64,000 bases of DNA, taken from positions 32,001 to 96,000 of the forward strand of contig JAVZJR010000004.1 in the NCBI GenBank assembly GCA_038870635.1, in the 5' to 3' direction. Below, one piece after another: positions 1 through 64,000 of this stretch (within the stretch, counting starts at the first letter, position 1; each line of letters begins with the position of its first letter). A model generated the notes under the pieces. The model made no database searches, was not told where the DNA came from, and was given only the letters and a program-made list of their open reading frames with translations. Source of the DNA: Candidatus Bilamarchaeaceae archaeon (GTDB lineage: Archaea > Micrarchaeota > Micrarchaeia > Anstonellales > Bilamarchaeaceae). Both the position numbers and the translations under genes were made by a program.

Positions 1-352
1 CTTTTAGTGGTTCTGGTGGCTCTAACGAAAAAAGTTGAATGTCAACTTTAGCAGGATTATCGGAAACATTCCCTGCAAATACTGCAAGACCATTTTGCGG
101 TGTTTGTTTAAATATTTTTAAATGGCCGATTATTCTTTCAAGCGCACCTATTACATTTGTTCTCGTAGTTTTTGACTTAATATTACTAGCTTGACTCATT
201 TCTTGTCTCAGTTTATTTCCCATATCATGTATTGGCGAACCTGCCGGAATATATACTGATATAAGTTCAGTGCCGTTTCCTGAGTATGAAGAAAGTTGCT
301 TTATCCATTTTTTCAACTGATAAGTTTTTTCGCTTTCTGTTTCTTCGCCCAT
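1..352 (-). CDS. prf1: Peptide chain release factor aRF1, N-terminal part (runs off the window)
   Basis: Manual translation MGEETESEKTYQLKKWIKQLSSYSGNGTELISVYIP...ASNIKSKTTR contains the GTELISVYIP and NIKS motifs of eRF1/aRF1; not in the ORF track. Confidence 0.95.
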   Translation of the reverse strand, partial: MGEETESEKTYQLKKWIKQLSSYSGNGTELISVYIPAGSPIHDMGNKLRQEMSQASNIKSKTTRTNVIGALERIIGHLKIFKQTPQNGLAVFAGNVSDNPAKVDIQLFSLEPPEPLK

Positions 353-370
353 GTTTTAAAACCTCAGCAT

Positions 371-922
371 TTAAGAAAGTATTTCTACTCTTCCGTCTTC
401 AAAGTAATATTTCATAACAACTATTTTTAGCTTTCCTTCATCAACTAATTTTTTTACAATTTTGCTTTTTTTCATTATACAGTTTACTACTCCTTTTGCA
501 TTTTCAACAGAAGCGTTTTCTACCTCATTTTGATTAGTATGCTTTTTTATTTCATCTACGATGTCTTTTATATGTCCTTCACAATGTCCACCGCCGCATG
601 CCGCAGTAACCGCACCGCATTTTTCATGCGCTAAGATAATAAGTAGGGGGGTGTGGAGGTGCTCTACACCGTATTCTATAGTACCAAGACATACATTATC
701 CACTACATTACCTGCTGTTCTTATTACAAATATTTCACCTAAGTTTCTGTTAAATATAAATTCTGGGACTACCCTAGAATCACTGCAGGAAACTATTGTC
801 GCAAATGGCTTTTGGCCTTGCTTAGATGCTTCGCGTGCAGCCCCAACATCAAAACAGACTTTTCCATTCCTATAAACTTTGTTTCCTTCTAAAAGCTTGT
901 TTAGAGCTTCGTCAGCGTTCAT
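371..922 (-). CDS. Beta-class carbonic anhydrase
   Basis: CSDSRV, RTAGN and HEKCGAV zinc-binding motifs. Confidence 0.95.
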   Translation of the reverse strand: MNADEALNKLLEGNKVYRNGKVCFDVGAAREASKQGQKPFATIVSCSDSRVVPEFIFNRNLGEIFVIRTAGNVVDNVCLGTIEYGVEHLHTPLLIILAHEKCGAVTAACGGGHCEGHIKDIVDEIKKHTNQNEVENASVENAKGVVNCIMKKSKIVKKLVDEGKLKIVVMKYYFEDGRVEILS

Positions 923-995
923 ACACTCTCCTCTTTTTTGCTTTTGTTAGTTTAATTATAGAGAAGTTTTAAATTTATAACTATGAAAGAAATCT

Positions 996-1895
996 ATGAC
1001 AAACTTTCAGAGCAGTGTAAATAAATCTGAACTAATGGCATCTTATTCAAAACATCCTCCGTACAATTTTAGTTCTTTAGAAAATGAAGTGGAGCGGTCT
1101 TTTGAAAAATTATTAACTTATATAAAAAATAAGAAAATAATAACTAGTTCGTTATCAACTTTTATAAATAAAGCATTGGTTTTCTCAATAATAACAAATG
1201 AAATAAGCAGAGAGAAAAAAAAGGGTGATACTCCACAAAGCGCTGCAATGAGGTCAATAAAGTCTTTCAAGAAATTTTTGGCAACTAATGGAAACATAAT
1301 GCCAATAGGTTCAAGAGATCAATACCTAAGCATCGGTCCCTTTCAATTTAAAAAGGAGATATATGAAAAAATAGCTGCTAAATATGGAGGTGTGATAGAA
1401 CCAAAGTTTGAAAATGCAAAGTTAAGCGACCACATAATTGCTTTCTATCTTCTTGCATCTGATAATCTGAAAATTTTTGAGAGATTATTTTTATCAAAAA
1501 GTAAGAAACTCACCAAAATGCTTGAGAAAGCAGATCAAAAGTCTAAACAAAGATTTATAGTTGTTTTAATTTCTTCCATGCATAACGCAGGATATGATAA
1601 TATCTTGAAAGTTTTAGGAGAGGGTTTAGGGGACGTGCAAAAATATAAAGTGAGTACCTATCCTGACAGAAAACCACATCCGAATGGATATTGGGATATA
1701 GACATTAAAAGTATAAATGATAAGACGCTTGATCTAGTAGTGAGCAAAATGATACATCATTCACGATTACAAAAAGCAGGTAGTATCACCGCCCCTTATA
1801 TGGAGATGCTAGATGCTCTCTACGAGAAGTATACAGAGATATTTAAAGGTCGAAATACTTTTGTAGGTGCATTATTAATTAAAAGAAATAAGTAG
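996..1895 (+). CDS. Hypothetical protein with lysozyme/lytic-transglycosylase-like motifs
   Basis: SIITNEIS, SIGPFQF and SMHNAG occur in the order of SLT motifs (ES / GxxQ / YNAG). Confidence 0.5.
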   Translation: MTNFQSSVNKSELMASYSKHPPYNFSSLENEVERSFEKLLTYIKNKKIITSSLSTFINKALVFSIITNEISREKKKGDTPQSAAMRSIKSFKKFLATNGNIMPIGSRDQYLSIGPFQFKKEIYEKIAAKYGGVIEPKFENAKLSDHIIAFYLLASDNLKIFERLFLSKSKKLTKMLEKADQKSKQRFIVVLISSMHNAGYDNILKVLGEGLGDVQKYKVSTYPDRKPHPNGYWDIDIKSINDKTLDLVVSKMIHHSRLQKAGSITAPYMEMLDALYEKYTEIFKGRNTFVGALLIKRNK

Positions 1896-1907
1896 TGTGT
1901 GGTTTTT

Positions 1908-2288
1908 ATGAAAACTTATGCAAAGGGTAGTCGCGCAGAAAGGGAACTCATAATTTTTTTTTCATCTAATGGTTTCTCAGTAATCCGCGCTGCCGGTAGT
2001 GGTGTTTCTTCCCTTTGCCCAGACCTTCTTGCTTTTCGAAGGGGAATTCATTATGCTTTTGAATCAAAAGCAGTTGAAAGTGACTACCTTAGTATAGATA
2101 AAGAGCAGTTTCTCAATCATAAAAAGTGGGAGGATAATACGGGCATAACAACTTATATCGCTTGGAGAAGAAATCGCGAGGATTGGATTTTTCTTCCACT
2201 TTGTATTTTTGATGAAAATGAAAAATCATTCTCAATATCTTGGGAAAAAGCGAAGATGATTGGTAAGAAAAAAGAAGAATTGGTTTAG
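1908..2288 (+). CDS. hjc: Holliday junction resolvase Hjc
   Basis: KGSRAERE...RAAGSG...PDLLA...ESK PD-(D/E)xK signature; ATG at 1908. Confidence 0.92.
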   Translation: MKTYAKGSRAERELIIFFSSNGFSVIRAAGSGVSSLCPDLLAFRRGIHYAFESKAVESDYLSIDKEQFLNHKKWEDNTGITTYIAWRRNREDWIFLPLCIFDENEKSFSISWEKAKMIGKKKEELV

Positions 2289-3566
2289 GTGATTTTCTTG
2301 ACAGAATTAAAAAGAGCACTTGGTCTTTTAGAAGTGACGCTTGCAGGGGTGGGCATAATTTTAGGTGCTGGGATATATGCTCTTATAGGAAAGGCAGCCG
2401 GCTTGGCAGGAAATGGCATTTGGATGTCCTTTTTAATAGGTGCTATAGTTGCCGCTCTTTCTGGTTTAACATATGCTGAACTTTCTTCGATTTTTCCAAA
2501 GGCAGGAGCAGAATACGAGTATACAAGAAACGCTTTTGGAAAAAGGCTTGCTTTTATAGTTGGATGGTTAATAACTTTTAGTGGTATTGTTTCTGCCACC
2601 ACCGTGGCACTTGGTTTTGCTGGTTATTTCAGTGCAATGTTTGGCACGCCTATTCTTTTAGCAGGCATAGTATTGATTTTATTGCTTGGCGCGGTTATGT
2701 TATATGGTGTAAAAGAATCTGCATGGCTTGCTAACATAGGTACCTTAGTTGAAGCAAGCGGTTTACTCCTAATAATAATTTTTGCCATTCCTTTTTTTGG
2801 AAAAGTGGATTATTTTTCTATTCCATCTCCAGAGGGTGTTTTTTCGGCTGCAGCCTTAATATTTTTTGCTTATATCGGTTTTGGGGAAATAACCAGAATG
2901 GCAGAAGAAACAAAAAATCCAACTAAAGATATCCCTATCGGTCTTTTATTAGCTATAGCAATAACTACAGTGTTGTATATTTTAGTTGGTCTTGCCTCTA
3001 TAAGCGTTGTGCCTGCTGAAAAACTTGCAGTATCGCATTCTCCTCTTGCAGATGTTATTTCAGTGACAATAGGAAAGGAGGCATTTTTTTGGTTTAGTAT
3101 AATCGCACTTTTTGCTACAGGTAATACTGTTCTTCTCGTTATGATGGCAACTTCTCGTTTGATTTATGGTATGGCTTCGACAGGTGCATTCCCAAAATTT
3201 TTAGCAGTAGTTCATTCTACACGCCAAACCCCATGGATGGCGATTATATTTAGTGTTATGTTATCAATTTTGTTCTTCTTTGTTGGTGGAATAGAAAAAG
3301 TGGCTGCTATTTCTAATTTAACCGTCTATATAACTTTTATAGCGATAAATCTCGCCCTTATCAAACTAAGATACAGTGCACCTGATCTTCCACGACCTTT
3401 TAAAGTTCCCTTTAGTATTGGCAAGATGCCTGTTTTGCCTCTTCTCTCTATTGGTTCTTGCTTGTTTATGATTGCTAATGTTGAGGTAGATGCATTGATT
3501 TACGGTTTAGGGCTGACAGTGTTGGGAATTGTTGTTTTGTTACTATTAAAAATAGATGAAAAATAA
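2289..3566 (+). CDS. APC-family amino acid permease
   Basis: GIILGAGIY, YAELSS.FPKAG and FAYIGF motifs; about 12 TM helices. Confidence 0.92.
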   Translation: MIFLTELKRALGLLEVTLAGVGIILGAGIYALIGKAAGLAGNGIWMSFLIGAIVAALSGLTYAELSSIFPKAGAEYEYTRNAFGKRLAFIVGWLITFSGIVSATTVALGFAGYFSAMFGTPILLAGIVLILLLGAVMLYGVKESAWLANIGTLVEASGLLLIIIFAIPFFGKVDYFSIPSPEGVFSAAALIFFAYIGFGEITRMAEETKNPTKDIPIGLLLAIAITTVLYILVGLASISVVPAEKLAVSHSPLADVISVTIGKEAFFWFSIIALFATGNTVLLVMMATSRLIYGMASTGAFPKFLAVVHSTRQTPWMAIIFSVMLSILFFFVGGIEKVAAISNLTVYITFIAINLALIKLRYSAPDLPRPFKVPFSIGKMPVLPLLSIGSCLFMIANVEVDALIYGLGLTVLGIVVLLLLKIDEK

Positions 3567-3570
3567 AAAA

Positions 3571-4167
3571 TTAGTAAGTTTCGCACTTTATCATATAATA
3601 ACTTCTATCGTGGTCGCACGATGGACATTTTTCTGGCGGTGTTGGCCCTTCATGTACATACCCACACTTCATGCAGACCCATTGTACTTTTTCTGATTTT
3701 TTAAAGACAGTTCCGTTTTTCACTTGCTCTATAAGTTTGAGATATCTTTCTTCATGATGTCCCTCTGCTATCGCTATTGCTCTTAATCTTTTTGCAACAT
3801 CTGGAAAACCTTCTTTTTGTGCAATATCTGCAAATTGAGGATACATTTTTGTGCGCTCATAATTTTCACCTGCAATTGCTGCAGCGAGATTCTCTACTGT
3901 TTTTCCTATAACGTGAGGTACTGGTGCATTGGTTACTAAAATATCTTTTTCCATTTTTACTCCTGCTTTTTCTGCCACCATATTAAGCATTTTCATATTC
4001 CACTCTGCATGTTCTAATTCGTTTTCTGCTGTTAAAAGGAATAGTTCGCTTATTTGCTGGTACCCTTCTTTACGGGCAATGCTTGCATACATAGTGTATC
4101 TATTTCTGGCCATGCTTTCTCCTATGAAAGCTGCCGCCAAATTCTCTAATGTTTTATAATCTGACAT
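3571..4167 (-). CDS. rbr: Rubrerythrin
   Basis: GESMARNRY, ENELEHAE and EGHHEERY di-iron ligands plus C-terminal CxxC...CxxC rubredoxin domain. Confidence 0.95.
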   Translation of the reverse strand: MSDYKTLENLAAAFIGESMARNRYTMYASIARKEGYQQISELFLLTAENELEHAEWNMKMLNMVAEKAGVKMEKDILVTNAPVPHVIGKTVENLAAAIAGENYERTKMYPQFADIAQKEGFPDVAKRLRAIAIAEGHHEERYLKLIEQVKNGTVFKKSEKVQWVCMKCGYVHEGPTPPEKCPSCDHDRSYYMIKCETY

Positions 4168-4350
4168 AAAACCACCTCTATAATATTTACTGTTTCTTTT
4201 TAAAATATTTGTATGTTTAGAAGTGATTTAAAGAGTTAAAATACGAATATTTAAAAAAACGATGTTCAATTATATTATGGTTCAGAAAATTGAATACAGC
4301 AGAATTAAAAACAAAAATCCTCTAAATAAATCTTTAAAAAATAATTTTCA

Positions 4351-6009
4351 CTAACCTATTGTTCTAACTAGTTCCGTCTCTTTTTCGCTAAGTTCAATAA
4401 AATACTCATCCCTCAATATAATTAATGCGTTTATTATATCCCGTGTACAATTTGGTCCTTTTTTACCTAACCAACCAATTAAATTTTGTTTTATCTCTTC
4501 TGCTTCTTTTTTTTCTAATCTAACACGGCAGAATATAAGACCACATGCACATCTAGCATAATATTTATCATTTTTATTTATTTTTTCCATTACTTTTTTG
4601 AATATCTTTATCGCTTCTTCTTTATTACCTGAGTCTTTTAGTGCGTATCCTTTTATTAGCAGTGTTTTAATATACGTGTCGTCCCATTCTTTTTTGCTCT
4701 CTCTTTTTCTTTTTATTATCATATCGCTTATATCAATAACAGTTTGGTAATCTTTTTTCTTTCTTAGGGCTTCAAGGAGGCGAGCGACTACTTCATCATT
4801 GCATTTTATATTGTCGTCTTGTGCATCTAAAATGAAATTTATCACTTTATCGTACTCTTTATTATTATAATAAATATTTGTCATTGCAATATAAATATGA
4901 GGATTGTTAAATTCTTTTTTAGCATCTTCAAAAACTTTTTCTGCTTGGTTAATTTCTTTTATTTTACCATAAAAATTTATTAGCGTGATGTACGCTTTTT
5001 CATCTTTTTTTTGCATTGCTAGAATTTCTTCAGCTATTTTCTTTGCTTCTTCTATTTTGTCATTTTTTTCGTAAAGCATAACCATCAATGTGTGGTCAAC
5101 TATGTCAGCTTTGCCATTTTCTTTCATTTCTTTGAATATTTCTTCAGCTTTCTTTATGTTTTTTTGATTATACGCTAATTTTAATAGCCCTTTATGAGTA
5201 CATTCCCCTATACCACTTTTTTTTAATCTTTCAAGAATTTCGATAGCTTCCTCGCACATATTATTTTTTATGTACGCTTCGGCCATTGTTGTGTATATTT
5301 TTTCATCGCCTTTATATGCTGCACCAGCGAAAAAAACTCTTGTTGCGTCCACTATTCGTCCCTCTTTTCCATAAAGTTCTATCAATTTTGTATCTATATT
5401 TTTGTCATTTTTTTTATCCTCTACTGCCATTTCTAGTATTGAAATGGCCTTCTCTCTTCTCCCATTTTTTTCTTCATATTGTGAGAGAATAGTGTATATT
5501 TTTGGGCTAATCAAATTTTTCTTTCGTGCTTCAGAGAATATTTCATAAGCTTTTTCTATTTCGTCATTCTTTATGTATGCTATAATCAGTGTACTATAAA
5601 CAATAGAAATCTCTTTTATTGTGGTAGCGTAATCGAATATTACTCTTGCTGCCGCTGTTTTTCCTCTCATTCCATATATTTTTATAAGATTTACAAGTAA
5701 ATGGATGTTGAGGGGATTTTCTTCTATGCCTTCCCATAATAATTTTTCAGCATCTTCATAGCAATTTTGTTTAATGAGTTCCGTGACGTTTTTTACAATA
5801 CTCTTTGTTTTTTCTTTTTTTTCTATTATTTCATTTTCGCTTTTTATTACTTCCTCTCTTATTTTTTGCGGCAGCGCGTCCTTGTTTGTGTAAATTTTTT
5901 CGATTAGTTCATTTCTTCTTTTAATTACCATTACTCGCGAACTATCGTTAGACAAATTCATTTTTTTAGAATCAGAATTATTCTCACGTAGAATACTATC
6001 GCACCCCAT
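4351..6009 (-). CDS. PPR/TPR-like alpha-solenoid repeat protein
   Basis: About 9 tandem 33-35 aa repeats, e.g. IVYSTLIIAYIKNDEIEKAYEIFSEARKKN. Confidence 0.75.
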   Translation of the reverse strand: MGCDSILRENNSDSKKMNLSNDSSRVMVIKRRNELIEKIYTNKDALPQKIREEVIKSENEIIEKKEKTKSIVKNVTELIKQNCYEDAEKLLWEGIEENPLNIHLLVNLIKIYGMRGKTAAARVIFDYATTIKEISIVYSTLIIAYIKNDEIEKAYEIFSEARKKNLISPKIYTILSQYEEKNGRREKAISILEMAVEDKKNDKNIDTKLIELYGKEGRIVDATRVFFAGAAYKGDEKIYTTMAEAYIKNNMCEEAIEILERLKKSGIGECTHKGLLKLAYNQKNIKKAEEIFKEMKENGKADIVDHTLMVMLYEKNDKIEEAKKIAEEILAMQKKDEKAYITLINFYGKIKEINQAEKVFEDAKKEFNNPHIYIAMTNIYYNNKEYDKVINFILDAQDDNIKCNDEVVARLLEALRKKKDYQTVIDISDMIIKRKRESKKEWDDTYIKTLLIKGYALKDSGNKEEAIKIFKKVMEKINKNDKYYARCACGLIFCRVRLEKKEAEEIKQNLIGWLGKKGPNCTRDIINALIILRDEYFIELSEKETELVRTIG

Positions 6010-6067
6010 ATAATTTTACTTATTACAACTAAAAATGTTTTTAAATGTTTATTTTATATATTCACTC

Positions 6068-6313
6068 ATGAAATTGTACTCTGTTTTATTTTTGGTTTTA
6101 GGTTTGCTTGTTTCTGTAGTAGTGGCGGAAAGTTGCGTTTCGAGTAGTGATTGCCCTGATGGTTCATACTGCTCCTATGGATACTGTGTTCCTTACTCGA
6201 GTAGCGGTTATGGGGATTATTACGACAGCAGTTCAAACACCACTTGCTGCTGTGGTGCTGCTTTAATATTACTTGGCCTCGTTGGAGCAATTTTTTATAA
6301 CGCAAAAAGATAA
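6068..6313 (+). CDS. Small secreted Cys-rich protein with C-terminal membrane anchor
   Basis: Signal peptide, CVSSSDCPDGSYCSYGYC module, then CCC + hydrophobic helix + basic tail. Confidence 0.75.
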   Translation: MKLYSVLFLVLGLLVSVVVAESCVSSSDCPDGSYCSYGYCVPYSSSGYGDYYDSSSNTTCCCGAALILLGLVGAIFYNAKR

Positions 6314-6942
6314 TGATGCAGCTCAAAAAAATTCTTCAAAAACTTAAACGGTCAGCGGTAGCTAAAATTGTAAAGCGGCGCATCCGCTCTTTTAAAAATT
6401 TTAGAAAAAAAAGCGAGAAAGAAATTTTCAAGGAATTGTGCTTCTGCATTCTCACGGCTAATTACAATGCTAAAGGAGCAATCAGAATACAGAAAAAAAT
6501 TGATGATGGTTTTATACTTCTAACACAAAAAAAACTTGCAAGTGCTTTGAGAAAGTTGGGCCATCGTTTTCCAAATACCCGCGCTGCTTATATTTGTGAG
6601 AATAGAAAATATCTCTCTTGTTTGAAATCTATATTTAATTTTAATGATGGTAAAAGCGCACGCGAGTGGCTTGTTAAAAACATTAAGGGGCTGGGTTATA
6701 AAGAAGCAAGTCATTTCTTACGAAACATAGGTTTTGATGATGTTGCCATAATTGATTTTCATATAATTGATGTACTCTCGCGTTATAAAATGATAAAAAA
6801 ACCTACATCTAAATCACTCTCAAAAAAAACCTATTACGACATAGAAAAAAAAGTAGAAGAGCTGGCCAAAGAAACTAATGTTCCTCTTTCTGAGCTTGAC
6901 TTGTACCTGTGGTATTTGGAAACTGATAAAATTTTTAAATAA
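6313..6942 (+). CDS. ogg: 8-oxoguanine DNA glycosylase / AP lyase (Ogg2 type)
   Basis: ELCFCILTAN, HRFPNTRA and KGLGYKEASHFLRNIG...AIIDFHI HhH motifs. Confidence 0.93.
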   Translation: MMQLKKILQKLKRSAVAKIVKRRIRSFKNFRKKSEKEIFKELCFCILTANYNAKGAIRIQKKIDDGFILLTQKKLASALRKLGHRFPNTRAAYICENRKYLSCLKSIFNFNDGKSAREWLVKNIKGLGYKEASHFLRNIGFDDVAIIDFHIIDVLSRYKMIKKPTSKSLSKKTYYDIEKKVEELAKETNVPLSELDLYLWYLETDKIFK

Positions 6943-6944
6943 AA

Positions 6945-7054
6945 AGCTGGGTAAGGGAATCGAACCCCTCTCTACCGCTCTCAGCAAATCATTGGCTTTT
7001 AGCCTCAGAAGAGCGATACTGCAGGCGGCCGCATAACCGATCTGCCAACCCAGC
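6945..7054 (-). tRNA. tRNA-Cys(GCA) with 39-nt intron at 37/38 (intron 6980..7018)
   Basis: Acceptor GCTGGGT/ACCCAGC with U73; anticodon arm GCCGC-CT-GCA-G|intron|A-GCGGT; T arm AGGGG-TTCGATT-CCCTT. Confidence 0.93.
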
Positions 7055-7112
7055 AAAAAGTATATCTAATAATATATTTACAATTAAAAATATTGCTGTT
7101 GCTTTTATTTTT

Positions 7113-8210
7113 ATGGTTAAAACCGGGAGCATCGATCTTCCTCTTCACTTCTGTAAATGCCCCAGATGGCTTTTCAAAAGAATGAAAGAACTTAGCGGGG
7201 AGATAATTTTTGCTATAATTGATGAGTATGGAACAAAAGAACTATTGTTTCGCCTTTCCAATCCATTATTTTTTCAGGCTCTTGGTTGTGTTTTGGGTTT
7301 TGATTGGCACTCGAGTGGTTTAACAACTACTGTAAGCGCTGCACTAAAAGAAGGCAGTGGTAATGAAAGTGGGATTGCTTTTTGTGGTGGAAAAGGAAAA
7401 ACATCTCGCAAAACGCCCGAAGAGATAGAATTTAAGGCAAATGAGTTTGGTTTTTCTGATAAAAAAATTGAAACTCTGATTAAGGCTACACGATTGAGCG
7501 CAAAAGTAGATAATTCGTGCATCCAAGATGGTTACCAACTTTACCATCATCTATTTGTTTTTGATGAAGATGGCAATTGGGCTGTTATTCAACAAGGACT
7601 TAATGAAGATAGTGGGTATGCCAGGAGATATCATTGGTTTAACTCAGATTCTTTTGTTGATTCTCCTAAAGAGAGCATCATCGGAATAAAAAAACATAAT
7701 GTCCTCAATTTAGTTAGTGGCAAATCTAGAGAGGTAAGAAAGACAAGTGTTGACATCGTGAAAGATAATCCAGTCCATTTAAAGAACGAATTAAATTCTC
7801 AACAAACTCTTTTTGGGCATTTTGTTATGCCACAAAGACATGAAATACTTTCTCTTGATATCAATGAGCGCGATTGGAAAATACTCCATGAGATTTATGA
7901 ACTGCAACCAAAAGATTACGAAGAATTGGTTTCTTTGAAAGGAGTTGGGGGCAAGACACTTCGTTCTTTAGCGCTTCTTTCAAAGATAATTTATGGGTGC
8001 GAGGCAGATTGGGAAGACCCTATTAAATATTCTTTTGCGCATGGTGGTAAAGATGGTATTCCTTATCCAGTGGATAAAAAAAATTATGATAGTTCGATAG
8101 AGTTTCTAAGAAATTTAATAGAAGAAAGAAAAATAGGCGGAGAGAGGTATAAAGAAACATTGCGCCGTTTAGCAACTTTTTTTGATTTTTCTTATTTTAT
8201 TATCTTGTGA
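7113..8210 (+). CDS. DUF763 family protein
   Basis: DLPLH, GFDWHSSGLTT, QDGYQLYHH and FAHGGKDGIPYPV motifs. Confidence 0.9.
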   Translation: MVKTGSIDLPLHFCKCPRWLFKRMKELSGEIIFAIIDEYGTKELLFRLSNPLFFQALGCVLGFDWHSSGLTTTVSAALKEGSGNESGIAFCGGKGKTSRKTPEEIEFKANEFGFSDKKIETLIKATRLSAKVDNSCIQDGYQLYHHLFVFDEDGNWAVIQQGLNEDSGYARRYHWFNSDSFVDSPKESIIGIKKHNVLNLVSGKSREVRKTSVDIVKDNPVHLKNELNSQQTLFGHFVMPQRHEILSLDINERDWKILHEIYELQPKDYEELVSLKGVGGKTLRSLALLSKIIYGCEADWEDPIKYSFAHGGKDGIPYPVDKKNYDSSIEFLRNLIEERKIGGERYKETLRRLATFFDFSYFIIL

Positions 8211-9267
8211 TTTCTACTTCTTTATAAACTTCCAATAGCTCTTTTTTGTTTTCAAAGTGTTTTCTGACAGGTTCTATTATTTTATCTATGTGTTCAGCAA
8301 TGCAATTTTTCAGGTCCATAGGATGAATTTTTTTGTTTATATATGCTTCTTCAAGCTCCGCATAAGAATTAAATGTTACATCGCCGCCGAATTTTGATTC
8401 TCGATAAACCGTTACACTTTCAAACTCATGGAAAACAACATATTTGGCCAGTTCAAGAACAGGATTGTCTTCTACTTGAGGGGGGCAGTATGCTTTTTTC
8501 ATTTTCTCTTTTATTTCTTCTTTCGTGTCATGCACAAATATCGCTGTCCATGGTTTGCTTTTACTCATTTTAGCTGCAAGGGTTCTTTCTTCTTTATTTG
8601 TAGGATTGCTTATCTTGGGTGGTTCAGCAAGGCCCGGCAGCAAATGATGATGGATTGCAATTGGTTTCTTCCATCCTAGATGAGGGTATACTTCTCTAGC
8701 TAAAACATGGATTTTTCTTTGGTCCATCCCCCCATGCGCAAGATGCGCTCCTATTGCCACGATGTCTACTGCTTGCATTGGTGGATAAAAATACTGCGCC
8801 AGGTCAAGTTTTTCATTTTCGCTTCTTCCCATTATTGTTAAGCATCGCGAGCAACGCGCAAGCGAAATTTGAAGAGAAAAACGCATAACATTCTTCCAGT
8901 AATCATCATTGTTGTGGTAGAGTTCACTTCCTAAAACTATCTCTGTTTTTGGACAAAAAAATTTGAATGCTTCTTTGTAATATTTAGCCGCTTTTAGTAT
9001 TTTATCCCAATCGCCGCCGAGTTTCTTATTTAGTATGCTGTGCCAGTCAGCAAGAAGAACCTTAGTTTTGAATCCTGCTTCCGAAAGGTCGTTTATTTTG
9101 AATCCACTTAATATAAGAGTGCCGAGATGTAAATGGCCTGAGATTTCAAAACCTTGGTAGTGTACTGGTCTTTCTTCTCTTTGTAGAAGTTCTCTTAAAT
9201 CAGCTATCGTCAATGTTTCTTCTATAGGCGCTCGCGTAACTAATTCTATTCTTTTTTCTATATCCAT
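8200..9267 (-). CDS. tyrS: Tyrosine--tRNA ligase (archaeal type)
   Basis: GFEISGHLHLG, YPPMQAVD, GGMDQRK and KMSKS motifs; likely start 9267. Confidence 0.96.
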   Translation of the reverse strand: MDIEKRIELVTRAPIEETLTIADLRELLQREERPVHYQGFEISGHLHLGTLILSGFKINDLSEAGFKTKVLLADWHSILNKKLGGDWDKILKAAKYYKEAFKFFCPKTEIVLGSELYHNNDDYWKNVMRFSLQISLARCSRCLTIMGRSENEKLDLAQYFYPPMQAVDIVAIGAHLAHGGMDQRKIHVLAREVYPHLGWKKPIAIHHHLLPGLAEPPKISNPTNKEERTLAAKMSKSKPWTAIFVHDTKEEIKEKMKKAYCPPQVEDNPVLELAKYVVFHEFESVTVYRESKFGGDVTFNSYAELEEAYINKKIHPMDLKNCIAEHIDKIIEPVRKHFENKKELLEVYKEVEITR

Positions 9268-9334
9268 GTAATGAGAATTAAAAGAATTGTTTATAAAATG
9301 TTTCATAAAAAAGTTAGAATGTTAAATAAGGTGT

Positions 9335-10078
9335 GTGGATATGGCTACCATGGCTTTTTCAAATAATGTTAGAAAAGAGGGAGAAAAACAGTTGAGTTTA
9401 TCAAATAAGCTAAAACCACAGTTAAAAAGATTAAAGGAGAAAATAGAGGAAATACCTTCTCGTTTGTCAAATAATTTCAAAAAAGTATTATTCTTTACTT
9501 TTGCGTCAGCTGTCCTTACCTTTTCTTGTGGTAAAGAAGAAAAAAATAAAGGTTGGCCACCAAGCGGATATGCTGATCTTTGCGTACCGCCTTCTGGAGA
9601 AATCCAAAAAATATGCGATGATGAAAATATAAAAACAGTGTATCTCGCCAATGTCCCAGAAGTTTTTGGTAATGATATGAGTGCTAAAAATTGTGAGGAA
9701 GTAGTTTTTAAGGGGAATATAAATGATTCTCCATATGAAGAATCTTCTAGATTTTGCGCTTGTAGAAATTGGTTGGAGAGAATGAATGGCGACCCAACAA
9801 ATTGTGTTTATAGTTTAGATAAAACGTGTGATAAAAACTTCGGCGCAAGTGTAGCTGTTGGTGTGCCTGGAAGCACGACAATAAAAGTTCGAGACAACCA
9901 GGATATATTTTTATATCACGACGCGTACACTGTTGTTGTTTGTAGGGCCGCAGGCTCTAAGTGCGAGGACGAAAGCGTTTCACCTAATATCCCCCCTTTG
10001 AATACTTTTTGCGAGAATATTCTGCTAGAAGTTAAGTTTGTTCCTGCAGAAGGGTTCAAAGAGACTTCAAAAAAATAA
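9335..10078 (+). CDS. Hypothetical Cys-rich putative lipoprotein
   Basis: Hydrophobic stretch ending in LTFSC after a charged leader; many Cys. Confidence 0.6.
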   Translation: MDMATMAFSNNVRKEGEKQLSLSNKLKPQLKRLKEKIEEIPSRLSNNFKKVLFFTFASAVLTFSCGKEEKNKGWPPSGYADLCVPPSGEIQKICDDENIKTVYLANVPEVFGNDMSAKNCEEVVFKGNINDSPYEESSRFCACRNWLERMNGDPTNCVYSLDKTCDKNFGASVAVGVPGSTTIKVRDNQDIFLYHDAYTVVVCRAAGSKCEDESVSPNIPPLNTFCENILLEVKFVPAEGFKETSKK

Positions 10079-10211
10079 GTTTGTTTTGTTTGCTTTTCTA
10101 TGGGGGAAGTTGCTACCTCTTTTAAAATCTTTTGTTTTATTTTAGGTATGGAGAGAGATGAGAAAAGGGATTTTGTTTCTCATTCTGAATTTTTAATTTA
10201 GAGGTGTAAAA

Positions 10212-10841
10212 ATGGATAGAAGAATTGTTTTGCCAGGTGAAAAGATAGCCGAAGGCAAGTTTAGGATTCCTAATACCTATGTAGAAGGAGAAAATATCTA
10301 TGCTACGCTCGTTGGTTTTATTGATGAAAACAATCGATATGTACCAATAGAAAAAAGGTACAAACCAGAACCAGGCGAGCTTGTTGTGGGTGTTGTTACA
10401 GATGCTAGACATGCTGGTTATAGCGTAGATTTAAACTTACCTACAGAAGGTTTTATATCTACAAAATTTATGCACGCGACTCTTATGCTTGGTGATATGG
10501 TAATTGCTAGAATTCGTTCTATAGAGAGAAATGGTGTTATTGAATTGACTGATATTAAGAGACTGCCAAAAGGGAAAATAGTAACTTTTCCATCAGCTAA
10601 AGTGCCACGTTTAGTGGGAAAGCAAAATAGCATGCTTGATATAATAAAAAAATACGGTGGCGGGGATGTTGTTGTAGGTACTAATGGATATGTATGGATA
10701 AGTGAAAAGGCGAATATCCCCTTAATACTTAAGGTAATGGAACTTATAGAAGAGAAAGCGCATAAGCGCGGCTTAACAGATAGAGTTGTAGACTTCTTTG
10801 AGAAAGAGAAGGCTGCGAGAGCGCAAGGTAAGGTGGTATAA
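10212..10841 (+). CDS. rrp4: Exosome RNA-binding subunit Rrp4
   Basis: VLPGE start, S1 and KH domains (VPRLVGK, GTNGYVW); precedes rrp41/rrp42. Confidence 0.93.
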   Translation: MDRRIVLPGEKIAEGKFRIPNTYVEGENIYATLVGFIDENNRYVPIEKRYKPEPGELVVGVVTDARHAGYSVDLNLPTEGFISTKFMHATLMLGDMVIARIRSIERNGVIELTDIKRLPKGKIVTFPSAKVPRLVGKQNSMLDIIKKYGGGDVVVGTNGYVWISEKANIPLILKVMELIEEKAHKRGLTDRVVDFFEKEKAARAQGKVV

Positions 10842-11581
10842 TGGGCGCAAAATCTGACGTGAAGCTTATTGTTAATGGAAAGAGAATAGATGGAAGAAGT
10901 TCTGTTGATTTAAGAAAAATAAGAATAGAAGTTGGTGTTATACCTGAGGCTGATGGCTCAGCTTATATAGAGTGGGGCGGAAATAAAATACTATGCGGTG
11001 TGCATGGACCACGTGAATGTATTCCACATCATGAGGCAAATCCATTTAGAGCAATAATAAAATGTAGGTATATGATGTCACCTTTTGCTTCTTTAGAAGA
11101 ACATGGAAAAAGCGGGCCCAGTCGTAGAAGTGTAGAACTCTCAAAAGTTATACGTGAAGTTTTTGAGAATCTTATAATAGCAGAAGAATTTCCAAATACA
11201 GAAATAAACATATACATAGATGTTTTGCAAGCGGAAGGCGGTACCAGGACTGCCTCAATAACAGCAGCGGCAGTGGCTCTTGCCAATGCGGGTATACCAC
11301 TGCGTGATCTTGTTTCAGCAGTATCTGTTGGTAAGGCTGATGGCGAGCTTATTGTAGACCTTGGAAAGTTAGAAGACAATTTCGGCCAATCCGATATGCC
11401 GCTTGCCTTTTCTGCACGAGACAAAAAGATCTTGCTTTTGCAAATGGACGGTCTCTTAACAAAAGAAGAGATAAAAAGAATAATTGAATTGGCAGAAGAA
11501 GCATCTTCTAAAATTAATAAAATTCAAAAAGATGCACTTCAAAGGTACTATTATGAAGAAGAAAGAGATTTTGTTCTATGA
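10841..11581 (+). CDS. rrp41: Exosome catalytic subunit Rrp41
   Basis: RIDGR, ADGSAYIEWG and LQAEGGTRTA RNase PH motifs. Confidence 0.96.
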   Translation: MGAKSDVKLIVNGKRIDGRSSVDLRKIRIEVGVIPEADGSAYIEWGGNKILCGVHGPRECIPHHEANPFRAIIKCRYMMSPFASLEEHGKSGPSRRSVELSKVIREVFENLIIAEEFPNTEINIYIDVLQAEGGTRTASITAAAVALANAGIPLRDLVSAVSVGKADGELIVDLGKLEDNFGQSDMPLAFSARDKKILLLQMDGLLTKEEIKRIIELAEEASSKINKIQKDALQRYYYEEERDFVL

Positions 11582-11590
11582 GGTGTTTAT

Positions 11591-12382
11591 ATGGGTACTG
11601 AAATAAAAGAAATGGTTATGCAAAAAATGCGCGCCGAAGTAATGACTGATCTTTTAGATAGAGGAGAAAGGCTTGATGGTAGGGAATTTGATGAGTATAG
11701 GCCAATAAAAATACAAAAAAATCCCATAACAACAGCAGATGGGTCTGCATATGTGCGTATTGGTAATACTCAAGTTTTAGCTGCTGTTAAATTCGAAGTG
11801 GTTGCTCCTTTTCCTGATCGCCCAAAGGAGGGTGCTTTGATTATGAACGCAGAACACTTGCCAGTTGCCAATCCTTCATTTGAAGCAGGGCCGCCAGATG
11901 AAAAATCCATCGAGATGGCAAGAACTGTTGATCGCGCTATAAGAAGTTCGGAAGCAATAGATTTAAATGAACTTTTCATAGAAGATGGAAAAGTTCTCGG
12001 TATCTTTGTAGATCTTTATGTTCTTGACCACGCAGGAAATTATACAGATGCAGCAACATTAGCCGCAACTGCTGCCTTGTTAAATACAAAAATGCCAAAA
12101 ATTGAGGGCGGAGTTATAATAAGGGGGGAATACAAAGACTATTTGAAGCTAAGGGCATTGCCACTATCGACTACTTTCATAAGGGTAGGGAGACATTGGC
12201 TTGTTGATCCAACTGAATACGAGGAGAAAGTGCTTAATACTCGTCTTACAATTGCGACAACAGAAGAGCACGTTTGCGCTATGCAAAAAGCAGAAGGATG
12301 GGTTACGAAAGATGAGCTTCTTGAAAGAATAGATGTAGCATTTAAAAAAGGTTCTGAACTAAGAAAATTACTTACTATATAG
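11591..12382 (+). CDS. rrp42: Exosome subunit Rrp42
   Basis: RLDGREFDEYR, PFPDRP and FEAGPPDE motifs. Confidence 0.96.
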   Translation: MGTEIKEMVMQKMRAEVMTDLLDRGERLDGREFDEYRPIKIQKNPITTADGSAYVRIGNTQVLAAVKFEVVAPFPDRPKEGALIMNAEHLPVANPSFEAGPPDEKSIEMARTVDRAIRSSEAIDLNELFIEDGKVLGIFVDLYVLDHAGNYTDAATLAATAALLNTKMPKIEGGVIIRGEYKDYLKLRALPLSTTFIRVGRHWLVDPTEYEEKVLNTRLTIATTEEHVCAMQKAEGWVTKDELLERIDVAFKKGSELRKLLTI

Positions 12383-12392
12383 GTGCTTACTT

Positions 12393-12632
12393 ATGAGAAG
12401 CGAGAAGTATGGAGCAAGGATTAGAAAATTATATGATGCTGCCATAAAGGCAAAAAACACACGCTATGAATGCCCAAAATGCCACAAGAAGAATCTTAGA
12501 AGGAAAGGAACTGCCTTGTGGGAATGTAAATCTTGCGAAGCGAGATTTGCCGGCGGCGCATATTCTTTTAGGACAGAAGTTGGTGAAATAGCATGCAGAT
12601 TGATTAGTGAGTATTCAAATATAAAACAATAG
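12393..12632 (+). CDS. rpl37ae: 50S ribosomal protein eL43 (L37ae)
   Basis: KYGARIRK, CPKC...WECKSC, FAGGAY. Confidence 0.95.
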   Translation: MRSEKYGARIRKLYDAAIKAKNTRYECPKCHKKNLRRKGTALWECKSCEARFAGGAYSFRTEVGEIACRLISEYSNIKQ

Positions 12633-12640
12633 GTGTTTTT

Positions 12641-12778
12641 ATGCCCGAATACAAGGACCAAAAAACTGGAGAAGTTGTAAAAATATCAATCGAAAAGGGT
12701 TTCAAGTTTCCAGCAACCGGTGCGAAGGTACTCTTAAAATCAAGACCACCAGTAGCAAAGGAGGTTAGTACTGATTGA
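12641..12778 (+). CDS. rpoP: RNA polymerase subunit Rpo12 (RpoP), Cys-free variant
   Basis: Manual 45-aa ORF MPEYKDQKTGEVV...FKFPATGAKVLLKSRPPVAKEVSTD after an AGGTG SD, in the conserved slot after rpl37ae; C-terminus matches Rpo12. Confidence 0.8.
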   Translation: MPEYKDQKTGEVVKISIEKGFKFPATGAKVLLKSRPPVAKEVSTD

Positions 12779-13014
12779 TAGTTACAACATCAAGGTACGC
12801 GTCGTCCCGAGTTCGAAAAGAAGCGATTGAATTCGCTAATAATAAAAAAGCACTCTATATTGCGAGAGGAAAGAGAACGATAAATTCTATTGTTGATTTA
12901 GCTTGGAGAAAAGGGCATCATTTAATAATCATTTTTAGGGAGAAAAATGGAAAAGTAGCAGGATTTGATGAGATTGAGATAGATCAATGGGGTGACTGGA
13001 AGTGGAAAAAATGA
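12775..13014 (+). CDS. Short Brix-domain ribosome biogenesis protein
   Basis: IVTTSR..S...RGK motif; conserved position between rpoP and pcc1. Confidence 0.7.
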   Translation: MIVTTSRYASSRVRKEAIEFANNKKALYIARGKRTINSIVDLAWRKGHHLIIIFREKNGKVAGFDEIEIDQWGDWKWKK

Positions 13015-13274
13015 AGTACTCGTCCGAGATTAAAGTGCTTTGCAGCGATGAAGAAGAAGCGAATAATATTATGGCAAGTATTTCTCATGAAGGTAAAGGA
13101 AGTGATAGAGCAACTGCAAGAGTGAGCAGAAAAGGAAAAGAAATATCAATTAATATTGTTTCTGCAGACGCTACCGCTCTACGCGCTTTTATCAACAGCT
13201 TCTTAAGAGACCTTCAAGCTATTGAAGGAGTGGAGGCAACCGCTTCTACTTGCTCTAACAAAGATGTTTTATAA
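13002..13274 (+). CDS. pcc1: KEOPS subunit Pcc1
   Basis: ADATALRAFINSFLR motif; synteny. Confidence 0.9.
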   Translation: MEKMKYSSEIKVLCSDEEEANNIMASISHEGKGSDRATARVSRKGKEISINIVSADATALRAFINSFLRDLQAIEGVEATASTCSNKDVL

Positions 13275-13313
13275 TATATTCTTTTGATTATTATGATTGT
13301 TTGAGGTGTTTAA

Positions 13314-13667
13314 ATGGCAGATAAAGAAGATGCAGAGTTTGGTAAATCACTTGCAGAATATGAAAATCTTGAAAAGCAACTGGAAGTTGTTTTAATACAG
13401 AAAAACCAACTTTCCTTGCAGATAGCCGAGGCTAAGAATGCGCTTGAGGAATTAAAAGATGCGAAAGGAGAGGTTTATCGTTCTGTTGGTTCTTTGATAC
13501 TGAAGACAACAAAAGAAGAAGCAGAGAAAAAACTAAAAGAAAGATTAGAGCTTATGGAAGTGAAGCATAAGGCAATATCAAAAGAGGAAGAAAGACTAAA
13601 AGAAGCAGTCCTTAAACTTCAACAAACGCTAAAAGAAAAGATGGAGAAGTATGAGAAAAAATCTTAA
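13314..13667 (+). CDS. pfdB: Prefoldin beta subunit
   Basis: Coiled coils flanking VYRSVGSLI hairpin. Confidence 0.93.
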   Translation: MADKEDAEFGKSLAEYENLEKQLEVVLIQKNQLSLQIAEAKNALEELKDAKGEVYRSVGSLILKTTKEEAEKKLKERLELMEVKHKAISKEEERLKEAVLKLQQTLKEKMEKYEKKS

Positions 13668-14607
13668 TGAGATTATCGCATATCTCAGAGATAAGAAAAT
13701 TTTGCTTACTTCTCATCGGAAGCCAGATATAGATTCAGTTGTTTCTCTTTTTGTGTTAAAAGAACTTTTACCTAATGCGGTTATTGCCTTGACAAGCGAG
13801 AAAGACGAGAGCGCAAAAAATTTAATTGACTATCTTGGTTTAGAATTTGAGGATTTAAATAAAATAAATCTTAGCGACTTTGATGGCTTAGTTGTTGCAG
13901 ATACATCATCCACTACCCTTGTGCCTATTGCAAAAGAAGCAAAAATTTTTCTTCTAATAGACCACCACCAAGCAGAGGGCAGAGACATAAAAGCAGATTT
14001 TGAAATAATAGATTCTCAAGCCACAGCTACTTCTGAAATAATCGCCATTCTTCTCGAAGATGCTGGAATGCTTGATAAGATTTCAAAAAAAGCAATCTTT
14101 GCGCTTTGTTGCGGGATTGTTTTTGATAGTGCTCGTTTTAAATCTGCGAGAGCACAGACTTTCAAGATACTATCTAAACTAATGGAATTAGCTGAAGAAA
14201 GTTATGAAAAGATAAGGGAATACGCAGAACCACCACGGAGAAGAGATGAACAACTTGCGATATTGCGTGGTTTTCAAAGATTAGAAATATACGAAATAAA
14301 TGGGTATGTAATAGCCACAAGCAATGTTGGAAGCAACGCAAGCGACACTGCATCCTTTTTAGCAGAGGTAGCTCATGTTTCTTTTGTTGCTGAATTTAAA
14401 GAGAAGGAGAACGAAACTCGTCTTTCTGCTCGTGCGGCCCATACTTTTCCCCTGCCTCTAAACGAGATTGCTGCACGCGCTGCTGATAAAATCGGGGGAA
14501 AAGGAGGGGGGCATAAAAAAGCAGCAGGCCTCTCAGTTAAAAATAAAAAACCATCAGAAGTTTTAAAGGCGTGTTTAGATGTTTTAAAAGAAGTATTTTC
14601 TAATTAA
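13651..14607 (+). CDS. DHH/DHHA1 family phosphoesterase
   Basis: HRKPDID, IDHH and GGGHKKAAG motifs. Confidence 0.92.
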   Translation: MRKNLNEIIAYLRDKKILLTSHRKPDIDSVVSLFVLKELLPNAVIALTSEKDESAKNLIDYLGLEFEDLNKINLSDFDGLVVADTSSTTLVPIAKEAKIFLLIDHHQAEGRDIKADFEIIDSQATATSEIIAILLEDAGMLDKISKKAIFALCCGIVFDSARFKSARAQTFKILSKLMELAEESYEKIREYAEPPRRRDEQLAILRGFQRLEIYEINGYVIATSNVGSNASDTASFLAEVAHVSFVAEFKEKENETRLSARAAHTFPLPLNEIAARAADKIGGKGGGHKKAAGLSVKNKKPSEVLKACLDVLKEVFSN

Positions 14608-15333
14608 TTACTTTTTATCTTCATCTTTTTGTTTGTTTCTTTTTTCTTTCTCTTCCTGATATTTCAGTTCATCCTCAAACATTTTTCTTATAAATTCATC
14701 TCGATTATTTTTATTTACATTTTTTCCATACAAATTTTTGATTTCTTTATTAAGGTCTTCTTTATTCTTTTCAGGTGAATGAATTATAACAAAATGACTA
14801 TTCCACAACATTAAGATATACACCGTATATTTTTTTCCGTTTATTCCTTTTCCTTCTATATACAATTGGCTACTTTTTTCCTCATCTGCTTGTAAGTTAA
14901 ACTTCCCGTTTTTAAGTATTACTGGTGAGCTACATACAATTTCGTTGCTGCCATCTATTCCATCATACAAAATTTTACCATTTTTTGTGAGCAAAAAAAT
15001 TCCTTTTTTGTAAGCTAATGCGCTTATGATTTTTTCTTTTACATTTTTGTCTTTTAATGAAGCGTACTCTTCCTTACCATTATTGTTTATTACAATTCCG
15101 TAACTTATTTTATGGGGAGTTATCGTTATCCTAAATTTAAGCCCGTTTTTTTCTATTTGCGTAGTGTGATTATTTTTTACTATAACAGAGAAAATACCCT
15201 CCTGGATATTATCTTCTTTAAGCACTTCTTTTCGTTGGAACGTAATTTCGTTTTTATTAAGCTGTGAGAGTGCTTGCTGTTGATTGATGAAAAGAAGAGT
15301 CGCGATTGTAGCTGCAAAAAGTTTTGTTCGCAT
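14608..15333 (-). CDS. Hypothetical secreted protein
   Basis: Likely start MRTKLFAATIATLLFI (signal-peptide-like); the upstream part of the tracked ORF is antisense to the dehydrogenase gene. Confidence 0.65.
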   Translation of the reverse strand: MRTKLFAATIATLLFINQQQALSQLNKNEITFQRKEVLKEDNIQEGIFSVIVKNNHTTQIEKNGLKFRITITPHKISYGIVINNNGKEEYASLKDKNVKEKIISALAYKKGIFLLTKNGKILYDGIDGSNEIVCSSPVILKNGKFNLQADEEKSSQLYIEGKGINGKKYTVYILMLWNSHFVIIHSPEKNKEDLNKEIKNLYGKNVNKNNRDEFIRKMFEDELKYQEEKEKRNKQKDEDKK

Positions 15334-15444
15334 TTTCTTACCATTTTTATTTATTGTTATAAAGTATTTAAAAACCTGTTTGCTTTTAACATAAGTTTTT
15401 AAGGCTTGGTTATAAAAATATTTCAACAAATTTTTTACTAGGAG

Positions 15445-16560
15445 ATGACTACTATGAGAAAGGAAGATGTCTTTGGGTTTGAGAAGGTAGTAGAAGTTTA
15501 CGACCAGAAAACTGGTATGGAAGGTGTTTGTGTTATTCACAACACTGCGCGCGGGCCTGGAAAAGGCGGCATACGGATGGTGCCAGACGTTACAGTAGAG
15601 GAAGTAATGGGTCTTGCGCGAGCAATGACTTGGAAAAATGCTATGGCCGACCTTCCTTTTGGTGGTGCGAAAAGTGGAATAAAAGCAGACCCAACGAAAC
15701 TCACTCCTGCTCAAAAAGAGACTATTGTTCGAGCTTTCGCCAGAAAAATATCCGAATTGATGCCTGAGCAATATATAGCAGGGCCAGATATGAATATGAC
15801 AGAAAAAGAGATGGCGTATATCGCAGACGAGTGCAAAGATAACCGCGTCGTTACTGGAAAGCCCTCTGAGCTGGGCGGTCTTCCTCACGAATTAGGAAGC
15901 ACTGGTTATGGTGTTGCCCTTGCAACTAAGGTTGCTGTCGAGCACGATGGCAAAAATCTTAGTGGTATGAAAGTTGCAATAGAGGGGTTTGGTAATGTTG
16001 GTACCTTTACAATGAAATTTTTAACAGAATGGGGGGCTACGGTGGTGGCAGTTTCAGATTCTAAAGGAACTATCTATAATGAAAAAGGTTTAGATTATCA
16101 TAAACTGATGGAAACCAAAGCAACAAAAAAGACTGTAACTGCTTATTCTGATGGAAAAGTTCTTGATGCGAAAGCACTTTTCGAATTAGATTGTGACATT
16201 CTTATACCTGGAGCTCGTCCTAATGTTATAACAATGAGCAACTATGAAAAAGTTAAAGCAAAATACATCTCAGAAGCAGCTAATCTGCCGATACCACACG
16301 ATGTAGAATTGCTTTTAGCAAAAAAAGGAAAAGTTGTTCTGCCTGATTTTGTTGCTAATGCTGGCGGTGTTATAAGCAGTTGGTGCGAAACAGAAGGAAT
16401 GAGCCCAACTGAGATGTTCTCTGTTGTGAAGGATAAAATAGAGAAAAACACAAAAATAATGTTAGAACGTGCAAAGAACCTTGAAACAAGAAAAGCTGCA
16501 ATGGAAATAGCAAAAGAGAGAGTGGAAAGTGCGATGAGGTATAGGGGCTGGATAGCGTGA
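15445..16560 (+). CDS. gdhA: Glu/Leu/Phe/Val dehydrogenase (probable glutamate dehydrogenase)
   Basis: GPGKGGIR, LPFGGAKSG, GFGNVG and PDFVANAGGV motifs. Confidence 0.9.
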   Translation: MTTMRKEDVFGFEKVVEVYDQKTGMEGVCVIHNTARGPGKGGIRMVPDVTVEEVMGLARAMTWKNAMADLPFGGAKSGIKADPTKLTPAQKETIVRAFARKISELMPEQYIAGPDMNMTEKEMAYIADECKDNRVVTGKPSELGGLPHELGSTGYGVALATKVAVEHDGKNLSGMKVAIEGFGNVGTFTMKFLTEWGATVVAVSDSKGTIYNEKGLDYHKLMETKATKKTVTAYSDGKVLDAKALFELDCDILIPGARPNVITMSNYEKVKAKYISEAANLPIPHDVELLLAKKGKVVLPDFVANAGGVISSWCETEGMSPTEMFSVVKDKIEKNTKIMLERAKNLETRKAAMEIAKERVESAMRYRGWIA

Positions 16561-17144
16561 AGATTGTTATCATTGACAATGGCTCGCAATACACTCATTT
16601 GATAAAGAGAGGTTATCGCGATCTTGGTCATGCACCAGAAATAATAAACACAAAAATTCGCTATTCCGAAGTAGAGGAGGTTGTACGGAGTGCGGATGCT
16701 GTTATCCTTTCAGGAGGCCCGAACTCCGTATACTTAGAGAAAGAAGAAACACTTTCGCGTACAATTGTAAGTAAAATAAGAGATGGCGAACTTAAAAAAC
16801 CGTTATTGGGTATATGTTACGGCCATCAAATGATAGGATATGTATGGGGCGCACCAGTGGCAAAAGGGCAAAGTGCAGAATATGGTGTTTGCGAGATTTT
16901 TGTCGACGAAGAGAATACTCTTTTCAGTGGTTTGCCAAAAAAGTTTAAGGCTTGGGTTTCTCACTACGATGAGGTTAAGGAAATTCCAAAAGGATTTCGT
17001 GTTCTTGCCCATTCTTCTAATTGTAAAATAGAAGCTATGGCAAACGAGGAGAAAAAAGTCTACGGAGTTCAGTTTCATCCAGAGGTTTGGCATACCGAAA
17101 ACGGGGAAAAAATTCTTCAAAACTTTTTGAAAATTATAGATTGA
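16557..17144 (+). CDS. guaAA: GMP synthase glutamine amidotransferase subunit A
   Basis: GSQYTHLI, GICYGHQ and QFHPE class I GATase triad. Confidence 0.9.
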   Translation: MKIVIIDNGSQYTHLIKRGYRDLGHAPEIINTKIRYSEVEEVVRSADAVILSGGPNSVYLEKEETLSRTIVSKIRDGELKKPLLGICYGHQMIGYVWGAPVAKGQSAEYGVCEIFVDEENTLFSGLPKKFKAWVSHYDEVKEIPKGFRVLAHSSNCKIEAMANEEKKVYGVQFHPEVWHTENGEKILQNFLKIID

Positions 17145-17148
17145 TTTT

Positions 17149-17697
17149 ATGTGGAAAGAGTTTAAAAAACAAAAATTAGCTGCTCTAAAAAAAGCAATTC
17201 ACTTAGGGAAGGTAGATGAAGGGATAATCCCATTGCTCAATGAGATTAACAAGTATGAAAACTTAGTAACGACTTCTTCATGCTTTGGGCGAATAGTACT
17301 TTTAGAATTCGATCTTAAAGAAAGAAAAGCTACTGCTGAATTTTATAGAAAATGGCACAGGGAAGTAAGCGTAGAAGAAGTAGAGGCTGCTGTTTCTGAA
17401 TATAATAAAAAATTACCATTATGGTTTAAGGTTGAGCCGTTTATTCTTCATGTTTCTGCTGCAGACTACAAATCTGCGGAATGGTTTCTAAAAGTCGCAA
17501 GAGCCGCTGGTGTGAAGCGTGGTGGTATACAAGGCACTAATAAGGGAAAAGTAGCAATAGAAATCCAAGGAACAGTATGGATGTCCTTTCCAATTGATTG
17601 CGTCACGGCCAAATGGAAAGAAGTTGTGAACGTTGCTAATAAAATGGTGCAAATAAATTTTTTACAATTAAAAAAATTAGAAAAGCTTTTAAAATAA
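17149..17697 (+). CDS. taw3: tRNA wyosine-derivative methyltransferase Taw3/Tyw3
   Basis: VDEGI..LL..IN, TTSSCFGRI, KWH and PFILHV motifs. Confidence 0.9.
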   Translation: MWKEFKKQKLAALKKAIHLGKVDEGIIPLLNEINKYENLVTTSSCFGRIVLLEFDLKERKATAEFYRKWHREVSVEEVEAAVSEYNKKLPLWFKVEPFILHVSAADYKSAEWFLKVARAAGVKRGGIQGTNKGKVAIEIQGTVWMSFPIDCVTAKWKEVVNVANKMVQINFLQLKKLEKLLK

Positions 17698-17729
17698 ACT
17701 AAACAAAAAGTTATTAATGGGGTTTTTGT

Positions 17730-18548
17730 ATGTTTAAGCAAAAAATAAAAAAAGAGCCACAACAACGTAGGGATATTGTTTTTAAAAAATTTGAGCCATT
17801 AATAGAATATAAATTAACAAAATTAGAACAAAGAATAGTTAAGATATTGCTTACTGCTGATGAACATCGCTGCCTAGACTTTTTGGAGGAAGTAATGAAA
17901 AAGGGCAAGGAAGAAGGCGCCCAGCTTGCCCTCAGTCTTGGCGATGGAGAGGTGACCTCAGCTAAATATGTAGAATTAGCAAAAAAGTTTGGTTTAGATG
18001 GTATAACTTTAGAGATGCTTTTTAAAAGATGTGTGGATGCTGATAATACAATAGATATAAAGAAGTTAGTTATGTATGGGGGCCTTTTACCTTTTCACTA
18101 CTTTAGTGACAGTATTATATCTGCTGGTTGGTGGGGCGTGCAGGATTCGCAAGATTCGGTAGAAATTAAATTACCATACCGGCATTTGGATTATTTGTCA
18201 ACTATACCGACATTGCTTCTTTTAAAAGGACATGATCATGCGGCATATGTGGGAAAATTGAAAGCAAAGACAACAAGAGAAGTTTTTAGGGGAAATGTAA
18301 TTCCTCCTAAATTTTTGCTTGATAGAATTGGACCACTCGAGGATAAGAATAATAATATTGACTTTTTGTTTTATGTGTATGAATTTACCGAAATGCCTCC
18401 TCGTAGTTCATACCAAATCAATATTAAAAAAAGCAAAGGCGGTATTTATGTAATTAATCCTGGTCCTCTTCTTTCTGACAAGCGATATGGTTTGTTGACT
18501 CTTGATGAATCTCAATACATAATACAACTAAAATTTCTTCCCTCCTAA
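17730..18548 (+). CDS. Hypothetical protein
   Basis: 272-aa ORF filling the interval; no motif recognised. Confidence 0.65.
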   Translation: MFKQKIKKEPQQRRDIVFKKFEPLIEYKLTKLEQRIVKILLTADEHRCLDFLEEVMKKGKEEGAQLALSLGDGEVTSAKYVELAKKFGLDGITLEMLFKRCVDADNTIDIKKLVMYGGLLPFHYFSDSIISAGWWGVQDSQDSVEIKLPYRHLDYLSTIPTLLLLKGHDHAAYVGKLKAKTTREVFRGNVIPPKFLLDRIGPLEDKNNNIDFLFYVYEFTEMPPRSSYQINIKKSKGGIYVINPGPLLSDKRYGLLTLDESQYIIQLKFLPS

Positions 18549-18667
18549 GCCCAAGAAGTATGTTTAAAACACCGATATATTTATATGTTTTACAGCTTAA
18601 TATATAACGAGTAAAATAACTAAAATCTTAAATCAAAATACTCAAAAAATATACCGAGGTGAAACAT

Positions 18668-18976
18668 ATGACAGAAGCAAATGAACAAAAAACCACAGCA
18701 CCACAAAAAACAGACAATGTAATTTTTGTGGGCAAAAAGGGCGCGATGGGTTATGTACTCGCTGTTGTTACTCAGTTCAACAACGGCGCTAAGGAAGTGA
18801 CAATAAAGGCAAGAGGAAAACTTATCTCAAGAGCCGTTGATGTGGCAGAGATTGTAAGGCACAGATTTGTACCTGACTCGAAGATTGATAGAATAAACAT
18901 CTCCACAGAGGAGCTTACATCAGAAGATGGGTCAAAGAGTAAAGTATCTGCTATAGAAATTGTATTGAAAAAATAA
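18668..18976 (+). CDS. albA: Chromatin protein Alba
   Basis: [23 protein letters not shown] and VSAIEI motifs. Confidence 0.96.
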
Positions 18977-19014
18977 ATTTTTTTTCTTTTTCTTATTTTT
19001 TTTAAGTTGATTAA

Positions 19015-19629
19015 ATGAAAATATTAGATCGTGATGGAATAATATCTGCTGCGATCTTGGGATTTTTGATAACTTATTTCGGAGGCTTTGATTATCTATT
19101 TTTTATGTTTCTTTTTCTTTTTTTAGGAGTTATTGTGACAAGATATGAGCAACAGGTAAAGAAAGATATGGGCCTTTACGAGCATGAGAGAGGGGTAGAA
19201 AATGTTCTATCGAATGGTTTAGGCCCAACTCTATTCGCTATTTTTTCACCGCAATTTGGTCCTATCCCTTTTTTGGCTTCTGTTGCAGCAGTTACTTCAG
19301 ACACTTTCGCTTCAGAGATAGGCGTGCTTGGTAAGTCCGACCCGATATTCCTCGGAAATCTTAAAAAAGCAAAACCAGGCACAAATGGTGCTGTCAGTAG
19401 TCTGGGGACAGTTGCTTCTGCAGTTGGCGCAATGTTGATTGGTGCTTTTGGAATGTTTGTTTTTAACCTAAACGCTAAGCAAGCATTTTTTATTGGGTTG
19501 GCCGGTTTTATTGGTTCTCTTGTTGATACACTAGTCGGGATACTTGAGGAGCGCGGCATTGGAACAAAGGGTACTACGAATTTTATTTGCTCTATTACAG
19601 GTGGTTTTTTAGGTTTATTAATAAGATAA
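19015..19629 (+). CDS. DUF92 / TMEM19 family membrane protein
   Basis: RGVENVLSNG, SDTFASEIG and PGTNGAVS motifs. Confidence 0.9.
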   Translation: MKILDRDGIISAAILGFLITYFGGFDYLFFMFLFLFLGVIVTRYEQQVKKDMGLYEHERGVENVLSNGLGPTLFAIFSPQFGPIPFLASVAAVTSDTFASEIGVLGKSDPIFLGNLKKAKPGTNGAVSSLGTVASAVGAMLIGAFGMFVFNLNAKQAFFIGLAGFIGSLVDTLVGILEERGIGTKGTTNFICSITGGFLGLLIR

Positions 19630-19649
19630 TTCTCTTTTGGTGATTTTAT

Positions 19650-20351
19650 ATGAAGGCTATAGTTTTAGCTGGTGGCGAGGGAACTAGGCTAAGGCCTTAT
19701 ACTTATGAAACACCAAAACCAATGTTACCGATAGGGGAAGAAAAAAAACCTATTCTTTATTATGTTTTGTTAAACTTAAAGCGCGCAGGAATAAAGGATA
19801 TAATAATAACGGTGGGTTATAAACATGAAAAAATTATAAAATATTTTGGTGATGGAAGTAAATTTGGTTTAAATATTTCTTACTCTATTGAGAAGGAGAA
19901 ATTAAATACTGCTGGTTCTATTTTACCTCTTAAAGATAAACTAAAAGAATCCTTTGTGGTGGTGATGGGCGACCACATAACAAACATAAACATTAAAGAA
20001 CTGGTTGATAGCCACAAGAAAAGCAAGTGTATCTCTACTATTGCTTTGCTAAAGGGAAAGATACCTATAGAATATGGCGTGGCGGAAGTAAAAGATGGAA
20101 GGGTAGTTAAGTTTGAAGAAAAACCAGCCATAGAAAAGCTTTATAACACCGCGATATATGTTTTTGAGCCCGAGATTTTCGATTATATTAAAGAAAAAGA
20201 AGATTTCGCTAAAAATGTTTTTCCGCGATTGCTTGAGAAAAAAATACCGATAAATGCATACATATTTGAAGGTCTTTGGTATGATATTGGCAGAGTGGTT
20301 GATTACGAGAAACTTAAAAAAGAATTGAAGATGTCTGAGATTTTTAAATAA
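19650..20351 (+). CDS. Sugar-phosphate nucleotidyltransferase
   Basis: LAGGEGTRLRPYT..PKPMLP and WYDIG motifs. Confidence 0.92.
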   Translation: MKAIVLAGGEGTRLRPYTYETPKPMLPIGEEKKPILYYVLLNLKRAGIKDIIITVGYKHEKIIKYFGDGSKFGLNISYSIEKEKLNTAGSILPLKDKLKESFVVVMGDHITNINIKELVDSHKKSKCISTIALLKGKIPIEYGVAEVKDGRVVKFEEKPAIEKLYNTAIYVFEPEIFDYIKEKEDFAKNVFPRLLEKKIPINAYIFEGLWYDIGRVVDYEKLKKELKMSEIFK

Positions 20352-21336
20352 TATTTCCAAAAACGCCGGCGTACACCAAAACGACAATTGCTATTAGGAT
20401 TTCAAACGTAACTAAAACTCTAACTAAATTTTGTTCGCTTATTCCGTTAAAAACTTTCATAATTAACTGGCAAAGGCCCCGTACTTTTCCTCCTACTGGG
20501 TAAAGTTTTCCATTTCTATATTCGCCCCACCATTCTTTGCTTGGGAACTTGTTTGCTAATTTTATAAAAAAATCAATTACATATGGAATAAGTAAAAGCG
20601 CGCCTATACTTTCCATATTTCCTATTATTACACCCGCGGCAAGAGTTGCACCTATTGACAGATTCCCAACATCACCAGGAAATGCTTTGGATGGGTAACG
20701 GTTGAAGATGTAGAAAGCAAAAAGAGCACCCAAAAAGGATATAAACATAAAGAGAGAAACTGTTTTACCAGAAAATGCTGCGATTATAGAAGCCGTGGTA
20801 AAGATTACAATGCCCAAACTGCTTTCCAATCCATTAAAACCTCCGAGCATATTTGTAAGATTGGATGCAACTGCTATCCCTATAGGCACTAAAACTAAAA
20901 GATAGAAAATACCAAAATCAACACTTCCAATGAGAGGGAGGGTTATCTCTGTGCTGCCTGCTGCTCTTAATGCTATTAGAGGAATTGCGGCGAACAAAGG
21001 AAGAAATGCTTTAACATATTGTGGTATATCAACTAAATCGTCTACTATCCCTATGAATGCTACTGAATGAACAACTATTAAACCAGCCAATAAATAAATG
21101 AGGTTTAATTCAAAATCAAAAAAAGTGTTGAGAATTATAGTGAGTAAAATCCCGGCCGTAAATCCAGCTATCATTGTTATACCGCCCATTTCTGCAACTT
21201 CTGGTTTAGCAGGTTTGTTTACGTCTTTTCCTACGATGCCGAATCTTTTAAGCCTCGGAATTAAAATACTCCCAAATCCAAATGTAGTAGCAAATGAAAT
21301 TAATAAAACAAGTAGATATGCTATTAAACCATCCAT
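20344..21336 (-). CDS. Glycosyltransferase family 4 (GPT/AglH-like UDP-GlcNAc:polyprenyl-phosphate transferase)
   Basis: GKDVNK, EMGG, GIVDD, NMLGGFNGLE and FPGDVG motifs. Confidence 0.9.
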   Translation of the reverse strand: MDGLIAYLLVLLISFATTFGFGSILIPRLKRFGIVGKDVNKPAKPEVAEMGGITMIAGFTAGILLTIILNTFFDFELNLIYLLAGLIVVHSVAFIGIVDDLVDIPQYVKAFLPLFAAIPLIALRAAGSTEITLPLIGSVDFGIFYLLVLVPIGIAVASNLTNMLGGFNGLESSLGIVIFTTASIIAAFSGKTVSLFMFISFLGALFAFYIFNRYPSKAFPGDVGNLSIGATLAAGVIIGNMESIGALLLIPYVIDFFIKLANKFPSKEWWGEYRNGKLYPVGGKVRGLCQLIMKVFNGISEQNLVRVLVTFEILIAIVVLVYAGVFGNII

Positions 21337-21337
21337 T

Positions 21338-22588
21338 TTATCTACCTCTTATTTTGTTTAAAATTTCCTTTGCAAAGTCCACGGAGAAATTTTTTTCTTC
21401 AGCCAATCTTTGCGCAACAGCGTCTATTTCTTCTGTTGTGTTGGCGCCTGCTAATACAGCAATATTTCTCGCATGGAGCTTCATGTGGCCTGCTTGTATC
21501 CCTACTGTTGAAAGGGCGTATAGGGCTGCAAAATTGTTTGCCAAACCAACACAAGCCATTGTCATTGCTAGTTCTCTTGCACTTTTTATTCCTAAAATTT
21601 TCAAAGCGATACGCGCTGTTGGATTGGTATTTATTGCACCACCAAAAATACCAACCGCTAAAGGTAGCTCTATTGTGCCTTTTAGGTGGCCCTCTGGCGT
21701 TTTTTCAAATTTAGTTAATGGATGGTATCCTCCGATAGATGCAAACGCATGCGCGCCTGCTTCTATCGCTCTCCAATCTTGCCCACAAGCAAGCGCTACT
21801 GCATCTATTCCATTCATTATTCCTTTATTGTGCGTTGCGCACCTGTAAATGTCCACTACTGCTAATTCATAACCATCTAATATAGCTTCTATCGCTTCTT
21901 CGCCGATGACTTCTTTTTTCCAAATTGCACTTGCTCTAACCTTTCGCTTTACCGCAAGATTACTCAATATTCTAAGTCTTGCTTTTCCTTTACTGTAGTT
22001 TTCTAGCGTTGGCGCTATTCCTTCTAATATTGTGTTAATTGTGTTAGCACCCATAACATCTTTTACATCAATGTAAAAATAACAAACAAGCATTTCTCCC
22101 CGGCTAGTCCTTATTTTTTTTACTTCAAAATCTTTTATACCGCCCCAATAAGCAGGATTACCTTTGTAGAGTGCTGTTGCAATTTTTATTATTTCATCTT
22201 TTTTATTTTCAAGTTCTTTTTTTGCCTTTGTCGCATTTTTAAGCTGTACTAATTGCACTTCACCTATCATGATAGACTCGTCTGCATCTGCGCTAAATCC
22301 TTCAGGTAATGCTAGTTTGGCGGCTTTGCATGCTCCAGCTACCACGGATGGTTCTTCTAATGCCATAGGTATTAAAACTTCCTTACCGTTTATCTTAAAA
22401 TTTGTAGCGACTCCAAAAGGCAGATGCATTACTCCAATCACATTTTCTATCATTCTGTCAGCTATTTCGATTTCTAAGGCACCTGTTTTTTGTAATAATT
22501 CTATTTCATTTTCACTTAACTGTGTTTTTTCTTTTATTATTTTCACTCTTTCTTTTACTGTTAGCTTGTAAAAACCAGATAACTCCAT
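21338..22588 (-). CDS. mvaA: HMG-CoA reductase, class II
   Basis: ENVIG, EEPSVVA, DVMGAN, THNKGIMNG and GHMKLH motifs; likely start 22588. Confidence 0.95.
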   Translation of the reverse strand: MELSGFYKLTVKERVKIIKEKTQLSENEIELLQKTGALEIEIADRMIENVIGVMHLPFGVATNFKINGKEVLIPMALEEPSVVAGACKAAKLALPEGFSADADESIMIGEVQLVQLKNATKAKKELENKKDEIIKIATALYKGNPAYWGGIKDFEVKKIRTSRGEMLVCYFYIDVKDVMGANTINTILEGIAPTLENYSKGKARLRILSNLAVKRKVRASAIWKKEVIGEEAIEAILDGYELAVVDIYRCATHNKGIMNGIDAVALACGQDWRAIEAGAHAFASIGGYHPLTKFEKTPEGHLKGTIELPLAVGIFGGAINTNPTARIALKILGIKSARELAMTMACVGLANNFAALYALSTVGIQAGHMKLHARNIAVLAGANTTEEIDAVAQRLAEEKNFSVDFAKEILNKIRGR

Positions 22589-22592
22589 CCTA

Positions 22593-23039
22593 TCACTCTC
22601 TCGCAAGCCGCGCGCATACGCGTTCAATATTTTTAAAGATTTCACTACTTCTTTTTTCATATATTTTTTTGAATATTTCTGCTAAATTTTGAGTACTTTC
22701 ATCCCCAAAAAAATATTCTCCTTTTTTACGATTTATTATACCATTTTCTTTTAATCTTTCAAGATGATAATAAATTGCTTTAATGTTCTTTTCTGTGGCA
22801 CCACTCTTCATCATTTTGTCTATTATATCTTTTGTTGTTGGTTTTTTGCCAGCAAAATGAAAATAAAGCAAAGTGTCAAGTAAATCTATGATGATTGTTC
22901 TACTCTCATTTGGGTTTATTAAACCTAAAGAAAGTGCGAGCCATCTTACTATTGATTTTCTTGCTAGTAGAACTTCCTCGGGAAGAGCCAACTCCCTCAA
23001 AAGTATTTCTGACTTTATCAGTTTTGATTCTGGTATCAT
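22593..23039 (-). CDS. Winged-helix DNA-binding protein (conserved archaeal hypothetical)
   Basis: WLALSLGL and IYYHLERLKENGII wHTH-like segment. Confidence 0.7.
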   Translation of the reverse strand: MIPESKLIKSEILLRELALPEEVLLARKSIVRWLALSLGLINPNESRTIIIDLLDTLLYFHFAGKKPTTKDIIDKMMKSGATEKNIKAIYYHLERLKENGIINRKKGEYFFGDESTQNLAEIFKKIYEKRSSEIFKNIERVCARLARE

Positions 23040-23104
23040 GGGTATTTTTCGATGTAATGGCTTAAAAATGTAGTGCAATATGTGTTTAACCAAAAGGTGG
23101 TTTA

Positions 23105-23476
23105 ATGGTTGAACTTTCTGCGCGTGTGCACCCTGATGTGCTTTTTGCTTATTCGCAAAACTTTGTTAATTTAATAATACGTGTAGAGAATCATGACCCT
23201 TCTCTATTTTGGTGCGAAATAGATATTAAGGTTCCTGAAAGCCTTTCGCTAAGTCCAACAAGCGACTTACAAAAAGGAAGAGTAAGGGTTGGTATACTCA
23301 CAAAAAAAGAATTTATAGAGAAATTAGTTAAGATATTCGCTAATCAATATACTCCCCCACAAATCTACCCAATAATTATTACTCTTTATCTTTTTAATAA
23401 AGACGGAGTAATCGAAAGTAGGCTGGAAAAAAAAATAGAGATTAGATGTGAAGTAAAAAAAGAAGAAACACTATAG
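23105..23476 (+). CDS. Hypothetical protein
   Basis: 123-aa ORF preceded by an AGGTGG SD. Confidence 0.7.
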   Translation: MVELSARVHPDVLFAYSQNFVNLIIRVENHDPSLFWCEIDIKVPESLSLSPTSDLQKGRVRVGILTKKEFIEKLVKIFANQYTPPQIYPIIITLYLFNKDGVIESRLEKKIEIRCEVKKEETL

Positions 23477-23478
23477 TT

Positions 23479-24270
23479 CTAATTCTTTTTAGGCTTTCTT
23501 ACCTTTTTTTTTATTTTTTTCTCAACGGCTGTTTTTTCCTCTTTTGCAGCACTTTCTTTTTTTGTTTCTTCAGGTTTTTGTTCAGGTTTTTGCTCTTCTT
23601 CTTTTTGAGTTATCTCCTCTTCTTTTATCGTTTGTTCTTTTTCTTTTTTCTCAATCTTGGTGTCATATTCTTCAAGTTTTTCAAAGAAGTTTATATCGTA
23701 CTTAAATTCATTATATGATTTTATTTTTCCTTGAGAAAGCATAACCTCTCGTGCTAGTATGTAAAATAACAATGCAAGCGACCTTCTTCCCTTATTGTTT
23801 ATCGGTATAATTAAGTCTACAAATTTTGTTTCGTTATCAGTGTCGCATAGTGCAATTATAGGAACACCATTTTTTGCAGATTCCATAATCGCTTCTCGTT
23901 CTCCTTTTGGGTCGCATACAAGTATTAACTTTGGTTCTTGAAATTGCTTTGAGGAAAGGTTCGTGGTTGTGCCAGGAACAAATCGTCCTTGCAGTACGGG
24001 TATGCCTGTGAGTTTTGAGAATTTGCTTGCTGCATTACTTGAATAAACACGTGAAGCTACAATGAGTATGTCCGAAGGGGAGTATTTTGTTAGCAATTTC
24101 GCAGCAGCCATTATTCTCTCTGCAGTTTTTGTTAAATCTAATATATAGAGTCCATCATCTCTTTTCTTGAATATAAATTTCTTCATATCGTTTGTTTTTA
24201 TCCTCGTTCCTATATGTACCCCTGCTTCCAAGAACATATCTTGGCTTACAGGCAAACCTGTTTTTTCCAT
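23479..24270 (-). CDS. rps2: 30S ribosomal protein uS2
   Basis: LEAGVHIGT, GRFVPGT and NNKGRRSL motifs; true start 24270, since the tracked upstream extension lies in tRNA-Pro. Confidence 0.96.
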   Translation of the reverse strand: MEKTGLPVSQDMFLEAGVHIGTRIKTNDMKKFIFKKRDDGLYILDLTKTAERIMAAAKLLTKYSPSDILIVASRVYSSNAASKFSKLTGIPVLQGRFVPGTTTNLSSKQFQEPKLILVCDPKGEREAIMESAKNGVPIIALCDTDNETKFVDLIIPINNKGRRSLALLFYILAREVMLSQGKIKSYNEFKYDINFFEKLEEYDTKIEKKEKEQTIKEEEITQKEEEQKPEQKPEETKKESAAKEEKTAVEKKIKKKVRKPKKN

Positions 24271-24307
24271 ATCCTTATCACCCTCAATGTTCCTTACATC
24301 AAAACAA

Positions 24308-24426
24308 TGGGGCCGCTGAGATTTATTCCACCTCTTTATTGAGGCACCAAGCACCAAAAAAGAGGCGCTTGAACTCAGATAACAAGCACCCCAAGCTTGC
24401 AGGATACCAGGTTACCTCACGGCCCC
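24308..24426 (-). tRNA. tRNA-Pro(GGG) with 46-nt intron in the T-loop (58/59; intron 24323..24368)
   Basis: GGGGCCG/CGGCCCC acceptor; CAAGC-TT-GGG-GT-GCTTG anticodon arm; BHB GTTC/GAAT with AAG and AAA bulges. Confidence 0.93.
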
Positions 24427-24433
24427 TTAAACA

Positions 24434-24628
24434 TTACACCCGTGGATATTTTATTATTGTATCCACCACATCTACGTGAGTTAAGAACATTCTTCTGCAA
24501 CAGTATCTGTTTATTCCTAATTCGTCCATTGCTATCTCTGGACCTTTTTCAGCAGCCAATTTTTTGTAGTCTGAATATAAATGACCAATTACACTTCCAC
24601 AGGTAAAACATCTAACAGGAAATTCCAT
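24434..24628 (-). CDS. rpoN: RNA polymerase subunit Rpo10 (RpoN)
   Basis: PVRCFTCG...RYCCRRM. Confidence 0.97.
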   Translation of the reverse strand: MEFPVRCFTCGSVIGHLYSDYKKLAAEKGPEIAMDELGINRYCCRRMFLTHVDVVDTIIKYPRV

Positions 24629-24638
24629 TTTATCACCA

Positions 24639-25091
24639 TTATCTGTAGGATTTTTGGTATCTTGCTCTCGCTTTTGGTCCTTTGAATTTCTTTGGTTCCA
24701 CTCTTCTTGAATCTTCAACTATCAAAGAGCGGTCGATTTCTTCGAATTTCTTTTTAAGTTCATTGCTGTTAAAATAGCCAACAAGTGCTTTTGCTATTGC
24801 TGTTCTTGCTGCTTGAGCTTGTCCCATCACTCCGCCGCCATAAACATTAACTGCTATGTCTATTGAATTTGCTTCTGGACCTAAATATTTCAAAGGTTCT
24901 GCTATAATTTCTTTTATATATTTATTATTGAATGATTCCAGTAAGATATTATTCATTCTTATTTTACCACTCCCTGGTGTTACAACTGCGCGTGCAACAC
25001 TTGTTTTTCTTTTTCCACGCGCTAAAAACGCTTTTTCTTTTTCTCTTTTTTTACTTTTCTTTTTAGTTTTTTTCTCAGTCATTATTATCAC
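24639..25091 (-). CDS. rps9: 30S ribosomal protein uS9
   Basis: GKRKTSVARA, GGGVMGQA and C-terminal QKSYR. Confidence 0.97.
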   Translation of the reverse strand: MIIMTEKKTKKKSKKREKEKAFLARGKRKTSVARAVVTPGSGKIRMNNILLESFNNKYIKEIIAEPLKYLGPEANSIDIAVNVYGGGVMGQAQAARTAIAKALVGYFNSNELKKKFEEIDRSLIVEDSRRVEPKKFKGPKARARYQKSYR

Positions 25092-25504
25092 CCTTTATAT
25101 CCTAATGATTTGCATAACTCCTCTATTGTGATGTGTTTTGCGATTCCATCATACTTTTCAGATTCTATTTGATTAGTGGCTGTAAGATTTTTAGGATTAC
25201 CGCTATAAAATATTATTCTTTTATACGCTTCTTTTCCTCTTTTTGTTTTCCAAGGTAGCATTCCTCTTATCATTCTTTTAACAAGGAGATGTGGTACTCT
25301 TGGCCATTTTGCTGCGTGTTCAGGGTTAGCTTTATTTACTTGTCGTCTTCTTTTGAGGAATTTTTCAACTATTGATTTCTGATTTCCTATTATAACAAAC
25401 TTTTCTGCGTTTATTACATGAATTTCTTCGCCAGAAAGTGCTTTTTTTGCTATTTTTGTCGCTATTCTTCCGAAAATATAATCTGTCGCGTCTATGACAA
25501 TCAT
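25088..25504 (-). CDS. rpl13: 50S ribosomal protein uL13
   Basis: IDA...GRIA, INAEK and RMIRGMLP motifs. Confidence 0.96.
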   Translation of the reverse strand: MIVIDATDYIFGRIATKIAKKALSGEEIHVINAEKFVIIGNQKSIVEKFLKRRRQVNKANPEHAAKWPRVPHLLVKRMIRGMLPWKTKRGKEAYKRIIFYSGNPKNLTATNQIESEKYDGIAKHITIEELCKSLGYKG

Positions 25505-25512
25505 ACAACCAC

Positions 25513-25884
25513 CTAAACTATTAATAAAATATCTTTTCCAGCAGGATTGATTTTGTATAATGACTCTATTGACATCGTTTTTCCACCTGCCGCTTCTATG
25601 GCTTTTTTTGCGCTTTCGCTGAATGCAAATGCGGCCACAGTTAATTCTCTGGTTATCCTGCCGGCCCCAAGAACTTTTCCAGGCACTATGACGTTTTTAC
25701 CTGATTCGCAATATTTTTCTAGTTTACTTATATTTACTTCTACTCTTTTTCTTCTTGGCTTTGATAGCTCATATGCTACCTTTTGCCATATTGGTTTTTT
25801 TTCTTTCCTTAAATTTTCAATCAAAGAAATCAAGAATGGATTTTCCTTTCTTGACTTAACCTTTTCTATGTCTGCTTTTTTCAT
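25513..25884 (-). CDS. rpl18e: 50S ribosomal protein eL18
   Basis: [15 protein letters not shown] and FSESA motifs. Confidence 0.96.
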
Positions 25885-25989
25885 AAAATCACCGGCTCGC
25901 GCGGATTTTTTAATCCGACTAAAACGCCGTTAGTAGAATTTATCTTAGAAAGTTTTTTAAATGTGCCCACAGGCTATTATTTGGTATTT

Positions 25990-28557
25990 ATGGAGAATCC
26001 AAAAGGTTTATCTAGTGCGGAAGCAAAGAGATTGCTTGAAAAGTTTGGGCCTAATTCTTTACCTGAGAAAAAAAGAAGACCGTTGTGGAAATTGTTTCTT
26101 GATCAATTTCAAGATACAATGATCATTGTTCTTATTATTGCTGCTATCATTTCTTATCTTCTGGGCGAAGCAACAGATGCATTTCTTATCATTTTTATAG
26201 TTTTATTAAACGGTGTATTAGGCTTTGTGCAAGAGTATAAAGCGGAGCAAGCATTCAAAGCTTTAAAAGCAATGCTCACGCAAAATGCTCGGGTATGGCG
26301 TGATGGTAAGCTAAAGTCTATTGATGTTAAAGAAATAGTCCCCGGTGATTTGGTACTTTTAGAAGCAGGCGACCGTGTTCCAGCCGATGGGGTTTTTGTT
26401 GAAGGTTTTTCTTTTGCATGTGATGAAGCAATGCTCACTGGTGAATCCGTGCCTGTACATAAAAAGAAAGATGACCGCGTTTTTATGGGAACGACTTGTT
26501 TATCTGGAAAAGGGCATATTTTGGTTGATAAGACAGGTGCTGCTACTGATGTGGGAAGGGTGGCGGAGTTAGTGCAGGAAGTCGAAGAGGAAAGAACCCC
26601 ATTAGAAGTTGATTTTGAAAAACTCGGAAAATCTATTGCAATAGGCGTATTGGTCCTTTGTTTTTTTATTTTTGTTGCGGGGGTTCTACATGGTTTTGAA
26701 ATATTTGAAATGTTTATAACCTCTATTAGTTTAGCCGTTGCGGCTATTCCTGAAGGCTTACCTGCTGTGTTAACCATAATCTTAGCCGTTGGAGTACAAA
26801 GAATGGCAAAAAGAAAGGCTTTGATAAGAAAATTAAAAGCAGTTGAGACTCTTGGTTGTACTACAGTTATCGCAACAGATAAGACTGGTACACTTACACG
26901 AAATGAAATGGTCGTTAAAAAAATTTATGTGAACAATCGCCTTATTGATGTTGACGGGATTGGTTATACACCAAAAGGCAACTTTTACGAGAAAGGAAAA
27001 AAAATAACTATCGGTAAAGATGAAGAATTACTTTTAAGGATAGGGCTTCTTTGTAATTCATCATACTTGCGAGATGATGAAAAAAAAGGATGGCATATTA
27101 TAGGAGATTCAACAGAAGGGGCTCTTGTAGTGCTTGCAGCAAAGGCAGATATGTGGAAAGACGATGCCTCTAAAAATTTTCCAGAAGTGGCAGTTTTCCC
27201 ATTTGATTCTGAAAGAAAAAGAATGACAACAATACATAAAATTGAGAAAGGACGGGTAGCATATTCAAAAGGTGCGCCCGAATCTATCATATCTGTTTCA
27301 TCTTTTATATTAAAAAATAGCAAAAAAGTAAAACTAACACAAAAAGACAAAGAAGAAGTGCTAAACCTTGCAAATTCATTTGCTTCAGACGGTTATCGTG
27401 TACTTGCGTTTGCTTATCGTGAAATTGACCATATCGAACTTTCTGCAGATAAAGTTGAAAAGGATCTTGTATTTATCGGCCTGGCCGCAATGATAGACGC
27501 TCCCAGGCAAGAAGTAAAGGACGCCGTAGCTATGTGTAAATCTGCGGGTATAAAAGTAATCATGATAACTGGCGACCATCCATTAACTGCTAAGAATATA
27601 GCTGCTTATCTTGGCTTTTTTAATGGTAAGATGATGACGGGGGAGCAACTTGATAAAATAGGTGAAGATGAACTTCTTTCCATTGTTGATGAAGTTTCAG
27701 TGTATGCAAGAGTAAATCCTACTCATAAGTTGCGTATAGTTGAAGCATTGAAAAGAAAAGGACATGTTGTTGCGGTTACTGGTGATGGAGTTAACGATGC
27801 ACCAGCACTTAAAAAAGCAGATATAGGAATAGCGATGGGCATTACAGGCACTGATGTTTCAAAAGAAAGTGCAGATATGGTCCTTAACGATGATAATTTC
27901 TCTACTATTGTTGCTGCTGTTGAAGAAGGTCGTGGCGTTTACGATAACATCAAAAAAACCATCACTTACCTGTTTTCTGGGAATATAGCGGAAGTAGCAA
28001 TAATATTTTTTGCTATAATGCTAGGTTTTCCGCTTCCACTTCTTGCCTTCCAAATACTATGGATAAACTTAATAACTGATGGTCTTCCTGCTCTTGCTTT
28101 GGCAGTGGAACCTATTGAGAAAGATGTGATGAAAAGAAAGCCGAGAAGTAGAAACGAATCAGTATGGAAGGATACCTATTTGTTTATCGTTGAAGCTCCA
28201 CTTTTGCTTACAGCTATGTGTCTAGGCATATTCTTTTTTGAGCTTACATACGTAAATGATTTAGTAAGGGCTCAAACAATGGTTTTCACCATGCTTATTA
28301 TGGGCGAAAAATTGCTTGCTTTTAGTGTGCGTCATTTAAATAAAACAGTAATTAATGATCTATTCTCAAATAAATGGTTAGTTCTTTTAGTAATCGTAAC
28401 TACATTAATTCATTTTGCTATATTGTACGTTGAAGATTTATCTCATATATTTAAAGTGGTGCCTCTCACTCTGTTTGATTGGGGGCTTATTTTTGTTTTT
28501 TCCTTTATCTTATTTTCTTACATAGAGCTTAGAAAATGGTTGTCTTATAAAAAATAA
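25990..28557 (+). CDS. P-type IIA (Ca2+-type) cation-transporting ATPase
   Basis: TGES, IPEGLP, DKTGTLT, KGAPE, TGDGVND and WINLITDG motifs. Confidence 0.95.
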   Translation: MENPKGLSSAEAKRLLEKFGPNSLPEKKRRPLWKLFLDQFQDTMIIVLIIAAIISYLLGEATDAFLIIFIVLLNGVLGFVQEYKAEQAFKALKAMLTQNARVWRDGKLKSIDVKEIVPGDLVLLEAGDRVPADGVFVEGFSFACDEAMLTGESVPVHKKKDDRVFMGTTCLSGKGHILVDKTGAATDVGRVAELVQEVEEERTPLEVDFEKLGKSIAIGVLVLCFFIFVAGVLHGFEIFEMFITSISLAVAAIPEGLPAVLTIILAVGVQRMAKRKALIRKLKAVETLGCTTVIATDKTGTLTRNEMVVKKIYVNNRLIDVDGIGYTPKGNFYEKGKKITIGKDEELLLRIGLLCNSSYLRDDEKKGWHIIGDSTEGALVVLAAKADMWKDDASKNFPEVAVFPFDSERKRMTTIHKIEKGRVAYSKGAPESIISVSSFILKNSKKVKLTQKDKEEVLNLANSFASDGYRVLAFAYREIDHIELSADKVEKDLVFIGLAAMIDAPRQEVKDAVAMCKSAGIKVIMITGDHPLTAKNIAAYLGFFNGKMMTGEQLDKIGEDELLSIVDEVSVYARVNPTHKLRIVEALKRKGHVVAVTGDGVNDAPALKKADIGIAMGITGTDVSKESADMVLNDDNFSTIVAAVEEGRGVYDNIKKTITYLFSGNIAEVAIIFFAIMLGFPLPLLAFQILWINLITDGLPALALAVEPIEKDVMKRKPRSRNESVWKDTYLFIVEAPLLLTAMCLGIFFFELTYVNDLVRAQTMVFTMLIMGEKLLAFSVRHLNKTVINDLFSNKWLVLLVIVTTLIHFAILYVEDLSHIFKVVPLTLFDWGLIFVFSFILFSYIELRKWLSYKK

Positions 28558-28575
28558 TGAGTATGGATGGTATAT

Positions 28576-28725
28576 ATGGAAATCGCAGGGCTATGTGGAA
28601 TATGCAAAAAACCCGCAAGGGCTTTGATTTCGTGTATGCTATGTGGCAAGTTAGTTTGCGCGCTATGCCATTTCCAAGGTGTGTGTAAGGATTGTAGCAA
28701 AGGTCGCCATCTGAATCAGAGGTAG
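28576..28725 (+). CDS. Small zinc-finger protein (4 x CxxC)
   Basis: Manual ORF MEIAGLCGICKKPARALISCMLCGKLVCALCHFQGVCKDCSKGRHLNQR. Confidence 0.8.
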   Translation: MEIAGLCGICKKPARALISCMLCGKLVCALCHFQGVCKDCSKGRHLNQR

Positions 28726-28728
28726 AAT

Positions 28729-29679
28729 ATGTTTTTTTTAGATCTTGCGCTTTTGTTGTTTTTTATTTTCGTTCTATCCAAAACGGCAGACTTCGCAGTT
28801 GAAAACGCCGTAAAGATTTCTAGCTTTATTGGTTTGTCTAAACTTGCAGTTGGTTTGTTTTTAGTTTCAGTTCTTACCACTTTGCCAGAATTCACTGTAT
28901 CTGTTTTATCTTCTTTGGCCGGTGCTGGAGAGATCGCAGCCGGTAATGTTTTCGGTTCTGTGGTGACTAATCTTATTCTTGTCTTAGGCTTTAGCGGTTT
29001 CCTGCACGGTGTAAAATTTAGTAAAAACGAAATAAAAGAAATTTTTATTGCAATATTGCTGATTTTTGCGATTTCAGTTTATGTCTTATTTGGAATTTTT
29101 TTGAAAGATATAACACTAGATTGGATAGAAGGAGTAGGGTTTCTTTTAGTTTTCATTTTTTATTTCACTCATTTTATCAAGAAAAAAAGTAGTGAAAACG
29201 ATTTGCACGTTGCAAAAAAAGAAGTTGCATTTTCTTTCATTATTTTTGTTTTTTCTATAATAGGTGTTATTTTGAGTTCAAATCTTTGTGTGGGATATGC
29301 ATTGAAGATTGTTGAAGAAAGCAACTTATCCTCTGCTTTTATAGGTCTTACAATAATCTCGATTGGTACATCATTGCCAGAACTTTCGGTGATATTGCAA
29401 GCAGCGAAAAGAAAAGAATATGGTGTTGCTGTTGGGAATAGTATTGGGAGTAGTATCATAAACATAACATTTATACTGGGTGCTTCTTCACTAATCCGAC
29501 CATTGGCTCTGCATTCAGTAACTTTGATCATCGGTGTTATATTTTCTATTATCGCTGCAGTTTTTTTGCTTTATTTTGGTGCGCACCGCCAAAATATAAG
29601 CAGAGGAAGTGGTCTAATTTTTCTCCTTTGTTACTTATTTTTCTTAGTTCTTCTTTTTTACTCAAATAACTATCTATGA
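28729..29679 (+). CDS. Na+/Ca2+ antiporter (CaCA family)
   Basis: Duplicated alpha-repeats TTLPE..GNVFGS and GTSLPE..GNSIGS. Confidence 0.92.
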   Translation: MFFLDLALLLFFIFVLSKTADFAVENAVKISSFIGLSKLAVGLFLVSVLTTLPEFTVSVLSSLAGAGEIAAGNVFGSVVTNLILVLGFSGFLHGVKFSKNEIKEIFIAILLIFAISVYVLFGIFLKDITLDWIEGVGFLLVFIFYFTHFIKKKSSENDLHVAKKEVAFSFIIFVFSIIGVILSSNLCVGYALKIVEESNLSSAFIGLTIISIGTSLPELSVILQAAKRKEYGVAVGNSIGSSIINITFILGASSLIRPLALHSVTLIIGVIFSIIAAVFLLYFGAHRQNISRGSGLIFLLCYLFFLVLLFYSNNYL

Positions 29680-29731
29680 CAAAAACATAGCATAGTTATA
29701 TAAATAGATTACATAAAACTAATATGCAGTT

Positions 29732-31483
29732 ATGGGTGGGAAAATGAAAAAGCTTATTTTATTTGCTTTCATAGTAGGTATCGCTTTTTTAGTGCTTGGT
29801 TGCTTGCAACAAGACGGTGAAAAGCAAACACAAAATCAAAATAGTGTTCAAGCACCAAAAGTTGTTGTGTTCTATGACCCTGCTAATGATGGGTTGGAGA
29901 AATTAATAATGGAGAAAACAAAAAATCATTTGCCATCAGTTGCTTTTGATTTTAAGTGCGTTGATTTTACAAAGATTATGTACGGCCAAGCAAGCCAATC
30001 AGAGCAAAAATGTCTTATGGAAGATCAATCCTATCAACAGAATATGGATCTTTTTAACAACCTTCTCCAAAAAAACATGACTGCTGTTATTTATGTAAAT
30101 AAAGACGGAAATTATCTTCCAGTTCAAGTAGCAATCCATCCCCTAACTCTCGCAAAGAATATCTGTTCTTCTTATAACTATACTGAGTGTATCTATTTAC
30201 CTCAAAATAAGCAATTAAAAGTTAAGGTTTATGCAAAAAATGCGAACGACATCCAATTTTATTCTCAATTGTTCTCAGTTCTTTCAAATTCTGGTCTTAA
30301 TCTAGACCAAGAGCTCAAAATAGCTGATGAAGATGGCGTGCAATCATTGAAAAAGTCTACTAATGCAAAATTCCTTCCAATAATGTTAATCGAAAATGGA
30401 GCAGAAGACGATAATTTTGTGTTGGATATGTACACTGATTATATAATGCAAAGTTCGTCACTTTTTGAAGCCAAAAAAATAGATGATGGCTATGTTTTCT
30501 ATCCCAGGGGAGGCACGGCAGAGTACTATATCGGGGATGAACCTCTTATTGGAGCAAGTGCTTATGTTCCACAAGGAGAAACAAGTACGTATATAGGTAT
30601 TTTCGATGGTTTAAGTTTTGTAGGTGTTTACTTGAATACAACTTACAAAGAGCTCAACAAAAGTGCAGCAAATGATTTAGGTAAAAAAACAAATATTTCT
30701 TATTTACCAATCTTAGTAATAGAATCCGATAACTTAACTGATAACCAGAAAAAAGTACTTGAGAGTCTTATAGCACAGCCATTACAGATACAAAGTGGTT
30801 TGGTTCTGTATGTTAAGCAAATTGATGGTGTTTATTATGCATATACTTCTCTTTCCTCGCCAGAGCTCTACATAGGAAAGAAGTTAGAGAAAGTTACACT
30901 TGATCTTTATGTCATGTCGCACTGTCCTTTTGGCATACAAATGCAAAAAGCTTTTGTACCGGTAGTTGAGGCTTTTAAGGACAGCGGTCGTTTACAAGTT
31001 AATAATAAGTTTGTTTATTACACCATGCACGGTGATGAGGAAACAAATGACAATTTATATGAATATTGTGTAGGCGCAAAGGTGCCTGCAAAAGAATGGG
31101 ATTTCATAAAATGTTTTATAGAGAATAATGGCGACGAAAACAAATGTATGCAGAATCTTGGTATAGATAAAAACTTAATAGATCAGTGCGTTAGCGAATC
31201 AAAAGCAAAGTATAAAATAAGCGGTACTTCGTTCCCCATTTATGCAGAAGAAAACCAAAAGTACGGAGTGCAAGGTTCACCTACAGTTGTTTTTATGGGA
31301 AAGCAAGTGCAGTTGAATAGAAGTCCAGAGGCTATAAAAGAGTTTGTTTGCAGTATGCTTGAGGAACCATTGCCAGCAGCATGCAGCGCAAATTTAAGTA
31401 ATAATATTGTAGCTTATGGTTTTGGTCCTATAGATAGTACTTCCTCGCCCTCTTCTGCTGGATCGGTAGGAAGTTGTGGTTAA
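29732..31483 (+). CDS. Lipoprotein with C-terminal DsbA/thioredoxin-like domain
   Basis: Lipobox LVLGC; YVMSHCPFG, MHG and GVQGSPT motifs. Confidence 0.8.
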   Translation: MGGKMKKLILFAFIVGIAFLVLGCLQQDGEKQTQNQNSVQAPKVVVFYDPANDGLEKLIMEKTKNHLPSVAFDFKCVDFTKIMYGQASQSEQKCLMEDQSYQQNMDLFNNLLQKNMTAVIYVNKDGNYLPVQVAIHPLTLAKNICSSYNYTECIYLPQNKQLKVKVYAKNANDIQFYSQLFSVLSNSGLNLDQELKIADEDGVQSLKKSTNAKFLPIMLIENGAEDDNFVLDMYTDYIMQSSSLFEAKKIDDGYVFYPRGGTAEYYIGDEPLIGASAYVPQGETSTYIGIFDGLSFVGVYLNTTYKELNKSAANDLGKKTNISYLPILVIESDNLTDNQKKVLESLIAQPLQIQSGLVLYVKQIDGVYYAYTSLSSPELYIGKKLEKVTLDLYVMSHCPFGIQMQKAFVPVVEAFKDSGRLQVNNKFVYYTMHGDEETNDNLYEYCVGAKVPAKEWDFIKCFIENNGDENKCMQNLGIDKNLIDQCVSESKAKYKISGTSFPIYAEENQKYGVQGSPTVVFMGKQVQLNRSPEAIKEFVCSMLEEPLPAACSANLSNNIVAYGFGPIDSTSSPSSAGSVGSCG

Positions 31484-31492
31484 TCTATATTT

Positions 31493-31822
31493 TTATCTTT
31501 CTTTTTGGATTTTTGTAATACGTATCCATTCATTGATTAATTCGTTCGCATTTCCTATCGAAATAACCATCAATTCTTCGCTTTCTAAACCTTTGTTTAA
31601 TATTTCAGCAATTGTTGTTCCCAGCGCTGCATTATTTTCCTCTTTGCATCTATCCAAAAAGTAATCGAAGGCCGGTGCATATTTGTTGAATCTTTTTTTA
31701 CTCTTGTCAATAACTTCAACTAATTTTTTTTCATATTTTCCTTGAAGTTTATGGTCACACGTTTTGAATATTGCAACCCATGTTTGTATTGTTTCATATG
31801 GTATTTTTCCTTTTGCCATCAT
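31493..31822 (-). CDS. Hypothetical protein
   Basis: 109-aa ORF with GAGGT SD. Confidence 0.65.
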   Translation of the reverse strand: MMAKGKIPYETIQTWVAIFKTCDHKLQGKYEKKLVEVIDKSKKRFNKYAPAFDYFLDRCKEENNAALGTTIAEILNKGLESEELMVISIGNANELINEWIRITKIQKER

Positions 31823-31848
31823 ATTAATTTACCTCTTATCTTATTTAA

Positions 31849-33756
31849 TTATAAGCTAATATAATTATAAATAAACGCAATGGCGTTGCGTACCCATGGT
31901 GGTAAATCTTCTTTTTGGAGATGCCATTTGGCCAAAGTTTTATTAATATCTTCGATTAGTGAAACAACCATCTTCGCGGTTTTGTTATCTAGGCCCATTT
32001 TTTCGAGCATATAATTTGTTACCTTATCTTCAATTTCTTTTGGAGTGCCAAAAAAGATTTTACATTTAATACTCGTATTGCCTATTTTTATATCGACTTG
32101 AGTGCCCACTCGTTTTGCTATATCTTTCGCATTAGGTTCTTTTATCACGTAACTTAGCCCACCGTTTTGCAATATTTTATTTGCTTCCTCTCGTGTTATT
32201 CTACCTTTTTTAACTAATTCATTAATAACTGTTGCAGTTAAATAATCTGTATTAGTATGGCCAAGTTGATTAATAGTGGTGGGGCCAATCGCATTTAAGG
32301 ATGGTTGATAAACACCTTTGCTATTTTGTAGTGTCATTTCACTGAAAGCATTCAATATTCTCTGATCTTCGAACTCTAAAACCACCTTCATTCCATAATG
32401 ATATTCTTGGCCGGGTATTGCTTTTTCTAATTTAATGGTTGAGGGCGTTTCTTTTAAATTTTTTACAAACTCGATAATCTTATTTTTATTTTTTGGTGAA
32501 AGATTTTTTATTGAATTATGCAACTCAACATCGTTAATCAATTCTTCAATATTAAATAATTTTTCTTCTTTACCAATAGTATAATATATCTTTCCATTTT
32601 TTGCAAATACTGTAGCTTCTAGTATGGATGCTTTACTACATATTTTTTTTATATCGTAAATGTCAGTAAGATTATATTTTTTGAATATCTCATTAGCGGA
32701 TTCTTCTAACGCTTTATTAATTTCTTGTTTAAGGTTGCTACTACCCAGTATTGCAATTTCATCCCCTATTTGTGTTACTCTTACAACATAGCCTTTATCA
32801 GAAAGTTTTTTCATCGCATTGAAATATACTTCAAGTCCAAGGTCGCCTAATTTTCTATCAACGTTGTTTAAAAGCCAGACCATGCTTTTATCGATTATAA
32901 AAATTTTTGTGTTTTTAGTGGCAAGCATTTCAATAACATCTTTGTTAAGGTTTACCAATTCTTCAAAGTTTTTATTAATTTTAGATAGCATTTCAAATAT
33001 ACTTTCATCTTTGTAGACTATGCTATTTCGAATTTCTGTAAGATTAGCTCTAACATTTTTGGGTATTTTTTGAACAAATTCGTCTATTTCATTAATTATA
33101 GTAGAGGTTATCTTTTTATTTAAAAGTTTTTGTATCGCGTAATTTGAAAGTGTTTTTTTTAGCCATTTAAAGGCAGGGATCGTGGCACCTAAAATTGCAA
33201 TTGAGCCTATAATATAAAGGTTTAATTTATTTTCTGCCATCTCCCATTCCAGCCAGGCATTCATCAATGATGTTGGTAATCCAACGAGGGGAAGCGACTC
33301 TGTAATATTCTTTATTGTTTCTCTCGATATTATTTGTTCTTTTTTATAACCCAAATAATCATACACTAACTCTTTTGCTTGCTCAATAAATTCTAATGGC
33401 TTTGTTGTTGATTGAATTACAAAATTCTTTATTTCTTCTGCACTTTGCCCAGCGCTTTTTTCGTTTAATTCTTTTATTATTTTGTCTAATTGTTCTGAAG
33501 CAGTTTTGAGGTTTTCTTTGGCGCTAATGAGCTGTATTTTATTTCCTGGCTCTTTTTCTAATTCGTTGATTTTACTGTTATAGTAATTTATAGTATTTTT
33601 AAGAGAATATAAGTAATTTATTGCAAGTATATAGGTGTGTAATTTATTGATTGGCTGTGTATGGTTGTCGTTAGTTTTTTTAATTTGTTGTGGCTGAGGA
33701 GTTATTCCTTCTATACTTTTTATATTTTTTTCTATTTGACCCTTGTTGGTATTCAT
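31849..33756 (-). CDS. Hypothetical membrane-associated protein with degenerate GGDEF-like segments
   Basis: Coiled coil, hydrophobic hairpin, then IIDKS..LLNN....GDLGL...QIGDEIAIL. Confidence 0.55.
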   Translation of the reverse strand: MNTNKGQIEKNIKSIEGITPQPQQIKKTNDNHTQPINKLHTYILAINYLYSLKNTINYYNSKINELEKEPGNKIQLISAKENLKTASEQLDKIIKELNEKSAGQSAEEIKNFVIQSTTKPLEFIEQAKELVYDYLGYKKEQIISRETIKNITESLPLVGLPTSLMNAWLEWEMAENKLNLYIIGSIAILGATIPAFKWLKKTLSNYAIQKLLNKKITSTIINEIDEFVQKIPKNVRANLTEIRNSIVYKDESIFEMLSKINKNFEELVNLNKDVIEMLATKNTKIFIIDKSMVWLLNNVDRKLGDLGLEVYFNAMKKLSDKGYVVRVTQIGDEIAILGSSNLKQEINKALEESANEIFKKYNLTDIYDIKKICSKASILEATVFAKNGKIYYTIGKEEKLFNIEELINDVELHNSIKNLSPKNKNKIIEFVKNLKETPSTIKLEKAIPGQEYHYGMKVVLEFEDQRILNAFSEMTLQNSKGVYQPSLNAIGPTTINQLGHTNTDYLTATVINELVKKGRITREEANKILQNGGLSYVIKEPNAKDIAKRVGTQVDIKIGNTSIKCKIFFGTPKEIEDKVTNYMLEKMGLDNKTAKMVVSLIEDINKTLAKWHLQKEDLPPWVRNAIAFIYNYISL

Positions 33757-33818
33757 TTTTTCACATTCTTAAAATTTGTATAAATTCAATACTTCAATAT
33801 AAATTTTAAATTTTTGTT

Positions 33819-34121
33819 TTAGGAATTTTCCATTTCTTTTTCATTTCTTATTCCTATCTGAAAATTTAAAATATCCCCATCAATTTTCAAGGTAATTGAG
33901 TAGTTATTGTTATCTTTTTTCTTAACATTCCAACCAGTATAGGAACATTTTAATAGAAAGCTGCTTATATCTTTTTTAGAATTTTTACTTTCAGATAATA
34001 CTCTTTCAACGGCCATATACTGTTTGTAGATAAAAGGGTTCTTTGTTCTTAATTCGTTTAATGATTCCTCTTTCCTACTTTTTGTGCGAATCTTTCCTTT
34101 ATATTCCTCTACAACTATCAT
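33819..34121 (-). CDS. Hypothetical protein
   Basis: 100-aa ORF directly downstream of the kinase-like gene. Confidence 0.6.
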   Translation of the reverse strand: MIVVEEYKGKIRTKSRKEESLNELRTKNPFIYKQYMAVERVLSESKNSKKDISSFLLKCSYTGWNVKKKDNNNYSITLKIDGDILNFQIGIRNEKEMENS

Positions 34122-34123
34122 TT

Positions 34124-35293
34124 TTATCTCTCCTTGGATTTTTTTATTTTTTCTATTTCCTGTGCACCATAACCATCAATAAAATATTTTTCAAAATTAT
34201 TTTTGCATTTTTCAGTTAGTGTTGTTAATACTCTTTCTAAACCATCTACTCTATCGCTATAGGGGAGGGGCTCTTCTTTATCATTAAACCAAACATCTTC
34301 GAGACTTCCTATCATTATTTTTGCTTTTTCGTTTTCATCTTTATAAATTAGCATTTCAAGTGGAGAATCGTGACCTATCCCCTTTTCGTGCATTTTTCGC
34401 AAAATTACGCCGAGCTCATAAAATATGTCATTAAGAATTTCTTCTTCTAATTCTTTAATCATTTTTGATATCGTTTCACCCTTTTCACTTAATATAGTAA
34501 AGTTACTTTTTTTAGTGTGTAGAATACTCACTACTTCTTGTGTTGAAAAACCAGCTTCTTTTAGCTTTTCTATTTTATTTATAACAAATGGTTCCCACAG
34601 GAGAAGCCTCTTGATAGAGAACTTTTTTCCGTTTTCCTCCAAGTTGGCCAAGAATCTGAATGTCTCGTTTTCGATTCCAGTAGCGTAGCGTTGATAATTA
34701 TACGATGCGCGATAATTTATTATATTTTGTTTTTTTTCTATTATTTCTTTCATTTGTGCAATCTTTTCATTAGTTAGAGATCCTATACTTGGGGTTTTAT
34801 AAAACTCGTCTAAAAATTTTTCAGATGGGATGGTGTCAAGAAAATTTTTAAAAAATCTGTTATGCTCTCTTGCTAAATTTGAGTTTGGAAAAAAATTAAA
34901 ACAACATATCGGCTCAACAATTTCTTTAAATGCTATATTACCACCGTTGCTAATATATCGCGCCGTCATCTCCTCTTCATTAATTGTAGTAAAAGCTGAT
35001 AGTGCCTTTATCCACAATTTTGTTAAAATAAGATGATGGGCTGGGATAGTTATATTTTTTTCTTCAATTTTTATATAAACTTTACAATCGCTTCTAAAAA
35101 TTTTTCCGGCTGTACTTGCTACTTTTAATAATTCTTCTTCACCGACTTTTTTTTCTATATTGCATTTTTTTATTAAATCCTCAAAAATCTCTTTAAACTC
35201 ATTATAGTTTATTATTTTTTTTGGGTATTTAATAATGGGTTTTCTGTTAAAAAGTGCAATTGGGTTATCGTTTTTTTTGAATACACTCAACAC
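34124..35293 (-). CDS. Hypothetical protein with degenerate Bud32/RIO/Kdo kinase-like C-lobe
   Basis: LLLWEPF, LGVILRKMHEKGIGHD and IMIGSLED segments. Confidence 0.55.
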   Translation of the reverse strand: MLSVFKKNDNPIALFNRKPIIKYPKKIINYNEFKEIFEDLIKKCNIEKKVGEEELLKVASTAGKIFRSDCKVYIKIEEKNITIPAHHLILTKLWIKALSAFTTINEEEMTARYISNGGNIAFKEIVEPICCFNFFPNSNLAREHNRFFKNFLDTIPSEKFLDEFYKTPSIGSLTNEKIAQMKEIIEKKQNIINYRASYNYQRYATGIENETFRFLANLEENGKKFSIKRLLLWEPFVINKIEKLKEAGFSTQEVVSILHTKKSNFTILSEKGETISKMIKELEEEILNDIFYELGVILRKMHEKGIGHDSPLEMLIYKDENEKAKIMIGSLEDVWFNDKEEPLPYSDRVDGLERVLTTLTEKCKNNFEKYFIDGYGAQEIEKIKKSKER

Positions 35294-35377
35294 TATCCCT
35301 CCAAACCATTATTACTCCTTTTTATACACATTTTTGGTGGTATCGTTTATAAATGTTTCTGTTCAAATAAAAAACTC

Positions 35378-35519
35378 GCCGCATCTATTGATGAGCGAGC
35401 GGTGATTGACGAACACCCCGCTACATTAGCGGAATTCGTCTTGAGCTCATAAATTGCTCCCTCACTCCTTTAATGGAGCAATTTATCCAAACGGCAAGGG
35501 CTTAAAGCAACGATGCGGT
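35378..35519 (+). ncRNA. Structured K-turn-containing 5' leader of the rps17 operon
   Basis: Several perfect stems; TTTATAAA box about 25 nt upstream; ends 1 nt before the AGGTGA SD of rps17. Confidence 0.7.
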
Positions 35520-35531
35520 TAGGTGAATTTA

Positions 35532-35837
35532 ATGGCAGACATGTGCGATGATAAAAAATGCTTTCAACACGGCACGGTTCGTGTTAGAGGGGGCGTTCTA
35601 CAGGGAATAGTTGTTAGTACTAAAGGAAAGCGAACTGCAATAATAGAGCAGCGAAGAGCTAAAAAAATACCTAAATATGAAAGATGGGCTAAAGTTCGTT
35701 CAAGAGTACCAGCTCATAACCCCCCATGCATAAATGCACAGGTTGGTGATATTGTTGAAATAGGAGAAACAAGGAGATTGAGTAAAACTAAGGCTTGGAC
35801 CATAACTAAAATCTTAAAAAAAGGTGAGGCAAGATGA
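35532..35837 (+). CDS. rps17: 30S ribosomal protein uS17
   Basis: CDDKKCFQHG..VRG, PKYER, AHNPPC and ETRRLSKTK motifs. Confidence 0.96.
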   Translation: MADMCDDKKCFQHGTVRVRGGVLQGIVVSTKGKRTAIIEQRRAKKIPKYERWAKVRSRVPAHNPPCINAQVGDIVEIGETRRLSKTKAWTITKILKKGEAR

Positions 35838-36232
35838 AAGGTTTATCAAGTAATGTTGTAAAAACATTAATTCCTGGTGCATTGTTGGTTTGTGCTGATA
35901 ATAGCGGCGCAAAGATTATATCTATAATAAATGTTTTGGGAAGAAGAGGAAAGCATGCGCGCTGCCCTGCAGCCGGAATTGGTGATATTGTAGTAGCGTC
36001 TGTTAAAAAAGGAAAGCCAGATATGATAAAAAAAGTAGTAAAGGCCCTTGTAGTCAGACAAAAAAAAGAATACCGCAGGCCAAATGGTATGCGAATCTGC
36101 TTTGAAGATAATGCAGCTGTCTTGATTAATGATTCTCTTCTCCCTGTTGGTACAGAAATAAAAGGTGTTGTCGCCAAAGAGATCGCCGAGCGCTATCCAA
36201 AAGTTGCAGCCGTAGCAGCAGGTGTTGTTTGA
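35834..36232 (+). CDS. rpl14: 50S ribosomal protein uL14
   Basis: CADNSGAK and FEDNAAV motifs. Confidence 0.97.
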   Translation: MKGLSSNVVKTLIPGALLVCADNSGAKIISIINVLGRRGKHARCPAAGIGDIVVASVKKGKPDMIKKVVKALVVRQKKEYRRPNGMRICFEDNAAVLINDSLLPVGTEIKGVVAKEIAERYPKVAAVAAGVV

Positions 36233-36241
36233 GGTGGAAAC

Positions 36242-36697
36242 ATGAAACCAGACACTGAAAGAAAAAAATATGTATTCGCAAAAATTCATAAAAAGAAAAA
36301 AAATATGCATGTTCATCTTTCAAAAGAACTTAGAAAAAATATGAAAATAAAAAGAAGAGCGATTGGTATCAGAAAAGGTGATCGTGTTAAAATAATGCGT
36401 GGTAAATACAAAGGTAGTGAAGGTACAGTTTCAAAGGTTAGTGTTGTAGATCGCGTTGTTTTTCTTGAAGGTTTTACTAGAAAAAATAGTCGTGGTAAGG
36501 AGATACCAATTAAATTTCAGCCATCTAATCTTATGTTAATTAGTTTAACAGAGACAAAAGAACGTTCTAAGATTTTTGGTAGTGAAGCATTCCAGCAACC
36601 TAAACAAACCAAAAAAACAAAATATGAAGAAAATGTTGAAAAGGCTTCTGCAGAGCCAAATTTAGAGGTAGTAAAAGAAGTTGAATCGAAAGGGTGA
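36242..36697 (+). CDS. rpl24: 50S ribosomal protein uL24
   Basis: HLSKELR, IRKGDRVKIMRG KOW motif, PSNLM. Confidence 0.96.
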   Translation: MKPDTERKKYVFAKIHKKKKNMHVHLSKELRKNMKIKRRAIGIRKGDRVKIMRGKYKGSEGTVSKVSVVDRVVFLEGFTRKNSRGKEIPIKFQPSNLMLISLTETKERSKIFGSEAFQQPKQTKKTKYEENVEKASAEPNLEVVKEVESKG

Positions 36698-36702
36698 AAA
36701 AT

Positions 36703-37416
36703 ATGGGAAAGAGAGGTGGAACTCATCATATAAAAAGACTGGCTGCTCCAAAAGCCCTCTACTTATTAAATAAAAAGAAATACAAATGGGTTGTAAAACC
36801 AATGGCTGGCCCACATAATAAAGAGAGCAGCGTTCCTTTAGGTGTTCTTCTTCGTGATTTATTAAATATAACAAAAACCATGAGAGAGGTAAAAAAGATA
36901 CTAAATAAGAGTTTTATTAAAGTTGATAACGTCATCAGAAAAAATGAAAAATTTCCAGTCGGTTTGCTGGATGTTGTTTCTCTTGTTCCAGCAAATAAAC
37001 ACTATCGCATTCTTGTTGATTCTAAAGGTCGTTTAAAACCCGTTGAGATAAACAAAGATACTAACTTAAAAGTTGCAAAAGTAATAAACAAAACTATTAT
37101 TAAAAATGGAAAAATGCTTTTTACTTTGCACGATGGCAAGAATATTCTTGGTGATAATCATATTTCTATAGGAGATAGTTTGGTTTTAGAGCTTCCATCT
37201 AATACAAAGGAAAAAATTAAGTTAGTGCAGCACTTGAAGTTAGAGCCAGGGACTCGTTGTTACATAAGTAAAGGAAAACATGCGGGAAAAATTGTTACTT
37301 TTAAAGAATTAATAAAAAGAGCAAGTGGTAAAGAGGAGGCTTTAGTTAGTGATGGAAAATCAGATTTTATCACTGTGTCTAATTATGTTGTGGCTGTTGG
37401 TGATTATCTATTCTGA
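36703..37416 (+). CDS. rps4e: 30S ribosomal protein eS4
   Basis: HIKRLAAP, AGPH, FPVGLLDV and LHDGKN motifs. Confidence 0.96.
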   Translation: MGKRGGTHHIKRLAAPKALYLLNKKKYKWVVKPMAGPHNKESSVPLGVLLRDLLNITKTMREVKKILNKSFIKVDNVIRKNEKFPVGLLDVVSLVPANKHYRILVDSKGRLKPVEINKDTNLKVAKVINKTIIKNGKMLFTLHDGKNILGDNHISIGDSLVLELPSNTKEKIKLVQHLKLEPGTRCYISKGKHAGKIVTFKELIKRASGKEEALVSDGKSDFITVSNYVVAVGDYLF

Positions 37417-37425
37417 GGTGAAGGT

Positions 37426-37935
37426 ATGATTAATCCAATGAGAGAAATACTTATAGAAAAAGTGACTGTCAATATAGGTGTTGGTTCTCCTGGTGAAAGA
37501 CTAGATAACGCCAAAGAGCTTTTGAAAAGACTTACAGGAATGACTCCAGTTGAGACGCTGGCACGAAGACGTGAACCTGCTTTTAAAATAAGGCGAGGGA
37601 TGCCAATCGGTATAAAAGTAACTTTAAGAGGTAAAAGTGCACAAGATTTTTTAGAAAAAGCATTATCCGCAAAGAAAAAAATATTAAGAGAAAAATCATT
37701 TAACGATGGTGGTAATTTTTCTTTCGGTATTGCAGAATATATCGATTTTCCTGGTGCAAAATACGACCCCGCTATAGGTATGTATGGTTTTGATGTTTGT
37801 GTTACATTGAAGAGAAGAGGCGCGCGTGTGGCTTATAGGAAACTGAAAAAATCGGTTATTGGGAAAAAACATCGCATAACAAAAGAAGAAGCAATAGATT
37901 TTGTTAAATCCAAATTTAATGTTAAAATTGAGTGA
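37426..37935 (+). CDS. rpl5: 50S ribosomal protein uL5
   Basis: NPMREI, KVTVNIGVG, GNFSFGI and YDPAIG motifs. Confidence 0.97.
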   Translation: MINPMREILIEKVTVNIGVGSPGERLDNAKELLKRLTGMTPVETLARRREPAFKIRRGMPIGIKVTLRGKSAQDFLEKALSAKKKILREKSFNDGGNFSFGIAEYIDFPGAKYDPAIGMYGFDVCVTLKRRGARVAYRKLKKSVIGKKHRITKEEAIDFVKSKFNVKIE

Positions 37936-37940
37936 TTTTT

Positions 37941-38132
37941 ATGAATACTAAGAAAAAAGAAAAAGATAAGAGAGTTTATGGAAACATCGATAGATATAAA
38001 GGAAAAGATAGAAGAATCTGTAGAAATTGTGGAAATGCTAGGGGATTAATAAGAAAGTATAATCTTTACATTTGTAGACGTTGCTTCCGTGAAATAGGAG
38101 AGCAACTTGGTTTTAGAAAATATGGTGGTTAA
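37941..38132 (+). CDS. rps14: 30S ribosomal protein uS14 (Zn type)
   Basis: CRNCG...IRKYNLYICRRCFRE. Confidence 0.96.
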   Translation: MNTKKKEKDKRVYGNIDRYKGKDRRICRNCGNARGLIRKYNLYICRRCFREIGEQLGFRKYGG

Positions 38133-38133
38133 T

Positions 38134-38517
38134 ATGGTTGATTATCTAGCAGATGCTTTAAATACTATAAAAACACACGAATATGTAGGACAAAAGAGAT
38201 GCACAATAAAAGCAAGTAAGTTGGTCGGTGAAGTGTTGCGTATACTAAAAGAGAGAAAATATCTTAAGGATTTTAAGTTTATTGATGATGGACGTGGCGG
38301 ATTGTTTGAAGTAGAGTTGGATGGTAGAATAAATAATTGCGGCGTTATAAAACCTCGTTTTCCAGTAAAAAAGAATGAATGGGCGAAAACAGAAGAACGT
38401 TATATTCCTGGCGTTGGAATCGGTTTGCTAATAGTTACAACACCGTTCGGTATAATGACTAATGAAGATGCTGAAAATAGAAAAATTGGCGGAAGACTTT
38501 TAGCTTATGTTTATTGA
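38134..38517 (+). CDS. rps8: 30S ribosomal protein uS8
   Basis: LADAL, INNCGVIKPRF and GGRLLAYVY motifs. Confidence 0.97.
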   Translation: MVDYLADALNTIKTHEYVGQKRCTIKASKLVGEVLRILKERKYLKDFKFIDDGRGGLFEVELDGRINNCGVIKPRFPVKKNEWAKTEERYIPGVGIGLLIVTTPFGIMTNEDAENRKIGGRLLAYVY

Positions 38518-38527
38518 GGTGAAGTAA

Positions 38528-39028
38528 ATGATAACTATCCCCAACGGCATTACATTTGAAATTAAAGATGACAAAATTACTGTAAAAGGTCCAAAAGGAA
38601 ACGTAACAAAGAAATTTCCTAAAACTTTAAAGGTTGAGAAAAACGGCAACTCTCTAAATATCATTAGTTTATCAAAAAAAGATGATGCCCTTGTAGGTAC
38701 TTATGACTCTATTTTAAAATCAATGATAGAAGGCGTCACAAATGGATATACAAAGAAGTTGAAGGCAATTTATGCTCATTTTCCTATTTCCTTCGAGGTA
38801 AAAGGTAGCAATATAATAATAAAAAATTTTTTAGGTGAAAAAAACCCTCGCTTATCTAAAATAGTAGGTGATGGTACTAAAGTTGAGGTTAAAGGGGCAC
38901 AATTGACAATTAGCGGTCCCGATAAAGAAGCAATTGGACAAACTATCGCTAACTTAAAAGCTGCACTTAAGATAAGAGAAAAAGACCCCCGTGTTTTTCA
39001 AGATGGTGTTTACGAGCTTGTTGAGTGA
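38528..39028 (+). CDS. rpl6: 50S ribosomal protein uL6
   Basis: VKGPKG, YAHFP, NFLGEK and DPRVFQDGVY motifs. Confidence 0.97.
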   Translation: MITIPNGITFEIKDDKITVKGPKGNVTKKFPKTLKVEKNGNSLNIISLSKKDDALVGTYDSILKSMIEGVTNGYTKKLKAIYAHFPISFEVKGSNIIIKNFLGEKNPRLSKIVGDGTKVEVKGAQLTISGPDKEAIGQTIANLKAALKIREKDPRVFQDGVYELVE

Positions 39029-39042
39029 TTAAGGTGAAAAAA

Positions 39043-39465
39043 ATGGTCGAAAAAAATAAAGATAAAAAAAATGCCTTAAAAAGACCAAAGAAAAAGAAAA
39101 AACCAACTTTTAACGTTCTCAATTATGGTTTTTTTAAAGCAGTAAAAGATAGGTGGAGGAAACCGCGAGGTACTGCAAATAAAAAAAGAAGAAAAAAGAA
39201 ATGGGCTGGCGCCTTACCTAAGATTGGCTACAAAAACCCGGCTAGTGTTGCTGGTCTAAGAGAAGATGGTCGCAAAGAGATTCTTATTCGTGGCTTGCCA
39301 GATTTAGAAATAATAAAAAATTCTACTCCTGAAGAACGAAGCAGAATATGCTTAAAGTTTTCTTCTTCTTTAAGCAAAAGAACAAGAGCAAAAATGGCAG
39401 AAATGATTAAGGAATATGGAATAGAAATTGTTAATTTTAAAAAAGATGATTCTAAAGGTGGATAA
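39043..39465 (+). CDS. rpl32e: 50S ribosomal protein eL32
   Basis: WRKPRG..NK and PKIGY motifs; operon position. Confidence 0.92.
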   Translation: MVEKNKDKKNALKRPKKKKKPTFNVLNYGFFKAVKDRWRKPRGTANKKRRKKKWAGALPKIGYKNPASVAGLREDGRKEILIRGLPDLEIIKNSTPEERSRICLKFSSSLSKRTRAKMAEMIKEYGIEIVNFKKDDSKGG

Positions 39466-39467
39466 TT

Positions 39468-39917
39468 ATGACATTTGATACTGTGCGAAGAATCGCGGCA
39501 GATATTCTTTCTGTAGGTAAAAAAAGAATAAGATTCGCCACTGACAAACTTAGTGAGATAAAAAATGCAATGACAAGAGAAGACGTACGTAATCTCATAA
39601 ATAAAAAGGCAATTACTATATTGCCAAAAAAAGGAAGGAGAAAAAAGAAAAAAAGAAAAAAGAGGGGAGAAGGTAGTATCAAAGGAAGTAAGTCTGGTAA
39701 AGAAAGAAAAAAAGAATGGATGGCACGTGTAAGAAGCCAAAGAAAATTGCTATCCTACTTAGTAGAAAATAATATTTTGAAAAAAGAGCATAAAAGGAAT
39801 ATTTATTTAAAGATAAAAGGAAATTCTTTCAGAAGCAAAAGAGCTCTTCTGACTTATCTGAAAGATAACAATTTAATACCAAAAGATTTTGAGTTAAAAA
39901 AAGGTGATAAAAAATGA
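39468..39917 (+). CDS. rpl19e: 50S ribosomal protein eL19
   Basis: RRIAADIL.VGK.RI, TREDVR and WMARVRSQR motifs. Confidence 0.95.
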   Translation: MTFDTVRRIAADILSVGKKRIRFATDKLSEIKNAMTREDVRNLINKKAITILPKKGRRKKKKRKKRGEGSIKGSKSGKERKKEWMARVRSQRKLLSYLVENNILKKEHKRNIYLKIKGNSFRSKRALLTYLKDNNLIPKDFELKKGDKK

Positions 39918-40408
39918 CAAGAGCAAGAGGTCCAAAGTTTGATGTTCCTTTTAGAAGAAGAAGGGAAAAGAAAACAGATTATAGGAAAAGGGCAGCGCTT
40001 CTAAAAAGCAATCTTCCAAGAATGGTTGTAAGAAAAACAAATCGACAAGTTATTGTACAGTTTTTTGAGTTTTCTCCAAGAGGTGATAATTGTTTAGTTT
40101 CGGTAGATGCAGTCCGTTTAAAGAAAATTAGCGGCTGGGAAATGAAGTGTAATTCTTGGAGTGCTTATTTGGCAGGGTTGCTAGCCGGAAAAGAAGCATT
40201 AAAAAAAGGAATAAAGGATTTTGTTTTAGATATTGGAAGACAAACTCCTACAAAAGGTTCCATTGTTTTTGCAGCACTTAAGGGTGCAGTGGATGCAGGT
40301 CTACAAACAAAATTTAGCGAAGAAGTTATCCCATTAGATAAGCTTGAAAATATCCCGGAAAAAATAAAAGGTATGTTTGAGGAGGCAAAAAATAAGATTG
40401 CTGCTTAG
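39914..40408 (+). CDS. rpl18: 50S ribosomal protein uL18
   Basis: FRRRRE.KTDY, AYLAGLL and FAALKGAVDAGL motifs. Confidence 0.96.
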   Translation: MTRARGPKFDVPFRRRREKKTDYRKRAALLKSNLPRMVVRKTNRQVIVQFFEFSPRGDNCLVSVDAVRLKKISGWEMKCNSWSAYLAGLLAGKEALKKGIKDFVLDIGRQTPTKGSIVFAALKGAVDAGLQTKFSEEVIPLDKLENIPEKIKGMFEEAKNKIAA

Positions 40409-40420
40409 TTTTAATTTTTC

Positions 40421-41059
40421 ATGGTGATTGTAATGGTGGAAAAAGTAAAAACAATAGATAAAGAAAGCTGGGAACCAAAAACACGAATAGGAAAAATGGT
40501 AAAGGCAGGAGAGATAACAACATTTGAAGAAATTCTTAATATGGGTAAACCAATTCTGGAACCAGAAATAATAGATGTTCTTATGCCTGATCTTCAAGCT
40601 GAAACATTAGAAGTAAGAAGTACACAGCGTGTAACTGATTCAGGTAAAAGAACAAAGTTTCGCGTTACTGTTGTTATTGGAGATGGTAAAGGGCATGTTG
40701 GCGTTGGTGTTGGTAAAAGCGAAGAACTTAAACCAGCAATGGATTATGCAATTCGGGATGCAAAGAAAAAAATGATATCGGTACAAACTGGCTGTGGTTC
40801 ATGGGAATGTCGTTGTGATCAACCCCATTCTATCCCACAAGCAATAAAAGGTAAGGAAGGAAGCACTGTTGTATATCTTAAGCCTGCCCCAAGAGGTTTG
40901 GGTTTGGCAACTAACTCTGTAGTTAAAAAAGTTCTTTCTATTGCGGGCGTTAGAGATGTTTGGGGCAGAACTTTTGGCGGTTCAAATACTTATAATATGG
41001 CTTTAGCTACAATAAAAGCGCTTGATGCGCTAAATAAGCTTAAGCCATCAGCAGAGTGA
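40421..41059 (+). CDS. rps5: 30S ribosomal protein uS5
   Basis: WEPKTRIG, GCGSWEC and PAPRGLGL motifs. Confidence 0.97.
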   Translation: MVIVMVEKVKTIDKESWEPKTRIGKMVKAGEITTFEEILNMGKPILEPEIIDVLMPDLQAETLEVRSTQRVTDSGKRTKFRVTVVIGDGKGHVGVGVGKSEELKPAMDYAIRDAKKKMISVQTGCGSWECRCDQPHSIPQAIKGKEGSTVVYLKPAPRGLGLATNSVVKKVLSIAGVRDVWGRTFGGSNTYNMALATIKALDALNKLKPSAE

Positions 41060-41065
41060 TGAAAT

Positions 41066-41497
41066 ATGTTTGCAGTTATAAGAGTTAGAGGCATAAGGAA
41101 AATAAAACCCCGTATAAAAAAGACACTTGAACTATTGCGATTGCATAAACCAAACCATTGTGTTATTGTGCGAGATTCTCCAACTGTGAAAGGGATGTTG
41201 AATGTTGCAAAAGATTATATTGCTTATGGAGTTATTGACGATAAAATGATTGCCAAATTACTTTATAAAAGAGGCAAAATTGGTTCTATTTTCTTGCGCG
41301 ATAAGATAGATAAAAAAACAATAGAAGAAATAGCAAAGGAGATTTTTGAAGGCAAAAAGAAGGTTTCAGAAGTAGTTGATCCAGTATTCTGTCTTCATCC
41401 TCCACGCAAAGGCTATAAGAATATAAAACTTCATTATCCGCGAGGAGATTTAGGAAGGCACGATGATATCAGTAAACTTTTAAATAGGATGTTATGA
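41066..41497 (+). CDS. rpl30: 50S ribosomal protein uL30
   Basis: AVIRVRG, TLELLRL and LHPPRKG motifs. Confidence 0.96.
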   Translation: MFAVIRVRGIRKIKPRIKKTLELLRLHKPNHCVIVRDSPTVKGMLNVAKDYIAYGVIDDKMIAKLLYKRGKIGSIFLRDKIDKKTIEEIAKEIFEGKKKVSEVVDPVFCLHPPRKGYKNIKLHYPRGDLGRHDDISKLLNRML

Positions 41498-41508
41498 GGT
41501 GAATATTT

Positions 41509-41931
41509 ATGCCAAAAAGAAAAGAAAGAAAGAAGAGAAAATATCTTGGAACAAGGCATTGTGGGAGAGGTAATAAAAAGAAAGGAAGAGGTAGTGGAAC
41601 TAAAGGCGGAACAGGAATGGCTGGAAGTGGAAAACATAAATTCACTTATATAACTGCCCATGCTCCAGATTATTTTGGGAAACGTGGTTTCGTTAGACAT
41701 GGAGTAAAAAGCGATTACAATACCATCAATTTGTATGAGTTAGATGATTTAGCTAAAAAAGATCAACTCGAAAAAAAAGATGGAATATACTATTTCGAGT
41801 TTAAAGGGAAAGTGTTAGGTACCGGAGAAATAAAAATTCCAATTATTGTGAAAGCAAATGCATGGAGCAAAAAAGCAGAAAATAAGATAAAGGCCGCCGG
41901 TGGAAACATCTCTAAGTTTTCAAATGAGTGA
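41509..41931 (+). CDS. rpl15: 50S ribosomal protein uL15
   Basis: GG.GMAG..KHK, FGKRGF and KVLGTG motifs. Confidence 0.96.
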   Translation: MPKRKERKKRKYLGTRHCGRGNKKKGRGSGTKGGTGMAGSGKHKFTYITAHAPDYFGKRGFVRHGVKSDYNTINLYELDDLAKKDQLEKKDGIYYFEFKGKVLGTGEIKIPIIVKANAWSKKAENKIKAAGGNISKFSNE

Positions 41932-41937
41932 TGCTCT

Positions 41938-43383
41938 ATGGTAAATTTTTTTGACATAACAACAGCCATAACATCACACTTACCGGAAATAAAATCCCCT
42001 CCTGTTGCACCACCCGCCAAGGAGCGATTAATGTGGACTGGTATTGCATTAGTCCTCTATTTTATGATGTATTTTACAATTTGTTTTGGCGTTCAGCACG
42101 ATCCTGCTTCTGCTTCTATTGATTTTCTTCAAACAATAACTGCTTCAAAGATCGGCGGATTGCTAACCGCTGGCATTGGCCCAATAGTTTTTGCTTCCAT
42201 TTTTTTACAATTATTTAACGGCGCAGGTCTTTTGAATATTGACATAAAATCTAGAGAAGGAAGAAAGAAATTTCTTGAAGCCCAAAAAGTTTTGGCTATT
42301 ATTCTTGCTTTTGTAGAGGGGGCGTTATTTGTTTTTGGAGGAAGGCTAGTGCTTATTTCTATACCTGGTATTGAACCTTTTTACTTGGGTCTTTTGGTGG
42401 TTTTTCAGATAGCGCTTGGTTCTATAATTGTAATCTATCTTGATGAAATATTAACGAAGTATGGTATAGGAAGCGCCGTAAGTCTTTTTATAGCCGCTGG
42501 TGTTTCGTATGCAATATTGTCTGGTTTAGTGGGTCTTGTGTTCGGTCAAAATGGTGTGCTTGAAACGGTGGCCGAAGGTGGTGCAGAAGCCATCCCAAAT
42601 TCCATTCTTGTTCTTTTACCTTTCTTGTTTACTATTTTAGTTTTTCTTGTTTGTGTTTATGCTGAAGAGATAAAAGTAGAAATACCTATTGCTTTTGAGC
42701 GTATAAGGGGACTTGTGCCTAAACTACCATTGAAGTTTTTTTACGTTTCTAACATTCCTGTTATATTCGCTAGTGCACTTCTTCTTAACATTCAAATTTT
42801 TGGTGGTGCTCTTGCTAATGCTAGTCTTGTAATTCCCGGTACAGATATAGATATAGTAAAAATAATAGCATATGTTTCGCCTTCTACTCATACTATACAA
42901 GATGGTATATTATATTACATAACGCCAATTTACTATGGTGGAAAAGACACTATGGCGCATTTCAATTATTTGCTAAACGGAGTATCTCCTGTATATGGTA
43001 TACCTGAATGGGTGCATGCAATAACTTATTTATTATTCTTAACTTCTTTTTCGGTTATGTTTGGTCTCTTTTGGGTAGATATCGCAGGGATGGATGCTAA
43101 GAGTGTAGCCAACCAATTGTCAAGTTCTGGCCTGCAAATTCCTGGTTTTAGAAGAGACCCAAGAATGCTTGAAAGCATTTTGCAAAAATATGTCTATCCG
43201 CTCACTGTTGTGGGTTCTTTTTCAGTTGGTCTTCTTGCAGGGTTAGCTGATCTCACTGGCGCACTTGGTACTGGTACAGGAATTTTACTTACCGTTGGTA
43301 TATTGTACAGAATGTATGAACAGATGGAACAGATGAAGATGTTTGAGCTCTATTCTATGTTAGGGCAGGTAGTTGGTAAATAG
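41938..43383 (+). CDS. secY: Preprotein translocase SecY/Sec61 alpha
   Basis: GIGPIV, KYGIGSAVSLFIA, SNIPVI and IPGFRRDP motifs. Confidence 0.97.
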   Translation: MVNFFDITTAITSHLPEIKSPPVAPPAKERLMWTGIALVLYFMMYFTICFGVQHDPASASIDFLQTITASKIGGLLTAGIGPIVFASIFLQLFNGAGLLNIDIKSREGRKKFLEAQKVLAIILAFVEGALFVFGGRLVLISIPGIEPFYLGLLVVFQIALGSIIVIYLDEILTKYGIGSAVSLFIAAGVSYAILSGLVGLVFGQNGVLETVAEGGAEAIPNSILVLLPFLFTILVFLVCVYAEEIKVEIPIAFERIRGLVPKLPLKFFYVSNIPVIFASALLLNIQIFGGALANASLVIPGTDIDIVKIIAYVSPSTHTIQDGILYYITPIYYGGKDTMAHFNYLLNGVSPVYGIPEWVHAITYLLFLTSFSVMFGLFWVDIAGMDAKSVANQLSSSGLQIPGFRRDPRMLESILQKYVYPLTVVGSFSVGLLAGLADLTGALGTGTGILLTVGILYRMYEQMEQMKMFELYSMLGQVVGK

Positions 43384-43393
43384 GTGGTTGTTT

Positions 43394-43930
43394 ATGATAA
43401 TTGTTATGGGTTTGCCCGGGGCTGGTAAAACGACGGTTTTGCAAGGGCTACACGGAGACTACAAAATATTGAATTATGGCGACCTTATGCTTGAAATAGA
43501 AAAAGAAAAATTCGGTGTTAAGGACCGGGATGAAATGCGAAAACTTCCTATAGAAAAGCAAAAAGAAGCACAAATGCTCGTTGCAGAAAAATTATCAAAA
43601 ATGAACGAAAAAATAATATTAGATACGCACTGTTCAATAAATACTCCGAGTGGCTACTATCCTGGTTTACCATTTGATTTTCTGAAAAAACTGAAAGTTG
43701 AAAAACTAATCTATATTACGGCACCAGCGGATCAGATATATGTTAGAAGAAATTCTGATCCTACTAGAAAAAGAGATGCGCAAACACTTGAAGAGATTTT
43801 AGAACACGATAACATAAACAAAAGTTATTTAGCGGCATACTCTGCCTTTACTGGTGCACCTGCTGCAATTCTTATAAATGCTCAAGGAAAGTTAGAAGAG
43901 ACGCGGGCAAAGCTGAATTCTTTGCTTTAG
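43394..43930 (+). CDS. adkA: Adenylate kinase (archaeal type)
   Basis: GLPGAGKTT, RDEMRKL, DTH and GYYPGLP motifs. Confidence 0.95.
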   Translation: MIIVMGLPGAGKTTVLQGLHGDYKILNYGDLMLEIEKEKFGVKDRDEMRKLPIEKQKEAQMLVAEKLSKMNEKIILDTHCSINTPSGYYPGLPFDFLKKLKVEKLIYITAPADQIYVRRNSDPTRKRDAQTLEEILEHDNINKSYLAAYSAFTGAPAAILINAQGKLEETRAKLNSLL

Positions 43931-43942
43931 AGGGATTTCTTA

Positions 43943-45220
43943 ATGATAGATATTGAATTAATTAGAGAAAATATAGATGTTGTTATTAAATCTTTGAATG
44001 ATAGAAATCAGGTCAATCTAGTTCCTGTTGTCAATGAGATTAAATCTTTAGATGATGAGTGGAGAATAAAGAAAAAAGAAGAAGACAAGTTTCGTACGTT
44101 GAGAAATCAATTAAGCAACAAAATAAATGAAAAGAAAAAGAAAAAAGAAGATTGTTCTTCAGAAATCGCAGAAGCTGCAGAAATAGCAAAAAAAATCGAT
44201 AATATAAAAATTGAAACAGAGGCTTTATTAAAAAAAAGAGATTTTTTACTGCTTACTATTCCAGCAATTCCTCATTCAAGTGTGCCAGTTGGAAAAGATG
44301 AAAAAGATAACGTTGAAGTAAGAAGGTGGGGTACGCCTCAAAAAAAAGCAGAAGATGTTCTTTCTCATTATGAGATTGGATTGAAAACTGATTTAATAGA
44401 TTATGAACGAGGAGTAAAGTTAGCAGAACATCGGTTTTCTGTTTTAAAAGGTGATTTAGCAAAATTAGAACGCGCTTTGATAAATTTTATGTTATCTGTT
44501 CAAATAACCCATGGTTATAAGGAATATGCTCTTCCGTATCTTGTGAATACAAAGACTATGACCGGAACAGGGCAATTACCCAAATTTGCAGAAGAATTAT
44601 ACAAATGTAAAGATGATGATCTTTGGTTGATTCCGACAGCAGAAGTTCCGTTAACTAATCTTTATGCAGGAGAAATTATAGAAGAAAAAAATTTGCCTTT
44701 GAAATTAACCGCATTCACTCCTTGTTTTAGAAGAGAAGCAGGTGCATATGGAAAAGATATTCATGGTTTGATAAGACAACATCAATTCGACAAAGTTGAA
44801 TTGGTTAAAATAGCACATCCTGAAAATAGTTATGATGAGCTTGAGACTCTTACTTTAGATGCTGAGAGGATATTGCAGTTGTTAGATTTGCCTTATCGTA
44901 CTGTTTTGCTGTGTACCGGTGATATGGGTTTTGCTTCTACTAAAACATATGATATTGAGGTATGGTTACCAAGTGAAAATAGATATCGTGAAATATCTTC
45001 ATGCTCTAATTGTGGTGACTTTCAAGCAAGAAGGGCGAATATAAAGTATCGCGGTAAAGATGGAAAGCTTCACTATGTCCATACTCTTAATGGAAGCGGA
45101 CTGGCAGTAGGAAGAACTCTTTTGGCCATCCTTGAGAATTATCAAGAAGATAAAAGCATAATAAAAATACCAAAAGTGCTGCAAGATTTTATGGGCAAGG
45201 AAGAGATATCTTTGTTCTAA
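43943..45220 (+). CDS. serS: Serine--tRNA ligase
   Basis: TAEVP, FRREAG, HQFDKVE, EISSCSN and TLNGSGLAVGR motifs. Confidence 0.97.
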   Translation: MIDIELIRENIDVVIKSLNDRNQVNLVPVVNEIKSLDDEWRIKKKEEDKFRTLRNQLSNKINEKKKKKEDCSSEIAEAAEIAKKIDNIKIETEALLKKRDFLLLTIPAIPHSSVPVGKDEKDNVEVRRWGTPQKKAEDVLSHYEIGLKTDLIDYERGVKLAEHRFSVLKGDLAKLERALINFMLSVQITHGYKEYALPYLVNTKTMTGTGQLPKFAEELYKCKDDDLWLIPTAEVPLTNLYAGEIIEEKNLPLKLTAFTPCFRREAGAYGKDIHGLIRQHQFDKVELVKIAHPENSYDELETLTLDAERILQLLDLPYRTVLLCTGDMGFASTKTYDIEVWLPSENRYREISSCSNCGDFQARRANIKYRGKDGKLHYVHTLNGSGLAVGRTLLAILENYQEDKSIIKIPKVLQDFMGKEEISLF

Positions 45221-45258
45221 TCTGTCTATAGGAGCCATTCAAATTATTTATTTGAAAA

Positions 45259-45353
45259 TGAAAATATTGAGCCAATATTTCATGTGATTTTGTAGTGCTG
45301 TTTTTTCAGTATCTGAAAAACTTCTTATTTTATTTGGATCAATGTTAAGATTT
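45259..45353 (-). repeat. ~95-bp direct repeat of 46770..46864 (gene-fragment remnant)
   Basis: 61-bp identical core (45285..45345 = 46796..46856) with transition mismatches on the flanks. Confidence 0.9.
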
Positions 45354-46552
45354 CATTTTTTCCAAGCAAGTGTAACCATCGCGAATTTTTTTTCAACTAC
45401 TTGTTTTTCCGTAGTTCTTATGTACTTATGTTTTTTTCTTATGTCGTCTGGATTAACTTCAAAACCTGCCTTTATTATTTTTTCTTTTCTATGCTCATAC
45501 GTTTCGTGGGCCTCAAAAATATTTAGTTCAACTTTAGTATTTGCGTCATAGTGTAGATTTTGCTGTATTGCTTTTTTTCTTTCCTCTTCTAAACGCTCAT
45601 GCTCTTCTTTTAATCTTTTTACTAAATTTTTTATATACAATAACATACCTTCATTTCTTATTTTTTCATCTTCTTTTTTGTTATTCCAATATTGTACTAT
45701 TTGGGGCCAGCTTGCTTTTTCGAAAAGATTGATAAAAGAGCACACTTTTTCCTCGTTTATACCAAGGCCTTCCTTTAATAAATAAGCAACGGTTTTAGGC
45801 TCATACCATATTTCGCTATACCAATCACCTATAATCAAAAAACCATCTTTTTTTATGATATCGTTTATCATTCTTAGATAAGTAGGGAATGAATGATGAT
45901 GAAACACTGCATTTGACACCACAATATCAAAAACACTTTTTTTTAGAAATTGCAGGTGTTGGTAGTCAGTTGCTGTTATTATTTGGTATTGCACTGTAGG
46001 ATAACTTTTTTGCATTATATCTACGAGGTGTGACGTTGATCTGAATGATGGTTCGATTAGATAAACTTCTATATTACTTAAGCCTCTTTTTCCTATTTCG
46101 TCATATACCATACTTAATATCGTGGCTGTTGTTTCCCCTGTGCCTGCGCCTATATCAGCCATTATTAATTTTTTCTTGTTTTTTAATTTTTCTATTATTA
46201 TTGGTGTTGCAATTTTTCCTATTTCTGTGTTCAATTGTTGGTTTCCTTCACCCAAGTTACTGTCAATAACTGCTTGATGGATCGCTCGGTAGACGGCATC
46301 ATTTACAACCCGCCACTCTTTTGAATATTCTTCTAGTGATTTTATTTCTAATTTTTGTTGAAGCTCCTTTTCTGATAGGTCTATGTCAATTCCCCAATTT
46401 TTTAACGCTTGTGATGCTATTCTCAATATGCTACCAAGTTTTATAGGAAGGTCTTGTGTTATGGCTTTTATATTTTCATCTATAATTTCTATTTTTTCCA
46501 TTATCTCTTCGTTTTTTTTGTTATTTTTAAGATTAGAGCTCATTATCATCAC
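45353..46552 (-). CDS. Class I SAM-dependent methyltransferase
   Basis: ADIGAGTG motif I, FDIVVSNAVFHH, KKDGFLIIGDW. Confidence 0.85.
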   Translation of the reverse strand: MMIMSSNLKNNKKNEEIMEKIEIIDENIKAITQDLPIKLGSILRIASQALKNWGIDIDLSEKELQQKLEIKSLEEYSKEWRVVNDAVYRAIHQAVIDSNLGEGNQQLNTEIGKIATPIIIEKLKNKKKLIMADIGAGTGETTATILSMVYDEIGKRGLSNIEVYLIEPSFRSTSHLVDIMQKSYPTVQYQIITATDYQHLQFLKKSVFDIVVSNAVFHHHSFPTYLRMINDIIKKDGFLIIGDWYSEIWYEPKTVAYLLKEGLGINEEKVCSFINLFEKASWPQIVQYWNNKKEDEKIRNEGMLLYIKNLVKRLKEEHERLEEERKKAIQQNLHYDANTKVELNIFEAHETYEHRKEKIIKAGFEVNPDDIRKKHKYIRTTEKQVVEKKFAMVTLAWKK

Positions 46553-47712
46553 TCTTTAACGGTAGTGATAAGTCCTACAAAATCAGAAGACGGGTCTACT
46601 CTAAATGGATTTTTGAAATTTTTTGGTAGTTTTAATATTCTTTCTATTTTTTGTTTATCTACTGTAAATTTATATTCTTTTAGTATTTCTATTCTTTCTT
46701 GGATTGTTGTGTGGGCGCGTAGGAAGTATATTGGTTTTATGTTTTTTAATTCCAATTCATGTAATTGTTTGAAAATATTGAACCAATATTCCGTATGATT
46801 TTGTAGTGCTGTTTTTTCAGTATCTGAAAAACTTCTTATTTTATTTGGATCAATGTCAAAATTTTGTGCAAATTTATTTACAATTTCGTTATTAGGACAT
46901 ATATTTTTAAGAAGGTTCACAACAAATACGGGGTACTCCCATAATGGAGAGAAATAATCTGCTATTATAAAGACTCCATCATCTTTAAGCACTCTTCTTA
47001 TTTCCATAAGATGGTCTGAAAATGGTTTGCAATGCATGTGAAAATAAGATATTATTAAATCGAATTCCTTATCTTTTTGAGTTACCATAAATTCATCATC
47101 AGTTTTATACTCTGCAGAATAACCGCCTCTTTTTGTTTCACTTATGTTTTTTAATCCATATATCGGCATTTTATTTATAGTTTCCTCAAGTTTTTTTTGA
47201 TAAGGTTCTATAAGATAGAATTGTGTATTTTCAATTAGCGTTGGTTCTCTTTCTTTTAAAGTGTTAATTATGGCAAGTGGTACAGAAGCATTTCTGCTAC
47301 CAATTATACTTATTTTTATTAATTCATTTCTTTTTCTTCTTTTTTTTATAGCTTCAAAAGAAATCTCGCTTATTTTATTAACAAGTATGTTCGTATAGTG
47401 AGTGTATGGTTGTACTATAAGGCCACGTGGATTGATTGTTTTTTCGTTTTGCTCATCTTGACGATCCTTATTAAAAAATTTGTTGAGTTCTTTTAAAAGT
47501 TCGTTTTTATTTTCTTCGGTCGCTTCAAAACCGTAGTTTTTATAATGTCTGCTTGATACTTTTAGCAAGCACCCCGGCCTAATCAATAAGCCACTTCCCT
47601 TAAATAATTTTGTTATCTCTTCATTAAACGCTTTTATCTCACTTGCATCTGTTCTTATTTTACTTTTTTTGTTATTTTGGTTAAGATCGTTAATTTTTTT
47701 TATAGTGTTCAT
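46549..47712 (-). CDS. Class I methyltransferase-like paralog with degenerate SAM motif
   Basis: IIGSRNA in place of motif I; FDLIIS..HMH; RRVLKDDGVFIIAD. Confidence 0.75.
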   Translation of the reverse strand: MNTIKKINDLNQNNKKSKIRTDASEIKAFNEEITKLFKGSGLLIRPGCLLKVSSRHYKNYGFEATEENKNELLKELNKFFNKDRQDEQNEKTINPRGLIVQPYTHYTNILVNKISEISFEAIKKRRKRNELIKISIIGSRNASVPLAIINTLKEREPTLIENTQFYLIEPYQKKLEETINKMPIYGLKNISETKRGGYSAEYKTDDEFMVTQKDKEFDLIISYFHMHCKPFSDHLMEIRRVLKDDGVFIIADYFSPLWEYPVFVVNLLKNICPNNEIVNKFAQNFDIDPNKIRSFSDTEKTALQNHTEYWFNIFKQLHELELKNIKPIYFLRAHTTIQERIEILKEYKFTVDKQKIERILKLPKNFKNPFRVDPSSDFVGLITTVKE

Positions 47713-47796
47713 AAGACCACATAAATATTATTTTTTTGAAATAAAAATTTTAAAACTTACTTTTTTTATTTTTACCACATATTATGATTCGTGATA

Positions 47797-47897
47797 TGCG
47801 GCTGCCGGGATTTGAACCCGGGTCATAGGCTTTTTTCGCTTTTAGCTTGGGAAGCCCATATCCTGACCATTGTCTTTTTTATCTAGACTACAGCCGC
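47797..47897 (-). tRNA. tRNA-Gly(CCC) with two introns (13 nt at 15/16: 47870..47882; 16 nt at 37/38: 47832..47847)
   Basis: GCGGCTG/CAGCCGC acceptor; TGGGC-TT-CCC-A|..|A-GCCTA; CCGGG-TTCAAAT-CCCGG; removing both introns leaves 72 nt. Confidence 0.9.
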
Positions 47898-47905
47898 TTT
47901 TTTAA

Positions 47906-48358
47906 CTATTCTTCATTAGAAGCTTTTTGTTGAAGTTTTAACATTCTAGTTTTTACAGTTATTGGAATTGGAACCGCGACTTCTATGAGTTCGACTGTTA
48001 CTTCTTCTTTAGATTCATCCACTTTTATCACTTTTGCTTGTTCTCCTTTAAACGGTCCACCTGTTATTTCTACAACATCGCCTGCGCTTAATGTTACTGC
48101 TGGTTGTTTTGATAATGTTAAAAGTTTTTTTATTTCATCTATTTGTATTGGTTGTGGTAGGAAACCTTTTACATGTTTTACTTTTTGTATTAATTTTGCA
48201 ACAACATTTTTGTCAAATGCTTCTACAAAAATATAACCTTTTATATTTTCCAGGTGGGCTATAGCGTAGACATTTAATTTCTCATTTTTTGCTTTTTTTT
48301 CAAGCATTTGCACAACTATTCTTTCTTGGCCAGTAGTTACTCTTACTGTATAGATCAA
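47906..48358 (-). CDS. spt5: Transcription elongation factor Spt5 (NusG)
   Basis: TTGQE, KGYIFVEA and KOW GDVVEITGGPFKGE; likely TTG start after GGTGA. Confidence 0.95.
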   Translation of the reverse strand: MIYTVRVTTGQERIVVQMLEKKAKNEKLNVYAIAHLENIKGYIFVEAFDKNVVAKLIQKVKHVKGFLPQPIQIDEIKKLLTLSKQPAVTLSAGDVVEITGGPFKGEQAKVIKVDESKEEVTVELIEVAVPIPITVKTRMLKLQQKASNEE

Positions 48359-48369
48359 ATAATCACCTT

Positions 48370-48531
48370 TCAAAATAAACTAAATATTACATATATTATC
48401 AAACCAACTGTTCCAAAAAGAAGAATGCCTAAGCCTGTGACCTTTGCGACTTCAGCAAATTCTTCTGCAGTAGGTTTTCTGGCTATAAGTAAGACACGGT
48501 GAATTCTTCTTAATAATTCTTTTATGTCCAT
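48370..48531 (-). CDS. secE: Protein translocase SecE / Sec61 gamma
   Basis: Manual ORF MDIKELLRRIHRVLLIARKPTAEEFAEVAKVTGLGILLFGTVGLIIYVIFSLF between ftsZ and spt5. Confidence 0.95.
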   Translation of the reverse strand: MDIKELLRRIHRVLLIARKPTAEEFAEVAKVTGLGILLFGTVGLIIYVIFSLF

Positions 48532-48543
48532 CTACTTCACCTT

Positions 48544-49692
48544 TTAACCTATTATATCAAGATCTAATGTATCTATGTTTATTTCTTTTGTTCCTTCCTC
48601 ATATTGAGGGAACCTTACGCCAGCGAGCACAACTAACACACGCATGGAGGTTTTTCTCATATCTTTTTCTATTCTAGACCCCCAAATTATATGCGCTTCA
48701 GGATCTATTCTTTTCGCAGTTTCTGCTACAACATATTCTGCTTCTTTCAGTGTCATATCTTCTCCACCAATAACATTTATTAATGCTCTCTTTGCACTTC
48801 TAAGGTCGGCGTCTAATAATGGAGAATTAAGCGCAGTTTCTACAGCGAGTTTTGCTCTTTCTTCTGGTTTTGCATCTATTGAAGCTTCGCCTAAACCAAT
48901 GACTGCATAGCCGGCAGTGCTCAATATTGTCTTAAGGTCAGCAAAATCTACATTTACCAAACCAGAACGAGTTACTAGCTCGGTTATGCCTTTTACCGAA
49001 CCTGCTAATACCTCATCGCAAACTTTGAATGCAAGATTAAGAGGAAGGTTTGGTACTAAATTAAGAAGTTTATCATTTTTTATTACTATGACTGTATCTA
49101 CGTTTTTTTTCAATTTTTCTAAACCTTTTATTGCATTTTCAAATCTGACTTTTCCTTCCGATGCAAAAGGTAAAGTAACTACTGCAATTGTCAGCGCCCC
49201 ATTATTTTTTGCTATTTCAGCAATAATTGGTGCGCTTCCTGTTCCTGTTCCGCCCCCGAGTCCGCATGTTATAAATACCATAGAGGCATCTTTCAAAACT
49301 TCTTTTATTTCTGCAGCTGACTCTTTAGCCGCTTCTTCTCCTATGATTGGATTAGAACCTGCTCCACGTCCTTGTGTTAGCTTTTTTCCGAGAATTATCT
49401 TTTTATGTGCTTTTATTTTAAGCAGGTGTCTTGCATCTGTATTCATCCCTATAAGTTTAGCTCCTTTTATCCCCATCTCGAAAAGTCGATCTATCGTATT
49501 TGTTCCACTTCCACCTGCACCAACGACGTATATCTTTTGTTCAGTTTCCGCTAAAAATTTTGCTATTTCTTCATCATCTGAATTTATTTCGGTTCCATCA
49601 GTGAAGTGAAACATGTCTTTTGCTATTTGTTTTCCCTGTTGTATGTTTTGAGTAGTACTTTCATTTTCTTTTTTTATTCCTTCTTCAGACAT
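48544..49692 (-). CDS. ftsZ: Cell division protein FtsZ
   Basis: GAGGSG, GLGGGTGTG and NVDFAD motifs. Confidence 0.97.
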   Translation of the reverse strand: MSEEGIKKENESTTQNIQQGKQIAKDMFHFTDGTEINSDDEEIAKFLAETEQKIYVVGAGGSGTNTIDRLFEMGIKGAKLIGMNTDARHLLKIKAHKKIILGKKLTQGRGAGSNPIIGEEAAKESAAEIKEVLKDASMVFITCGLGGGTGTGSAPIIAEIAKNNGALTIAVVTLPFASEGKVRFENAIKGLEKLKKNVDTVIVIKNDKLLNLVPNLPLNLAFKVCDEVLAGSVKGITELVTRSGLVNVDFADLKTILSTAGYAVIGLGEASIDAKPEERAKLAVETALNSPLLDADLRSAKRALINVIGGEDMTLKEAEYVVAETAKRIDPEAHIIWGSRIEKDMRKTSMRVLVVLAGVRFPQYEEGTKEINIDTLDLDIIG

Positions 49693-49956
49693 TTTTATCA
49701 CCAAAATTTGATGTCATATCATTATAGCAAAAAGTATTTAACTACTCCGTTAGGAAAATTGAGTTTTTCCTCTAAACATATAAACATAAGGTTTCTATTA
49801 ATAAATAGTAGATAAAAAATCCATTTTTGTTAGCCTACTGTCCTAAATGGTTTATAGCATAAAGGCGCAATATTTTTAAATATTCACTATAAAATAATCT
49901 GATACTTTTGTTTTAGGTGGCAGTAGCTTGCATACTAGATGGCCGCCGGTTGGTGA

Positions 49957-50235
49957 TTGGTTTTGAAAAGTAAGAAAAAGAAAAAAGAGAGTGTAATAGA
50001 TGTCTTATCTTACCATCTTTCACCTAAAATGGAAATAGTAAAAGAGAACGTTAAAAATCAACTTCTTAATAAATTAAAAATAGACGATTTTACCCAACTT
50101 CCGCTTTTTAGGCACAATGACCCTGCTGTGAAAAAATTAGGTGCAAAGCCAGGCGATGTCATAAAGATTTATAGAGAGGATGTCACTGGTAAGTACGTTG
50201 TGTATCGGTACGTAGTAGAATGTGAAGAGGATTAG
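49957..50235 (+). CDS. rpoH: RNA polymerase subunit Rpo5 (RpoH)
   Basis: QLP....DPAV..LGAKPGDVIKI.R and YRYV motifs. Confidence 0.95.
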   Translation: MVLKSKKKKKESVIDVLSYHLSPKMEIVKENVKNQLLNKLKIDDFTQLPLFRHNDPAVKKLGAKPGDVIKIYREDVTGKYVVYRYVVECEED

Positions 50236-50280
50236 AATTGAAGTTTAATTTATTAATGTTTGTTTTTGGGTGGTGTGTAT

Positions 50281-51741
50281 ATGATTCCAGATTTGATTAA
50301 TGCATATTTTAGAAGCAATAGTCTTGTTAATCAACAACTTCAATCCTATAACAAATTTATTGATGTTGGTTTACAATCAGTTATTGATAGTATAGGAAAA
50401 ATACAAACTAATGTTGAAGGATTTGAGTTGAAACTTGGTAAAATTAGAGTAGAAAAGCCTAGATATTATGAAGTGAGAGGTGGCTACCGACCGATTATGC
50501 CTCAAGAAGCACGGCTTAGAAATATTTCTTATGCTGCACCAGTTTTTTTAGAGATAATCCCGGTTTTTAATGGTATCGAGCGACCTACTTATTCAGACGT
50601 TTTTATTGGTGAAATCCCAGTTATGCTTAAATCTAAACTGTGTTATCTATTTGGCCTTAGTAGAAATGAACTCATTGAGAACGGCGAGGATCCAGATGAC
50701 CCTGGCGGTTATTTTATTATAAACGGGAGCGAGCGAGTGCTTGTAAGTATAGAAGATTTAGTACAAAACAAACTAATGATAAATAGAGAAAAGAAAGGTA
50801 CTATCGCTAAGATATTCTCAACTCGTCAAGGTTTTAGAGCACGCTGCGTTGTGGAGAGAAATGTAGAAGGTTTTTATACAGTTGAATTCCCATCCGCACC
50901 TCCAGGTATATCACTTGTTTCTCTTCTAAGAGTTTTGGGAATGGAAAAGGATGAAGATATAAAAAATGAATTTAGCCAGTCTCTTTTAGTACAAAACGAT
51001 GTGGTCTTGAATCTTGAAGAGGAAAAGACAAAGACAAGGGACGAGGCAGTGGATGTTTTAAGTAGAAAACTGTCTCCTGGTCAACCTTTAGAATTTAGAT
51101 TAACTAGGATGGAAAATCTTTTAGATAATTATTTGTTACCACACATCGGGGTTACCAAAGCAGAGCGTCTGGAAAAAGCAAGATATCTTATAAGGATGGC
51201 TGAGCGTGCAACCCTTGTAGCCCATAAGAAATTACCACAAGATGATAAAGACCATTACGCAAATAAAAGAGTAAAATTGGCCGGAGACCTTATGGAGGAA
51301 TTATTTAGATATGCTTTTCAGTTTTTGGTAAAGGATTTGGTTTACCAAGCATCTCGTGCAGATGCACGAGGAAGAAGATTGCAAGTTCACACACTTGTAA
51401 GACAAGATGCTATGGCGGATAGAATAAGATACGCTATGGCCACAGGTAACTGGATTGCTGGCCAAACTGGCGTGTCTCAACTTCTAGATAGAGTGAGTTA
51501 TCTTTCTACACTTTCTCATCTTAGAAGAGTTATATCGCCTTTAAGCAAAAAACATCCGCACTTTAAAGCAAGAGATTTGCATGGTACACATATTGGAAAA
51601 ATCTGTTCCAATGAAACACCAGAAGGACCTAGTTGTTCATTAGTAAAGAATTTAGCAATTATGGCCGAAGTTTCGATAGGGTATGATGAAGATGAAATAA
51701 TTAGGTTACTCCGATCTTATGATGTAAAGATGGAGGGTTAG
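50281..51741 (+). CDS. rpoB2: RNA polymerase subunit Rpo2N (RpoB'')
   Basis: PQEARLRN, DPGGYFIINGSE, ARDLH and ETPEG motifs. Confidence 0.97.
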   Translation: MIPDLINAYFRSNSLVNQQLQSYNKFIDVGLQSVIDSIGKIQTNVEGFELKLGKIRVEKPRYYEVRGGYRPIMPQEARLRNISYAAPVFLEIIPVFNGIERPTYSDVFIGEIPVMLKSKLCYLFGLSRNELIENGEDPDDPGGYFIINGSERVLVSIEDLVQNKLMINREKKGTIAKIFSTRQGFRARCVVERNVEGFYTVEFPSAPPGISLVSLLRVLGMEKDEDIKNEFSQSLLVQNDVVLNLEEEKTKTRDEAVDVLSRKLSPGQPLEFRLTRMENLLDNYLLPHIGVTKAERLEKARYLIRMAERATLVAHKKLPQDDKDHYANKRVKLAGDLMEELFRYAFQFLVKDLVYQASRADARGRRLQVHTLVRQDAMADRIRYAMATGNWIAGQTGVSQLLDRVSYLSTLSHLRRVISPLSKKHPHFKARDLHGTHIGKICSNETPEGPSCSLVKNLAIMAEVSIGYDEDEIIRLLRSYDVKMEG

Positions 51742-51750
51742 GTGTTTAAT

Positions 51751-53570
51751 ATGTCCAAAAAAGAAAAAACAGCTGTTTATCTTAATGGAAAATTTATAGG
51801 TTATCATCCGGATGGTAAAAGTTTAGCTCAAAGATTGCGTGAAAGACGAAGAATGAATGAACTTAACTATCAAGTGAACATCTACTATAATGCAAATATA
51901 AATGAGCTCCATATAGTAAGCGATAAAGGGCGTGTTAGGCGTCCTTACATCGTAGTGGAAAACGGTAAATCTAGATTAACACCAGAGATAATCAATCGTC
52001 TTAGGAATAATGAACTTACATGGAACCATTTAGTAAGGATGGGTATAATAGAATATCTAGATGCACTTGAAGAAGAGAATGCCTATATAGCTTCAAAGCC
52101 AGAGGAGTTAACACCAGAACATACTCATCTTGATGTTGATCCTGCGAATATATTTGGTGTAGTCGCATCTATTTTACCTTACTGCGAACATAACTCCTCC
52201 CCACGAATTACTATGGCATGTGCTATGAGTAAACAGTCTCTTGGTTTGTATAGTGCAAACTTTAATAGCCGTTACGATACGAGAGCTTATGTTATGTACT
52301 ACCCACAGGAACCTCTGGTGAGGACAAACGTCTATAATGCTCTTAATTTAAAAGAAAAAGCAGCCGGTCAGAATTGTGTTGTAGCTCTTTTGAGTTATAA
52401 AGGGTATAATTTGGCGGATGCTATAGTGGTTAATAAATCTGCTGTTGATCGTGGTCTCTTGAGAACAGTAATGTTTAGAACCTATGAGACTGAAGAGAGA
52501 ACTTACCCTGGTGGGCAACGTGATATAATTGAACTTCCTACACCTGAAGTGAGCGGGTATAGAGGAGAAGAAGCCTATTCTCATCTTGATGAAGATGGTA
52601 TAGTTATTCCTGAAAGCGAAGTAAAAGGAAAAGACGTGCTTGTAGGTAAAACTTCACCACCTCGTTTTCTTGAAGAAATATCAGTTTTTGGTACTGTAGA
52701 GGAAAAAAAACGAGAAAGTTCCCTTGCATTAAAAGTTGGAGAAGAGGGTAAAGTTGATTCTGTGCTTGTAACTGAAAGTTCTACTGGTAATCGTTTAGTA
52801 AAAGTAAGAATTCGCTCAGTTAAAACTCCAGAAATTGGTGATAAGATAGCTTCACGGCATGGGCAAAAAGGTGTTATTGGTTTGGTAGTACCACACACTG
52901 ATATGCCATTCACTGAAAGAGGTATTGTTCCAGATCTTATAGTCAACCCTCATGCAATACCAAGCCGTATGACTGCTGGCCATCTTCTTGAAATGCTTGG
53001 GGGAAAGGCTGGAGCAGTAGGCGGTTTGTTGATGAATGGAAGTTCGTTTAGTGGAAACAAAGAAGATGAATACAGAGAAATTCTTAAGAAAGCTGGCTTT
53101 GAAGAATTTGGGGAAGAAGTACTTTATGATGGTATAACTGGAAAACCATTGAATGTTAAGATATTTGTTGGTGTTATCTATTACCAACGACTTCATCATC
53201 TCGTAAGTAATAAAATGCATGTGAGGAGTAGAGGCCCAGTGCAACTTCTTACCCACCAACCTACTGAAGGACGGGCACGTGAAGGAGGATTACGATTTGG
53301 TGAAATGGAACGTGATTGTCTTATTGGTTATGGCGCAAGCATGTTAGTTAAGGAGAGGTTGTTAGAAGAAAGCGACAAAACAGTTCAACTAGTTTGTTCA
53401 GAATGTGGTTCAACAGCAACACACGATTTTGCTAAAAATAAAGATATATGTCCTTTGTGCGGTAGCGACAATGTCCAACCGATTGAAATAAGTTATGCAT
53501 TTAAACTACTTCTTGATGAGATTAAATCTCTTTATATTTTCCCGCGTTTAATTTTAAAAAAGAAGGGGTG

Positions 53571-53571
<1 letters not shown>
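51751..53571 (+). CDS. rpoB1: RNA polymerase subunit Rpo2C (RpoB')
   Basis: HNSSPR, GDKIASRHGQKG and GGLRFGEMERD motifs. Confidence 0.97.
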
Positions 53572-57306
<3,735 letters not shown>

Positions 57307-57316
57307 AGGTGGTTTA

Positions 57317-57757
57317 ATGGCTAAGAAAAAAGAAGATGTTAATGAAGAAAAAGAAGTTGAAGAAGTAAAAGAGGAAGAGACTGAAGAAGTCGAAGAAGAA
57401 AAACCAAAGAAAAAAGAAAAGAAAGTGGTAAGAAGAAGGAAGACAAAAGAAAAAGAGAACCCGTTAATAGCAGCGATACGATTAACAGTAGAGAGTGGTA
57501 AAACTGAGTTTGGTGTTCGCAGTGGCCTATTTGCGTTCTTGAGTGGAAAAGCAAAGTTGTTTGTAGTGGCTGAAAACACTCCTGAAGAATATATGAAAAA
57601 AGTGCGCGAAGCCTCTGAAAAATCAAAAATACCGGTGATTGTATTCCCTGGTTCTAGTATGGAATTGGGTGCGGTTTGCGGAAAACCCTTCCCTGTTTCT
57701 GTGCTATCTATTTATGATGTTGGCCACTCTAATATTATGGATTATGCCAAAAAGTAA
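57317..57757 (+). CDS. rpl30e: 50S ribosomal protein eL30 with charged N-terminal extension
   Basis: ESGK..FG and ELGAVCGKPF motifs; operon position. Confidence 0.92.
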   Translation: MAKKKEDVNEEKEVEEVKEEETEEVEEEKPKKKEKKVVRRRKTKEKENPLIAAIRLTVESGKTEFGVRSGLFAFLSGKAKLFVVAENTPEEYMKKVREASEKSKIPVIVFPGSSMELGAVCGKPFPVSVLSIYDVGHSNIMDYAKK

Positions 57758-57767
57758 TAGTGATTGA

Positions 57768-58232
57768 ATGGAACTGAATGAGCGCGGCCTTTCTCTTTTT
57801 ACTTTATTTGAAAGTATAACTAGTGTAATGCCACGTGATTACGCCGAGGCAGAGGAGACTATAATTTTTTTAGTTGATCCTTTTCAGCTTGGTCGCTCTA
57901 TAGGAAAAAACGGTGTAAATGTAGATAAACTCAAAACAAAAATAAATAAGCGGGTTTTTGTTGTCGCTGATTCCGACGACCCCTCAACTTTTATAAGAAA
58001 TTTTTTTAGTAATCTTAAGATTTTGGCGATTGAAGAAAGGAATGTTATGAATGAGCGCTCTTTTTTAGTTTATTTTGATGAGAAGGAACGTGGTCTCGCC
58101 ATAGGCAAAAATGGTGAAAGAATAAAGATATTAAAAGAATTTCTTAAGAAAAAGTTCAATGCCACAGCACATGTTCGCACTCGTCGTGTGTTAGGAGAAT
58201 CCTCTTCAGCCGAGGTGGCGGAATCCGGTTAA
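57768..58232 (+). CDS. nusA: Archaeal NusA
   Basis: Two KH motifs, SIGKNG and AIGKNG. Confidence 0.92.
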   Translation: MELNERGLSLFTLFESITSVMPRDYAEAEETIIFLVDPFQLGRSIGKNGVNVDKLKTKINKRVFVVADSDDPSTFIRNFFSNLKILAIEERNVMNERSFLVYFDEKERGLAIGKNGERIKILKEFLKKKFNATAHVRTRRVLGESSSAEVAESG

Positions 58233-58305
58233 CGCGTACGCCTGGAGATTCTGCTAGGAAGCGTATCCCCTCACGGGGTTAGGAGTTCAAATCTCCTCCT
58301 CGGCG
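58209..58305 (+). tRNA. tRNA-Ser(GGA) with 12-nt intron at 37/38 (58248..58259)
   Basis: GCCGAGG/CCTCGGC acceptor with G73; TACGC-CT-GGA-G|ATTCTGCTAGGA|A-GCGTA; long variable arm CCCC-TCAC-GGGG. Confidence 0.94.
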
Positions 58306-58324
58306 CTTATACTATCATCACGTT

Positions 58325-59299
58325 TTATAGTTTAACTTGGTCTATTCTAAAATTTGTTAGAGGTTCAACATTTTTTATTTTATTTTTTGTTTTTTTTGCT
58401 TTTTTTCTCATTATAAAACCAGTGTACGCTATCATTGCACCATTGTCTCTATTATATTCATCTGGTGCAACCGCGAACTCTACTCCATCATCCTCGCACA
58501 TTGTTCGAAGCATTTCTTGAAGTCTTTTATTTTGGGCTACGCCGCCGCATACCAACAATTGTTTCTTTTTTGTCAAAAAAAGCGCTCTTTCAGTCGCTTC
58601 ACAACTCATAGCAAAAGCAGTTTCCATAAGTGAAAACGCAACATCTTTTTTGTCTTTTTCCTTTGCAATTTTTTGCGCTTGCGTTAAGAGACCAGAGAAA
58701 ACAAGATTCATTCCTTTTACACTGTATGGCAATTCGATATATTTTCCTCCCTTAGAGAAACTTTCGAGTGCTGAGCCATGTCCTTCTATGCCTATGCTTC
58801 TTGCAAATGAGTCAAAAAGATTTCCCAAACCTATGTCAAGTGTTTCGCCTAGAATGTGATAACCTTTTTTTTCTTTTATAATTATTTGACTATTTCCACC
58901 AGATAGGTACAACACAAGCGGGTCTTTAAATCCAGAAATATGCCGTGTTATTTCTACATGCGCATGGCAATGGTTAACACCAACTAGCGGTTTTTTATAT
59001 TTAAGAGAAAGATACTTCGAGGCAGCACACCCAACTGAGAGAGGCGCTCCAATTCCTGGCCCTTGAGAGAAAGCAAAAATATCAATATCTAATAGACTAC
59101 AATTACTTTTTTCCAATGCTCCTTTAAGAACTTCACCAAAAACTACTGCATGGTGGTCAGCCAATTCACGGGGAAGCATTCCTTGTCCTTTGGGGGGTTT
59201 GTAAGTATTTATTTCATTTGCTAATATTTTATCTTTCTCGGAATCATACACCCCAATTCCAAGAGTGTGAGCAGTACATTCTATTCCTAGTACTTTCAT
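58325..59299 (-). CDS. kae1: tRNA t6A synthase Kae1/TsaD
   Basis: GIECTAHT, VNHCHAHVE, LSGGN, GETLD and DNGAMIA motifs. Confidence 0.96.
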   Translation of the reverse strand: MKVLGIECTAHTLGIGVYDSEKDKILANEINTYKPPKGQGMLPRELADHHAVVFGEVLKGALEKSNCSLLDIDIFAFSQGPGIGAPLSVGCAASKYLSLKYKKPLVGVNHCHAHVEITRHISGFKDPLVLYLSGGNSQIIIKEKKGYHILGETLDIGLGNLFDSFARSIGIEGHGSALESFSKGGKYIELPYSVKGMNLVFSGLLTQAQKIAKEKDKKDVAFSLMETAFAMSCEATERALFLTKKKQLLVCGGVAQNKRLQEMLRTMCEDDGVEFAVAPDEYNRDNGAMIAYTGFIMRKKAKKTKNKIKNVEPLTNFRIDQVKL

Positions 59300-59302
59300 A
59301 TT

Positions 59303-59908
59303 TCACCTCGCGTATAGCAATGCCAATACTGTTAAAAGATTAAAAAAGAGATGGATGGCTATCGGAGGTATTATGCTCTCGCTTTTTTTGTATATAACCC
59401 CTAACACAAAACCTATCGCAATAGTCCCAACAACTTCCATAAAAGAACCATAGAATATATGAAGAATGCCGAAAGCAAAACTGGAGCCGATTATTCCTAT
59501 TCTTGGAACAAGGGCAGCTCTAAAAAGAAGTTCTTCAGTTATGGGGGCCACGATAACTGCGAATGGAAGTATCCAAAATGGAACTTTGTTTAATACATCA
59601 AAAACCTTTTCATTATCTTTTATTCCTAAATAAGAGAAAATAATAGAAAGTAATAACATTACCGTCATAACTAATACAAAGCCACCTACAGAAAACAAAA
59701 TAGTTTTTTTAACATTGGATGGCGGCACCCCCATCTTTTTCATTACTGTTTTTATATCGTCCCTTTCTTCCCAAAGAAGAACTAGAGATAATGAAAAAAA
59801 ACAAAGATGGAGGAAGGCTTCATAAATGTAAGTGTCGTGATAGAAAACAAAAAATACAACGAAGAAGAGAAAAGCAAAAACAAATAAAAAAAAGAATAAT
59901 TTTTTCAT
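59303..59908 (-). CDS. CPBP (CAAX protease-like) intramembrane metalloprotease
   Basis: [14 protein letters not shown] and IHLFFN motifs. Confidence 0.92.
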
Positions 59909-60087
59909 TTTTTCTCAAAGTAGCCGCACTTACCGCATGACCGGCGATCTTTGTGTTCTGCCAAATGATAACCTGGGCCGCACTTTGGGCACATTTTGTG
60001 CTGTGCGTATGGTTTTATCTTTTTTTCAGTAGGTTTTGCCGGTGCCTTTGCTTGTCCTTTTGTTTCCTTTTTTTTCTCATCGGCCAT
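59905..60087 (-). CDS. rps27ae: 30S ribosomal protein eS31 (S27ae)
   Basis: CPKCGPG..LAEH.DR..CGKCG. Confidence 0.95.
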
Positions 60088-60102
60088 TATTTACCACCCT
60101 GT

Positions 60103-60429
60103 TTACTTTTTAGCCGCTGCTTTTCCTTTTTTCTTTTCCTTTTTCTTTTTCTCTGCTAAACCCTCGCGTACAAGTATATAAAGCGGTTCTGTTTTCATCA
60201 TCTTTTCTTTTGAATCATATGCGTGCACTAAAACATCTGCTTTTTTTGCCCCAAAGGTAGTTTTTACTTCCCTAAGTACAGCATTTTCGGGGTTTATCCC
60301 ATTTTTTGTACAAATTGCTTCTTTTATCTCTTTTCTTGAAGGGGTAACGCTTTCATAAGAGATAGTGGCTGTGATTTCAATTCTTTCTAAAAGTTTATTT
60401 TCGTTCTTTGATATATTCTCAATATTCAT
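60103..60429 (-). CDS. rps24e: 30S ribosomal protein eS24
   Basis: NKLLER.E, TPSR.E and TTFG motifs. Confidence 0.94.
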   Translation of the reverse strand: MNIENISKNENKLLERIEITATISYESVTPSRKEIKEAICTKNGINPENAVLREVKTTFGAKKADVLVHAYDSKEKMMKTEPLYILVREGLAEKKKKEKKKGKAAAKK

Positions 60430-60449
60430 TGTATCACCAAATTTTTAGA

Positions 60450-60842
60450 TTATCTTATTCTTTCCATTTTTTTCTTTCCCATCGAACTCAATATTTCGAC
60501 TTCTTTACCAGCTGCTGCATTAGGTAATAGTTCATCTGGCACTTCCATTTCATAAATTTCGTAAGTTTGGGTATCCATTACTTGTGCGGTCTTTCCATTC
60601 AATGACATTATCTGAACTGTTTTTCTTTCGATTATGGGTACTTCAACATCTGCATCTGCCGGTGTTAGAAGAACTTTTTTTTGTCCTTCAAAAACACCTA
60701 TGCCTGTTATTCTCATTTTTCCTGCGCCATGCTTTCCAGTTTTTGAAGTTTCAACCTCTACAACTTTACACGGTATTTCGTCTATTAAGATGTATTTTCC
60801 TACCTTTATATCTTTTGCACTAGCGAATGTTTTCTCCACCAT
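60450..60842 (-). CDS. eif5a: Translation factor aIF5A
   Basis: SKTGKHG hypusination motif. Confidence 0.96.
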   Translation of the reverse strand: MVEKTFASAKDIKVGKYILIDEIPCKVVEVETSKTGKHGAGKMRITGIGVFEGQKKVLLTPADADVEVPIIERKTVQIMSLNGKTAQVMDTQTYEIYEMEVPDELLPNAAAGKEVEILSSMGKKKMERIR

Positions 60843-60899
60843 AAAAACACCTAACAAAACTTAAGATGTGAGAGTATTTAAAACATTAGTTTTTTAAAT

Positions 60900-61616
60900 A
60901 TGGTTATGATCGTTGATTCCCATTGCCATCTCCAAGAGATAAAAAATTATTCTATCAAAGAGGTGGTGCCTGTTGTTTGCGGTTATTCTCATTCATCTAA
61001 CATAAAAGCGGTTGAAATTGCAAAGCGTCTTTCTATTCCTTTTTCTCTTGGTATTGCTCCACAAAGTGTGATAAGGATAGATAATTTAGAAGTGCTTGAT
61101 GAATGGATAGAATATATAAAAAAACAGAAGCCAAATGCAATTGGCGAGTGTGGGTTGGATTATCATTGGGCAAAAGAAAAAAAAGAGATAGAACGAGAAC
61201 AGATAACTTTTTATCGTATGGTTGAGCTTGCGGAAGAAATGAAACTTCCGCTTGTGATTCATGCAAGAAAAGCAACAGCAGATGTTATCGATACTCTTAC
61301 TTTAAAAAATTTTTCTGAGAGGGTGATGTTTCATTTTTTTTCAGGAAGAGAGAAAGATGCAGAATGGGCAGTTGCCAATGACAGTTTGATATCAATAACT
61401 CCGCTTCATTCAAAGGAAAGAAGAGAAGTTATAAAGAAAACACCTCTAGAGAACATTGTTGTTGAAACTGATGCCCCTTATGTTGGTCGAACACCAGATG
61501 ATGTAAAGGATGCCATAAGCTATGTTGCAGAGGTAAAGAATTTAGATTTTGATGTTGTTGCTGAGCAAACAGCAAAAAATGCTCAGAAATTTTTTAATTT
61601 TTCTTTTTTTGGGTGA
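60900..61616 (+). CDS. tatD: TatD family nuclease
   Basis: DSHCH, IGECGLD, IHAR and ETDAPY motifs. Confidence 0.94.
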   Translation: MVMIVDSHCHLQEIKNYSIKEVVPVVCGYSHSSNIKAVEIAKRLSIPFSLGIAPQSVIRIDNLEVLDEWIEYIKKQKPNAIGECGLDYHWAKEKKEIEREQITFYRMVELAEEMKLPLVIHARKATADVIDTLTLKNFSERVMFHFFSGREKDAEWAVANDSLISITPLHSKERREVIKKTPLENIVVETDAPYVGRTPDDVKDAISYVAEVKNLDFDVVAEQTAKNAQKFFNFSFFG

Positions 61617-62092
61617 TAGCTGTGTTTGATTTATCCCGTTTTTTTGGTAAGAAAAATAATATAGTTCTTTTAGTCGACGGACCTAACACAATAAGAAAGG
61701 CATTTCACTTAGACCTAAAGGAAATAAGAAAAGAAATAGGTAAATATGGGGAAATAAGAACTGCAAAGGTCTACCTTGACCAATACGCTTCTGATAAACT
61801 TATAGAAGCAATGGTTAATCAAGGATTCAAAGTTGTGATAACGACAGGGGATGTTGATGTTACGATGGCAATAGAGGGGATGGAATACGTTTTAGACCCC
61901 AATGTAAATATTATTGCCTTTATGACTCGTGATACTGACTACCTTCCTCTTTTGCACAAGGCAAAGGAAAGAGGAAAAAAGACCATAATCATTGCTACAG
62001 ATTTTGCTTTTAGCGCCGCATTAAGGAATACTGCAGACATAGTAATACTTTTCAAAGAAAAAAACCAAGTGGAGCACATACATAATTCGTGA
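61613..62092 (+). CDS. NYN (LabA/DUF88-like) domain protein
   Basis: LVDGPN, GDVDV and TRDTDY acidic motifs. Confidence 0.9.
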   Translation: MIAVFDLSRFFGKKNNIVLLVDGPNTIRKAFHLDLKEIRKEIGKYGEIRTAKVYLDQYASDKLIEAMVNQGFKVVITTGDVDVTMAIEGMEYVLDPNVNIIAFMTRDTDYLPLLHKAKERGKKTIIIATDFAFSAALRNTADIVILFKEKNQVEHIHNS

Positions 62093-62387
62093 TTTGATTT
62101 TTATAAGAAACGCTCAACACGATAATTTCTACTTTTTCTTTTTTTTGGAGTGGTGAAAGCCTTGCTCTACCTGTTTTTACCTCTACATATGTTGGTTTTC
62201 CCTTTTTTCCAGTGATTGGGTTAATTTTTCTTTCGACGTAATCACTTCCTCTTCCAGTTCGTTTAACTTCTCTTCCCATAGCTTCGCTTCTTGCCATTGC
62301 AATATTTTCAAATAATGATCCACGTGCTTTGTTCATTTCAAGAGTATGTCGTTTTCTCTCTTTTTTCAAAAAATCAAAAAACCCCAT
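62052..62387 (-). CDS. Small PD-(D/E)xK nuclease-like protein, probably frameshifted near the 3' end
   Basis: RG..FE...GSD...VEVKTG...LS..Q motif. Confidence 0.7.
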   Translation of the reverse strand: MGFFDFLKKERKRHTLEMNKARGSLFENIAMARSEAMGREVKRTGRGSDYVERKINPITGKKGKPTYVEVKTGRARLSPLQKKEKVEIIVLSVSYKNQITNYVCAPLGFFL

Positions 62388-62526
62388 ACGTCATCAATTA
62401 ATATTTTAAGTGTTTTAATTTAAAAAATTAAGTAAGTAGAATTTATTCGGTTTTACAATGTTTTTTATATATTTTGTTTAAAAGAAATATGCGCATTGTT
62501 GTGCGCTTATAAGAGGCGGGATTTTT

Positions 62527-64000
62527 ATGATAAGTAAGATTAGAAAAAGAGACGGCAAGATAGTTGATTTTGACAAGGAGAAAATTGTGAATGCTATTTT
62601 TAAGGCAGCACAAGCAGTAGGTGGTAGTGATCGAGAGGAAGCAGAGCGAACCGCAAACTTAGTAGTAAAAATGATAAACGAGAAATTCAAGGATGATTAT
62701 ATACCTTCTGTCGAAGATATTCAGGATTTAGTTGAAAAAGCACTTATAGAGGCTGGACACGCTACTACTGCGAAAGCATACATTCTCTATAGGCACAGAA
62801 AAAATGTCGAGCGCGAAATAAAGAAAATGCTTGGTGTAAAGGATGACTTAAAATTACCTCTTAACTCAATACAAGTTTTGGAAAGAAGATACTTAATGAA
62901 GGATGAAACTGGAAAGGTCATAGAAACGCCAAGCCAACTTTTTAGAAGAGTGGCTAAATTTATCGCCTCCAATGAGATTAATTACGGCGGCGACGATGCT
63001 TTAGTGGCAGAGTACGAGCAAGCATTTTATGAAATTATGACTAATTTTGAGTTTCTTCCAAATTCACCAACTCTAATGAATGCGGGTACTGATGTCGGTC
63101 AACTTTCTGCTTGTTTTGTACTTCCTGTTGAAGATGATATAGAAAAGATTTTTGATGCAGTAAAATACACAGCCATAATACACAAGAGTGGTGGTGGGAC
63201 TGGTTTTTCATTTTCACGTTTGCGTCCAAAAGGAGATATAGTGAAAAGTACTGCAGGTGTTGCTTCCGGTCCGATATCGTTTATGAGGATATTTGATGTT
63301 GCAACAGATGTAGTAAAACAAGGCGGAAAAAGACGCGGTGCAAACATGGGAGTGCTTGATGTTTGGCATCCTGATATAGAGGAATTTATAACGATGAAGC
63401 AAACACCTGGTGTATTTGAAAACTTTAATGTCAGCGTTGCGGTAACTGATGAGTTCATGAGAGCAGTTGAGTCTAACGCTCCATTTATTTTAAGAAACCC
63501 ACGTACAAAAAAGCCTGTTCGTGAGGTAAACGCACGTAGTCTATTTAAGCTTATCGCATACAGCGCTTGGAAATCTGCTGAACCTGGTGTTCTTTTCATA
63601 GATGAGATGAATGCTAAAAACCCAACGCCTAAATTTCCTATATATTCTACCAATCCTTGCGGCGAAGTGCCAATGCCTGATTATGAATCGTGCAATCTTG
63701 GAAGCATAAATCTTGAGAAATTTGTGGAGCTTGATTGGACACGCGGAAACTGGAGAAAAAAAGTTAATTGGAATAGGTTAAGGTATGTTGTTCGTCTTGC
63801 TGTTCAGTTCCTTGATAATGTTATTGACCTTAACAAGTTCCCCATACCACAAATAAAAGAGAGAACGCAATACAACCGAAGAATTGGGCTCGGGGTGATG
63901 GGATTTTCAAAAATGCTTTACAAAATGGGAGTTAGATACGGTTCAAAGGAATCGCTTGAAATTGCGGAGGAAGTAATGAAATTTATAACTGAAGAAGGAA
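62527..64000 (+). CDS. nrdJ: Class II (AdoCbl-dependent) ribonucleotide reductase with N-terminal ATP cone (runs off the window)
   Basis: Manual translation: IRKRDG ATP cone, PNSPTLMNAG, LSACFV, QGGKRRGANM, TNPCGE, CNLGS, RRIGLGVMG. Confidence 0.92.
   Translation, partial: MISKIRKRDGKIVDFDKEKIVNAIFKAAQAVGGSDREEAERTANLVVKMINEKFKDDYIPSVEDIQDLVEKALIEAGHATTAKAYILYRHRKNVEREIKKMLGVKDDLKLPLNSIQVLERRYLMKDETGKVIETPSQLFRRVAKFIASNEINYGGDDALVAEYEQAFYEIMTNFEFLPNSPTLMNAGTDVGQLSACFVLPVEDDIEKIFDAVKYTAIIHKSGGGTGFSFSRLRPKGDIVKSTAGVASGPISFMRIFDVATDVVKQGGKRRGANMGVLDVWHPDIEEFITMKQTPGVFENFNVSVAVTDEFMRAVESNAPFILRNPRTKKPVREVNARSLFKLIAYSAWKSAEPGVLFIDEMNAKNPTPKFPIYSTNPCGEVPMPDYESCNLGSINLEKFVELDWTRGNWRKKVNWNRLRYVVRLAVQFLDNVIDLNKFPIPQIKERTQYNRRIGLGVMGFSKMLYKMGVRYGSKESLEIAEEVMKFITEEG

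Follow-up and report, generated by a model that had tools for sequence, protein, structure and literature searches.

The question raised by the locus described here is whether the intron of a tRNA gene can act as a guide for the 2'-O-methylation of the very precursor in which it resides. The gene belongs to a Candidatus Bilamarchaeaceae archaeon (Micrarchaeota) and lies in the stretch of 64,000 nucleotides that was analysed as a whole, to which we refer as the window (contig JAVZJR010000004.1, positions 32,001 to 96,000). Coordinates are window positions unless preceded by a genome handle, G000 being the host genome. A first-pass annotation had proposed that the intron of this tRNA-Cys gene would be a minimal box C/D guide, with a single K-turn, directed at G39 of its own tRNA. 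As judged from sequence comparison, the intron module is confirmed as a real conserved element, and methylation would be its probable function.

The tRNA-Cys gene and the layout of its intron

The gene was called by ARAGORN at a relaxed score only, the default run having missed it in the window, and an Rfam scan of the window at gathering thresholds neither called it nor returned an sRNA match; the Rfam tRNA model run on the genome scores it at 42.5 bits. DNA contigs from three public runs of one hot-spring study span the gene with zero differences inside it, in a comparison that left out two runs that may be its source. The features of the gene are as follows:

6945-7054, minus strand: tRNA-Cys(GCA) gene of the Micrarchaeota type (ARAGORN relaxed score; Rfam tRNA)
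7054-7019, minus strand: 5' exon
7022-7020, minus strand: anticodon GCA
6980-7018, minus strand: intron, 39 nt, at the canonical site 37/38
7018-7010, minus strand: guide, a 9-mer at positions -10 to -2 upstream of box D'
7014, minus strand: guide position -5, a C
7009, minus strand: spare U (position -1) between guide and box D'
7008-7005, minus strand: box D' CUGA, the non-bulged strand of the K-turn
6994-7004, minus strand: canonical stem of 4 bp (7004-7001 with 6997-6994) and 3-nt loop
6993-6991, minus strand: 3-nt K-turn bulge, its third base a U
6990-6989, minus strand: tandem GA
6992-6986, minus strand: partial box C' AUGAUUU, with 5 of 7 consensus letters
6982-6985, minus strand: intron strand of the central helix of the bulge-helix-bulge (BHB), pairing with C32-C35 (7024-7021)
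6973-6981, minus strand: guide target spanning the 3' splice junction (the final two bases of the intron and exon positions 38-44)
6978, minus strand: G39, predicted 2'-O-methylation site (N+5)
6979-6945, minus strand: 3' exon
6945, minus strand: U73

Every intron element read in the first-pass annotation lies where it had been placed, on the minus strand. From 5' to 3', the intron runs through the guide, the spare U, CUGA, the stem-loop, the bulge, GA, three bases, the BHB strand and two bulge bases, with the BHB strand at 6982-6985 doubling as a 4-nt linker from box C' to the guide target. The BHB central helix forms three of its four pairs, with a U.U at U33. As had been claimed for the 9-mer upstream of CUGA, the guide is complementary to its target, with nine pairs including one G.U, and its fifth nucleotide, C 7014, faces G39. 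Genome-wide, 873 strict K-turn-like hairpins were counted, three of them with a matching downstream cis target, and one of these three, in the tRNA-Cys intron, lies in a tRNA.

Regarding the surroundings of the gene, only two bases separate its end from the stop of a 209-aa gene in convergent orientation (6313-6942, plus strand), which presumably encodes a protein resembling 8-oxoguanine glycosylase, and a 365-aa gene (7113-8210, plus strand) is divergent from it; no connection with the intron was seen for either neighbour. The window also holds two other interrupted tRNA genes on which default ARAGORN is silent: a tRNA-Gly(CCC) with apparent extra segments (47797-47897, minus strand), and a tRNA, judged by eye to be Ser(GGA), whose anticodon loop holds an intron (58209-58305, plus strand).

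Conservation of the K-turn among relatives

Whether the module exceeds chance is settled by its conservation in relatives. tRNA-Cys genes were sought by a pattern of the 5' exon, which found them in 142 of the 176 genomes of the host order; 136 of these genomes were taken, with 138 genes, of which 135 were parsed and three were not (G033, G039a and G173). The parsed set comprises 82 genes from the host family (72 with introns, 10 intronless) and 53 from other families (26 with introns). A K-turn detector that ignores the guide (it requires NUGA, at least 3 bp of stem, then NNU-GA) was positive in 29/72 host-family introns, distributed over 11 genera, and in 0/26 introns of other families, while shuffled introns gave a mean of 1.06 and a maximum of 5 in 1000 and the reverse strand gave 1/72, the module-bearing genomes being kin and these counts non-independent trials. 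In ten more host-family introns the guide retains its register next to a deviant box or stem (hereafter, variant modules); strict and variant modules are both absent from 33/72. The unparsed G033 also keeps the guide, with an insertion of about 125 nt ahead of the junction.

An alignment of the 25 shortest modules has 99.2% of its cells paired, for a structure drawn from the same sequences; 0 of 500 shuffles were as high, and slid registers gave 32-55%. The stem-loop varies among relatives in both sequence and length with its pairing kept, so that the stem covaries, and the TGA and bulge-GA motifs outlast complete stem-loop turnover in 11 genera. A single base separates the guide from box D in all 29 strict and all 10 variant modules, whereas all other segments vary in length. 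The GA stands 9 nt ahead of the splice site in 20/29 and 10-12 nt ahead in the rest, including introns of 79-131 nt. In one case, the decayed module of G002, the loss of box D goes with that of the -5 pair.

Register and covariation of the guide

The alignment of relatives suggested in the first-pass annotation as a check came out in favour of its proposal, with K-turn and guide complementarity both conserved, compensatory changes, and a fixed register on G39. When the guide is slid over the whole pre-tRNA, the best register puts position -5 on G39 in 29/29 module introns, with one tie. Positions -2 to -6 are Watson-Crick paired in all 29, -7 and -8 are paired in all, often as G.U, and -9 is paired in 17, whereas -1 forms a Watson-Crick pair with the junction in none. 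The resulting duplex is of 7-10 bp (9 bp here), and 12/29 end at 7 bp. Base 39 and guide positions -4 to -6 are invariant within the host family, and the N+5 register could therefore partly reflect common descent.

The most informative position is -3, which faces the last base of the intron as U:A in 24 introns, C:G in four and A:U in one. Set against position 37 of the mature tRNA, the same position would give 21 G.U, 7 Watson-Crick pairs and 1 mismatch. On a tree of Nop5 from 40 chosen genomes, a single-gene tree of 40 rows whose deep nodes are without resolution, well-supported branches force two changes for the C:G state, and the A:U state, found in one genome, adds a third, amounting to at least three independent changes. 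Since guide position -3 tracks the last intron base and not the mature G37, the selected duplex is that of the guide with the unspliced 3' junction. The target originally proposed, positions 36-44 of the mature tRNA, is refined by this covariation to the 3' junction of the precursor, at which the first-pass annotation had noted the same 9-mer; an excised circular intron acting on the mature tRNA would be the less likely route.

These pairings were also found in held-out metagenomes, by means of a pattern that left position -3, the intron end and the stem free. It returned 24 loci, 22 of them distinct (3 identical to introns of the comparative set) and all in tRNA-Cys, and the 22 distinct matches are all Watson-Crick paired at both -2 and -3, with at least 3 bp of stem. 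The chance level comes from a looser pattern in viral contigs, with at least 113 loci, 99 of them distinct among the matches listed, which have the pair at -2 in 19/99, the pair at -3 in 20/99 and the stem in 5/99.

Two mutually exclusive folds

For the host tRNA-Cys precursor taken whole, energy minimization returns the guide fold. In constrained folding of the arm, the anticodon-stem fold is the more stable one in 26/29 introns, by a median of 3.8 kcal/mol (3.0 here), so that a bound protein would be needed to shift the equilibrium. The guide and splicing folds are mutually exclusive and differ by no more than a few kcal/mol. The intron alone has an unremarkable folding z-score of -0.35, as expected for a K-turn.

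One K-turn and an incomplete box C'

At the level of sequence, the intron has the geometry of a K-turn, with a canonical stem, a 3-nt bulge containing a U, and tandem G.A. Box D' reads CUGA in 14, AUGA in 14 and GUGA in one of the 29 relatives, with UGA being required by the detector, and three genomes have box D variants with A for G, which resemble a non-standard K-turn still bound by L7Ae (PMC3985660, in part; papers so marked were available in part). The guide stands upstream of box D with an unpaired -1, a duplex of at most 10 bp and a conserved N+5 target. This arrangement is close to that of solved C/D RNPs, where spacer positions 2-11 pair and position 1 is unpaired (PMC9670817, in part).

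Box C' is the divergent part of the module. The archaeal box C/C' RUGAUGA, with a G:C pair at 4b:4n, is absent from the tRNA-Cys intron, and this pair is strongly conserved in archaeal C/D K-turns (PMC5689011, in part). Among the relatives, box C' positions 6-7 are free, 4b:4n is Watson-Crick in only 2/29, and 3b:3n is U.U in only 18/29. The G at -1n was considered as a C/D signature and discarded, C:G at -1b:-1n being a general K-turn state (PMC5689011, in part).

A second set of boxes (terminal C/D plus internal C'/D') was searched for in the 29 introns, with an upstream RUGA in 2/29, long introns only, and a terminal CUGA in 6/29; many introns begin within a few bases of the guide. The terminal CTGA in the original reading of the intron is indeed present, and it overlaps the strand forming the splicing helix; with conservation in only six relatives, it was rejected as a second box D. 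The description of a guide with a single K-turn stands, there being no upstream box C or second K-turn. Because of these absences and the lack of conservation of the terminal CUGA, the tRNA-Cys intron falls outside the canonical bipartite family of archaeal box C/D sRNAs, as a putative natural half-mer. As an intron, it is of the archaeal BHB type (site 37/38, central 4-bp helix, 3-nt bulges) in a relaxed form; four Watson-Crick central pairs occur in 1/29 module introns versus 22/69 other introns.

Guide machinery of the host and a similar kink in tRNA-Met

Genes for fibrillarin, Nop5, L7Ae and a splicing endonuclease are present in the host genome (859 kb, 89.55% complete). The endonuclease is a 389-aa frame with a match to the epsilon2 enzyme 4FZ2 (E 7.4e-127), a type able to cut relaxed motifs; a second frame with a tRNA endonuclease catalytic domain, of 175 codons, was also observed (G000:C2:102143-102667, plus strand; E 7e-10). 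The fibrillarin is 49.5-53.5% identical to those of four Micrarchaeota genomes and 41% identical to that of a Woesearchaeota genome, which points to Micrarchaeota as the phylum of the host, and Nop5 was matched in 166 of the 176 genomes of the host order. No tRNA-Trp gene was found in the host genome, at the above completeness, and in the host family the matches of a tRNA-Trp intron pattern were swamped by chance. Three stand-alone candidates for canonical two-box C/D sRNAs were seen (G000:C1:385378, plus; C2:77525, plus; C2:115756, minus), and rRNA is mostly absent from the assembly, with one motif match.

The elongator tRNA-Met of the host (G000:C1:157311-157481, minus strand; locus L290) also has an intron with one K-turn, whose position -5 falls on C34. 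In archaeal tRNA-Met, C34 is methylated to Cm under C/D guidance (PMC2584109, in part). The Met guide aims across the 5' junction and the Cys guide across the 3' junction. A pattern for the kink in tRNA-Met matches 87 of the 99 host-family genomes, many in a clear tRNA-Met context and some by chance, and the same kink is present in all 14 tRNA-Met loci among the matches listed. Downstream of the guide, L290 has a further stretch of about 47 nt in which the beginning of the 3' exon is repeated; it may be a second intron.

Distribution and losses of the module

Outside the host family, no module was found among the 32 matching of 371 genomes of the phylum. A covariance-model search of 151 phylum genomes gave strong matches solely at host-family tRNA-Cys genes, with six weaker ones not in tRNAs. 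Among the genomes searched, the module is thus confined to one family, within which it is patchy, with intronless genes, other inserts and the decayed module of G002. It is dispensable, because 33/72 family introns lack it and 10 genes are intronless. A clade mostly with C39 also lacks it, and a search for a Cys module aimed at C39 in the phylum of the Woesearchaeota genome (351 genomes) gave three chance-like matches, with a pattern that may miss divergent D-arms.

Other types of insert were observed along the way. Several families have tRNA-Cys genes with C39 or U39 that are without K-turn and share a GCUCYRGG motif, a stem-loop and a purine-rich end (loci L199, L201, L198, L200, L203, L028, L221, L222, L023, L254, L255, L019, L258 and L259). 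Long introns (L172, L174, L021, L205, L017, L029 and others) look like tandem palindromic hairpins of T-runs and A-runs at 37/38. Palindromic inserts stand in front of the older module and, once, behind it, and similar inserts occur in the T-loops of several relatives' tRNAs.

Comparison with known guides and introns

The closest precedent is the guide in the euryarchaeal pre-tRNA-Trp (the 103-nt intron of Haloferax volcanii; sR50 of Pyrococcus), which, as in Cys, lies in a 37/38 intron and targets position 39 of its own tRNA (PMC7994747, PMC4090602, PMC2584109, all in part). The Haloferax position-39 duplex includes intron bases and implies modification before splicing, as would be the case in Cys. 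As the first-pass annotation had stated, the Trp intron guides both 34 and 39: it has C/D and C'/D' boxes with two guides, a median length of 65 nt and U39 as target, whereas the Cys intron has one K-turn, one guide, 35-50 nt (up to 131 with inserts) and G39. The tRNA-Trp intron has been called the unique archaeal intron-encoded guide (PMC4090602, in part), and the putative Cys guide extends this type of intron to one kink, another tRNA and target G39. Within DPANN archaea, the elongator tRNA-Met intron of Nanoarchaeum equitans likewise has C/D-like boxes and has been proposed as a guide; it differs in its 66 nt and its tRNA, and no target is stated in the accessible part of the source (PMC3491384). 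The relaxed-BHB tRNA introns of ARMAN-2 share the epsilon2 endonuclease type and the imperfect central helix (PMC3239211, in part; PDB 4FZ2); the tRNA-Cys intron of ARMAN-2 is of 13 nt, at 59/60, with no guide described in the accessible part of PMC3239211.

In architecture, the module corresponds to engineered half-mers, namely MMG4 and MMG5 (PMC9670817, in part), delta-CD and delta-C'D' (PMC7229835), and the hemi-complex (PMC1635284, in part). They share a 5' guide, box D, stem-loop, box C, 3' overhang, one K-turn, the N+5 rule and a duplex of at most 10 bp. The engineered RNAs are synthetic, have full consensus boxes and act on a separate substrate, whereas the Cys intron occurs naturally, its box C' is truncated, and a covalent link connects it to its target. 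Single-K-turn guides with L7Ae specifically methylate substrates of 8-11 bp in vitro (PMC9670817, in part; PMC7229835), and the 7-bp duplexes of 12/29 relatives are below 8 bp, the shortest substrate tried there (PMC9670817, in part). Hemi-complexes were active but non-specific in one study (PMC1635284, in part), which a later paper ascribes to an over-long duplex (PMC7229835). As for the product, Gm39 is a human tRNA modification with no known enzyme (PMC6412123, in part), and the accessible part of an archaeal tRNA mapping paper mentions neither Gm39 nor any result for position 39 of tRNA-Cys. Neither a guide in a tRNA-Cys intron nor a naturally occurring half-mer of archaea was found described in the open-access literature, to which the search was mostly confined.

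Proposed mechanism and alternative explanations

The explanation that we consider quite probable is that the module would be a natural guide of one K-turn (a half-mer of the C'/D' type), making Gm39 on the uncut precursor before splicing. As sequence and covariation show, a duplex of 7-9 bp joins the guide to the final two bases of the intron and exon positions 38-44, thereby opening the anticodon stem and hiding the 3' splice site. L7Ae would bind the K-turn, the C-terminal domain of Nop5 would dock, and fibrillarin would methylate the ribose opposite position -5. The RNA would then refold into the anticodon stem and relaxed BHB, from which the epsilon2 endonuclease would cut out the intron. 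The register, the covariation, the constant one-base gap, the genes for fibrillarin, Nop5 and L7Ae, and the Met kink at C34 support this reading, against which count the incomplete box C', the missing 4b:4n pair, the 7-bp duplexes, the dispensability of the module and the favoured anticodon fold. Action within the same molecule is slightly favoured over action on a second precursor, since the duplex is short and the distance from K-turn to junction nearly fixed, and tethering would offset the 7-bp duplexes. The benefit, for instance a stiffer C31-G39 pair, is a matter of conjecture. More tentatively, and with somewhat less than an even chance of being right, the pre-tRNA might be a self-methylating half-mer, both guide and substrate, with its target 7 nt behind the GA of box C' and with methylation gating the 3' splice site; together with the Met (C34) introns, it might represent a DPANN class of portable, re-aimable minimal guide introns.

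Among the alternatives, the one with most weight, albeit an unlikely one, is that of a structural switch in which L7Ae would bind without any catalysis, hiding the 3' splice site to delay splicing, or chaperoning the folding of the precursor. The incomplete box C' and the two mutually exclusive folds, a few kcal/mol apart, would suit such a switch, and covariation demonstrates pairing, not chemistry. A switch, however, gives no reason for exactly one unpaired base before box D or for a duplex limited to 10 bp, both of which are features of the Nop5-fibrillarin channel, nor for a tRNA-Met kink that aims N+5 at the known Cm site C34 from the other side of its intron. The same covariation bears on the possibility that the excised intron, linear or circular, would guide in trans, with spliced tRNA-Cys as its substrate or else a different RNA, for example the D-arm AGAGCG stretches of other tRNAs. 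In the host genome the guide matches mature positions 36-44 equally well and pairs 8/8 with one other tRNA-like gene (G000:C1:108616), and excised tRNA-Trp introns do act in trans (PMC4090602, in part); across relatives, however, position -3 follows the last intron base and not G37 or the D-arm, the mature tRNA offering mostly G.U there. Moreover, archaeal tRNA-Cys may have a wyosine-type base at position 37 (PMC7668247, in part), which would hinder the pairing, and we regard this route as very improbable.

Least probable of all, by our estimate, is a relic without function, in which an inverted copy of the junction would stay matched through quasi-palindrome template-switch repair beside a decaying K-turn. 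It would fit with the loss or decay of the module in many family members and with the palindromic inserts that introns of this tRNA-Cys family collect. Template switching would, nevertheless, also perfect the G.U at -7/-8 and position -1, both of which stay imperfect, and the TGA and bulge-GA motifs persist through stem-loop turnover; the conservation of the K-turn, the module alignment and the held-out metagenome test already disfavour it.

Significance for archaeal guide RNAs and tRNA introns

Reviews describe natural archaeal guides as bipartite. Half-mers are known to function solely as engineered RNAs, with conflicting results on their specificity. A conserved and covarying natural half-mer of 35-50 nt, as the tRNA-Cys module is predicted to be, would bear on whether one K-turn suffices in nature and, being part of an intron, on the cis or trans action of intron guides. 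For the archaea that carry it, a guide role would offer a selective reason for retaining some of their tRNA introns.
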